Part shown: piece after piece, positions 1-64,000 of the stretch
Layout: each line of letters opens with the position of its first letter
Position numbering within the stretch: position 1 is the first letter of the stretch
Source of the DNA: Eledone cirrhosa
Taxonomy: Eukaryota
Assembly (NCBI GenBank): GCA_964016885.1
Contig: OZ024766.1
Coordinates: 14,694,001-14,758,000, forward strand
Length of the DNA stretch: 64,000 nt
Direction of reading: 5' to 3'
Made by a program: the position numbers and the translations under genes
Notes under the pieces: model-generated
What the model was told of the DNA's origin: nothing
Seen by the model: only the letters and a program-made list of their open reading frames with translations
The model's database searches: none

Positions 1-3000
1 TATAAGAGGGATAAGTTGTAGTGTGTGGGAGAGAAGACTGAGATGGTATGGACATGTGATGAGTTGAGAGAGAAACAGGGTATAAGAGGGATAAGTTGTA
101 GTGTGTGGGAGAGGAGACCGAGATGGTATGGACATGTGATGTGTTGAGAGAGAAACTGTGTATAAGAGGGATAAGTTGTAGTGTGTGGGAGAGAAGACTG
201 AGATGGTATGGACATGTGATGAGTTGAGAGAGAAACTGTGTATAAGAGGGATAAGTTGTGGTGTGTGGGAGAGAAGACTGAGGTGGTATGGACATGTGAT
301 GAGTTGAGAGAGAAACTGTGTATAAGAGGGATAAGTTGTAGTGTGTGGGAGAGAAGACTGAGATGGTATGGACATGTGATGTGTTGAGAGAGAAACTGTG
401 TATAAGAGGGATAAGATGTAGTGTGTGGGAGAGAAGACTGAGATGGTATGGACATGTGATGAGTTGAGAGAGAAACTGTGTATAAGAGGGATAAGTTGTG
501 GTGTGTGGGAGAGAAGACTGAGATGGTATGGACATGTGATGAGTTGAGAGAGAAACTGTGTATAAGAGGGATATGTTGTAGTGTGTGGGTGAGAAGACTG
601 AGATGGTATGGACATGTGATGTGCTGAGAGAGAAACTGTGTATAAGAGGGATAAACTGTAGTGTGTGGCCGAGAAGACTGAGATGGTATGGAGATGTGAT
701 GTGTTGAGAGGGAAACTGGGTATAAGAGGGATAAGCTGTGGTGTGTGGGAGAGAAGACTGAGATGGTATGGACATGTGATGTGTTGAGAGAGAAACTGTG
801 TATAAGAGGGATAAGTTGTGGTGTGTGGGAGAGAAGACTGAGATGGTATGGACATGTGATGTGTTGAGAGAGAAACTGTGTATAAGAGGGATAAGTTGTA
901 GTGTGTGGGAGAGAAGACTGAGATGGTATGGACATGTGATGTGTTGAGAGAGAAACTGTGTATAAGAGGGATAAGTTGTAGTGTGTGGGAGAGAAGACTG
1001 AGATGGTATGGACATGTGATGTGTTGAGAGAGAAACTGTGTATAAGAGGGATAAGTTGTAGTGTGTGGGAGAGAAAATTGAGATGGTATGGACATGTGAT
1101 GTGTTGAGAGAGAAACTGGGTATAAGAGGGATAAGTTGTAGTGAGTGGGAGAGAAGACTGAGATGGTATGGACATGTGATGCGTTGAGAGAGAAACTGTG
1201 TATAAGAGGGATAAGTTGTGGTGTGTGGGAGAGAAGACTGAGATGGTATGGACATGTGATGTGTTGAGAGAGAAACTGTGTATAAGAGGGATAAGTTGTA
1301 GTGTGTGGGAGAGAAGACAGATGGTATGGACATATGATGAGTTGAGAGAGAAACTGGGTATAAGAGGGATAAGTTGTAGTGTGTGGGAGAGGGTTGAGAT
1401 GGTATGGACATGTGATGAGTTGAGAGAGAAATTGTGTATAAGAGGGATAAGTTGAAGTGTGTGGGAGAGAAGACTGAGATGGTATGGACATGTGATGTGT
1501 TGAGAGAGAAACTGTGTATAAGAGGGATAAGTTGTGGTGTGTGGGAGAGAAGACTGAGGTGGTATGGACATGTGATGAGTTGAGAGAGAAACTGTGTATA
1601 AGAGGGATAAGTTGTAGTGTGTGGGAGAGAAGACTGAGATGGTATGGACATGTGATGTGTTGAGAGAGAAACTGTGTATAAGCGGGATAAGTTGTGGTGT
1701 GTGGGAGAGAAGACTGAGATGGTATGGACATGTGATGTGTTGAGAGATTAACTGTGTATAAGAGGGATAAGTTGTGGTGTGTGGGAGAGGAGACTGAGAT
1801 GGTATGGACATGTGATGTGATGAGAGAGAAACTGTGTATAAGAGGGATAAGTTGTAGTGTGTGGGAGAGAAGACTGAGATGGTATGGACATGTGATGAGT
1901 TGAGAGAGAAACAGGGTATAAGAGGGATAAGTTGTAGTGTGTGGGAGAGGAGACCGAGATGGTATGGACATGTGATGTGTTGAGAGAGGAACTTTGTATA
2001 AGAGGGATAAGTTGTGGTGTGTGGGAGAGAAGACTGAGATGGTATGGACATGTGATGTGTTGAGAGAGAAACTGTGTATAAGAGGGATAAGTTGTAGTGT
2101 GTGGGAGAGAAGACTGAGATGGTATGGAGATGTGATATGTTGAGAGAGAAACTGTGTATAAGAGGGATAAGTTGTAGTGTGTGGGAGAGAAGACTGAGAT
2201 GGTATGGACATGTGATGAGTTGAGAGAGAAACTGGGTATAAGAGGGATAAGTTGTAGTGTGTGGGAGAGGGTTGAGATGGTATGGACATGTGATGAGTTG
2301 AGAGAGAAACTGTGTATAAGAGGGATAAGTTGTGGTGTGTGGGAGAGAAGACTGAGGTGGTATGGACATGTGATGAGTTGAGAGAGAAACTGTGTATAAG
2401 AGGGATAAGTTGTAGTGTGTGGGAGAGAAGACTGAGATGGTATGGACATGTGATGAGTTGAGAGAGAAACTGGGTATAAGAGGGATAAGTTGTAGTGTGT
2501 GGGAGAGGGTTGAGATGGTATGGACATGTGATGAGTTGAGAGAGAAACTGTGTATAAGAGGGATAAGTTGTAGTGTGTGGGAGAGAAGACTGAGATGGTA
2601 TGGACATGTGATGTGTTGAGAGAGAAACTGTGTATAAGAGGGATAAGTTGTGGTGTGTGGGAGAGAAGACTGAGATGGTATGGACATGTGATGTGTTGAG
2701 AGAGAAACTGTGTATAAGAGGGATAAGTTGTAGTGTGTGGGAGAGAAGACTGAGATGGTATGGACATGTGATGAGTTGAGAGAGAAACTGTGTATAAGAG
2801 GGATAAGTTGTGGTGTGTGGGAGAGAAGACTGAGGTGGTATGGACATGTGATGAGTTGAGAGAGAAACTGTGTATAAGAGGGATAAGTTGTAGTGTGTGG
2901 GAGAGAAGACTGAGATGGTATGGACATGTGATGTGTTGAGAGAGAAACTGTGTATAAGAGGGATAAGATGTAGTGTGTGGGAGAGAAGACTGAGATGGTA

Positions 3001-4836
3001 TGGACATGTGATGAGTTGAGAGAGAAACTGTGTATAAGAGGGATAAGTTGTGGTGTGTGGGAGAGAAGACTGAGATGGTATGGACATGTGATGAGTTGAG
3101 AGAGAAACTGTGTATAAGAGGGATATGTTGTAGTGTGTGGGTGAGAAGACTGAGATGGTATGGACATGTGATGTGCTGAGAGAGAAACTGTGTATAAGAG
3201 GGATAAACTGTAGTGTGTGGCCGAGAAGACTGAGATGGTATGGAGATGTGATGTGTTGAGAGGGAAACTGGGTATAAGAGGGATAAGCTGTGGTGTGTGG
3301 GAGAGAAGACTGAGATGGTATGGACATGTGATGTGTTGAGAGAGAAACTGTGTATAAGAGGGATAAGTTGTGGTGTGTGGGAGAGAAGACTGAGATGGTA
3401 TGGACATGTGATATGTTGAGAGAGAAACTGTGTATAAGAGGGATAAGTTGTAGTGTGTGGGAGAGAAGACTGAGATGGTATGGACATGTGATGAGTTGAG
3501 AAAGAAACTGTGTATAAGAGGGATAAGTTGTGGTGTGTGGGAGAGAAGACTGAGATGGTATGGACATGTGATGAGTTGAGAGAGAAACTGTGTATAAGAG
3601 GGATAAGTTGTAGTGCGTGGGAGAGAAGACTGAGATGGTATGGACATGTGATGTGTTGAGAGAGAAACTGTGTATAAGAGGGATAAGTTGTAGTGTGTGG
3701 GAGAGAAGACTGAGATGGTATGGACATGTGATGTGTTGAGAGAGAAACTGTGTATAAGAGGCATAAGTTGTAGTGTGTGGGAGAGAAGACTGAGATGGTA
3801 TGGACATGTGATGTGTTGAGAGAGAAACTGTGTATAAGAGGGATAAGTTGTAGTGTGTGGGAGAGAAGACTGAGATGGTGTGGACATGTGATGAGTTGAG
3901 AGAGAAACTGTGTACAAGGGGGATAAGTTGTGGTGTGTGGGAGAGAAGACTGAGATGGTATGGACATGTGATATGTTGAGAGAGAAACTGTGTATAAGAA
4001 AGATAAGTTGTAGTGTGTGGGAGAGGGCTGAGATGGTATGGACATGTGATGAGTTGAGAGAGAAACTGTGTATAAGAGGGATGTTGTAGTGTGTGGGAGA
4101 GAAGACTGAGATGGTATGGACATGTGATGAGTTGAGAGAGAAACTGTGTATAAGAGGGATAAGTTGTGGTGTGTGGGAGAGTGTTGAGATGGTATGGACA
4201 TGTGATGAGTTGAGAGAGAAACTGTGTATAAGAGGGATAAGTTGTAGAGTGTGGGAGAGGGTTGAGATGGTATGGACATGTGATGAGTTGAGAGAGAAAC
4301 TGTGTATAAGAGGGATAAGTTGTAGTGTGTGGGAGAGAAGACTGAGATGGTATGGACATGTGATATGTTGAGAGAGAAACTGTGTATAAGAGGGATAAGT
4401 TGTAGTGTGTGGGAGAGAAGACTGAGATGGTATGGACATGTGATGAGTTGAGAGAGAAACTGTGTATAAGAGGGATAAGTTGTGGTGTGTGGGAGAGGGT
4501 TGAGATGGTATGGACATGTGATGAGTTGAGGGAGAAACTGTGTCTGAGAGGGATAAGTTGTAGTGTGTGGGAGAGGGCTGAGATGGTATGGACATGTGAT
4601 GAGTTGAGAGAGAAACTGGGTATAAGAGGGATAAGTTGTAGTGTGTGGAAGAGGGCTGAGATGGTATGGACATGTGATGAGTTGAGGGAGAAACTGTGTC
4701 TGAGAGGGATAAGTTGTAGTGTGTGGGAGAGGGCTGAGATGGTATGGACATGTGATGAGTTGAGGGAGAAACTGTGTCTGAGAGGGATAGAATGTAGTGT
4801 ATGGGAGAGAAGACTGAGGTGGTATGGACATGTGAT
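1..4836 (+). repeat. Tandem array of an 80-bp unit (78-bp variants, about 60 copies) derived from the RTE-clade LINE ORF C-terminus; open at the window's left edge
   Basis: tataagaggg recurs at 1, 81, 161, 241 and so on. The unit encodes ELREKLGIRGISCSVWERRLRWYGHVM and runs directly into unique RTE 3' sequence. Confidence 0.95.
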
Positions 4837-5069
4837 GCACATGGAGGATGACCGATGGGTGAAGAAGTGCCAGGAATTGCCAGTTGAAGGAAGACGTGGT
4901 AGAGGCAGTCCACGAAAAACATGGGCGGAGGTGGTGAGAACAGACCTCAGATCGCTGAAGTTCACGGTGGAGATGACGAAGTTCCGTGACAAGTGGAGTG
5001 ATGCTGTGCTGAATAGGACCTGTCCCACCCTTGCAAGCAGGGAAAAGCGGACGTAAGATGATGATGATG
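4750..5069 (+). mobile_element. 3' end of an RTE-clade LINE with a (GAT)n tail
   Basis: Peptide RRLRWYGHVMHMEDDRWVKKCQELPVEGRRGRGSPRKTWAEVVRTDL is the typical RTE/BovB-like C-terminus. Stop at 5054-5056 is followed by gatgatgatgatg. Confidence 0.9.
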
Positions 5070-5368
5070 TTGATTACATTGGCCATTGCTGGCATTCTTC
5101 TCATCAATAACAAATTAACCATCAAACAACACTTGAAAGTGGTTTATAAAATTTATAAATTTTAAATCTCAATTTAATTCCAAAGACAGGAAACTCGAAC
5201 ATTTTTCTCTGAGAGTTCCATTCCACCCTGAAGAAGGGATTTTAAAACCCAAAATATTAGGACAAAAAACAACAGCAACAACAAAACAAAGATAACCAGG
5301 TAACTTACTTTTTCATTACCTTCATCTGACAGTCTATTTTACATTGTTTAACCTTATATCACTTGCCC

Positions 5369-5732
5369 CATTATATATTATATATAATTGTTTCTACTTT
5401 TGGCACAAGGCCAGCAATTACCCAGTGCATTACTGGTACTTTATTTTATCGACCCTGTAAGGATGAAAGGCAAAGTTAACCTCGGCGGGATTTGAACTCA
5501 GAATGGCAAGGGCCGTAACTCTATGCGTCAAAGCATGGCGTCCGACCCTCTACCGATACTACCAAGCCACCGCCATTATAGGATGCTTTGACGCATAGAG
5601 TTACCTCCCTTTACGGTCCGAGTACAAATGCTGCCGAGGTTAACTTTGTCGATAAAATAAAGTACCAGTAATGCACTGGGTAATTGCTGGCCTTGTGCCA
5701 AAAGTAGAAACAATTATATATAATATATAATG
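5369..5732. mobile_element. Head-to-head pair of tRNA-derived SINEs (minus copy about 5385-5575, deleted plus copy about 5582-5716) forming an inverted repeat
   Basis: Both match the intact SINE at 37330-37516 (gagttcaaatcccgccgagg...gcctttcatccttacggggtcgataaaataaagtaccag). 85-bp perfect inverted arms at 5369-5453 and 5648-5732. Confidence 0.85.
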
Positions 5733-5837
5733 CTTCAAGCAAACTGCAATATTTTAATATTTAAATAATATTAACTTCTTAACATCCTGTAATGATTTAG
5801 CAGAAAATATCTCAAAATAGGTTTGTTAATTCAAATA

Positions 5838-7057
5838 TTTATAGTATCTTTACTGGTGGACAGATTGTTGTGAATATTTACAGTATTACAGTAAAGACTT
5901 TAATATTTAATGTGATGTAGTCATAGTGTTGTTTTGTACTAAATGTTTATAGTATCTTTACTGGTGGACAGATTGATGTGAATATTTATAGTATTACAGT
6001 AAAGACTTTAATAGTTAATGTGATGTAGTCATAGTGTTGTTTTGTACTAAATGTTTATAGTATCTTTACTGGTGGACAGATTGTTGTGAATATTTACAGT
6101 ATTACAGTAAAGACTTTAATATTTAATGTGATGTAGTCATAGTGTTGTTTTGTACTAAATGTTTATAGTATCTTTACTGGTGGACAGATTGTTGTGAATA
6201 TTTACAGTATTACAGTAAAGACTTTAATATTTAATGTGATGTAGTCATAGTGTTGTTTTGTACTAAATGTTTATAGTATCTTTACTGGTGGACAGATTGT
6301 TGTGAATATTTACAGTATTACAGTAAAGACTTTAATATTTAATGTGATGTAGTCATAGTGTTGTTTTGTACTAAATGTTTATAGTATCTTTACTGGTGGA
6401 CAGATTGTTGTGAATATTTACAGTATTACAGTAAAGACTTTAATACTTAATGTGATGTAGTCATAGTGTTGTTTTGTACTAAATGTTTATAGTATCTTTA
6501 CTGGTAGACAGATTGTTGTGAATATTTACAGTATTACAGTAAAGACTTTAATATTTAATGTGATGTAGTCATAGTGTTGTTTTGTACTAAATGTTTATAG
6601 TATCTTTACTGGTGGACAGATTGTTGTGAGAATTTACAGTATTACAGTAAAGACTTTAATATATAATGTGATGTAGTCATAGTGTTGTTTGGTACTAAAT
6701 GTTTATAGTATCTTTACTGGTGGACAGATTGTTGTGAATATTTACAGTATTACAGTAAAGACTTTAATATTTAATGTGATGTAGTCATAGTGTTGTTTTG
6801 TACTAAATGTTTATAGTATCTTTACTGGTAGACAGATTGTTGTGAATATTTACAGTATTACAGTAAAGACTTTAATATTTAATGTGATGTAGTCATAGTG
6901 CTGTTTTATACTAAATGTTTATAGTATCTTTACTGGTGGACAGATTGTTGTGAATATTTACAGTATTACAGTAAAGACTTTAATATTTAATGTGATGTAG
7001 TCATAGTGTTGTTTTGTACTAAATGTTTATAGTATCTTTACTGGTGGACAGATTGTT
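5838..7057. repeat. 108-bp AT-rich tandem repeat, about 11 copies
   Basis: atagtatctttactggtggacag recurs at 5841, 5949, 6057 and so on. Confidence 0.95.
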
Positions 7058-7146
7058 GCCTTTCATCCTTACGGGGTCGATAAAATAAAGTACCAGTAAT
7101 ACACTGGGATAATTGCTGGCCTTGTGCCAAACATAGAAACAATTAT
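7058..7146 (+). mobile_element. SINE 3' half
   Basis: gcctttcatccttacggggtcgataaaataaagtaccagtaatacactgg...gaaacaatta, same family as 37330-37516. Confidence 0.85.
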
Positions 7147-7222
7147 TACTATTTAAATATTAAAAAGGAAAACAAGAAATACAAACTGTATGTTTGGTTG
7201 ACAGCATCACAACATAACTTAC

Positions 7223-7325
7223 CAGGTATTTGGTCTTGCAGCAATGTCTCTGCAGCAGGATTTGAAGCTTGTGATACTGAGTTGGATATGAGGACAGCTT
7301 GAGGTGAAATGCCTTGAAGCACACC
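7223..7325 (-). CDS. TERT: TERT internal exon (103 nt), C-terminal extension: (W)VCFKAFHLKLSSYPTQYHKLQILLQRHCCKTKYL
   Basis: Minus strand shows a polypyrimidine tract ctctccttccattctttcccatatctag|G and a donor CTG|gtaagt. Phase is compatible with exon 27408-27463. The peptide resembles human TERT [22 protein letters not shown] (recalled sequence). Confidence 0.85.
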
Positions 7326-7400
7326 CTAGATATGGGAAAGAATGGAAGGAGAGACATGTTTGAAGGAGACCCTGATATACTTAACATGTATTTGTCTGTT

Positions 7401-9125
7401 TCATCACAGACCAAGTCAGTCCTCAAGCAGAGCTACTGACCTCTAAGAGAGGTCATCACAGACCAAGTCAGACCTAAAGCAGAGCTACAGACCTCTATGA
7501 CAGGTCATCACAGACCAAGTCAGTCCTCAAGCAGAGCTACTGACCTCTAAGACAGGTCATCACAGACCAAGTCAGTCCTCAAGCAGAGCTACTGACCTCT
7601 AAGAGAGGTCATCAAGGACCAAGTCAGTCCTCAAGCAGAGCTACTGACCTCTAAGAGAGGTCATCAAGGACCAAGTCAGTCCTCAAGCAGAGCTACTGAC
7701 CTCTAAGACAGGTCATCACAGACCAAGTCAGTCCTCAAGCAGAGCTACTGACCTCTATGACAGGTCATCACAGACCAAATCAGTCCTCAAGCAGAGCTAC
7801 TGACCTCTATGACGGGTCATCACAGACCAAGTCAGTCCTCAAGCAGAGCTACTGACCTCTAAGAGAGGTCATCAAGGACCAAGTCAGTCCTCAAGCAGAG
7901 CTACTGACCTCTAAGACAGGTCATCACAGACCAAGTCAGTCCTCAAGCAGAGCTACTGACCTCTATGACAGGTCATCAAGGACCAAGTCAGTCCTCAAGC
8001 AGAGCTACTGACCTCTAAGACAGGTCATCAAGGACCAAGTCAGTCCTCAAGCAGAGCTACTGACCTCTAAGACAGGTCATCACAGACCAAGTCAGTCCTC
8101 AAGCAGAGCTACTGACCTCTATGACAGGTCATCAAGGACCAAGTCAGTCCTCAAGCAGAGCTACTGACCTCTAAGACAGGTCATCAAGGACCAAGTCAGT
8201 CCTCAAGCAGAGCTACTGACCTCTAAGACAGGTCATCACAGACCAAGTCAGTCCTCAAGCAGAGCTACTGACCTCTAAGAGAGGTCATCAAGGACCAAGT
8301 CAGTCCTCAAGCAGAGCTACTGACCTCTAAGACAGGTCATCACAGACCAAGTCAGTCCTCAAGCAGAGCTACTGACCTCTAAGAGAGGTCATCAAGGACC
8401 TAGTCAGTCCTCAAGCAGAGCTACTGACCTCTATGACAGGTCATCAAGGACCAAGTCAGTCCTAGAGCAGAGCTACTGACCTCTAAGAGAGGTCATCAGA
8501 CCAAGTCAGTCCTCAAGTAGAGCTACTGACCTCTAAGACAGGTCATCACAGACCAAGTCAGTCCTCAAGCAGAGCTACTGACCTCTAAGAGAGGTCATCA
8601 AGGACCAAGTCAGTCCTCAAGCAGAGCTACTGACCTCTAAGAGAGGTCATCAAGGACCAAGTCAGTCCTCAAGTAGAGCTACTGACCTCTATGACAGGTC
8701 ATCAAGGACCAAGTCAGTCCTCAAGCAGAGCTACTGACCTCTAAGACAGGTCATCACAGACCAAGTCAGTCCTCAAGCAGAGCTACTGACCTGTAAGAGA
8801 GGTCATCAAGGACCAAGTCAGTCCTCAAGCAGAGCTACTGACCTCTAAGACAGGTCATCACAGACCAAGTCAGTCCTCAAGCAGAGCTACTGACCTCTAA
8901 GAGAGGTCATCAAGGACCAAGTCAGTCCTCAAGCAGAGCTACTGACCTCTAAGAGAGGTCATCAAGGACCAAGTCAGTCCTCAAGCAGAGCTACTGACCT
9001 CTAAGACAGGTCATCACAGACCAAGTCAGTCCTCAAGCAGAGCTACTGACCTCTATGAGAAGTCATCAAGGACCAAGTCAGTCCTCAAGCAGAGCTACTG
9101 ACCTCTATGACAGGTCATCACAGAC
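7401..9125. repeat. 52-bp satellite (tcatcacagaccaagtcagtcctcaagcagagctactgacctctaagacagg), about 33 copies
   Basis: Period 52 (7401, 7453 and so on). Related to the adjoining 49-bp satellite. Confidence 0.95.
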
Positions 9126-12100
9126 CAGGTCACTACTGAGAGAGTACTGACCTCTCGGACAGGTCATCACAGACCAGGTCACTACTCAGAGAGAGTCACT
9201 GACCTCTCAGACAGGTCATCACAGACCAGGTCACTACTCAGAGAGTACTGACCTCTCGGACAGGTCATCATAGACCAGGTCACTACTCAGAGTACTGACC
9301 TCTCGGACAGGTCATCACAGACCAGGTCACTACTCAGAGAGTACTGACCTCTCAGACAGGTCATCACAGACCAGGTCACTACTCAGAGAGAGTACTGACC
9401 TCTCAGACAGGTCATCACAGACCAGGTCACTACTCAGAGAGTACTGACCTCTCAGACAGGTCATCACAGACCAGGTCACTACTCAGAGAGAGCCACTGAC
9501 CTCTCAGACAGGTCATCACAGACCAGGTCAGTACTCAGAGAGTACTGACCTCTCGGACAGGTCATCACAGACCAGGTCACTACTCAGAGTACTGACCTCT
9601 CGGACAGGTCATCACAGACCAGGTCAGTACTCAGAGAGAGGCACTGACCTCTCGGACAGGTTATCACAGACCAGGTCACTACTGAGAGAGTACTGACCTC
9701 TCGGACAGGTCATCACAGACCAGGTCACTACTCAGAGAGTACTGACCTCTCGGACAGGTCATCACAGACCAGGTCACTCCTCAGAGAGTACTGACCTCTC
9801 GGACAGGTCATCACAGACCAGGTCACTACTCGGAGAATACTGACCTCTCTGACAGGTCATCACAGACCAGGTCACTACTCAGAGAGCCACTGACCTCTCA
9901 GACAGGTCATCACAGACCAGGTCAGTACTCAGAGAGAGGCACTGACCTCTCGGACAGGTCATCACAGACCAGGTCACTACTCAGAGAGTACTGACCTCTC
10001 GGACAGGTCATCACAGACCAGGTCACTACTCAGAGAGAGCCACTGACCTCACAGACAGGTCATCACAGACCAGGTCAGTACTCAGAGAGAGGCACTGACC
10101 TCTCGGACAGGTCATCGCTGACCAGGTCACTACTCAGAGAGTACTGACCTCTCGGACAGGTCATCACAGACCAGGTCACAACTCAGAGAGTACTGACCTC
10201 TCGGACAGGTCATCACAGACCAGGTCACTACTCAGAGAGAGCCACTGACCTCTCAGACAGGTCATCACAGACCAGGTCACTACTCAGAGAGTACTGACCT
10301 CTCGGACAGGTCATCACAGACCAGGTCACTACTCAGAGAGAGCCACTGACCTCTCAGACAGGTCATCACAGACCAGGTCAGTACGCAGAGAGAGCCACTG
10401 ACCTCTCGGACAGGTCATCACAGACCAGGTCACTACTCAGAGAGAGTTACTGACCTCTCATACAGGTCATCACAGACCAGGTCACTACTCAGAGAGTACT
10501 GACCTCTCGGACAGGTCATCACAGACCAGGTCACTACTCAGAGAGAGCCACTGACCTCTCGGAGAGGTCATCACAGACCAGGTCACTACTCAGAGAGTAC
10601 TGACCTCTCGGACAGGTCATCACAGACCAGGTCAGTACTCAGAGAGAGTACTGACCTCTCGGACAGGTCATCACAGACCAGGTCACTACTCAGAGAGAGT
10701 CACTGACCTCTCGGACAGGTCATTACAGACCAGGTCACTACTCAGAGAGTACTGACCTCTCGGACAGGTCATCACAGACCAGGTCACTACTCAGAGAGAG
10801 TCACTGACCTCTCGGACAGGTCATCACAGACCAGGTCACTACTGTGAGAGTACTGACCTCTCATACAGGTCATCACAGACCAGGTCACTACTCAGAGAGA
10901 GTCACTGACCTCTCAGACAGGTCATCACAGACCAGGTCACTACTCAGAGAGTACTGACCTCTCGGACAGGTCATCACAGACCAGGTCAGTACTCAGAGAG
11001 TACTGACCTCTCGGACAGGTCATCACAGATCAGGTCAGTACTCAGAGAGTACTGACCTCTCGGACAGGTCATCACAGACCAGGTCAGTACTCAGGGAGTA
11101 CTGACCTCTCGGACAGGTCATCACAGACCAGGTCAGTACTCAGAGAGTACTGACCTCTCGGACAGGTCATCACAGACCAGGTCACTACTCAGAGAGTACT
11201 GACCTCTCGGACAGGTCATCACAGACCAGGTCACTACTCAGAGAGAGCCACTGACCTCTCGGACAGGTCATCACAGAGCAGGTCACTACTCAGAGAGTAC
11301 TGACCTCTCGGACAGGTCATCACAGACCAGGTCACTACTCAGAGAGTACTGACCTCTCGGACAGGTCATCACAGACCAGGTCACTACACAGAGAGTACTG
11401 ACCTCTCGGACAGGTCATCACAGACCAGGTCAGTACTCAGAGAGTACTGACCTCTCGGACAGGTCATCACAGACCAGGTCACTACTCAGAGTACTGACCT
11501 CTCGGACAGGTCATCACAGACCAGGTCACTACTCAGAGTACTGACCTCTCGGACAGGTCATCACAGACCAGGTCAGTACTCAGAGAGAGGCACTGACCTC
11601 TCGGACAGGTTATCACAGACCAGGTCACTACTCAGAGAGTACTGACCTCTCGGACAGATCACAGACCAGGTCACTACTCAGAGAGTACTGACCTCTCGGA
11701 CAGGTCATCACAGACCAGGTCACTACTCAGAGAGAGGCACTGACCTCTCGGACAGGTCATCACAGACCAGGTCACTACTCAGAGAGTACTGACCTCACGG
11801 ACAGGTCATCACAGACCAGGTCACTACTCAGAGAGTACTGACCTCTCATACAGGTCATCACAGACCAGGTCACTACTCAGAGAGTACTGACCTCTCGGAC
11901 AGGTCATCACAGACCAGGTCACTACTCAGAGAGCACTGACCTCTCGGACAGGTCATCACAGACCAGGTCACTACTCAGAGAGTACTGACCTCTCGGACAG
12001 GTCATCACAGACCAGGTCACTACTCAGAGAGTACTGACCTCTCGGACAGGTCATCACAGACCAGGTCACTAAGAGAGTACTGACCTCTCGGACAGGTCAT

Positions 12101-15100
12101 TAGACCAGGTCACTACTCAGAGAGAGCCATTGACCTCTCGGACAGGTCATCACAGACCAGGTCAGTACTCAGAGAGAGCCACTGACCTCTCGGACAGGTC
12201 ATCACAGACCAGGTCACTACTCAGAGAGAGTCACTGACCTCTCATACAGGTCATCACAGACCAGGTCACTACTCAGAGAGTACTGACCTCTCGGACAGGT
12301 CATCACAGACCAGGTCACTACTCAGAGAGAGCCACTGACCTCTCGGAGAGGTCATCACAGACCAGGTCACTACTCAGAGAGTACTGACCTCTCGGACAGG
12401 TCATCACAGACCAGGTCAGTACTCAGAGAGAGTACTGACCTCTCGGACAGGTCATCACAGACCAGGTCACTACTCAGAGAGTACTGACCTCTCGGACAGG
12501 TCATCACAGACCAGGTCACTACTCAGAGAGAGTCACTGACCTCTCGGAGAGGTCATCACAGACCAGGTCACTACTGAGAGAGTACTGACCTCTCATACAG
12601 GTCATCACAGACCAGGTCACTACTCAGAGAGAGTCACTGACCTCTCGGACAGGTCATCACAGACCAGGTCAGTACTCAGAGAGTACTGACCTCTCGGACA
12701 GGTCAGTACTCAGAGAGTACTGACCTCTCGGACAGGTCATCACAGACCAGGTCACTACTCAGAGAGTACTGACCTCTCGGACAGGTCATCACAGACCAGG
12801 TCAGTACTCAGAGAGTACTGACCTCTCGGACAGGTCATCACAGACCAGGTCAGTACTCAGGGAGTACTGACCTCTCGGACAGGTCATCACAGACCAGGTC
12901 AGTACTCAGAGAGTACTGACCTCTCGGACAGGTCATCACAGACCAGGTCTGTACTCAGAGAGTACTGACCTCTCGGACAGGTCATCACAGACCAGGTCAC
13001 TACTCAGAGTACTGACCTCTCGGACAGGTCATCACAGACCAGGTCAGTACTCAGAGAGTACTGACCTCTCGGACAGGTCATCACAGACCAGGTCACTACG
13101 CAGAGAGAGCCACTGACCTCTCGGACAGGTCATCACAGACCAGGTCACTACTCAGAGAGAGCCACTGACCTCTCGGACAGGTCATCACAGACCAGGTCAC
13201 TACTCAGAGAGTACTGACCTCTCGGACAGGTCATCACAGACCAGGTCACTACTCAGAGAGTACTGACCTCTCGGACAGGTCATCACAGACCAGGTCACTA
13301 CTCAGAGAGTACTGACCTCTCGGACAGGTCATCACAGACCAGGTCAGTACTCAGAGAGTACTGACCTCTCGGACAGGTCATCACAGACCAGGTCACTACA
13401 CAGAGTACTGACCTCTCGGACAGGTCATCACAGACCAGGTCACTACTCAGAGTACTGACCTCTCGGACAGGTCATCACAGACCAGGTCAGTACTCAGAGA
13501 GAGGCACTGACCTCTCGGACAGGTTATCACAGACCAGGTCACTACTCAGAGAGTACTGACCTCTCGGACAGATCACAGACCAGGTCACTACTCAGAGAGT
13601 ACTGACCTCTCGGACAGGTCATCACAGACCAGGTCACTACTCAGAGAGAGGCACTGACCTCTCGGACAGGTCATCACAGACCAGGTGACTACTCAGAGAG
13701 TACTGACCTCTCGGACAGGTCATCACAGACCAGGTCACTACTCAGAGAGAGCCACTGACCTCTCAGACAGGTCATCACAGACCAGGTCACTACTCAGAGA
13801 GTACTGACCTCTCGGACAGGTCATCACAGACCAGGTCACTACTCAGAGTCACTGACCTCTCAGACAGGTCATCACAGACCAGGTCACTACTCAGAGAGAG
13901 TCACTGACCTCTCAGACAGGTCATCACAGACCAGGTCACTACTCAGAGAGAGTCACTGACCGCTCGGACAGGTCATCACAGACCAGGTCACTACTCAGAG
14001 AGTACTGACCTCTCGGACAGGTCATCACAGACCAGGTCAGTACTCAGAGAATACTGACCTCTCGGACAGGTCATCACAGACCAGGTCACTACTCAGAGTA
14101 CTGACCTCTCGGACAGGTCATCACAGACCAGGTCACTACTCAGAGAGTCACTGACCTCTCAGACAGGTCATCACAGACCAGGTCACTACTCAGAGAGTAC
14201 TGACCTCTCGGACAGGTCATCACAGACCAGGTCACTACTCAGAGAGAGTCACTAACCTCTCGGACAGGTCATCACAGACCAGGTCACTACTCAGAGTACT
14301 GACCTCTCGGACAGGTAATCACAGACCAGGTCAGTACTCAGAGAATACTGACCTCTCGGACAGGTCATCACAGACCAGGTCACTACTCAGAGTACTGACC
14401 TCTCGGACAGGTCATCACAGACCAGGTCACTACTCAGAGTCACTGACCTCTCAGACATGTCATCACAGACCAGGTCACTACTCAGAGAGAGTCACTGACC
14501 TCTCGGACAGGTCACCACAGACCAGGTCACTACTCAGAGAGTACTGACCTCTCAGACAGGTCATCACAGACAAGGTCACTACTCAGAGAGTACTGACCTC
14601 GCAGACAGGTCATCACAGACCAGGTCACTACTCAGAGAGTACTGACCTCTCGGACAGGTAATCACAGACCAGGTCACTACTCAGAGAGTACTGACCTCTC
14701 AGACAGGTCATCACAGACCAGGTCACTACTCAGAGAGAGCCACTGACCTCTCAGACAGGTCATCACAGACCAGGTCAGTACTCAGAGTACTGACCTCTCG
14801 GATAGGTCATCACAGACCAGGTCACTACTCAGAGAGTACTGACCTCTCGGACAGGTCAGTACTCAGAGAGTACTGACCTCTCGGACAGGTCAGTACTCAG
14901 AGAGTACTGACCTCTCAGACAGGTCATCACAGACCAGGTCACTACTCAGAGTACTGACCTCTCGGATAGGTCATCACAGACCAGGTCACTACTCAGAGAG
15001 TACTGACCTCTCGGACAGGTCATCACAGACCAGGTCACTACTCAGAGAGAGGCACTGACCTCTCGGACAGGTCATCACAGACCAGGTCACTACTCAGAGA

Positions 15101-18100
15101 GTACTGACCTCTCGGACAGGTCATCACAGACCAGGTCACTACTCAGAGAGTACTGACCTCTCATACAGGTCATCACAGACCAGGTCACTACTCAGAGAGT
15201 ACTGACCTCTCAGACAGGTCATCACAGACCAGGTCAGTACTCAGAGAGAGTACTGACCTCTCGGACAGGTCATCACAGACCAGGTCACTACTCAGAGAGT
15301 ACTGACCTCTCAGACAGGTCATCACAGACCAGGGCACTACTCAGAGAGTACTGACCTCTCGGACAGGTCATCACAGACCAGGTCACTATTCAGAGAGAGC
15401 CACTGACCTCTCGGACAGGTCATCACAGACCAGGTCACTACTCAGAGAGTACTGACCTCTCGGACAGGTCATCACAGACCAGGTCTCTACTCAGAGAGAG
15501 CCATTGACCTCTCGGACAGGTCATCACAGACCAGGTCACTACTCAGAGAGTGACTGACCTCTCATACAGGTCATCACAGACCAGGTCACTACTTAGAGAG
15601 TACTGACCTCTCGGACAGGTCATCACAGACCAGGTCACTACTCAGAGAGTACTGACCTCTCGGACAGGTCATCACAGACCAGGTCACTACTCAGAGAGAG
15701 TCACTGACCTCTCAGACAGGTCATCACAGACCTATCGGACAGGTCATCACAGACCAGGTCACTACTCAGAGAGTACTGACCTCTCGGACAGGTCACTACT
15801 CAGAGAGAGTCACTGACCTCTCGGACAGGTCATCACAGACCAGGTCACTACTCAGAGAGAGCCACTGACCTCTCGGAGAGGTCATCACAGACCAGGTCAC
15901 TACTCAGAGAGTACTGACCTCTCGGACAGGTCATCACAGACCAGGTCAGTACTCAGAGAGAGTACTGACCTCTCGGACAGGTCATCACAGACCAGGTCAC
16001 TACTCAGAGAGAGTCACTGACCTCTCGGACAGGTCATTACAGACCAGGTCACTACTCAGAGAGTACTGACCTCTCGGACAGGTCATCACAGACCAGGTCA
16101 CTACTCAGAGAGAGTCACTGACCTCTCGGACAGGTCATCACAGACCAGGTCACTACTGTGAGAGTACTGACCTCTCATACAGGTCATCACAGACCAGGTC
16201 ACTACTCAGAGAGAGTCACTGACCTCTCAGACAGGTCATCACAGACCAGGTCACTACTCAGAGAGTACTGACCTCTCGGACAGGTCATCACAGACCAGGT
16301 CAGTACTCAGAGAGTACTGACCTCTCGGACAGGTCATCACAGATCAGGTCAGTACTCAGAGAGTACTGACCTCTCGGACAGGTCATCACAGACCAGGTCA
16401 GTACTCAGGGAGTACTGACCTCTCGGACAGGTCATCACAGACCAGGTCAGTACTCAGAGAGTACTGACCTCTCGGACAGGTCATCACAGACCAGGTCACT
16501 ACTCAGAGAGTACTGACCTCTCGGACAGGTCATCACAGACCAGGTCACTACTCAGAGAGAGCCACTGACCTCTCGGACAGGTCATCACAGAGCAGGTCAC
16601 TACTCAGAGAGTACTGACCTCTCGGACAGGTCATCACAGACCAGGTCACTACTCAGAGAGTACTGACCTCTCGGACAGGTCATCACAGACCAGGTCACTA
16701 CACAGAGAGTACTGACCTCTCGGACAGGTCATCACAGACCAGGTCAGTACTCAGAGAGTACTGACCTCTCGGACAGGTCATCACAGACCAGGTCACTACT
16801 CAGAGTACTGACCTCTCGGACAGGTCATCACAGACCAGGTCACTACTCAGAGTACTGACCTCTCGGACAGGTCATCACAGACCAGGTCAGTACTCAGAGA
16901 GAGGCACTGACCTCTCGGACAGGTTATCACAGACCAGGTCACTACTCAGAGAGTACTGACCTCTCGGACAGATCACAGACCAGGTCACTACTCAGAGAGT
17001 ACTGACCTCTCGGACAGGTCATCACAGACCAGGTCACTACTCAGAGAGAGGCACTGACCTCTCGGACAGGTCATCACAGACCAGGTCACTACTCAGAGAG
17101 TACTGACCTCACGGACAGGTCATCACAGACCAGGTCACTACTCAGAGAGTACTGACCTCTCATACAGGTCATCACAGACCAGGTCACTACTCAGAGAGTA
17201 CTGACCTCTCGGACAGGTCATCACAGACCAGGTCACTACTCAGAGAGCACTGACCTCTCGGACAGGTCATCACAGACCAGGTCACTACTCAGAGAGTACT
17301 GACCTCTCGGACAGGTCATCACAGACCAGGTCACTACTCAGAGAGTACTGACCTCTCGGACAGGTCATCACAGACCAGGTCACTAAGAGAGTACTGACCT
17401 CTCGGACAGGTCATTAGACCAGGTCACTACTCAGAGAGAGCCATTGACCTCTCGGACAGGTCATCACAGACCAGGTCAGTACTCAGAGAGAGCCACTGAC
17501 CTCTCGGACAGGTCATCACAGACCAGGTCACTACTCAGAGAGAGTCACTGACCTCTCATACAGGTCATCACAGACCAGGTCACTACTCAGAGAGTACTGA
17601 CCTCTCGGACAGGTCATCACAGACCAGGTCACTACTCAGAGAGAGCCACTGACCTCTCGGAGAGGTCATCACAGACCAGGTCACTACTCAGAGAGTACTG
17701 ACCTCTCGGACAGGTCATCACAGACCAGGTCAGTACTCAGAGAGAGTACTGACCTCTCGGACAGGTCATCACAGACCAGGTCACTACTCAGAGAGTACTG
17801 ACCTCTCGGACAGGTCATCACAGACCAGGTCACTACTCAGAGAGAGTCACTGACCTCTCGGAGAGGTCATCACAGACCAGGTCACTACTGAGAGAGTACT
17901 GACCTCTCATACAGGTCATCACAGACCAGGTCACTACTCAGAGAGAGTCACTGACCTCTCGGACAGGTCATCACAGACCAGGTCAGTACTCAGAGAGTAC
18001 TGACCTCTCGGACAGGTCAGTACTCAGAGAGTACTGACCTCTCGGACAGGTCATCACAGACCAGGTCACTACTCAGAGAGTACTGACCTCTCGGACAGGT

Positions 18101-21100
18101 CATCACAGACCAGGTCAGTACTCAGAGAGTACTGACCTCTCGGACAGGTCATCACAGACCAGGTCAGTACTCAGGGAGTACTGACCTCTCGGACAGGTCA
18201 TCACAGACCAGGTCAGTACTCAGAGAGTACTGACCTCTCGGACAGGTCATCACAGACCAGGTCTGTACTCAGAGAGTACTGACCTCTCGGACAGGTCATC
18301 ACAGACCAGGTCACTACTCAGAGTACTGACCTCTCGGACAGATCATCACAGACCAGGTCAGTACTCAGAGAGTACTGACCTCTCGGACAGGTCATCACAG
18401 ACCAGGTCACTACGCAGAGAGAGCCACTGACCTCTCGGACAGGTCATCACAGACCAGGTCACTACTCAGAGAGAGCCACTGACCTCTCGGACAGGTCATC
18501 ACAGACCAGGTCACTACTCAGAGAGTACTGACCTCTCGGACAGGTCATCACAGACCAGGTCACTACTCAGAGAGTACTGACCTCTCGGACAGGTCATCAC
18601 AGACCAGGTCACTACTCAGAGAGTACTGACCTCTCGGACAGGTCATCACAGACCAGGTCAGTACTCAGAGAGTACTGACCTCTCGGACAGGTCATCACAG
18701 ACCAGGTCACTACACAGAGTACTGACCTCTCGGACAGGTCATCACAGACCAGGTCACTACTCAGAGTACTGACCTCTCGGACAGGTCATCACAGACCAGG
18801 TCAGTACTCAGAGAGAGGCACTGACCTCTCGGACAGGTTATCACAGACCAGGTCACTACTCAGAGAGTACTGACCTCTCGGACAGATCACAGACCAGGTC
18901 ACTACTCAGAGAGTACTGACCTCTCGGACAGGTCATCACAGACCAGGTCACTACTCAGAGAGAGGCACTGACCTCTCGGACAGGTCATCACAGACCAGGT
19001 GACTACTCAGAGAGTACTGACCTCTCGGACAGGTCATCACAGACCAGGTCACTACTCAGAGAGAGCCACTGACCTCTCAGACAGGTCATCACAGACCAGG
19101 TCACTACTCAGAGAGTACTGACCTCTCGGACAGGTCATCACAGACCAGGTCACTACTCAGAGTCACTGACCTCTCAGACAGGTCATCACAGACCAGGTCA
19201 CTACTCAGAGAGAGTCACTGACCTCTCAGACAGGTCATCACAGACCAGGTCACTACTCAGAGAGAGTCACTGACCGCTCGGACAGGTCATCACAGACCAG
19301 GTCACTACTCAGAGAGTACTGACCTCTCGGACAGGTCATCACAGACCAGGTCAGTACTCAGAGAATACTGACCTCTCGGACAGGTCATCACAGACCAGGT
19401 CACTACTCAGAGTACTGACCTCTCGGACAGGTCATCACAGACCAGGTCACTACTCAGAGAGTCACTGACCTCTCAGACAGGTCATCACAGACCAGGTCAC
19501 TACTCAGAGAGTACTGACCTCTCGGACAGGTCATCACAGACCAGGTCACTACTCAGAGAGAGTCACTAACCTCTCGGACAGGTCATCACAGACCAGGTCA
19601 CTACTCAGAGTACTGACCTCTCGGACAGGTAATCACAGACCAGGTCAGTACTCAGAGAATACTGACCTCTCGGACAGGTCATCACAGACCAGGTCACTAC
19701 TCAGAGTACTGACCTCTCGGACAGGTCATCACAGACCAGGTCACTACTCAGAGTCACTGACCTCTCAGACATGTCATCACAGACCAGGTCACTACTCAGA
19801 GAGAGTCACTGACCTCTCGGACAGGTCACCACAGACCAGGTCACTACTCAGAGAGTACTGACCTCTCAGACAGGTCATCACAGACAAGGTCACTACTCAG
19901 AGAGTACTGACCTCGCAGACAGGTCATCACAGACCAGGTCACTACTCAGAGAGTACTGACCTCTCGGACAGGTAATCACAGACCAGGTCACTACTCAGAG
20001 AGTACTGACCTCTCAGACAGGTCATCACAGACCAGGTCACTACTCAGAGAGAGCCACTGACCTCTCAGACAGGTCATCACAGACCAGGTCAGTACTCAGA
20101 GTACTGACCTCTCGGATAGGTCATCACAGACCAGGTCACTACTCAGAGAGTACTGACCTCTCGGACAGGTCAGTACTCAGAGAGTACTGACCTCTCGGAC
20201 AGGTCAGTACTCAGAGAGTACTGACCTCTCAGACAGGTCATCACAGACCAGGTCACTACTCAGAGTACTGACCTCTCGGATAGGTCATCACAGACCAGGT
20301 CACTACTCAGAGAGTACTGACCTCTCGGACAGGTCATCACAGACCAGGTCACTACTCAGAGAGAGGCACTGACCTCTCGGACAGGTCATCACAGACCAGG
20401 TCACTACTCAGAGAGTACTGACCTCTCGGACAGGTCATCACAGACCAGGTCACTACTCAGAGAGTACTGACCTCTCATACAGGTCATCACAGACCAGGTC
20501 ACTACTCAGAGAGTACTGACCTCTCAGACAGGTCATCACAGACCAGGTCAGTACTCAGAGAGAGTACTGACCTCTCGGACAGGTCATCACAGACCAGGTC
20601 ACTACTCAGAGAGTACTGACCTCTCAGACAGGTCATCACAGACCAGGGCACTACTCAGAGAGTACTGACCTCTCGGACAGGTCATCACAGACCAGGTCAC
20701 TATTCAGAGAGAGCCACTGACCTCTCGGACAGGTCATCACAGACCAGGTCACTACTCAGAGAGTACTGACCTCTCGGACAGGTCATCACAGACCAGGTCT
20801 CTACTCAGAGAGAGCCATTGACCTCTCGGACAGGTCATCACAGACCAGGTCACTACTCAGAGAGTGACTGACCTCTCATACAGGTCATCACAGACCAGGT
20901 CACTACTTAGAGAGTACTGACCTCTCGGACAGGTCATCACAGACCAGGTCACTACTCAGAGAGTACTGACCTCTCGGACAGGTCATCACAGACCAGGTCA
21001 CTACTCAGAGAGAGTCACTGACCTCTCAGACAGGTCATCACAGACCTATCGGACAGGTCATCACAGACCAGGTCACTACTCAGAGAGTACTGACCTCTCG

Positions 21101-24100
21101 GACAGGTCACTACTCAGAGAGAGTCACTGACCTCTCGGACAGGTCATCACAGACCAGGTCACTACTCAGAGAGTACTGACCTCTCGGACAGGTCATCACA
21201 GACCAGGTCACTACTCAGAGAGCCACTGACCTCTCAGACAGGTCATCACAGACCAGGTCACTACTCAGAGAGTACTGACCTCTCGGACAGGTCATCACAG
21301 ACCAGGTCACTACTCAGAGAGCCACTGACCTCTCGGACAGGTCATCACAGACCAGGTCACTACTCAGAGAGAGTCACTGACCTCTCGGACAGGTCATCAC
21401 AGACCAGGTCACTACTCAGAGAGTACTGACCTCTCGGACAGGTCATCACAGACCAGGTCACTACTCAGAGAGTACTGACCTCTCGGACAGGTCATCACAG
21501 ACCAGGTCACTACGCAGAGAGAGCCACTGACCTCTCGGACAGGTCATCACAGACCAGGTCACTACTCAGAGAGAGCCACTGACCTCTCGGACAGGTCATC
21601 ACAGACCAGGTCACTACTCAGAGAGTACTGACCTCTCGGACAGGTCATCACAGACCAGGTCACTACTCAGAGAGTACTGACCTCTCGGACAGGTCATCAC
21701 AGACCAGGTCACTACTCAGAGAGTACTGACCTCTCGGACAGGTCATCACAGACCAGGTCAGTACTCAGAGAGTACTGACCTCTCGGACAGGTCATCACAG
21801 ACCAGGTCACTACACAGAGTACTGACCTCTCGGACAGGTCATCACAGACCAGGTCACTACTCAGAGTACTGACCTCTCGGACAGGTCATCACAGACCAGG
21901 TCAGTACTCAGAGAGAGGCACTGACCTCTCGGACAGGTTATCACAGACCAGGTCACTACTCAGAGAGTACTGACCTCTCGGACAGATCACAGACCAGGTC
22001 ACTACTCAGAGAGTACTGACCTCTCGGACAGGTCATCACAGACCAGGTCACTACTCAGAGAGAGGCACTGACCTCTCGGACATGTCATCACAGACCAGGT
22101 GACTACTCAGAGAGTACTGACCTCTCGGACAGGTTCATCACAGACCAGGTCACTACTCAGAGAGAGCCACTGACCTCTCAGACAGGTCATCACAGACCAG
22201 GTCACTACTCAGAGAGTACTGACCTCTCGGACAGGTCATCACAGACCAGGTCACTACTCAGAGTCACTGACCTCTCAGACAGGTCATCACAGACCAGGTC
22301 ACTACTCAGAGAGAGTCACTGACCTCTCAGACAGGTCATCACTGACCAGGTCACTACTCAGAGAGTACTGACCTCTTGGACAGGTCATCACAGACCAGGT
22401 CACTACTCAGAGAGTACTGACCTCTCGGACAGGTCATCACAGACCAGGTCAGTACTCAGAGAATACTGACCTCTCGGACAGGTCATCACAGACCAGGTCA
22501 CTACTAAGAGTACTGACCTCTCGGACAGGTCATCACAGACCAGGTCACTACTCAGAGAGTCACTGACCTCTCAGACAGGTCACTACTCAGAGAGTACTGA
22601 CCTCTCGGACAGGTCATCACAGACCAGGTCACTACTCAGAGAGAGTCACTAACCTCTCGGACAGGTCATCACAGACCAGGTCACTACTCAGAGTACTGAC
22701 CTCTCGGACAGGTAATCACAGACCAGGTCAGTACTCAGAGAATACTGACCTCTCGGACAGGTCATCACAGACCAGGTCACTACTCAGAGTACTGACCTCT
22801 CGGACAGGTCATCACAGACCAGGTCACTACTCAGAGTCACTGACCTCTCAGACATGTCATCACAGACCAGGTCACTACTCAGAGAGAGTCACTGACCTCT
22901 CGGACAGGTCACCACAGACCAGGTCACTACTCAGAGAGTACTGACCTCTCAGACAGGTCATCACAGACAAGGTCACTACTCAGAGAGTACTGACCTCGCA
23001 GACAGGTCATCACAGACCAGGTCACTACTCAGAGAGTACTGACCTCTCGGACAGGTAATCACAGACCAGGTCACTACTCAGAGAGTACTGACCTCTCAGA
23101 CAGGTCATCACAGACCAGGTCACTACTCAGAGAGAGCCACTGACCTCTCAGACAGGTCATCACAGACCAGGTCAGTACTCAGAGTACTGACCTCTCGGAT
23201 AGGTCATCACAGACCAGGTCACTACTCAGAGAGTACTGACCTCTCGGACAGGTCAGTACTCAGAGAGTACTGACCTCTCGGACAGGTCAGTACTCAGAGA
23301 GTACTGACCTCTCAGACAGGTCATCACAGACCAGGTCACTACTCAGAGTACTGACCTCTCGGATAGGTCATCACAGACCAGGTCACTACTCAGAGAGTAC
23401 TGACCTCTCGGACAGGTCATCACAGACCAGGTCACTACTCAGAGAGAGGCACTGACCTCTCGGACAGGTCATCACAGACCAGGTCACTACTCAGAGAGTA
23501 CTGACCTCTCGGACAGGTCATCACAGACCAGGTCACTACTCAGAGAGTACTGACCTCTCATACAGGTCATCACAGACCAGGTCACTACTCAGAGAGTACT
23601 GACCTCTCAGACAGGTCATCACAGACCAGGTCAGTACTCAGAGAGAGTACTGACCTCTCGGACAGGTCATCACAGACCAGGTCACTACTCAGAGAGTACT
23701 GACCTCTCAGACAGGTCATCACAGACCAGGTCACTACTCAGAGAGTACTGACCTCTCGGACAGGTCATCACAGACCAGGTCACTATTCAGAGAGAGCCAC
23801 TGACCTCTCGGACAGGTCATCACAGACCAGGTCACTACTCAGAGAGTACTGACCTCTCGGACAGGTCATCACAGACCAGGTCACTACTCAGAGAGAGCCA
23901 TTGACCTCTCGGACAGGTCATCACAGACCAGGTCACTACTCAGAGAGTGACTGACCTCTCATACAGGTCATCACAGACCAGGTCACTACTTAGAGAGTAC
24001 TGACCTCTCGGACAGGTCATCACAGACCAGGTCACTACTCAGAGAGTACTGACCTCTCGGACAGGTCATCACAGACCAGGTCACTACTCAGAGAGAGTCA

Positions 24101-25680
24101 CTGACCTCTCAGACAGGTCATCACAGACCTATCGGACAGGTCATCACAGACCAGGTCACTACTCAGAGAGTACTGACCTCTCGGACAGGTCACTACTCAG
24201 AGAGAGTCACTGACCTCTCGGACAGGTCATCACAGACCAGGTCACTACTCAGAGAGTACTGACCTCTCGGACAGGTCATCACAGACCAGGTCACTACTCA
24301 GAGAGCCACTGACCTCTCAGACAGGTCATCACAGACCAGGTCACTACTCAGAGAGTACTGACCTCTCGGACAGGTCATCACAGACCAGGTCACTACTCAG
24401 AGAGCCACTGACCTCTCGGACAGGTCATCACAGACCAGGTCACTACTCAGAGAGAGTCACTGACCTCTCGGACAGGTCATCACAGACCAGGTCACTACTC
24501 AGAGAGTACTGACCTCTCGGACAGGTCATCACAGACCAGGTCACTACTCAGAGAGTACTGACCTCTCGGACAGGTCATCACAGACCAGGTCACTACTCAG
24601 AGAGAGCCATTGACCTCTCGGACAGGTCATCACAGACCAGGTCAGTACTCAGAGAGAGCCACTGACCTCTCGGACAGGTCATCACAGACCAGGTCACTAC
24701 TCAGAGAGTCACTGACCTCTCATACAGGTCACTACTCAGAGAGTACTGACCTCTCGGACAGGTCATCACAGACCAGGTCACTACTCAGAGAGAGCCACTG
24801 ACCTCTCGGCAGGTCATCACAGACCAGGTCACTACTCAGAGAGTACTGACCTCTCGGACAGGTCATCACAGACCAGGTCACTACTCAGAGAGAGTCACTG
24901 ACCTCTCGGACAGGTCATCACAGACCAGGTCACTACTCAGAGTACTGACCTCTCGGACAGGTCATTATAGACCAGGTCACTACTCAGAGTCACTGACCTC
25001 TCGGACAGGTCATCACAGACCAGGTCACTACTCAGAGTCACTGACCTCTCGGACAGGTCATCACAGACCAGGTCACTACTCAGAGAGAGTCACTGACCTC
25101 TCGGACAGGTCATTACAGACCAGGTCACTACTCAGAGAGTACTGACCTCTCGGACAGGTCATCACAGACCAGGTCACTACTCAGAGAGTACTGACCTCTC
25201 GGACAGGTCATCACAGACCAGGTCACTACTCAGAGAGTACTGACCTCTCGGACAGGTCACTACTCAGAGAGTCACTGACCTCTCAGACAGGTCATCACAG
25301 ACCAGGTCACTGACCTCTCGGACAGGTCATCACAGACCAGGTCACTTCTCAGAGAGAGTCACTGACCTCTCGGACAGGTCATCACAGACCAGGTCACTAC
25401 TCAGAGAGTACTGACCTCTCGGACAGGTCATCACAGACCAGGTCACTACTCAGAGAGAGTCACTTACCTCTCGGACAGGTCATCACAGACCAGGTCACTA
25501 CTCAGAGAGTACTGACCTCTCGGACAGGTCATCACAGACCAGGTCACTACTCAGAGAGAGTCACTGACCTCTCGGACAGGTCATCACAGACCAGGTCACT
25601 ACTCAGAGAGTACTGACCTCTCAGACAGGTCATCACGGACCAGGTCACTACTCAATCAGAGAGAGCCACTGACCTCTCAG
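9126..25680. repeat. Roughly 49-bp (47-52) satellite (tcatcacagaccaggtcactactcagagagtactgacctctcggacagg), 16.5 kb, with higher-order duplications
   Basis: Direct reading. Rare variants recur at a 5314-bp offset. Confidence 0.95.
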
Positions 25681-25807
25681 ATGAAGTGGAGACCTCAATC
25701 TTCCTTTCTTACATACTCACACTCTACTGGGTGCCCAAACAGAGCAGTGGTCAGCATCTCGCTTACATATGTCCTAACGCTCAACAGAATGTATTTTATA
25801 GTGGCAG

Positions 25808-27344
25808 CAACACTAGGGAGGTTGTCATGTCCTTGACCCTTTATTTAGCAGGTTTTCTACAGCATGATACTCATCCTAACACCAACCACTGGCTCCTCCC
25901 ATCTCTTAGTTTGGCAAGTTTTCTACGGCTGGATGTATACCATCAACCACTTGACAGAGTGTACTGGGTGTGGCACCAACACTAGGGAGGTTGTCATGTC
26001 CTTGACCCTTTATTTAGCAGGTTTTCTACAGCATGATACTCATCCTAACACCAACCACTGGCTCCTCCCATCTCTTAGTTTGGCAAGTTTTCTACGGCTG
26101 GATGTATACCATCAACCACTTGACAGAGTGTACTGGGTGTGGCACCAACACTAGGGAGGTTGTCATGTCCTTGACCCTTTATTTAGCAGGTTTTCTACAG
26201 CATGATACTCATCCTAACACCAACCACTGGCTCCTCCCATCTCTTAGTTTGGCAAGTTTTCTACGGCTGGATGTATACCATCAACCACTTGACAGAGTGT
26301 ACTGGGTGTGTCACCAGCACTAGGGAGGTTGTCATGTCCTTGACCCTTTATTTAGCAGGTTTTCTACAGCATGATACTCATCCTAACACCAACCACTGGC
26401 TCCTCCCATCTCTTAGTTTGGCAAGTTTTCTACGGCTGGATGTATACCATCAACCACTTGACAGAGTGTACTGGGTGTGGCACCAACACTAGGGAGGTTG
26501 TCATGTCCTTGACCCTTTATTTAGCAGGTTTTCTACAGCATGATACTCATCCTAACACCAACCACTGGCTCCTCCCATCTCTTAGTTTGGCAAGTTTTCT
26601 ACGGCTGGATGTATACCATCAACCACTTGACAGAGTGTACTGGGTGTGGCACCAACACTAGGGAGGTTGTCATGTCCTTGACCCTTTATTTAGCAGGTTT
26701 TCTACAGCATGATACTCATCCTAACACCAACCACTGGCTCCTCCCATCTCTTAGTTTGGCAAGTTTTCTACGGCTGGATGTATACCATCAACCACTTGAC
26801 AGAGTGTACTGGGTGTGGCACCAACACTAGGGAGGTTGTCATGTCCTTGACCCTTTATTTAGCAGGTTTTCTACAGCATGATACTCATCCTAACACCAAC
26901 CACTGGCTCCTCCCATCTCTTAGTTTGGCAAGTTTTCTATTGCTGGATGTATACCATCAACCACTTGACAGAGTGTACTGGGTGTGGCACCAACACTAGG
27001 GAGGTTGTCATGTCCTTGACCCTTTATTTAGCAGGTTTTCTACAACATGATACTCATCCTAACACAAACCACTGGCTCCTCCCATCTCTTAGTTTGGCAA
27101 GTTTTCTACGGCTGGATGTATACCATCAACCACTTGACAGAGTGTACTGGGTGTGGCACCAACACTAGGGAGGTTGTCATGTCCTTGACCCTTTATTTAG
27201 CAGGTTTTCTACAGCATGATACTCATCCTAACACCAACCACTGGCTCCTCCCATCTCTTAGTTTGGCAAGTTTTCTACGGCTGGATGTATACCATCAACC
27301 ACTTGACAGAGTGTACTGGGTGTGTCACCAGCACTAGGGAGGTT
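25808..27344. repeat. 169-bp tandem repeat, about 9 copies, SINE-derived
   Basis: ORF-track starts are spaced 169 bp apart. The unit contains ttttctacggctggatg...cctaacaccaaccac, also seen in the SINE at 35181-35590. Confidence 0.9.
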
Positions 27345-27407
27345 GGTCGTTAACACAACTGAAGGGACCTTACTTGGCAAGTGGGTACATATGAAATTTT
27401 TACATAC

Positions 27408-27463
27408 CATTCATTCTCTTCGAAATTCAGTGGATATGAATCACTGTCGTTGGTTCCTTTCAT
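27408..27463 (-). CDS. TERT: TERT internal exon (56 nt): MKGTNDSDSYPLNFEENE(W)
   Basis: Acceptor gttattgttttacag|ATG and donor GAATG|gtatgt. Only one frame is open. YPLNFEENEW|VCFKAF parallels human [16 protein letters not shown]. Confidence 0.8.
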
Positions 27464-27585
27464 CTGTAAAACAATAACAACAACAACAACAATAATAATC
27501 ATAATACAATACAAGGAGTGTGAGGCTGAGACCCGAATATATTTGTTTATCCCGTTAGTAAAATAAGTTGGATTACTTTGAATAA

Positions 27586-28012
27586 ATAATTGTTTCTACT
27601 GTTGGCACAAGGCCAGCAATTACCCCAGTACATTACTGGTACTTTATTTTATCAACCCTGTAATAATTGTTTCTACTTTTGGGGGCACAAGGCCAGCAAT
27701 TACCCCAGTACATTACTGGTACTTTATTTTATCAACCCTGTAATAATTGTTTCTACTTTTGGGGGCACAAGGCCAGCAATTACCCCAGTACATTACTGGT
27801 ACTTTATTTTATCGACCCTGTAATAATTGTTTCCATTTTTGGCACAAGGCCAGCAATTACCCCAGTACATTACTGGTACTTTATTTTATCGACCCTGTAA
27901 GGATGAAAGGCAAAGTTAACCTCGGCGGGATTTGAACTCAGAACCTAAAGTGCCATAACTCTATGCGTCAAAGCATGGTGTCCGACCCTCTACTGATACT
28001 GCCAATCCACCG
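27586..28012 (-). mobile_element. tRNA-derived SINE with its 3' 77-80 bp tandemly repeated about 4 times
   Basis: Reverse complement of the 37330 SINE, with repeated taattgtttctact...ttttatcaaccctgtaa. Confidence 0.85.
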
Positions 28013-28097
28013 TAATGAATGATTATTACATAATTTATCTACCAAATTTCGTAGCTCTTGATTGTCAACACTTCCAGTTATGATATAACATACGCCA

Positions 28098-29023
28098 TGG
28101 AGGCACATGGCTTACAGGTTAGAGCATTGGCCTGGCAATCGAAAGGTTGTGAGTTCAATTCTCAGACCAGGTGATGTGTTGTTTCCTTGAGCAAGACACT
28201 TTATTTCACATTGCTCCAGTTTACACAGCTGTAGAAATGAGATGAGAGGGACTGGGGTTCATATCATTCCACTGCAAAGTGGTCGTGGAGGTGCCACGGC
28301 TAAAAAGCACCCAGCACTCACTGTAAAGTGGTCGTGGAGGTGCCACGGCAAGAAAGCACCCAGCACTCACTGTAAAGTGGTCGTGGAGGTGCCACGGCTA
28401 AAAAGCACCCAGCACTCACTGTAAAGTGGTCGTGGAGGTGCCACGGCAAGAAAGCACCCAGCACTCACTGTAAAGTGGTCGTGGAGGTGCCACGGCTAAA
28501 AAGCACCCAGCACTCACTGTAAAGTGGTCGTGGAGGTGCCATGGCAAAAAAGCACCCAGCACTCACTGTAAAGTGGTCGTGGAGGTGCCACGGCAAGAAA
28601 GCACCCAGCACTCACTGTAAAGTGGTCGTGGAGGTGCCACGGCAAAAAAGCACCCAGCACTCACTGTAAAGTGGTCGTGGAGGTGCCACGGCAAGAAAGC
28701 ACCCAGCACTCACTGTAAAGTGGTCGTGGAGGTGCCACGGCTAAAAAGCACCCAGCACTCACTGTAAAGTGGTCGTGGAGGTGCCACGGCAAGAAAGCAC
28801 CCAGCACTCACTGTAAAGTGGTCGTGGAGGTGCCACGGCTAAAAAGGCAGCCAGCACTCACTGTAAAGTGGTCGTGGAGGTGCCACGGCTAAAAAGCACC
28901 CAGCACTCACTGTAAATGAGGTTGGTGTTAGGAAGGGCATCCAGCTGTAGAAATCAAGCCAGAATCAGTTCCCGTCCCACCCTTGCAAGCAGGGAAAAGT
29001 GGACGTAAAATGATGATGATGAT
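28098..29023 (+). mobile_element. tRNA-headed SINE or SINE chimera with an internal 49-bp tandem expansion and an RTE-type 3' tail
   Basis: Head ggaggcacatggcttacaggttagagc...gagttcaattctc is A/B-box-like. Body gtttccttgagcaagacacttt. Tail 28974-29008 is 34/35 identical to the RTE end at 5022-5056 and is followed by (tga)n. Confidence 0.75.
28270..28917. repeat. 49-bp tandem repeat, about 13 copies
   Basis: Unit actgtaaagtggtcgtggaggtgccacggcaagaaagcacccagcactc, period 49 (28321, 28370). Confidence 0.95.
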
Positions 29024-29148
29024 ATATTTCTATATTTGCCACAAGGGCGCACAAGAAAAGGGGTCAATACAAAGACACATGCCGGGGATTTTACGTAGAG
29101 TCGTGTAAAAATATTGAAACAAACAAATTTAACAATCGAAATCCCCAG

Positions 29149-30363
29149 GGATTGCATTACATGTGGGGCTGGAGGGACAGTGGGAGTGCATTACATGTGG
29201 GGCTGGAGGGACAGTGGGAGTGGATTACATGTGGGGCTGGAGGGACAGTGGGAGTGCATTACATGTGGGGCTGGAGGGACAGTGGGAGTGCATTACATGT
29301 GGGGCTGGAGGGACAGTGGGAGTGCATTACATGTGGGGCTGGAGGGACAGTGGGAGTGCATTACATGTGGGGCTGGAGGGACAGTGGGATTGCATTACAT
29401 GTGGGGCTGGAGGGACAGTGGGAGTGCATTACATGTGGGGCTGGAGGGACAGTGGGAGTGGATTACATGTGGGGATGGAGGGACAGTGGGAGTGCATTAC
29501 ATGTGGGGCTGGAGGGACAGTGGGAGTGGATTACATGTGGGGCTGGAGGGACAGTGGGAGTGCATTACATGTGGGGCTGGAGGGACAGTGGGAGTGCATT
29601 ACATGTGGGGCTGGAGGGACAGTGGGAGTGGATTACATGTGGGGCTGGAGGGACAGTGGGAGTGCATTACATGTGGGGCTGGAGGGACAGTGGGAGTGGA
29701 TTACATGTGGGGCTGGAGGGACAGTGGGAGTGGATTACATGTGGGGCTGGAGGGACAGTGGGAGTGCATTACATGTGGGGCTGGAGGGACAGTGGGAGTG
29801 GATTACATGTGGGGCTGGAGGGACAGTGGGAGTGCATTACATGTGGGGCTGGAGGGACAGTGGGAGTGCATTACATGTGGGGCTGGAGGGACAGTGGGAG
29901 TGCATTACATGTGGGGCTGGAGGGACAGTGGGAGTGCATTACATGTGGGGCTGGAGGGACAGTGGGATTGCATTACATGTGGGGCTGGAGGGACAGTGGG
30001 AGTGCATTACATGTGGGGCTGGAGGGACAGTGGGAGTGGATTACATGTGGGGATGGAGGGACAGTGGGAGTGCATTACATGTGGGGCTGGAGGGACAGTG
30101 GGAGTGGATTACATGTGGGGCTGGAGGGACAGTGGGAGTGCATTACATGTGGGGCTGGAGGGACAGTGGGAGTGCATTACATGTGGGGCTGGAGGGACAG
30201 TGGGAGTGGATTACATGTGGGGCTGGAGGGACAGTGGGAGTGCATTACATGTGGGGATGGAGGGACAGTGGGATTGCATTACATGTGGGGATGGAGGGAC
30301 AGTGGGAGTGCATTACATGTGGGGCTGGAGGGACAGTGGGAGTGGATTACATGTGGGGCTGGA
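29149..30363 (+). repeat. 34-bp G-rich minisatellite (cattacatgtggggctggagggacagtgggagtg), about 36 copies
   Basis: Period 34 (29161, 29195). No stop codon in any + frame, which explains the spurious 34-aa-repeat ORFs. Confidence 0.97.
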
Positions 30364-30429
30364 GAGAGTGGTATATGTAGCACACCACCACTACAGATAC
30401 CACCACCACCTTCACAAACAAAAAACTCC

Positions 30430-30700
30430 CAGGCCTCCCCATCCCACCCTCACATATCCCCCAGTTACCCACCTTCCCCCCTCCCATGTCCTCCAGTTAC
30501 CCACCTACCCATGTCCCCCACCTCCCTCCCTCTCACGTCCCCCAGTTACCCCTCTACGCCCCTCCCATGTGCCCCAGTTAGCCACCATCCTCTCTCCCAT
30601 GTCCCCCAGTTACCCCGTCCCATGTCTCCCGTTACCCACTTACTCCCCCCCCATATCCCCCAGTTACCCACCTCCCTCCCTCCCATGTCCCCCACCTACC
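30430..30700. repeat. Degenerate C-rich repeat (cccatgtcccccagttaccc-like)
   Basis: About 7 recurrences of ccagttaccc / cccatgtccc. Confidence 0.7.
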
Positions 30701-30709
30701 TCTACTCAC

Positions 30710-30768
30710 CTTCTTCATGTGGAAACGTGTTTGCTGGATGAAGTAGCTGGCAATATGTCGGATACCAT
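30710..30768 (-). CDS. TERT: TERT internal exon (59 nt): (N)GIRHIASYFIQQTRFHMKK
   Basis: Acceptor gtttctattttcag|AT and donor AAG|gtgagt. Phase 1 start and phase 0 end fit both neighbours. Parallels human RVISDTASLCYSILKAK. Confidence 0.85.
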
Positions 30769-30845
30769 CTGAAAATAGAAACATTATATATGTAGGGCCC
30801 CCGTTTTGACATACTAGCAGTGGTACCCGGCGTTGCACGGGATAC

Positions 30846-32466
30846 TGCACTCCCACTGTCCCTCCAACCCCACATGTAATCCACTCCCACTGTCCCTCCA
30901 GCCCCACATGTAATCCACTCCCACTGTCCCTCCAGCCCCACATGTAATGCACTCCCACTGTCCCTCCAGCCCCACATGTAATGCAATCCCACTGTCCCTC
31001 CAGCCCCACATGTAATCCACTCCCACTGTCCCTCCAGCCCCACATGTAATGCAATCCCACTGTCCCTCCAGCCCCACATGTAATGCACTCCCACTGTCCC
31101 TCCAGCCCCACATGTAATGCAATCCCACTGTCCCTCCAGCCCCACATGTAATGCACTCTCACTGTCCCTCCAGCCCCACATGTAATGCAATCCCACTGTC
31201 CCTCCAGCCCCACATGTAATGCAATCCCACTGTCCCTCCAGCCCCACATGTAATGCACTGCCACTGTCCCTCCAGCCCCACATGTAATGCAATCCCACTG
31301 TGCCTCCAGCCCCACATGTAATCCACTCCCACTGTCCCTCCAGCCCCACATGTAATGCACTCCCACTGTCCCTCCAGCCCCACATGTAATGCACTCCCAC
31401 TGTCCCTCCAGCCCCACATGTAATGCAATCCCACTGTCCCTCCAGCCCCACATGTAATGTACTCCCACTGTCCCTCCAGCCCCACATGTAATGTAATCCA
31501 CTCCCACTGTCCCTCCAACCCCACATGTAATGCACTCCCACTGTCCCTCCAGCCCCACATGTAATGTACTCCCACTGTCCCTGCAGCCCCACATGTAATC
31601 CACTCCCACTGTCCCTCCAGCCCCACATGTAATGCACTCCCACTGTCCCTCCAGCCCCACATGTAATGTACTCCCACTGTCCCTCCAGCCCCACATGTAA
31701 TGCAATCCACTCCCACTGTCCCTCCAGCCCCACATGTAATGCACTCCCACAGTCTCTCCATCCCCACATGTAATCCACTCCCACTGTCCCTCCATCCCCA
31801 CATGTAATGCACTCCCACTGTCCCTCCAGCCCCACATGTAATGCAATCCCACTGTCCCTCCAGCCCCACATGTAATGCAATCCCACTGTCCCTCCAGCCC
31901 CACATGTAATCCACTCCCACTGTCTCTCCAGCCCCACATGTAATGCAATCCCACTGTCCCTCCATCCCCACATGTAATCCACTCCCACTGTCCCTCCAGC
32001 CCCACATGTAATCCACTCCCACTGTCCCTCCAGCCCCACATGTAATCCACTCCCACTGTCCCCCCAGCCCCACATGTAATGCAATCCCACTGTCCCTCCA
32101 TCCCCACATGTAATCCACTCCCACTGTCCCTCCAGCCCCACATGTAATGCAATCCCACTGTCCCTCCAGCCCCACATGTAATGTACTCCCACTGTCCCTC
32201 CAGCCCCACATGTAATGCAATCCCACTGTCCCTCCAGCCCCACATGTAATGTACTCCCACTGTCCCTCCAGCCCCACATGTAATCCACTCCCACTGTCCC
32301 TCCAGCCCCACATGTAATCCACTCCCACTGTCCCTCCAGCCCCACATGTAATCCACTCCCACTGTCCCTCCAGCCCCACATGTAATCCACTCCCACTGTC
32401 CCTCCAGCCCCACATGTAATCCACTCCCACTGTCCCTCCAGCCCCACATGTAATCCACTCCCACAT
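30846..32466 (-). repeat. Inverted copy of the 34-bp G-rich minisatellite, about 47 copies
   Basis: cactcccactgtccctccagccccacatgtaatg is the exact reverse complement of the 29149-30363 unit. Confidence 0.97.
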
Positions 32467-32699
32467 GGAACGCGGGCCACCAACAGACCTAATTGTGGAA
32501 AAAATGCATGCCTGGACAATATGTAAAGAAAATAAACCGAATAGTCTGATGGCTGGATAATCTAAGATTTTCCCTCTATGAAGCAGGAAAAATGCAGGTT
32601 TTCACCTAATGCGGGCCCTAGGGGATCAAGGAAATGAAATTTTCTTATGTGCATAATATGCCTTGAAATTTCGGGATATCTGATAGACGTAACGCCTCA

Positions 32700-34705
32700 A
32701 AAAAGCCCTAAGAAGCTGAAAAAAATGAAGTTTTTCACCATAATGCGGGCCCTAGGCCATAAGAAAGTTGGATTTTCTTTGCTCCCGGTATGAAGAAGAG
32801 ACTGACTAATACATAGTTACAATTTCAAGGAAATCAGTCTGACGTAACGCTTCAAAAAAAGCCCTAAAATGCTGAAAAAATGAAGTTTTTCACCTAAAGC
32901 GAGCCCTAGGCCATAAGAAAGTTGGATTTTCTTTGCTCCCGGTATGAAGAAGAGGCTGACTAATACATAGTTACAATTTCAAGGAAATCAGTCTGACGTA
33001 ACGCTTCAAAAAAAGCCCTAAAATGCTGAAAAAATGAAGTTTTTCACCTAAAGCGAGCCCTAGGCCATAAGAAAGTTGGATTTTCTTTGCTCCCGGTATG
33101 AAGAAGAGGCTGACTAATACATAGTTACAATTTCAAGGAAATCAGTCTGACGTAACGCTTCAAAAAAAGCCCTAAAATGCTGAAAAAATGAAGTTTTTCA
33201 CCTAAAGCGAGCCCTAGGCCATAAGAAAGTTGGATTTTCTTTGCTCCCGGTATGAAGAAGAGACTGACTAATACATAGTTACAATTTCAAGGAAATCAGT
33301 CTGACGTAACGCTTCAAAAAAAGCCCTAAAATGCTGAAAAAATGAAGTTTTTCACCTAAAGCGAGCCCTAGGCCATAAGAAAGTTGGATTTTCTTTGCTC
33401 CCGGTATGAAGAAGAGGCTGACTAATACATAGTTACAATTTCAAGGAAATCAGTCTGACGTAACGCTTCAAAAAAAGCCCTAAAATGCTGAAAAAATGAA
33501 GTTTTTCACCTAAAACGAGCCCTAGGCCATAAGAAAGTTGGATTTTCTTTGCTCCCGGTATGAAGAAGAGACTGACTAATACATAGTTACAATTTCAAGG
33601 AAATCAGTCTGACGTAACGCTTCAAAAAAAGCCCTAAAATGCTGAAAAAATGAAGTTTTTCACCTAAAGCGAGCCCTAGGCCATAAGAAAGTTGGATTTT
33701 CTTTGCTCCCGGTATGAAGAAGAGGCTGACTAATACATAGTTACAATTTCAAGGAAATCAGTCTGACGTAACGCTTCAAAAAAAGCCCTAAAATGCTGAA
33801 AAAATGAAGTTTTTCACCTAAAGCGAGCCCTAGGCCATAAGAAAGTTGGATTTTCTTTGCTCCCGGTATGAAGAAGAGACTGACTAATACATAGTTACAA
33901 TTTCAAGGAAATCAGTCTGACGTAACGCTTCAAAAAAAGCCCTAAAATGCTGAAAAAATGAAGTTTTTCACCTAAAGCGAGCCCTAGGCCATAAGAAAGT
34001 TGGATTTTCTTTGCTCCCGGTATGAAGAAGAGGCTGACTAATACATAGTTACAATTTCAAGGAAATCAGTCTGACGTAACGCTTCAAAAAAAGCCCTAAA
34101 ATGCTGAAAAAATGAAGTTTTTCACCTAAAGCGAGCCCTAGGCCATAAGAAAGTTGGATTTTCTTTGCTCCCGGTATGAAGAAGAGACTGACTAATACAT
34201 AGTTACAATTTCAAGGAAATCAGTCTGACGTAACGCTTCAAAAAAAGCCCTAAAATGCTGAAAAAATGAAGTTTTTCACCTAAAGCGAGCCCTAGGCCAT
34301 AAGAAAGTTGGATTTTCTTTGCTCCCGGTATGAAGAAGAGACTGACTAATACATAGTTACAATTTCAAGGAAATCAGTCTGACGTAACGCTTCAAAAAAA
34401 GCCCTAAAATGCTGAAAAAATGAAGTTTTTCACCTAAAGCGAGCCCTAGGCCATAAGAAAGTTGGATTTTCTTTGCTCCCGGTATGAAGAAGAGACTGAC
34501 TAATACATAGTTACAATTTCAAGGAAATCAGTCTGACGTAACGCTTCAAAAAAAGCCCTAAAATGCTGAAAAAATGAAGTTTTTCACCTAAAGCGAGCCC
34601 TAGGCCATAAGAAAGTTGGATTTTCTTTGCTCACGGTATGAAGAAGAGACTGACTAATACATAGTTACAATTTCAAGGAAATCGGTCTGACGTAACGCCT
34701 CAAAA
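32700..34705. repeat. 154-bp tandem repeat, about 13 copies
   Basis: cacctaaagcgagccctagg at 32891, 33045 and so on. Diverged partial units lie at both ends. Confidence 0.95.
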
Positions 34706-34980
34706 AACCCTAGAAACCTGAAAAAAAACACGCAGTTTTTCACCTAATGCAGGCCCTAGGAGATAAAAAAGTTGAATTTTTTTATGTGCATAATACTCTC
34801 TAAAACATAAGTAACACACATAAACCGAATACTCTGATGGATAATTTTATATAAGAACCTTTGTTAAGTTATGTTCCAAACAACCCTACTTCTATGACAC
34901 AAAACTGTTTGTTCTAAAAACCTTTCATTATAATTCCATGTCAGAACCTTTATTAAGTTATGCTCCAAATATCAACTTAC

Positions 34981-35110
34981 TGAAGAAGAACTTCACATTA
35001 GCTGCCGAACGTCTGTTTTGGGGCAGCCGTCTTACGTGGATGTGGAATCGGCAAGCAATGAGGTAGTAGAAGTTGAAGACATTCATGGTGACTGTCCATA
35101 GAGAATTGAT
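34981..35110 (-). CDS. TERT: TERT internal exon (130 nt): INSLWTVTMNVFNFYYLIACRFHIHVRRLPQNRRSAANVKFFF
   Basis: Acceptor tttctcttctcattggcaacag|ATC and donor TTCA|gtaagt. Collinear with human TERT [43 protein letters not shown], conserving NSLxTVxxN, AxRFHxxVxxLP and NxxFF. Confidence 0.9.
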
Positions 35111-35180
35111 CTGTTGCCAATGAGAAGAGAAATTTGTTAAGTAGACTAGCAGAAAAACCACCCTTCTAGCATGTGTTGTG

Positions 35181-35590
35181 TCATCATCAGCATCATCATC
35201 TTCGTTTAACGTCCACTTTCCACGCTAGCATGGGTTAGACGGGAGTTGTCCCACCTGAGGCAAGGTTGGTCGGGTGACCGTGTCTCGCTCATATAGGACT
35301 ATCTGGAAGGTTTTCTACAGCTGGATGCCCTTCCTAACACCAACCACATTTACAATGTGGAACTGGGAGGTTTTTACCGTGTTACCTACACGGCCACATT
35401 ACAGCGTGGACTGTGTGTTTTTGTCTCGTGACACCTACACGTCTGGTGGGTTTTCTACGGCTGGATGCCCTTCCTAACACCAACCACGTTTACAGTGTGG
35501 AACTGGGAGGTTTTTACCGTGTTACCTACACGGCCACATTACAGCGTGGACTGTGTGTTTTTGTCTTGTGACACCTACATGACCTCGATC
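35181..35590 (-). mobile_element. SINE with RTE-type tail and an internal duplication of about 128 bp
   Basis: (cat)n...tttaacgtccactttccacgctagcatggg, with ttttctacagctggatgcccttcctaacaccaaccac present twice. Confidence 0.8.
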
Positions 35591-35715
35591 TCATTATCTC
35601 ATTTATTTGGACTGGATGTTGTGGTAGCAACTTTATAGAGAGAGGGTGGTGTTGGTGGGAGTGGGAGGAAAGGGTAGGGGTAGTGGATTGGGGTGTATAT
35701 TTGGTTAAGAGGTGC

Positions 35716-36035
35716 CTACTGACTGTAGGTTTTACTTTGTACATAGGCAAGGCGGGTCTTCTGTATTACTGTGTAGCGCCAAAGACCTCGGTCCAGGGAC
35801 ATTGTCTTAGAGAGGTGCAAGTGTGTAAGGCCGGAATTTATCAGATCGTCCCAGGTTTTTCTGGGTCTGACTACTCCGTGGCTACCATCTATTTTGATCG
35901 CCCTGCACTTTTTTATACAACTGTCGTCTTTCATGCGCATCACGTGGCCATACCAACGTAGTCTTCTCTCGAGTAAACAGCATCTGATCCCTCTTATTCC
36001 TAATTTCTCACTTAGTTCACTTATGCTTTGCCGTT
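35716..36035 (-). mobile_element. 5'-truncated RTE LINE fragment, same family as the 1-5069 array
   Basis: ERQSISELSEKLGIRGIRCCLLERRLRWYGHVMRMKDDSCIKKCRAIKIDGSHGVVRPRKTW. Confidence 0.9.
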
Positions 36036-36449
36036 CGTATATATTACTATTACACAAGTGTGTGTATTATTATACACAAGTATATATACATGTAGATATT
36101 ATACATCAAATAAAATCGTAATTGACAATATATAATACTCAGAAATTGAACAAAGACTGTGTTACACTGTCTTATGTAATCATTAATCCATGATACATTA
36201 AAAAAGACGATATTATATATAAACTGCTAGCTTGTGTAGTGTGTATATTGATATTATACACAAGTATATATACATGTAGATATGATACATCAAATAAAAT
36301 CGTAATTGGCAATATATAATACACAGAAATTGAACAAAGACTGTGTTACACTGTCTTATGTAATCAGTAACGTAATCCATGATACATTAAAAAAGACGAT
36401 ATTATATATAAACTGCGTTAGGAGAAAATTAGCGACGGAAATATATGTC

Positions 36450-36971
36450 ATTATATCTATCTATCTAGGGCAGGTAAAATTCCCAAGATCCATGGACGAG
36501 TTCCCTCCAGCAGTCTCTGTCCCTCATTATCGCTGCCATGTCTTGCGTCTCCAACAGACCAGTGTCTGTCCTTAGGGCATCAACATACGTTAACCTTGGT
36601 CTTTCTCTTCCTGTGTGTCCATGTATGGGCTCCCACAGGAGCACTGAGTGCAATGTCAACTCTGGATGTCGGTGAGCATGTCCAGCTAACCTCAGTCTCC
36701 CTCTTCCAGTGTGTCCATGTAGGGGCTCCCACAGGAGCACTGAGTGCAGTGTCAACTCTGGATGTCGGTGAGCATGTCCAGCTAACTACAGTCTCTTCTG
36801 TGTCACTTTTGAGCTGACTTTTGGGAGGCTCCCATACAGCTCTGAGTTTTTCATCCTCAGTGTATACTGATTAATATTCAGAGCCATCCTCAGCATTCTC
36901 GTGTAGCACCCATCCACCATCAGAGTGAGTTTCTTGGTCAGTGTCCAAGTCTCAGACCTGTACAGCAGCAC
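36450..36971 (-). mobile_element. 5'-truncated RTE-clade LINE fragment (second family) with an in-frame stop, an internal duplication of about 100 bp and a (TAGA)n tail
   Basis: LLYRSETWTLTKK...CYTRMLRMAL...RL*LAGHAHRHPE...LLWEPxHGHTGRxRPRLTYVDALRTDTG. Confidence 0.85.
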
Positions 36972-36999
36972 GTGATTATGTGATTATAAGTGTTATAAT

Positions 37000-37182
37000 A
37001 TAACTGCTTCTACTTTAGGCACAAGGCCAGCAATTACCCAGTGTATTACTGGTATTTTATTTTATTGACCCCGTAAGGATGAAAGGCAAAGTTAATCTCG
37101 GCGGGATTTGAACTCAGATCATAAAGGGACGCAACTCTATGCTTCAAAGCATGGCGTCCAACCCTCTACCGATACTGCCAAT
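37000..37182 (-). mobile_element. tRNA-derived SINE
   Basis: Reverse complement of the 37330 family. Confidence 0.85.
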
Positions 37183-37329
37183 AATATAACGGCAGCTAAC
37201 AGGAAGTGTTGACATTTGACCATTTTAAAGAAGTGAATCTTTAAATAAGCTATAAAATATATTTAATCAACAGCCACAACATTTAATAGATAAATTATGT
37301 AATATTCATTCATTATTTATTCAAAGTCG

Positions 37330-37516
37330 GGCGGTGAGTTGGCAGTATCGGTAGAGGGTCGGATGCCATGCTTTGACGCATAGAGTTACGGCCCTTGCCA
37401 TTCTAAGTTCAAATCCCGCCGAGGTTGACTTTGCCTTTCATCCTTACGGGGTGGATAAAATAAAGTACCAGTAATACACTGGGGTAATTGCTGGCCTTGT
37501 GCCTAAAGGAGAAACA
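37330..37516 (+). mobile_element. Full-length tRNA-derived SINE (MetaSINE-like core) with a 16-bp target-site duplication
   Basis: Head ggcggtgagttggcagtatcggtagag, B-box aagttcaaatccc, core gcctttcatccttacggggt-gataaa. TSD attatttattcaaagt at 37312-37327 and 37517-37532. Confidence 0.88.
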
Positions 37517-37916
37517 ATTATTTATTCAAAGTAACCCAACTTATTTTACAAACGGGGTAAAAAAATATATTCTGGATGCAGTCCCACGCTCCTTACTTTA
37601 TTATAGTTAAGATTTTATTATTTATTTAAAGATTTACTTCTTTAAAATGTTCAAATGTCAACACTTCCGGTGGCAATCGCTTAAATAAACATTCATATAT
37701 TTCCGTCACTAATTTTCTCCTAATCCAGTTTATATAAAATATCTTCTTTTTTTAATATATCATGGATTACGTTACTGGTTAAATAAGACAGTGTAACGCA
37801 GTCTTCGTTCAATTTCTGTGTATATTGTCAATTACAATTTTATTTACATGCATATATATTTGTGTATAATATCAATATACACAGTACACATGCTAGGGTG
37901 GTTTTTCTGCTAGTGC

Positions 37917-39785
37917 TGTTAATAACAGAGATTTAGATGGATGTTAGATGTATTAAAACTACTTACAAGATATCATTACATATGGTGTTAATAACAGAGA
38001 TTTAGATGGATGTTAGAGGTATTAAAACTATTTACAAGATGATATCATTACATATGGTGTTAATAACAGAGATTTAGATGGGTGTTAGATGTATTAAAAC
38101 TACTTACAAGATGATATCATTACATATGGTGTTAATAACAGAGATTTAGATGGGTGTTAGATATTAAAACTACTTACAAGATGATATCATTACATATGGT
38201 GTTAATAACAGAGATTTAGATGGGTGTTAGATGTATTAAAACTACTTACAAGATGATATCATTACATATGGTGTTAATAACAGAGATTTAGATGGGTGTT
38301 AGATGTATTAAAACTACTTACAAGATGATATCATTACATATGGTGTTAATAACAGAGATTTAGATGGGTGTTAGATGTATTAAAACTACTTACAAGATGA
38401 TATCATTACATATGGTGTTAATAACAGAGATTTAGATGGGTGTTAGATGTATTAAAACTACTTACAAGATGATATTACATATGGTGTTAATAACAGAGAT
38501 TTAGATGGGTGTTAGATGTATTAAAACTACTTACAAGATGATATCATTACATATGGTGTTAATAACAGAGATTTAGATGGGTGTTAGATGTATTAAAACT
38601 ACTTACAAGATGATATCATTACATATGGTGTTAATAACAGAGATTTAGATGGGTGTTAGATATTAAAACTACTTACAAGATGATATCATTACATATGGTG
38701 TTAATAACAGAGATTTAGATGGGTGTTAGATGTATTAAAACTACCCACAAGATGATATCATTGCATATGGTATTAATAACAGAGATTTAGATGGATGTTA
38801 GATATTAAAACTACTTACAAGATGATATCATTACATATGGTGTTAATAACAGAGATTTAGATGGGTGTTAGATGTATTAAAACTACCCACAAGATGATAT
38901 CATTGCATATGGTATTAAAAACAGAGATTTAGATGGATGTTAGATATTAAAACTACTTACAAGATGATATCATTACATATGGTGTTAATAACAGAGATTT
39001 AGATGGGTGTTAGATGTATTAAAACTACTTACAAGATGATATCATTACATATGGTGTTAATAACAGAGATTTAGATGGGTGTTAGATGTATTAAAACTAC
39101 CCACAAGATGATATCATTACATATGGTGTTAATAACAGATTTAGATGGGTGTTAGATGTATTAAAACTACTTACAAGATGATATCATTACATATGGTCTT
39201 AATAACAGATTTAGATGGGTGTTAGATGTATTAAAACAACTTACAAGATGATATCATTACATATGGTGTTAATAACAGAGATTTAGATGGGTGTTAGATA
39301 TTAAAACTACTTACAAGATGATATCATTACATATGGTGTTAATAACAGAGATTTAGATGGGTGTTAGATGTATTAAAACTACTTACAAGATGATATCATT
39401 ACATATGGTGTTAATAACAGAGATTTAGATGGGTGTTAGATGTATTAAAACTACTTACAAGATGATATCATTACATATGGTGTTAATAACAGAGATTTAG
39501 ATGGGTGTTAGATGTATTAAAACTACTTACAAGATATCATTACATATGGTGTTAATAACAGAGATTTAGATGTGTGTTAGATATTAAAACTACTTACAAG
39601 ATGATATCATTACATGTGGTGTTAATAACAGAGATTTAGATGGGTGTTAGATGTATTAAAACTACTTACAAGATGATATCATTACATATGGTGTTAATAA
39701 CAGAGATTTAGATGGGTGTTAGATGTATTAAAACTACTTACAAGATGATATCATTACATATGGTGTTAACAACAGATTTAGATGG
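37917..39785. repeat. 72-bp AT-rich tandem repeat, about 26 copies
   Basis: Unit tgttaataacagagatttagatgggtgttagatgtattaaaactacttacaagatgatatcattacatatgg. Confidence 0.95.
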
Positions 39786-39959
39786 CAAAATAACAAAAAG
39801 TTGAAGTTATAGACTTAATAAATTCCTTAAATATAATTCTTTTATTAACAACAAATAGAATGAAATTCAGGACATAAATACAATTTATAAAATTAATTAT
39901 GAAAAATTAATAAATTATTTACAAAACATAAAATCAATAAAAAAAAGGAGTCAGAAAGA

Positions 39960-40790
39960 AATTTACTATAACAGAAAATGTTGGTGTTACCCTCTAAAAT
40001 TTCTGAGACTAGACACACACAGCATTACCTAAGGTGATAGAGGGCCCTTAATTACACACTACAACAGGGAATGTTGGTGTAGGCTTCTAAAATCTAACAT
40101 ACCAGCGAACAGGTGATAGAGGGTCTCTTACACAAACTATAGGAGGGAATGTTGGTGTAGGCCTCTAAAAGTTATCATAGCAGAGAAGACATTACCTCAG
40201 GTGATAGAGGGTCCCTTCAATTACACACTATAGGAGGGAATGTTGGTGTAGGCATCTAAAATTTAACATACCAGCGAACAGGTGATAGAGGGTCTCTTAC
40301 ACAAACTATAGGAGGGAATGTTGGTGTAGGCCTCTAAAAGTTATCATAGCAGAGAAGACATTACCTCAGGTGATAGAGGGTCCCTTCAATTACACACTAT
40401 AGCAAGGTATGTTGGTGTAGGCCTCTAAAAGTTATCACAGCAGAGAAGACATTACCTCAGGTGATAGAGGGTCCCTTCAATTACACACTATAGCAAGGAA
40501 TGTTGGTGTAGGCCTCTAAAAGTTATCACAGCAGAGAAGACATTACCTCAGGTGATAGAGGGTCCCTTCAATTACACACTATAGCAAGGAATGTTGGTGT
40601 AGGCCTCTAAAAGTTATCACAGCAGAGAAGACATTACCTCAGGTGATAGAGGGTCACTTAACTACACACACTACAAAAGGGAATGTTGGTGTAGTCCTCC
40701 AAAATTTATCATAGCATACAAGACATTACCTTATGTGATAGAGGGTCCCTTAATTACACACACTATAGCAGGGAATGTTGGTGTTGACAA
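39960..40790. repeat. Roughly 91-bp tandem repeat with shorter variants, about 9 copies
   Basis: gttggtgtaggcctctaaaa at 40411, 40502, 40593, with diverged end units. Confidence 0.88.
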
Positions 40791-40999
40791 ACCAAGGCTG
40801 AAATTTCTGGCATAGATTTAAAATTAATTCAAAAAGTCAAGAATAGATCAGAGAAAGATTTCAATTTCAAATGAAAATATATTTGTAAAAATGGCCAGCA
40901 ATGTTTGGAGTCTATCAAACTGCCAAGTATTCACATTTGATATTGGTGGAAAATAATTTTAGATTTGTAAGAGGAAGGATGTCCGTGTTTCACAGTTAA

Positions 41000-41715
<716 letters not shown>

Positions 41716-41745
<30 letters not shown>

Positions 41746-42396
41746 GATGGGTTTCTCTCCAGTGTGTGTTCTTATATGTACAGTTAAATTACCGCTCTGT
41801 ACAAATGCTTTCCCACATATTTCACATTGATAAGGTTTCTCTCCGGTGTGTGTTCTTCTGTGAACTATCAGAACATCACTATCAGCAAAATATTTCCCAC
41901 ATATTTCACAGTGAAAAGGTTTCTCTCCGGTGTGAATACGTATATGTCTAACAAGTTTAGTTTTCTCAGCGAAAGATTTCCCACATATTTCACAGTGAAA
42001 TGGTTTTTCCCCACCGTGACTACGTAAATGCCTAATTAAAGTGGCATTCACACTGAAAGATTTCCCACATGTTTCACATTTGAAAGGTTTCTCTCCAGTG
42101 TGTGTTCTTTTGTGGTTAGTCAAGTCACCACTCCCACTAAAAGATTTCCCACATATTTCACAGTGATGGGGTTTGTCTTTAATATGTATGTGTTTGTGTG
42201 TAGATAATTCATCTTCCGATGAGAAAGTTTTCCTACAAATCTCACAGCTATATTCAGGAATATTTCTGTGTAATGATCCTTGTTCAGCACACGTTTCACT
42301 AGGTAAAGGTTTCTCACCACTGTATGCCTGTGTAACTGTATCTATATTGGTAGAAACAGGTGTGGTAGAAATGTCCAAGTGTTTAACGTCCTCCAT
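41716..42396 (-). CDS. C2H2 (Kruppel-type) zinc-finger protein, six intact fingers before a frameshift
   Basis: CxxC...HxxxH fingers with TGEKP linkers. ATG at 42396. Upstream candidate acceptor ttccacattttacag|G at 42661 suggests a 5'UTR intron. Confidence 0.8.
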
Positions 42397-43134
42397 GGTA
42401 ATTCTTGAAGAATTCTTCGAAGTTCTCAGGATATATGACTGTGTAAGACAGATGTTGGTATAAGAAAGTGTAAGAGAGAGTGTGTGTGTGTCTTAATAAA
42501 TGGGGATTGTTCACCACGGAGTGTAGAAAAGTACACAATATCTGCTGTGTTAACAATACAAATAATACGTACTTTATATTTCAAGTCCAAGTGTAAATTC
42601 AAGAAAGACCAGGAAAGCTAATTGTTCAGATGTTGGTGATTTAAACCTATTTCTCACTGTCCTGTAAAATGTGGAACAACCAATTCACGATGTAGCGTAG
42701 TTTCTCATGAAATGAAATAATTAATCATGTAGGAGATGGGACACCTACCCTGGAACATGTAGCTCACTCTATGTTATCTACAGAATATTAACTTTCACCT
42801 TAACATGATATAATTGATACACAAGATATAATTAGATTAATTAAAGTTATAATTAAGATGGCAGGTGCGTGCTGTCGTTGGTAATGTTTCACTCTCCTGA
42901 ATAACACCGGTGTCATACGTTAAAAGTCCCTGACATAATTTAATACCTTCAGTTATATCAATTCACTCCATCAATTGTATCCAACCCCTGGTAAAACAAA
43001 CAACATCTCCCAGTAAAATATGTATTACGTATCAACGAGGGAGTCTCCTACCTGGTTACTTGACTTGGTAGAAATAGCAGCCAAATATCACTCTCTTCTG
43101 TCTTACAACAACAAAGATCATATTCTGCAGTTTA

Positions 43135-43159
43135 CACATGTATATATATGTATATATAC

Positions 43160-43196
<37 letters not shown>

Positions 43197-43206
43197 TATA
43201 CATATA
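43135..43206. repeat. (TA)n / (TATACA)n microsatellite
   Basis: Direct reading. Confidence 0.9.
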
Positions 43207-43330
43207 AACATGATAGTCACGGCTGGAACAACTTTAATGAGAGGTCTGCTCAATAATACTAACATGGGATTTAAATTGAGCAAAGGTGGAGTTGTCTCCC
43301 TTGGTACTTTACTACGTTTGTTTATATATA

Positions 43331-43600
43331 TCATCATCATCATCTTCAACATTATCATTTAACGTTCATTTTTATCACACCTGCATGGGTTAAACAGGTT
43401 ATCACGTTATGAGACATGTCAGGTGTGGAGACCAGGTCTCATATGGATGTGTATTTTGGTTTGGTTTCTAAGGCTGGATGCCCTTCTTTACACGAAACAC
43501 GTTACAATGTGGACTGCACACTTTTGTATGACCACCTTACAGGATGAACTGGGTGTTTTTATTGTTGTAGCATCAACGAGGTGTGTGGGATATTTAGCAG
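43331..43600 (-). mobile_element. Diverged SINE with RTE-type tail
   Basis: (cat)n...tttaacgttcattttt...gcatgggttaaac and tttctaaggctggatgcccttc. Confidence 0.7.
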
Positions 43601-43784
43601 GTGAGGGCAGGGTCTTATGAATGGGGAGGGGGGAAGAGAAGATTGGTGAAGACTAGTGTGTTCTCTACATGTTTGTTTTATTTCATTTTCAGCACATGGG
43701 AAGGGGGGGGTCTTCTACAGTACAGCATGACGCCAGAGGTCTCGATCCTGTGACATTTCTATTGAGAGGTTTAATTGGGCAAGG

Positions 43785-44452
43785 TGAGTTCAAATCCCGC
43801 CGAAGTTAACTTTTCCTTTCATCCTTACGGGGTCGATAAAATAAAGTACCAGTAATACACTGATGTAATTGTTGGCCTTGTGCCTATAGTAGAAACAATT
43901 ATTACAGGGTCGATAAAATAAAGTAACAGTAATACACTGGGGTATTTGCTGGACTTGTGCCAAAAGTAGAGACAATTATTACGGGGTTGGTAAAATAAAG
44001 TACCAGTAATACACTGGGGTATTTGCTGGACTTGTGCCAAAAGTAGAGACAATTATTACAGGGTTGGTAAAATAAAGTACCAGTAATACACTGGGGTAAT
44101 TGCTGGCCTTGTGCCCCCAAAAGTAGAAACATTTATTACAGGGTCGATAAAATAAAGTACCAGTAATACACTGGGGTAATTGCTGGCCTTGTGCCCCCAA
44201 AAGTAGAAACATTTATTACAGGGTCGATAAAATAAAGTACCAGTAATACACTGGGGTAATTGCTGGCCTTGTGCCCCCAAAAGTAGAAACATTTATTACA
44301 GGGTCGATAAAATAAAGTACCAGTAATACACTGGGGTATTTGCTGGCCTTGTGCCCCCAAAAGTAGAAACATTTATTACAGGGTCGATAAAATAAAGTAC
44401 CAGTAATACACTGGGGTAATTGCTGGCCTTGTGCCAAAAGTAGAGACAATTA
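43785..44452 (+). mobile_element. 5'-truncated SINE with its 3' 77-80 bp tandemly repeated about 8 times
   Basis: tgagttcaaatcccgccgaagttaac..., then repeated gggtcgataaaataaagtaccagtaatacactgggg...aaagtagaaaca. Confidence 0.88.
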
Positions 44453-44556
44453 TTTATTCAAAGTAATCCAACATATTTTACTAACGGGGATAAAAAATTA
44501 TAAACAGTACGCAGTCCCGCACTTCTTACTTTATTATAGTTTAGATAATTTATGTA

Positions 44557-44673
44557 TGGAGGCATGTGGCCTAGTGGTGAGGGTGTTGGACTTACGATCG
44601 TAATGTCTTGGGTTCGATACCTGGCTTGCGTGTTGTGTTCTTGAGCAAAACATTTCATTTTATGTTGCTGCAG
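44557..44673 (+). mobile_element. tRNA-derived SINE 5' part, related to the 28098 head
   Basis: ggaggcatgtggcctagtggtgaggg...gggttcgatacct...tgtgttcttgagcaaaacattt. Confidence 0.75.
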
Positions 44674-44802
44674 CATGGTAAGGTCGCGTAAGTCTTGATG
44701 GAGTCTTAGGGGGCGCCATATTGACATATGGTGTTTCTTGGGCATTTTTAAAGCCTGGGGGAGCCCACCCCACCCCAGGCCTGAGTGGAGCAGATTTCTT
44801 CC

Positions 44803-44834
<32 letters not shown>

Positions 44835-45437
44835 GAAATGAGAAAGAGATATAGAGAGAGGAAATGAGAAAGATATATATATATAGAGAGAGAGAGGAAA
44901 TGAGAAAGAGAGAGAGAGAGGAAATGAGAAAGAGAGAGAGAGAGGAAATGAGAAAGAGAGAGAGAGAGGAAATGAGAAAGAGAGAGAGAGAGAGGAAATG
45001 AGAAAGAGATATAGAGAGGAAATGAGAAAGATATATAGAGAGATAGAGAGAGGAAATGAGAAAGAGAGAGAGAGAGAGAGAGGAAATGAGAAAGAGAGAT
45101 AGAGATAGAGAGAGAGGAAATGAGAAAGAGAGAGAGAGAGAGGAAATGAGAAAGAGATATAGAGAGAGAGGAAATGAGAAAGAGATATATACATAGAGAG
45201 AGAGGGAGGAAATGAGAAAGAGAGAGAGAGAGAGAGAGGAAATGAGAAAGAGAGATAGAGATAGAGGAAATGAGAAAGAGCTATAAAGAGATAGAGAGAG
45301 AGGAAATGAGAAAGAGCTATAAAGAGATAGAGAGAGAGGAAATGAGAAAGAGAGATAGAGAGAGAGGAAATGAGAAAGGGCTATAAAGAGATAGAGAGAG
45401 AGGAAATGAGAAAGAGAGAGAGAGAGAGAGAGAGAGG
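44803..45437. repeat. Compound polypurine repeat [gaggaaatgagaaa(ga)n]n
   Basis: About 20 recurrences of gaggaaatgagaaa separated by variable GA/TA runs. Confidence 0.95.
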
Positions 45438-45545
45438 AAGGATGAAAAGCAAAGTTGACTTCAGCGGGATTTGAACTCAGAGAGCTGGAACAAATACCAC
45501 AAAGCATTCTATATGACATTCTAACGACTCTGACAATTCTCTCCA
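45438..45545 (-). mobile_element. SINE 5' fragment
   Basis: aaggatgaaaagcaaagttgacttcagcgggatttgaactcag. Confidence 0.75.
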
Positions 45546-45587
45546 GTATACTCAGCTGAAAAACAAGTACCAGCAATAACTGGGGGG

Positions 45588-48500
45588 TTAACCCTGTGAT
45601 GGACTGGTGTCCTGTCCAGGGGGAAGTCTTGTACTCTCAGTCACTTCACACCATGAAACCAGGATAAGTACCGGCCTAACATTCTTCTAGCTTAAGACAG
45701 ACTTTAGACTTAACATAACCCTGTGATGGACTGGTGTCCTGTCCAGGGGGAAGTCTTGTACTCTCAGTCACTTCACACCATGAAACCAGGATAACTACCA
45801 GCTTAACATCATTCTGGTTTAAGACAGAGTTTAGACTTAACATAACCCTGTGATGTACTGGTGTCCTGTCCAGGGGGAAGTCTTGTACTCTCAGTCACTT
45901 CACACCATGAAACCAGGATAACTACCAGCTTAACATCATTCTGGTTTAAGACAGAGTTTAGACTTAACATAACCCTGTGATGGACTGGTGTCCTGTCCAG
46001 GGGGAGTCTTGTACTCTCAGTCACTTCACACCATGAAACCAGGATAACTACCGGCCTAACATCCTTCTGGTTTAAGACAGACTTTAGACTTAACATTACC
46101 CTGTGATGGACTGGTGTCCTGTCCAGGGGGGAAGTCTTGTACTCTCAGTCACATCACACCATGAAACCAGGATAAGTACCGGCCTAACATCCTTCTGGTT
46201 TAAGACAGACTTTAGACTTAACATAACCCTGTGATGGACTGGTGTCCTGTCCAGGAGGAAGTCTTGTACTCTCAGTCACTTCACACCATGAAACCAGGAT
46301 AAGTACCGGCCTAACATCCTTCTGGTTTAAGACAGACTTTAGACTTAACATAACCCTGTGATGGACTGGTGTCCTGTCCAGGAGGAAGTCTTGTACTCTC
46401 AGTCACTTCACACCATGAAACCAGGATAAGTACCGGCCTAACATCCTTCTGGTTTAAGACAGACTTTAGACTTAACATAACCCTGTGATGGACTGGTGTC
46501 CTGTCCAGGAGGAAGTCTTGTACTCTCAGTCACTTCACACCATGAAACCAGGATAAGTACCGGCCTAACATCCTTCTGGTTTAAGACAGACTTTAGACTT
46601 AACATAACCCTGTGATGGACTGGTGTCCTGTCCAGGAGGAAGTCTTGTACTCTCAGTCACTTCACACCATGAAACCAGGATAAGTACCGGCCTAACATCC
46701 TTCTGGTTTAAGACAGACTTTAGACTTAACATAACCCTGTGATGGACTGGTGTCCTGTCCAGGAGGAAGTCTTGTACTCTCAGTCACTTCACACCATGAA
46801 ACCAGGATAAGTACCGGCCTAACATCCTTCTGGTTTAAGACAGACTTTAGACTTAACATAACCCTGTGATGGACTGGTGTCCTGTCCAGGAGGAAGTCTT
46901 GTACTCTCAGTCACTTCACACCATGAAACCAGGATAAGTACCGGCCTAACATCCTTCTGGTTTAAGACAGACTTTAGACTTAACATAACCCTGTGATGGA
47001 CTGGTGTCCTGTCCAGGAGGAAGTCTTGTACTCTCAGTCACTTCACACCATGAAACCAGGATAAGTACCGGCCTAACATCCTTCTGGCTTAAGACAGACT
47101 TTAGACTTAACATTACCCTGTGATGGACTGGTGTCCTGTCCAGGGGGAAGTCTTGTACTCTCAGTCACTTCACACCATGAAACCAGGATAAGTACCGGCC
47201 TAACATCCTTCTGGCTTAAGACAGACTTTAGACTTAACATTACCCTGTGATGGACTGGTGTCCTGTCCAGGGGGAAGTCTTGTACTCTCAGTCACTTCAC
47301 ACCATGAAACCAGGATAAGTACCGGCCTAACATCCTTCTGGCTTAAGACAGACTTTAGACTTAACATTACCCTGTGATGGACTGGTGTCCTGTCCAGGGG
47401 GGAAGTCTTGTACTCTCAGTCACTTCACACCATGAAACCAGGATAAGTACCGGCCTAACATCCTTCTGGTTTAAGACAGACTTTAGACTTAACATTACCC
47501 TGTGATGGACTGGTGTCCTGCCCATGGGGAGTCTTGTACTCTCAGTCACTTCACACCATGAAACCAGGATAACTACCGGCCTAACATCCTTCTGGTTTAA
47601 GACAGACTTTAGACTTAACATTACCCTGTGATGGACTGGTGTCCTGTCCAGGAGGAAGTCTTGTACTCTCAGTCACTTCACACCATGAAACCAGGATAAG
47701 TACCGGCCTAACATCCTTCTGGTTTAAGACAGACTTTAGACTTAACATTACCCTGTGATGGACTGGTGTCCTGTCCATGGGGAGTCTTGTACTCTCAGTC
47801 ACTTCACACCATGAAACCAGGATAAGTACCGGCCTAACATCCTTCTGGCTTAAGACAGACTTTAGACTTAACATTACCCTGTGATGGACTGGTGTCCTGT
47901 CCAGGGGGAAGTCTTATACTCTCAGTCACATCACACCATGAAACCAGGATAAGTACCGGCCTAACACCCTTCTGGTTTAAGACAGACTTTAGACTTAACA
48001 TTACCCTGTGATGGACTGGTGTCCTGTCCAGGGGGAAGTCTTGTACGCTCAGTCACATCACACCATGAAACCAGGATAAGTACCGGCCTAACATCCTTCT
48101 GGCTTAAGACAGACTTTAGACTTAACATAATCCTGTGATGGGCTGGTGTCCTGTCCAGGGGGAAGTCTTGTACTCTCAGTCACTTCACACCATGAAACCA
48201 GGATAAGTACCGGCCTAACATCCTTCTGGCTTAAGACAGACTTTAGACTTAACATAACCCTGTGATGGACTGGTGTCCTGTCCAGGAGGAAGTCTTGTAC
48301 TCTCAGTCACTTCACACCATGAAACCAGGATAAGTACCGGCCTAACATCCTTCTGGTTTAAGACAGACTTTAGACTTAACATAACCCTGTGATGGACTGG
48401 TGTCCTGTCCAGGGGGAAGTCTTGTACTCTCAGTCACTTCACACCATGAAACCAGGATAAGTACCGGCCTAACATCCTTCTGGCTTAAGACAGACTTTAG

Positions 48501-49135
48501 ACTTAACATTACCCTGTGATGGACTGGTGTCCTGTCCAGGGGGAAGTCTTGTACTCTCAGTCACATCACACCATGAAACCAGGATAAGTACCGGCCTAAC
48601 ATCCTTCTGGCTTAAGACAGACTTTAGACTTAATATAACCCTGTGATGGACTGGTGTCCTGTCCAGGGGGAAGTCTTGTACTCTCAGTCACATCACACCA
48701 TGAAACCAGGATAAGTATCGGCCTAACATCCTTCTGGTTTAAGACAGACTTTAGACTTAACATTACCCTGTGATGGACTGGTGTCCTGTCCAGGGGGAAG
48801 TCTTGTACACTCAGTCACTTCACACCATGAAACCAGGATAAGTACCGGCCTAACATCCTTCTGGCTTAAGACAGACTTTAGACTTAACATAACCCTGTGA
48901 TGGACTGGTGTCCTGTCCAGGAGGAAGTCCTGTACTCTCAGTCACTTCACACCATGAAACCAGGATAACTACCGGCCTAACATCCTTCTGGTTTAAGACA
49001 GACTTTAGACTTAACATAACCCTGTGATGGACTGGTGTCCTGTCCAGGGGGAAGTCTTGTACTCTCAGTCACTTCACACAATGAAACCAGGATAACTACC
49101 GGCCTAACATCCTTCTGGTTTAAGACAGACTTTAG
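45588..49135. repeat. 127-bp tandem repeat, about 28 copies, resembling a SINE 3' body (V-SINE-like)
   Basis: taaccctgtgatggactggtgtcctgtccagg at 46224, 46351 and so on. The similarity to a SINE domain is from memory. Confidence 0.9.
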
Positions 49136-49411
49136 CCGTTTAGATAATTTACTTAGAAAGCAACGGTCAGCAAAATTACAGCAAAGAAACCCAAAACATG
49201 ATAAATAGGGACAGCTTGTGACGAAGCCTTTCAGGTTCTCATAAATTGGAAATGCCATTGAGTACCTCTTACTTTGATCTCTGCCATTCACGATCAAGTT
49301 CTTTCGGACATTACCCAAGATGTGTGACCCTAGGTAAGGGTTGGCACAAATACTGAACTGAAGGTAGTGAGTATAGTTTCTACACCTATATCCCTAGCTA
49401 TGGTCAACAAA

Positions 49412-52400
49412 TGCACCAGTTACTGCACTGGGGTTGATGTATTACTGCACCAGTTACTGCACTGGGGTTGATGTATTACTGCACCAGTTTCTGCACTGGG
49501 GTTGATGTATTAATGCACCAGTTTCTGCACTGGGGTTGATGTATTAATGCACCAGTTACTGCACTGGGGTTGACGTATTACTGCACTGGGGTTGATGTAT
49601 TACTGCACCAGTTTCTGCACTGGGGTTGATGTATTACTGCACTGGGGTTGATGTATTACTGCACCAGTTTCTGCACTGGGGTTGATGTATTACTGCACCA
49701 GTTTCTGCACTGGGGTTGATGTATTACTGCACCAGTTTCTGCACTGGGGTTGATGTATTACTGCACTGGGGTTGATGTATTACTGCACCAGTTACTGCAT
49801 TGGGGTTGATGTATTACTGCACCAGTTACTGCACTGGGGTTGATGTATTACTGCACCAGTTTCTGCACTGGGGTTGATGTATTACTGCACCAGTTTCTGC
49901 ACTGGGGTTGATGTATTACTGCACTGGGGTTGATGTATTACTGAACCAGTTTCTGCACTGGGTTGATGTATTACTGCACCAGTTTCTGCACTGGGGTTGA
50001 TGTATTACTGCACTGGGGTTGATGTATTACTGCACCAGTTTCTGCACTGGGGTTGATGTATTACTGCACCAGTTTCTGCACTGGGGTTGATGTATTACTG
50101 CACTGGGGTTGATGTATTACTGCACCAGTTACTGCACTGGGGTTGATGAATTACTGCACTGGGGTTGATGTATTACTGCACCAGTTTCTGCACTGGAGTT
50201 GATGTATTACTGCACCAGTTTCTGCACTGGGGTTGATGTATTACTGCACCAGTTTCTGCACTGGGGTTGATGTATTACTGCACCAGTTTCTGCACTGGGG
50301 TTGATGTATTACTGCACTGGGGTTGATGTATTACTGCACCAGTTTCTGCACTGGGGTTGATGTATTACTGCACCAGTTACTGCACTGGGGTTGATGTATT
50401 ACTGCACCAGTTTCTGCACTGGGGTTGATGTATTACTGCACCAGTTACTGCACTGGGGTTGATGTATTACTGCACCAGTTACTGCACTGGGGTTGATGTA
50501 TTAATGCACCAGTTTCTGCACTGGGGTTGATGTATTAATGCACCAGTTTCTGCACTGGGGTTGATGTATTACTGCACCAGTTTCTGCACTGGGGTTGATG
50601 TATTACTGCACCAGTTTCTGCACTGGGGTTGATGTATTACTGCACTGGGGTTGATGTATTACTGCACCAGTTTCTGCACTGGGGTTGATGTATTACTGCA
50701 CCAGTTACTGCACTGGGGTTGATGTATTACTGCACCAGTTTCTGCACTGGGGTTGATGTATTACTGCACCAGTTACTGCACTGGGGTTGATGTATTACTG
50801 CACCAGTTACTGCACTGGGGTTGATGTATTACTGCACCAGTTACTGCACTGGGGTTGATGTATTACTGCACCAGTTACTGCACTGGGGTTGATGTATTAA
50901 TGCACCAGTTTCTGCACTGGGGTTGATGTATTAATGCACCAGTTTCTGCACTGGGGTTGATGTATTACTGCACCAGTTTCTGCACTGGGGTTGATGTATT
51001 ACTGCACCAGAGTTGATGTATTACTGCACCAGTTACTGCACTGGGCTTGATGTATTACTGCACTGGGGTTGATGTATTACTGCACTGGGGTTGATGTATT
51101 ACTGCACCAGTTTCTGCACTGGGGTTGATGTATTACTGCACCAGTTACTGCACTGGGGTTGATGTATTACTGCACCAGTTACTGCACTGGGGTTGATGTA
51201 TTACTGCACTGGGGTTGATGTATTATTGCACCAGTTACTGCACTGGGGTTGATGTATTACTGCACCAGTTTCTGCACTGGGGTTGATGTATTACTGCACC
51301 AGTTTCTGCCCTGGGGTTGATGTATTACTGCACCAGTTACTGCATTGGGGTTGATGTATTACTGCACCAGTTTCTGCACTGGGGTTGATGTATTACTGCA
51401 CCAGTTTCTGCACTGGGGTTGATGTATTAATGCACCAGTTTCTGCACTGGGGTTGATGTATTACTGCACCAGTTACTGCACTGGGGTTGATGTATTACTG
51501 CACTGGGGTTGAATGTATTAATGCACCAGTTTCTGCACTGGGGTTGATGTATTACTGCACTGGGGTTGATGTATTACTGCACTGGGGTTGATGTATTACT
51601 GCACCAGTTACTGCACTGGGGTTGATGTATTACTGCACCAGTTTCTGCCCTGGGGTTGATGTATTACTGCACCAGTTTCTGCCCTGGGGTTGATGTATTA
51701 CTGCACCAGTTACTGCACTGGGGTTGATGTATTACTGCACCAGTTACTTCACTGGGGTTGATGTATTAATGCACCAGTTACTGCACTGGGGTTGATGTAT
51801 TACTGCACCAGTTTCTGCACTGGGGTTGATGTATTACTGCACCAGTTACTGCACTGGGGTTGATGTATTACTGCACCAGTTACTGCACTGGGGTTGATGT
51901 ATTACTGCACCAGTTTATGCCCTGGAGTTGATGTATTACTGCACTGGGGTTGATGTATTACTGCACCAGTTTCTGCACTGGGGTTGATGTATTACTGCAC
52001 CAGTTTCTGCCCTGGGGTTGATGTATTACTGCACCAGTTTCTGCCCTGGGGTTGATGTATTACTGCACTGGGGTTGACGTATTAATGCACCAGTTACTGC
52101 ACTGGGGTTGATGTATTACTGCACTGGGGTTGATGTATTACTTCACCAGTTACTGCACTGGGGTTGATGTATTAATGCTCCAGTTTCTGCACTGGGGTTG
52201 ATGTATTACTGCACCAGTTTCTGCACTGGGGTTGATGTATTAATGCACCAGTTTCTGCACTGGGGTTGATGTATTAATGCACCAGTTACTGCACTGGGGT
52301 TGACGTATTACTGCACTGGGGTTGATGTATTACTGCACCAGTTTCTGCACTGGGGTTGATGTATTACTGCACTGGGGTTGATGTATTACTGCACCAGTTT

Positions 52401-55400
52401 CTGCACTGGGGTTGATGTATTACTGCACCAGTTTCTGCACTGGGGTTGATGTATTACTGCACCAGTTTCTGCACTGGGGTTGATGTATTACTGCACTGGG
52501 GTTGATGTATTACTGCACCAGTTACTGCATTGGGGTTGATGTATTACTGCACCAGTTACTGCACTGGGGTTGATGTATTACTGCACCAGTTTCTGCACTG
52601 GGGTTGATGTATTACTGCACCAGTTTCTGCACTGGGGTTGATGTATTACTGCACTGGGGTTGATGTATTACTGAACCAGTTTCTGCACTGGGTTGATGTA
52701 TTACTGCACCAGTTTCTGCACTGGGGTTGATGTATTACTGCACTGGGGTTGATGTATTACTGCACCAGTTTCTGCACTGGGGTTGATGTATTACTGCACC
52801 AGTTTCTGCACTGGGGTTGATGTATTACTGCACTGGGGTTGATGTATTACTGCACCAGTTACTGCACTGGGGTTGATGAATTACTGCACTGGGGTTGATG
52901 TATTACTGCACCAGTTTCTGCACTGGGGTTGATGTATTACTGCACCAGTTTCTGCACTGGGGTTGATGTATTACTGCACCAGTTTCTGCACTGGGGTTGA
53001 TGTATTACTGCACCAGTTTCTGCACTGGGGTTGATGTATTACTGCACTGGGGTTGATGTATTACTGCACCAGTTTCTGCACTGGGGTTGATGTATTACTG
53101 CACCAGTTACTGCACTGGGGTTGATGTATTACTGCACCAGTTTCTGCACTGGGGTTGATGTATTACTGCACCAGTTACTGCACTGGGGTTGATGTATTAC
53201 TGCACCAGTTTCTGCACTGGGGTTGATGTATTACTGCACCAGTTACTGCACTGGGGTTGATGTATTACTGCACCAGTTACTGCACTGGGGTTGATGTATT
53301 AATGCACCAGTTTCTGCACTGGGGTTGATGTATTAATGCACCAGTTTCTGCACTGGGGTTGATGTATTACTGCACCAGTTTCTGCACTGGGGTTGATGTA
53401 TTACTGCACCAGTTTCTGCACTGGGGTTGATGTATTACTGCACTGGGGTTGATGTATTACTGCACCAGTTTCTGCACTGGGGTTGATGTATTACTGCACC
53501 AGTTACTGCACTGGGGTTGATGTATTACTGCACCAGTTTCTGCACTGGGGTTGATGTATTACTGCACCAGTTACTGCACTGGGGTTGATGTATTACTGCA
53601 CCAGTTACTGCACTGGGGTTGATGTATTACTGCACCAGTTACTGCACTGGGGTTGATGTATTACTGCACCAGTTACTGCACTGGGGTTGATGTATTAATG
53701 CACCAGTTTCTGCACTGGGGTTGATGTATTAATGCACCAGTTTCTGCACTGGGGTTGATGTATTACTGCACCAGTTTCTGCACTGGGGTTGATGTATTAC
53801 TGCACCAGAGTTGATGTATTACTGCACCAGTTACTGCACTGGGCTTGATGTATTACTGCACTGGGGTTGATGTATTACTGCACTGGGGTTGATGTATTAC
53901 TGCACCAGTTTCTGCACTGGGGTTGATGTATTACTGCACCAGTTACTGCACTGGGGTTGATGTATTACTGCACTGGGGTTGATGTATTATTGCACCAGTT
54001 ACTGCACTGGGGTTGATGTATTACTGCACCAGTTTCTGCACTGGGGTTGATGTATTACTGCACCAGTTTCTGCACTGGGGTTGATGTATTACTGCACCAG
54101 TTACTGCATTGGGGTTGATGTATTACTGCACCAGTTTCTGCACTGGGGTTGATGTATTACTGCACCAGTTTCTGCACTGGGGTTGATGTATTAATGCACC
54201 AGTTTCTGCACTGGGGTTGATGTATTACTGCACCAGTTACTGCACTGGGGTTGATGTATTACTGCACTGGGGTTGAATGTATTAATGCACCAGTTTCTGC
54301 ACTGGGGTTGATGTATTACTGCACTGGGGTTGATGTATTACTGCACTGGGGTTGATGTATTACTGTACTGGGGTTGATGTATTACTGCACCAGTTACTGC
54401 ACTGGGGTTGATGTATTACTGCACCAGTTTCTGCCCTGGGGTTGATGTATTACTGCACCAGTTTCTGCCCTGGGGTTGATGTATTACTGCACCAGTTACT
54501 GCACTGGGGTTGATGTATTACTGCACCAGTTACTTCACTGGGGTTGATGTATTAATGCACCAGTTACTGCACTGGGGTTGATGTATTACTGCACCAGTTT
54601 CTGCACTGGGGTTGATGTATTACTGCACCAGTTACTGCACTGGGGTTGATGTATTACTGCACCAGTTACTGCACTGGGGTTGATGTATTACTGCACCAGT
54701 TTATGCCCTGGGGTTGATGTATTACTGCACTGGGGTTGATGTATTACTGCACCAGTTTCTGCACTGGGGTTGATGTATTACTGCACCAGTTTCTGCCCTG
54801 GGGTTGATGTATTACTGCACCAGTTTCTGCCCTGGGGTTGATGTATTACTGCACTGGGGTTGACGTATTAATGCACCAGTTACTGCACTGGGGTTGATGT
54901 ATTACTTCACCAGTTACTGCACTGGGGTTGATGTATTAATGCACCAGTTTCTGCACTGGGGTTGATGTATTACTGCACTAGTTTCTGCACTGGGGTTGAT
55001 GTATTAATGCACCAGTTTCTGCACTGGGGTTGATGTATTACTGCACTAGTTTCTGCACTGGGGTTGATGTATTACTGCACTGGGGTTGATGTATTAATGC
55101 TCCAGTTTCTGCACTGGGGTTGATGTATTACTGCACCAGTTTCTGTACTGGGGTTGATGTATTACTGCACCAGTTACTGCACTGGGGTTGATGTATTACT
55201 GCACCAGTTTCTGCACTGGGGTTGATGTATTACTGCACTGGGGTTGATGTATTAATGCACCAGTTACTGCACTGGGGTTGATGTATTACTGCACTGGGGT
55301 TGATGTATTACTGCACCAGTTTCTGCACTGGGGTTGATGTATTACTGCACCAGTTTCTGCACTGGGGTTGATGTATTACTGCACCAGTTTCTGCACTGGG

Positions 55401-55990
55401 ATTGATGTATTACTGCACCAGTTTCTGCACTGGGGTTGATGTATTACTGCACCAGTTACTGCACTGGGGTTGATGTATTACTGCACCAGTTACTGCACTG
55501 GGGTTGATGTATTACTGCACCAGTTACTGCACTGGGGTTGATGTATTACTGCACCAGTTTATGCCCTGGGGTTGATGTATTACTGCACTGGGGTTGATGT
55601 ATTACTGCACCAGTTTCTGCACTGGGGTTGATGTATTACTGCACCAGTTTCTGCCCTGGGGTTGATGTATTACTGCACTGGGGTTGATGTATTACTGCAC
55701 TGGGGTTGATGTATTACTGCACTGGGGTTGATGTATTACTTCACCAGTTACTGCACTGGGGTTGATGTATTACTGCACTGGGGTTGATGTATTACTTCAC
55801 CAGTTACTGCACTGGGGTTGATGTATTACTTCACCAGTTACTGCACTGGGGTTGATGTATTACTGCACTGGGGTTGATGTATTACTGCACCAGTTTCTGC
55901 ACTGGGGTTGATGTATTACTGCACTGGGGTTGATGTATTAATGCACCAGTTTCTGCACTGGGGTTGATGTATTACTGCACCAGTTTCTGC
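49412..55990. repeat. Mixed 34-bp / 22-bp minisatellite (gcaccagtttctgcactggggttgatgtattact), 6.6 kb, with a duplication of about 2.75 kb
   Basis: Direct reading. Rare variant ctgaaccag...ctgggttg at 49941 and 52671. Confidence 0.95.
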
Positions 55991-56639
55991 GATAAGTAAC
56001 ACTGGTCCACACAGCTTTTACAGTTGTTTTAAGCTAATTTAGAGATGCTGAGTTCAAATATGTCATCCATTGTTTGCTAACACATCAAGTTCTCATGTTT
56101 GACTTATCCGATAAACACAGGAAACATGGCTACCCCTGGTCAACAAAATTATATTATTCATACAGTACATAACAACATAGGAATGTGCTATAGAATGACA
56201 GACTGGTGTGGGGCGGAGGGGATGCCATATATGACATCAGCACCTCAAAATTAGTTGAACAACAACAACAAAACCTAAGTTAGCAATACTTGTCATGAGC
56301 GGAGTCCTATCTGTTGAAGCTATGGGTGGGGCCAATAGCGACCAGCCCAGAGATTTTAAAAAAAAAACTTGACATGATAGGAAAAAGTGTTGTCATTTGT
56401 AAACTCAGGGGTCCCTAATTACTCAAGAACACATCTCAAACTTAGGTCAGCAGAAAAAAGCAACATTTTTTTGACCAGTGTAATTAATAAACAAATCAGT
56501 TAACCCTTTAGCATTTAAACCGGCCGTATCCGGCTAGAATTCTCTCTCCTCTTTCTGTTCAAATCGACCGTTACTGGCCATTCATACTTATGTTATGGTA
56601 TTGTTCTCAAAATAAATAATATCAAAATCTCATAGATTC

Positions 56640-56993
56640 GATATTATGTGAGATATTATGTGAGGTAAAGTCTTTACTGTGACAATATAATAGTATATAT
56701 AGAGTAATGTAAATGTTATGTGAGATATTATGTGAGGTAAAGCCTTTACTGTGACAATACAATAGTATATATAGAGTAATGTAAATGTTATGTGAGGTAT
56801 TATGTGAGGTAAAGCCTTTACTGTGACAATACAATAGTATATATAGAGTAATGTAAATGTTATGTGAGATATTATGTGAGGTAGAGCCTTTACTGTGAAA
56901 ATACAATAGTATATATAGAGTAATGTAAATGTTATGTGAGATATTATGTGAGGTAAAGCCTTTACTGTGACAATACAATAGTATATATAGAGT
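56640..56993. repeat. 72-bp tandem repeat, left part, about 5 copies
   Basis: Unit atgtaaatgttatgtgagatattatgtgaggtaaagcctttactgtgacaatacaatagtatatatagagta. Confidence 0.95.
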
Positions 56994-57230
56994 GGTTTCT
57001 TTATTTGCCACTAGGGCACAAAAGGTAGGGACAGATACAAGGGGGGAAGTTTACATATAATTAACGAGTACAAAAATATAACAATGAAATAACAACAACA
57101 AACGAAGTCCTCAATAGGGAGGGGGCATTAACATGGGTCGCACACACCCCGGAAAAAATGTGTAACCCTTCTCCTCAGGAGCACAAAGAGTAGGTGCTTC
57201 CCTCGTCTCCGCTTTTTCCTCTTCTTTCAC

Positions 57231-60200
57231 CTACAGGCTGATATAGAGAGAAGACCCATTCACTCTGGCCATTCTCCCTACTTTCACCCACCTTTCATAA
57301 AACTTGCTGGGGTAGAGCACCTCTCTCTCCATTCTGATCCTTCTTTTAAAATGGTATTTGAAAAAGGGGACCAGTTGTTGGCCGGAGAGAAAGGTGTCTG
57401 ACCTCAGCCCTTTCAGCCTCGTCCACCATACAACTTCTTTAGCCATGGCTACCACACAGAGAAAAACCGCCTCTCCTTCGTTTTTGAAAGGGGGAGGCGG
57501 TTTGATCGTGACAATGGACTCGGTGGTCAACCGGATTGGTCCCACCCTCGACAGTAGTCGTTCCACATAGCCCCACAGGTCAGCAATGCCTGGGCAGTGT
57601 ACGAATGCGTGCGCAACGGTTTCGTCATCATGCACGCATCTCGGACAGATCTTATTCAAAGGATCTCTACCCAGGCTCCCATGCCTGTGGAGCTTGTCTC
57701 GAACGGGTAGAGCCCCTCGGTAGCACTGCCAAGCCAGGGACTTTTGGAAGTTGTCCATCGGTCCAGGGCCAAACGTCCTACCGAACAGGCTGGCCAGTTC
57801 ATCTTCCTCCATGCCTAGAGCTTCTCCGAGAGCATCGTCGCACCTGCTGCGTACCAACCCTCTATAGAATGTCGAGGTGGAGTCTCCACTGATTGCCGGG
57901 TCCGCTTTCCAGAGGGCCGTGAGCGCCTGGGCACATTCAATGTGCCAGTCGCCCACTTTTCTCGGTCTTTGCTTGACCCAGGATTGCAGCTCGGTGAGCG
58001 AGACGAGTCTGGGAAAGGCTCGCCTCACAAACGGGGCCCACACCGGTTGACCGGTGAGGAATACCTGGAGGTGCCGTAGCCTTAATGCGTGTTTACGCAT
58101 CTGTAGCCACGGCATCCCCAGCCCTCCTTTCGAAGGGTGTTGACAGCAGATGGATCTCCTCACCAAAGGGGTCCGCTTGTTCCAAAGAAATTGGAACAGC
58201 GCGCACTCCATTTTGGCGAGTCTTTTCACTGGGCAAGGCACGACGGTCAAGCGGTAGTAGATGACGGATGCTATATAAGTATTCGCCACCTCCGCTCGAC
58301 CTTTCAGGGATAGTTTGCACTGGGCCCACTTCTGGGTGAGTGCAAACACCCTGGCCGTTACCTCGTTCCAGTTTTTCTCCACCTGGAGGTCTGGTCCGAA
58401 CCAGACCCCAAGCAGCTTCACCGGGCCCTCCGTCCAGCGTCCGACGACGTCGTTGGAGGGCATCGGTTTGCCTCTCCATGTTCCGAGTTGCAAACCGACG
58501 GACTTGTCCCGGTTCAGCTTGGCTCCCCTAAACCTTCCATATTCCTCCAGTAAGGTGCCGATCTCACCGATTTGCGAGGTTTTCGACACCATTACTGTCA
58601 CGTCATCGGCTTAGGCCGACGCCGCTTTCTGCAATCCCGGTTCCAAAGGGATGCCCTGCAACCGCTCCAACTTCCACAGTAGTGGCTCAAGAGCCAGCAC
58701 ATACAGTAGGGAGGAGAGAGGGCATCCCTGTTGGATGGATCGCATGATTTGGAACGGCTCCGAGAGGTGGCCGTTCACCTTGACCCTTGAGCAGACGTTG
58801 CTGCTGTGCATCGCAGCAATCCAACCCCTGAAAACGGGTCCGAAGCCTGCTGCCGCGAGCACCGCATCCAGGTAACGATGGTCAACCCTATCGAAAGCTT
58901 TAGATTGATCCAAGTTGATCAGGGCCCCACCAAAGCCGGGTTCATTCCCTACCCTCTCTATGATGTACCGCATAAGGGGGAGACTGTCGTGAATGGACCT
59001 GGACGGGATTGCGCATGTCTGCGCTTCTCCCACCAGGTTTCCAACGACAAGCGCCAACCTCTTCGCTAACACCTTGGCCAAAATCTTTAACTCTGTATTT
59101 AGCAGAGTTATGGGCCTGAAGTTACTTATGTCATCCCCCCTTGTTCTCACCCTTCCTCACCAGCGTAACTACGCCCTTGGTCACAGAACTGGGAATTCTC
59201 CCGTTCTGCTGCCAGTTGCAGTAGACCGCTTCGAGGATATCGGAGAACAAGTCCGGCATCGCTACATATAGCTCGTATGGTAGACCATCGACACCCGGGG
59301 ATTTGCGTTTGCCGCATTGGCTCAGCGCCGCCCCTATCTCAGCAGCTGAAATCATCCTTTCGTAGGACTTCGCCTCCGCGTCCGAGAGGCGCGGCAGACC
59401 GTCGAGGTATGGATTGAAATCCATAGTCTCACCCGGCGCGCCGCCCCTCTCGAACAGTCGTGCAAAGTGCCGCTGAAAGGCCGCACACATCTGCCCAGGT
59501 TCAAGGATCACACGCCCATCCTGGTCCTTCAAAGACCGAATCGTGGACTTGTTCCCACTTTTTGCCTCTGTCACTCGGGCCCAGCTCACAGCTTTGGCTC
59601 CCTCATTACCCAGAGCACGTATTTTACTCCTGACAACGCAGCCTTCATGCTTCACCTCAAAGAACTGGTCTAAGGCCATTCTTGATGCCAGCACGCCGGC
59701 TACATTGCCACTCCTAATCGCCTCTTCTACTCTATCTACTAATTCCCTTTCCGTCTTGTTCCTATCCCTTGCTAATTCCTGACTAAAACCTATCGATTCT
59801 ATTCTAATTGCTCTCTTAAGAGAGCTCCACCACCTGTTGTTGACAATTGCCCCTGTCAAACTCTGCTTAACTAACGTGCTAATCCGTTTACTGTAAGCTT
59901 TGCTTCTCGGTAAGGACAAGTTCAGCTTCCAGTAACCGGGTCCCTGTCTATGGGTTCTATCAAGGTTGGCTATGCAGGTCACTAACTTGTGATCCGAATA
60001 GTCAACCATGAACATTTTTGGACAGCTAAATGTGTCCCTATCCTTCTCTCTAACTAGGACCCTATCTAGGTACGACCTAGATGTTCCGCTGCGATTGGTC
60101 CACGTCCATAGTGGTACAGTCGGAAAATCTAGTCGATATCTATCGGCCAGGTCAAATCGGCCGATTAACCTTTTGAGGCTTTTACACCCCCCTCTATTGG

Positions 60201-60661
60201 CACATGCCCCTACATAGTCCCAACGTGCATCCAGGATACCATTCCAGTCCCCCACTAAAAGCAAGGAGCGGGACGTTCCAAGAAAAGTTTCCAGACGTTG
60301 GAAGTATTCCGGCCGTGCTGCCCAAAAAGGGGCGTACACAGCTATTAGTCTAAGGGCTCCACTTTCACTACTGCCGACGTCTAAAACCACAAGTCGACCC
60401 TCCGGGTCCAGGTGCACCTTCTGTATGGCGAGGCCCAGGTGTTTTCGCAGCAGAACGACAACTCCACCCCCACCCCCCGGTTGATGCGAAGATCTCAAAG
60501 TCGTCGAAGAGGGGCGCCAGTTGGTGCTCGCTGCTGATCCTGGACTCGCAAATAGCCATTACATCCATTCTATGCGACCTGAGATCGTTTAAAAGTTTGC
60601 CTTGTTTCCAAGACAGTCCCAGGCCGCGTACATTCAGACACCCAACTCTTATATCAGCCAT
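57231..60661 (-). pseudogene. LINE ORF2 (endonuclease, reverse transcriptase, zinc finger) broken by two frameshifts and a stop
   Basis: MADIRVGCLNVRGL, VYAP, GDWN, SYLDRVL, SDH, KSPGVDGLP, NFRPITLLN, DQSKAFDRV, QGCPLS, A*ADD (stop at 58611-58613) and CPRC..ETVAHAFVHC. Frameshifts near 60480 and 59145. Confidence 0.92.
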
Positions 60662-60682
60662 GTTGGTTAAAAGAGGAAGGAC

Positions 60683-62400
60683 CTACCTGTTCGGCTCCTG
60701 AGGAGCAGGTTGCACAATATCCATGGGCGTATTGGAGGGGTTGTTTGGTGGGGTGTTGTTCTGTGGTGGAGTGGGGGTGTTTGGTGAGGTGTGGGTGGGG
60801 AAACGTTTCAAGAGGACGCGGTTATAGGGTCGAGTACATGTTTTCCCCACGTCCTCAGGAAAGTTCTCTCTTAGTTTTGCATAGGTGTCCATTGGGAGTC
60901 TTATCATTTTTAAATGCGGTTTGTTGGCCGCGCTTGCAAAGAATTGCCCTTCAGTTTCCACCGAAGGGTCTTTGTGTATTGTTTTTACGAGTTCTCTGTT
61001 ATTTGTGTTAATGTATGTATACTGTTTTATTTGTGTTGTGTTTGTTTGTTGTTCTTGTGTGTGCTTACGTTTTGTTGTATGTGTTATCTTTTGGGGTGGG
61101 GCGGATTTTGTTTGTTCTGTTTGTTTTGTTTTTGTTGGTGGTTGTGTGTTTGTTTCGTTTATGTTCGAGTGGTGCTTTCTTTTTTTCCTTTTTACAGGTT
61201 GGAAGGGTTCCCCCTCTTCGTCACTAGGTGCCGTTTCAGCTGGGTCCTCGTCCGTGCTGTCGGGTAGTGGTGTATTTTGGGGTTTTGTTGTATTTGTGTG
61301 TGTTTTGGGAGTTGTTTTGGGTGGGGCCGTGTCTTGTGTTATTTTTCCGTGTTGTTTTTGTTGTTGTTGTGGTGGTGGTGGTGGAGGTGGTGGTGTGTGG
61401 GGTGTAGGCAAAAGAGCCTTTTTTTTGTCAATTGAGGACAAGAAGCCCTTAGATGACCCCTGCTTGAACAGTAGTAACATATGGGCCTCCTACCCTCGGC
61501 TGAAATATATATAAGTGTTTCTCCATCGAGGGACACCCTCTGTGGTATTCTAGCTATTCGTTCTGGTCTCATTTGGACCAGAACCTCCACGCTCAAACCG
61601 CCGAAAACGTCTGTGGTGACTTCTCCTACTGAAAGGATTCCCTCCTCGTCTTCTAAAAATCCTGTTAGTACCCAGGAAATGCATGCATTTGGCCGGATTC
61701 CGGAGACCCTTATCTTCTGCGTTCTTTTCCCTAAATATGTGGGGAAAAATGTATGTAGCTTGGAAACAATTGGCGCCATAGAGTATTTCCTGGCCGTCAA
61801 TTGATCCTTCATTAGGACCGTTATATTCCCATAGAGTGGCCCTTTTTGTATGAACGATATATCACTCCACACATTTTTTAGGACCAGCTCAATCTCTTTT
61901 TGGGATAATTGAGTTGGTTTCCTTGTTATGTTAGAAATTGTTCTGAAAGATATCGTTCTTAGCGTCGTGTCTCTTTTGATTTCTTGTGGGGAGGTGATTG
62001 TGAAGTCTCCTCCTTCTTTGAAAGTTACATACTGTTTCGCTTCCTTCATCTTTTCTCTCAGAGTTGTAATGTCCAGTTGCTTGCAGGTTTGTGTTTTCCG
62101 GACTGCCTGTGCAAAGGAGGCACCAGTAGTGGGTTCACTTTGTTTGGTGTTATCGTTATTTTTTCCTTGGTTGGTGTTGTGACTATTGCTGTTATTGTCG
62201 TTGTTGTTTTTGTCTCCGTTTATGTGACTTTCTGGGTTTTCACCCATTTTTACAAATTTTTCTTTTAATTCCGTGTTCCATGTTTCTTTTGCAGAAGTGA
62301 GGAGGGAAGACTTAGAGCCTTGTGATTCTAGCTTCTCTGTATCACCTTTCTTAGGGGGCGTGGCTTTCACGTTAGGATGAGATGTGAAAATTCCGTCCAT
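60683..62400 (-). pseudogene. LINE ORF1 (Gag-like, zinc knuckle CYYCSSRGHLRASC) with a frameshift at a homopolymer near 61420
   Basis: ORFs 61339-62493 and 60683-61480 join at the poly-T run. Likely start is MDGIF at 62400. The C-terminus is basic and low-complexity. Confidence 0.8.
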
Positions 62401-62610
62401 TTCTATTAGTTTGCCGTAATAAATTTTTAACTGGAAAATTCGCCCCAAAAAGAGGCGAAAATAAATAAACTCAAAGTTTGACGACCAAGGCAAGGTGTTA
62501 ACGTATATTACAGTATAAAAAAATTAATCAAAACTCACTTTTGAGTAAGTAAATCCGACTCGGTAGCCGAGCTTGTTCAGACACGTCAACACACGTCTCT
62601 TGTATACGAG

Positions 62611-63905
62611 ATGTTATGTGAGATATTATGTGAGGTAAAGCCTTTACCACAAAAATACAATAGTATATATAGAGTAATGTAAATGTTATGTGAGAGATAT
62701 TGTGAGGTAAAGCCTTTACTGTGAAAATACAATAGTATATATAGAGTAATGTAAATGTTATGTGAGGTATTATGTGAGGTAAAGCCTTTACTGTGAAAAT
62801 ACCATAGTATATATAGAGTAATCTAAATGTTATGTGAGATATTATGTGAGGTAAAGCCTTTACCACAAAAATACAATAGTATATATAGAGTAATGTAAAT
62901 GTTATGTGAGGTATTATGTGAGGTAAAGCCTTTACCACAAAAATACAATAGTATATATAGAGTAATGTAAATGTTATGTGAGAGATATTGTGAGGTAAAG
63001 CCTTTACTGTGAAAATACAATAGTATATATAGAGTAATGTAATTGTTATGTGAGGTATTATGTGAGGTAAAGCCTTTACCACAAAAATACAATAGTATAT
63101 ATAGAGTAATGTAAATGTTATGTGAGGTATTATGTGAAGTAAAGCCTTTACTGTGAAAATACAATAGTATATATAGAGTAATGTAAATGTTATGTGAGAT
63201 ATTATGTGAGGTAAAGCCTTTACCACAAAAATACAATAGTATATATAGAGTAATGTAAATGTTATGTGAGGTATTATGTGAGGTAAAGCCTTTACCACAA
63301 AAATACACTAGTATATATAGAGTAATGTAAATGTTATGTGAGATATTATGAGGTAAAGCCTTTACTGTGAAAATACAATAGTATATATAGAGTAATGTAA
63401 ATGTTATGTGAGGTATTATGTGAGGTAAAGCCTTTACTGTGACAATACAATAGTATATATAGAGTAATGTAAATGTTATGTGAGGTATTATGTGAGGTAA
63501 AGCCTCTACTGTGACAATACAATAGTATATATAGAGTAATGTAAATGTTATGTGAGGTATTATGTGAGGTAAAGCCTTTACTGTGAAAATACAATAGTAT
63601 ATATAGAGTAATGTAAAAGCTATGTGAGGTATTATGTGAAGTAAAGCCTTTACTGTGACAATACAATAGTATATATAGAGTAATGTAAAAGCTATGTGAG
63701 GTATTATGTGAGGTAAAGCCTTTACTGTGAAAATACAATAGTATATATAGAGTAATGTAAATGTTATGCGAGGTATTATGTGAGGTAAAGCCTTTACTGT
63801 GACAATACAATAGTATATATAGAGTAATGTAAATGTTATGTGAGGTATTATGTGAGGTAAAGCCTTTACTGTGACAATACAATAGTATATATAGAGTAAT
63901 GTAAA
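62611..63905. repeat. 72-bp tandem repeat, right part, about 18 copies
   Basis: Same unit as 56640-56993. Confidence 0.95.
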
Positions 63906-64000
63906 TGCTAAAGAGTTAAAACATAACTTAACAAATGTTCTTACATAAAGTTAGGATAGAAGGTTTTAAGATAGTTATAAACATTTTATCATAAACTAAG

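What the first reader, a model, noticed from the sequence alone, without database searches (positions are those of the whole stretch)
29149..32466. 59-nt TERT exon, frameshifting if skipped, held in the loop of a kilobase inverted minisatellite hairpin
Seen: the same 34-bp unit forms a + array (29149-30363) and a - array (30846-32466). The roughly 480-bp spacer between them contains exactly one exon (30710-30768). In the pre-mRNA the arms could pair over about 1.2 kb in many registers. Skipping the exon shifts the frame to ...KFFF-NERNQRQ*, removing the rest of the thumb. Knowledge: inverted intronic repeats promote exon skipping and back-splicing and are ADAR substrates; coleoids have exceptionally high A-to-I editing; human TERT minus-beta splicing is influenced by a 38-bp intron-6 VNTR. 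Inference: an independently evolved, copy-number-tunable dsRNA switch for telomerase activity.
Basis: partly seen in the sequence, partly recalled or inferred. Interest (0 to 1): 0.85.

Follow-up and report, generated by a model that had tools for sequence, protein, structure and literature searches.

The report
Inverted minisatellites flank octopus telomerase exon
In an octopod genome, two long mirror-image repeat arrays enclose one short exon from the end of the telomerase gene and are predicted to fold its transcript into a hairpin, but one array sits inside a young transposon copy and the exon is likely kept in the main mRNA, so this is probably a tolerated accident rather than a telomerase switch.

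Summary
A 34-bp unit forms a + array (29148-30364, 36 units) and a - array (30846-32465, 47 units), 96% complementary over 1.2 kb. They enclose one 59-nt TERT C-terminal exon, whose loss shifts the frame and gives an early stop.

The switch interpretation is not shown. The - arm replaces 8 nt inside a dispersed Helitron/HINE-like element (1075 candidate copies), and the + arm abuts a truncated LINE-like piece. The inversion therefore looks like a young, local, templated copy that later expanded. The unit occurs only in four ~99%-identical duplicates of this segment, all with the inversion. Arm sizes run from 19 to 113 units, which argues against an assembly artefact.

One spliced contig from a probable RNA run has a length that fits exon inclusion, not skipping. 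The skipped form would be a decay target, so hidden skipping is not excluded. No TERT catalytic-core exon was found in about 1.5 Mb around the copies or genome-wide, although telomere arrays exist, so which copy feeds telomerase is unknown. It could work like the TBXT inverted-Alu pair or human TERT VNTR6-1. Editing and skipping are untested.

The parts
29148..30364 (+). 34-bp minisatellite, 36 units, G-rich on +; the downstream, C-rich arm in the TERT pre-mRNA; likely the older arm, as its inner end fades into unique intron sequence
   Evidence: inner flank matches well only in the 4 copies
30846..32465 (-). same unit inverted, 47 units; the upstream, G-rich arm in the pre-mRNA (G4Hunter mean 1.13); replaces 8 nt inside a dispersed element
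30710..30768 (-). TERT exon B, 59 nt, not a multiple of 3; 77 nt from the upstream arm and 345 nt from the downstream arm; identical in all four copies
30442..30702 (-). degenerate G-run-rich repeat (about 32 bp) directly after the exon B donor; G4Hunter mean 1.66; candidate splicing enhancer (inferred)
30811..30844 (+). 5' head of a Helitron/HINE-like non-autonomous element
   Evidence: the head lies 8 nt before the body in 7 of 8 dispersed copies read
32466..34855 (+). body of the same element, with a 154-bp central repeat (13.6 copies at 32686-34780; about 1-4 in the paralogs); right end approximate
29025..29147 (-). 123-bp 3' fragment of a LINE-like repeat, cut off exactly where the + arm starts
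   Evidence: 1758 candidates; all 36 dispersed matches scored end at 29147; the copies go on into coding sequence that resembles the LINE at 57040-62610, read by eye
34981..35110 (-). TERT exon A (130 nt), TERT_C match; spliced at both ends in run X4
27408..27463 (-). TERT exon C (56 nt); holds the premature stop if B is skipped
7223..7325 (-). TERT exon D (103 nt); the last exon F starts at C27:14690797, outside the window

Best explanation
Two inverted arrays of one 34-bp minisatellite flank a 59-nt exon of the TERT C-terminal domain; the second array likely arose as a reversed local copy pasted into a young transposon, and the predicted RNA hairpin is likely tolerated, with the exon likely kept in most mature mRNA. 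Shown: the arms, the exon, the frameshift on skipping, the 8-nt replacement inside the element, and four duplicates with different arm lengths. Inferred origin: several units of the intronic array were copied in reverse into a break 33 nt inside a HINE-like element on the other side of the exon (2-3-nt microhomologies at the junctions, read by eye). Both arrays then expanded and contracted like the other repeats that fill 75-99% of these introns. Inferred behaviour: strong splice sites and G-runs behind the donor commit the exon before the second arm is transcribed 345 nt later, and G-quadruplexes in the first arm may compete with pairing. Some skipping, decay and ADAR editing are likely side effects, not a selected control.
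For: The - arm sits inside a dispersed element whose best other copies are 92-94% identical; none of 8 copies read carries the 34-bp unit. The exact unit occurs 128 times in the genome, and the 100 places listed all fall in the four duplicates, so the unit did not travel with the element. Both arms share the same three main unit variants (58/58/42 versus 47/45/41), as a multi-unit copy or later exchange would give. Arm lengths range from 0.6 to 3.8 kb among copies about 1% apart in unique DNA, and the arms persist in C23, which has lost exons A, C, D and F. Tandem repeats make up 75-99% of all four introns. Run X4 has one 578-nt contig that matches exon A exactly between its splice sites and runs on for 418 nt. 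With B, C and D included it would end 23-26 nt into the high-copy repeat of the 3' UTR, where a 31-mer assembly is expected to break. Without B it would have to run 82-85 nt through words shared 7-68 times in the roughly 1.5 Mb I fetched.
Against: A 1.2-kb, 96% duplex is far stronger than the 220-297-bp inverted pairs that cause exon skipping in TBXT (PMC10901737, passages), so real skipping is a priori likely. Folding pairs 315 of 341 upstream-arm bases with the downstream arm whether or not G-quadruplexes are allowed, so the G4 competition is not supported by that calculation. The skipped mRNA has a stop 136 nt before the last junction and should be degraded (50-nt rule, recalled), which would hide it from a steady-state contig. 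The inclusion argument is indirect: the contig's letters were not shown, it is one run of unrecorded type at depth 10, and contigs drop rare forms.
Confidence: 0.6

Rival explanations
1. Functional splicing switch: arm pairing loops out exon B in a regulated fraction of transcripts, sending them to decay, and arm length or ADAR editing tunes the TERT dose.
For: The geometry is ideal and the predicted duplex is -701 kcal/mol per 340 nt. The inversion is kept in 4 of 4 copies. Human TERT uses a young 38-bp VNTR for the same purpose through RNA pairing (PMC3948165, part 1 of 3 read) and through G4 (PMC11830802, passages), so youth does not rule function out. Decay would hide the product.
Against: No skip junction or editing was observed. 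The one contig fits inclusion. The origin inside a transposon needs no selection. The arms vary up to six-fold, also in broken copies.
Confidence: 0.17
2. These loci are 5'-truncated duplicates that express only the TERT C-terminal domain, perhaps from the leader exon of the zinc-finger gene just upstream, so the hairpin cannot control telomerase. This is compatible with the best explanation of the origin.
For: No RT or RNA-binding exon was found in C27:14.20-15.198 Mb (one 200-N gap, at 15.10 Mb) or in 12.87-13.20 Mb, while 19-25-aa exons B, C and F are found at 27-30 bits. All four copies share the same upstream DNA with a ZNF gene. The X4 contig stops exactly 30 nt upstream of exon A, as a fork at the previous exon's end would give (inferred).
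Against: These are the only exon-A copies in the assembly. The 142-aa frame is intact and no more diverged than O. vulgaris is from Argonauta (59% versus 47%). Pure telomere arrays fill 3 of 20 contig ends read, so telomerase is likely active. Five motif patterns and the protein searches also fail genome-wide, which points to a 5' part missing from the assembly or split into very short exons.
Confidence: 0.2
3. Assembly artefact (fold-back reads or mis-joins).
For: The region is highly repetitive and duplicated. No read was laid across the arms.
Against: Four copies on two contigs and both strands have the same junctions but different unit orders and counts. The arms are not mirror copies unit for unit, and the - arm has sharp ends inside a known dispersed element.
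Confidence: 0.03

Closest known systems
Human TERT intron-6 38-bp VNTR (block of repeats, VNTR6-1; PMC3948165, PMC11830802)
   Same: Lineage-restricted intronic VNTR of similar unit size in TERT, G-rich on the sense strand, variable in copy number, next to exon(s) whose skipping shifts the frame and invites decay.
   Different: The human VNTR is one array that pairs with distal pre-mRNA or forms G4 and affects exons 7-8 of the RT domain, with experimental proof. Here two fully inverted arrays flank a single C-terminal exon, the sequence is not shown to be related, and no effect is shown.
TBXT AluY/AluSx1 inverted pair (PMC10901737)
   Same: Exon trapped between inverted intronic repeats, one arm a recent addition; that paper shows that any inverted sequence suffices.
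   Different: The arms here are minisatellites, four to five times longer and able to pair in many registers; skipping here shifts the frame; skipping is shown for TBXT and not here.
HINE (non-autonomous Helentron) elements with central tandem repeats, such as oyster Cg_HINE (PMC7492417)
   Same: Dispersed short element in a mollusc with a central repeat of about 150 bp in variable copy number and a microsatellite in most copies.
   Different: The 34-bp array is not part of the family: it is in 0 of 8 dispersed copies read and looks like a one-off local insertion.

Membership tests
TERT C-terminal (thumb) domain | Match to TERT_C and colinearity with known TERT to the stop codon | tested here: met
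   PF21399 38.8 bits; human TERT chains in PDB, E 0.007-0.04; 82 of 139 identical to O. vulgaris TERT
Full-length catalytic TERT gene | T motif and RT motifs 1, 2, A-E upstream in the same gene | tested here: inconclusive
   None found in about 1.5 Mb fetched or genome-wide (the one pattern match has an in-frame stop). The genome-wide protein search also missed known exons B, C and F, and patterns fail if an intron splits them.
Inverted-repeat-driven exon skipping (TBXT type) | Complementary arms in both flanking introns | tested here: met
   1227 bp at 96.1%
Inverted-repeat-driven exon skipping (TBXT type) | Skipped isoform present in RNA | tested here: inconclusive
   One contig whose length fits inclusion; rare or degraded forms are invisible
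Inverted-repeat-driven exon skipping (TBXT type) | Skipping depends on the arms (deletion or compensatory change) | not testable with these tools
   Needs minigenes
VNTR splicing regulator (human VNTR6-1 type) | Variable copy number | tested here: met
   36/47, 19/65, 107-113/89-90 and 96-98/30-31 units in four paralogs; allelic variation not tested
VNTR splicing regulator (human VNTR6-1 type) | Isoform ratio tracks copy number | not testable with these tools
   Needs matched DNA and RNA from several animals
ADAR hyper-edited inverted repeat | Clustered A-to-I changes in the arms | not testable with these tools
   The read-laying tool does not take long repeats, and only contigs were on offer
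HINE / non-autonomous Helentron (host of the - arm) | Dispersed copies with central tandem repeat and microsatellite | tested here: met
   1075 candidates, 40 scored; 154-bp-type repeat and CA-type microsatellite in most of the 8 copies read
HINE / non-autonomous Helentron (host of the - arm) | Subterminal inverted repeats, 3' palindrome, no target-site duplication | not tested
   Features as listed in PMC7492417 (passages); the label 'HINE-like' rests on recalled end motifs and layout

The most novel reading that the evidence does not exclude
An octopod independently evolved the counterpart of the human TERT VNTR switch. One templated inversion into a transposon turned an intronic minisatellite into a kilobase sliding-register hairpin that sends a length-dependent, editing-sensitive share of TERT transcripts to decay, possibly offsetting the gene's recent multiplication into several copies.
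Probability: 0.15. Interest if true: 0.78.

Novelty: new member of a known kind. Interest (0 to 1): 0.4.

Why it matters
If the arms do control skipping, TERT would have gained VNTR-based splicing control twice, in primates and in a short-lived octopod, and the four natural copies with 19-113 units per arm would be a ready dose series. If they do not, the locus is still a natural test of why a 1.2-kb, 96% duplex fails to loop out an exon when 220-297 bp suffices in mammals. It also records one way in which an inverted minisatellite pair is born. The duplicated TERT 3' ends without a detectable catalytic part are a caution for annotating cephalopod telomerase.

Tried and rejected
1. Homologue searches with exon A and with P0001 among longer proteins found nothing; the HMMER library and P0002 did.
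2. No RNA holder was listed as such. I read X4 as RNA only because its contig stops at both splice sites and the adjoining intron bases are uncovered.
3. That the 32-bp repeat in the spacer is the ancestor of the 34-bp unit: 73 of 300 shuffled units scored as high; rejected.
4. A 17-nt candidate exon at about 5322-5338: not needed, as D joins F in frame; rejected.
5. That the element carries the 34-bp array as cargo: 0 of 8 dispersed copies do; rejected.
6. That the element habitually makes inverted copies of its flanks: only simple repeats and short matches, apart from one copy (L087) abutting an inverted piece of the same element; not supported.
7. Flipping of the spacer by recombination between the arms: the exon has the same orientation in 4 of 4 copies; no sign.
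8. Loss of telomerase in this lineage: 3 of 20 contig ends are pure telomere arrays; not favoured.
9. RT hits genome-wide with oyster TERT were long retroelement-type frames (stricter first look, weak matches lost). The C10 copy holds exon D only.
10. Earlier findings: none.
11. Literature: no paper on cephalopod TERT splicing in the listings; one search returned nothing; one search was seen as a listing only. No supplements were read; those of the four papers cited could add detail on copy-number thresholds.

Full report
Observation. The window is G000:C27:14694001-14758000 of a 3.0-Gb assembly. It is an octopod by its best protein matches, Octopus vulgaris and Argonauta hians TERT. Between them lies a 59-nt exon on the minus strand. 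Exons A (34981-35110), B (30710-30768), C (27408-27463), D (7223-7325) and F (from C27:14690797) give an open 142-aa frame, 82 of 139 residues identical to O. vulgaris and 59 of 133 to Argonauta. Exon A passes the Pfam TERT_C cut-off. Without B the frame ends after 50 aa. That stop lies 136 nt before the last junction, so decay is predicted (50-nt rule, recalled). Inverted pairs of at least 1 kb within 10 kb number 1 of 23 pairs in 324 kb here and 1 of 19 in a 150-kb comparison region: uncommon, not unique.

Four copies. The exact unit matches 128 times in the genome. The 100 places listed fall at four loci, each a + array followed by a - array; 28 were not listed. These loci are duplicates of one segment: 0.8-1.1% mismatch over more than 100 kb on C27, and a fourth on C23. 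Units per arm are 36/47, 19/65, about 110/90 and about 97/30 (searches count slightly differently). The junctions are the same and the unit orders differ, which argues against an artefact. Exon B is identical in all four. The 13.14-Mb copy lacks D and F; C23 lacks A, C, D and F.

Origin. The DNA right of the - arm is a dispersed repeat (1075 candidates, 40 scored, others 92-94% identical). In 7 of 8 other copies read, the element's head is followed after 8 nt by its body, and none of the 8 has the 34-bp unit. Here the 1.6-kb array replaces those 8 nt. The element's layout (central repeat of about 154 bp, microsatellite) resembles HINEs as described for oyster (PMC7492417, passages); its terminal repeats were not tested. 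The + arm begins exactly where a 123-bp LINE-like 3' fragment is cut off (1758 candidates), and its inner end fades into sequence that matches well only in the four copies. Both arms hold the same three main variants. Inference: several units were copied in reverse into the element, after it inserted and before the segment duplicated, and both arrays then expanded. Which arm came first is inferred from the junctions, not shown. A link to the 32-bp spacer repeat failed its control (73 of 300).

RNA evidence. Four runs hold exon A, none on record as RNA. In X4 one 578-nt contig (depth 10.2) matches 34981-35112 without a mismatch, and 35114-35167 is uncovered, so I read it as spliced. Its other letters were not shown. 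It has 418 nt on the downstream side. With B+C+D (218 nt) it ends at base 200-203 of exon F, 23-26 nt into a high-copy 78-bp repeat that starts at base 178. Every skipping form enumerated would end 79-141 nt inside that repeat, past 30-mers shared up to 68 times in the fetched DNA. The first shared 30-mer in my sample starts at 177, 3-6 nt later than the fit predicts; my sample is 0.05% of the genome. A 31-mer assembly is expected to break at such words (recalled), so inclusion is the likely main form in this sample. Against over-reading this: it is one run, indirect, rare paths are dropped, and decay would deplete the skipped form. On the upstream side the contig has exactly 30 nt, which suggests that the previous exon also joins something else (inferred).

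Is it catalytic TERT? No RT or RNA-binding exon appeared in C27:14.20-15.198 Mb (first gap 372 kb upstream of exon A), C27:12.87-13.20 Mb, or the C23 and C10 stretches, with octopod and bivalve queries. The same tblastn finds the 19-25-aa exons B, C and F at 27-30 bits; the profile search barely sees them. Genome-wide, three protein or family queries aimed upstream, a full oyster TERT under a stricter first look and five motif patterns gave no credible hit. These searches miss short or interrupted exons (one search missed B, C and F). Pure telomere arrays fill 3 of 20 contig ends read, and the C-terminal frame is intact. The simplest reading is a working TERT whose 5' part is unassembled or finely split, but truncated expressed duplicates remain possible.

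Mechanism. Folding the inner ten units of each arm with the spacer pairs 315 of 341 upstream bases to the downstream arm, with or without G-quadruplexes; with them, G4s form in the G-runs behind the donor. So the duplex is predicted to form eventually. Inverted pairs of 220-297 bp cause skipping in TBXT (PMC10901737, passages). Human TERT skipping depends on a young 38-bp VNTR through RNA pairing (PMC3948165, abstract to results read) and G4 (PMC11830802, passages). A real effect is therefore plausible. I commit to a tolerated by-product (0.6): near-consensus splice sites and G-run enhancers (function recalled, not tested) define exon B before the second arm, 345 nt on, is transcribed, leaving minor skipping and editing. 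A regulated switch gets 0.17, non-catalytic duplicates 0.2, and artefact 0.03.

Verdict. This is a new member of a known kind, an exon between inverted intronic repeats, notable for its size, its minisatellite arms and its gene. I found no paper on cephalopod TERT splicing; the library lacks most subscription journals, and no supplements were read. Interest 0.4; the convergent-switch reading has probability 0.15 and would deserve 0.78.

Noticed in passing
G000:C27:14.25 Mb, C27:13.14 Mb, C23:29.10 Mb and the window: The TERT 3' end with over 100 kb of upstream DNA lies in three C27 copies about 1% apart, and at least 45 kb of unique-sequence span is shared with C23. The 13.14-Mb copy lacks exons D and F; C23 keeps only exon B.
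   Followed up: yes
whole assembly: No TERT RNA-binding or RT exon was detected anywhere, although telomere arrays exist; probably an assembly gap or very short exons.
   Followed up: partly
G000:C10:54764886-54765227: Isolated 342-bp copy of TERT exon D with its flanks (98%), with no other TERT exon in 150 kb.
   Followed up: partly
window 41134-42396, minus strand: C2H2 zinc-finger gene just upstream of exon A on the same strand: 417 aa with 12 fingers in the 14.25-Mb copy, cut to 226, 226 and 310 aa in the other three. Its leader exon could be the one spliced to TERT exon A.
   Followed up: partly
window 7326-27407: The 20-kb intron between exons C and D is 99% tandem repeat (49/101-bp satellite with higher-order structure); the 14.25-Mb copy has about 9 kb there.
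   Followed up: no
both arms, across copies: Some unit variants are shared by both arms of one copy but rare in others (one variant 18 and 7 times in the 13.14-Mb copy, 0 and 2 in the window), a hint of gene conversion between the arms.
   Followed up: partly
G000:C10:54739458-54745594: 2.7-kb inverted duplication, 99.9% identical, 698-bp spacer, with Penelope-like RT frames on both arms.
   Followed up: no
window 57040-62610, minus strand: Near-complete L1/Tx1-like LINE (ORF1 with zinc knuckle, endonuclease, RT) broken by frameshifts.
   Followed up: no
G000:C1:217.86-218.01 Mb: Many interstitial telomere-repeat tracts in the middle of the largest chromosome, perhaps an old fusion site.
   Followed up: no
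G000:C27:14.495-14.60 Mb: At least 21 tandem copies of a unit of about 5 kb.
   Followed up: no
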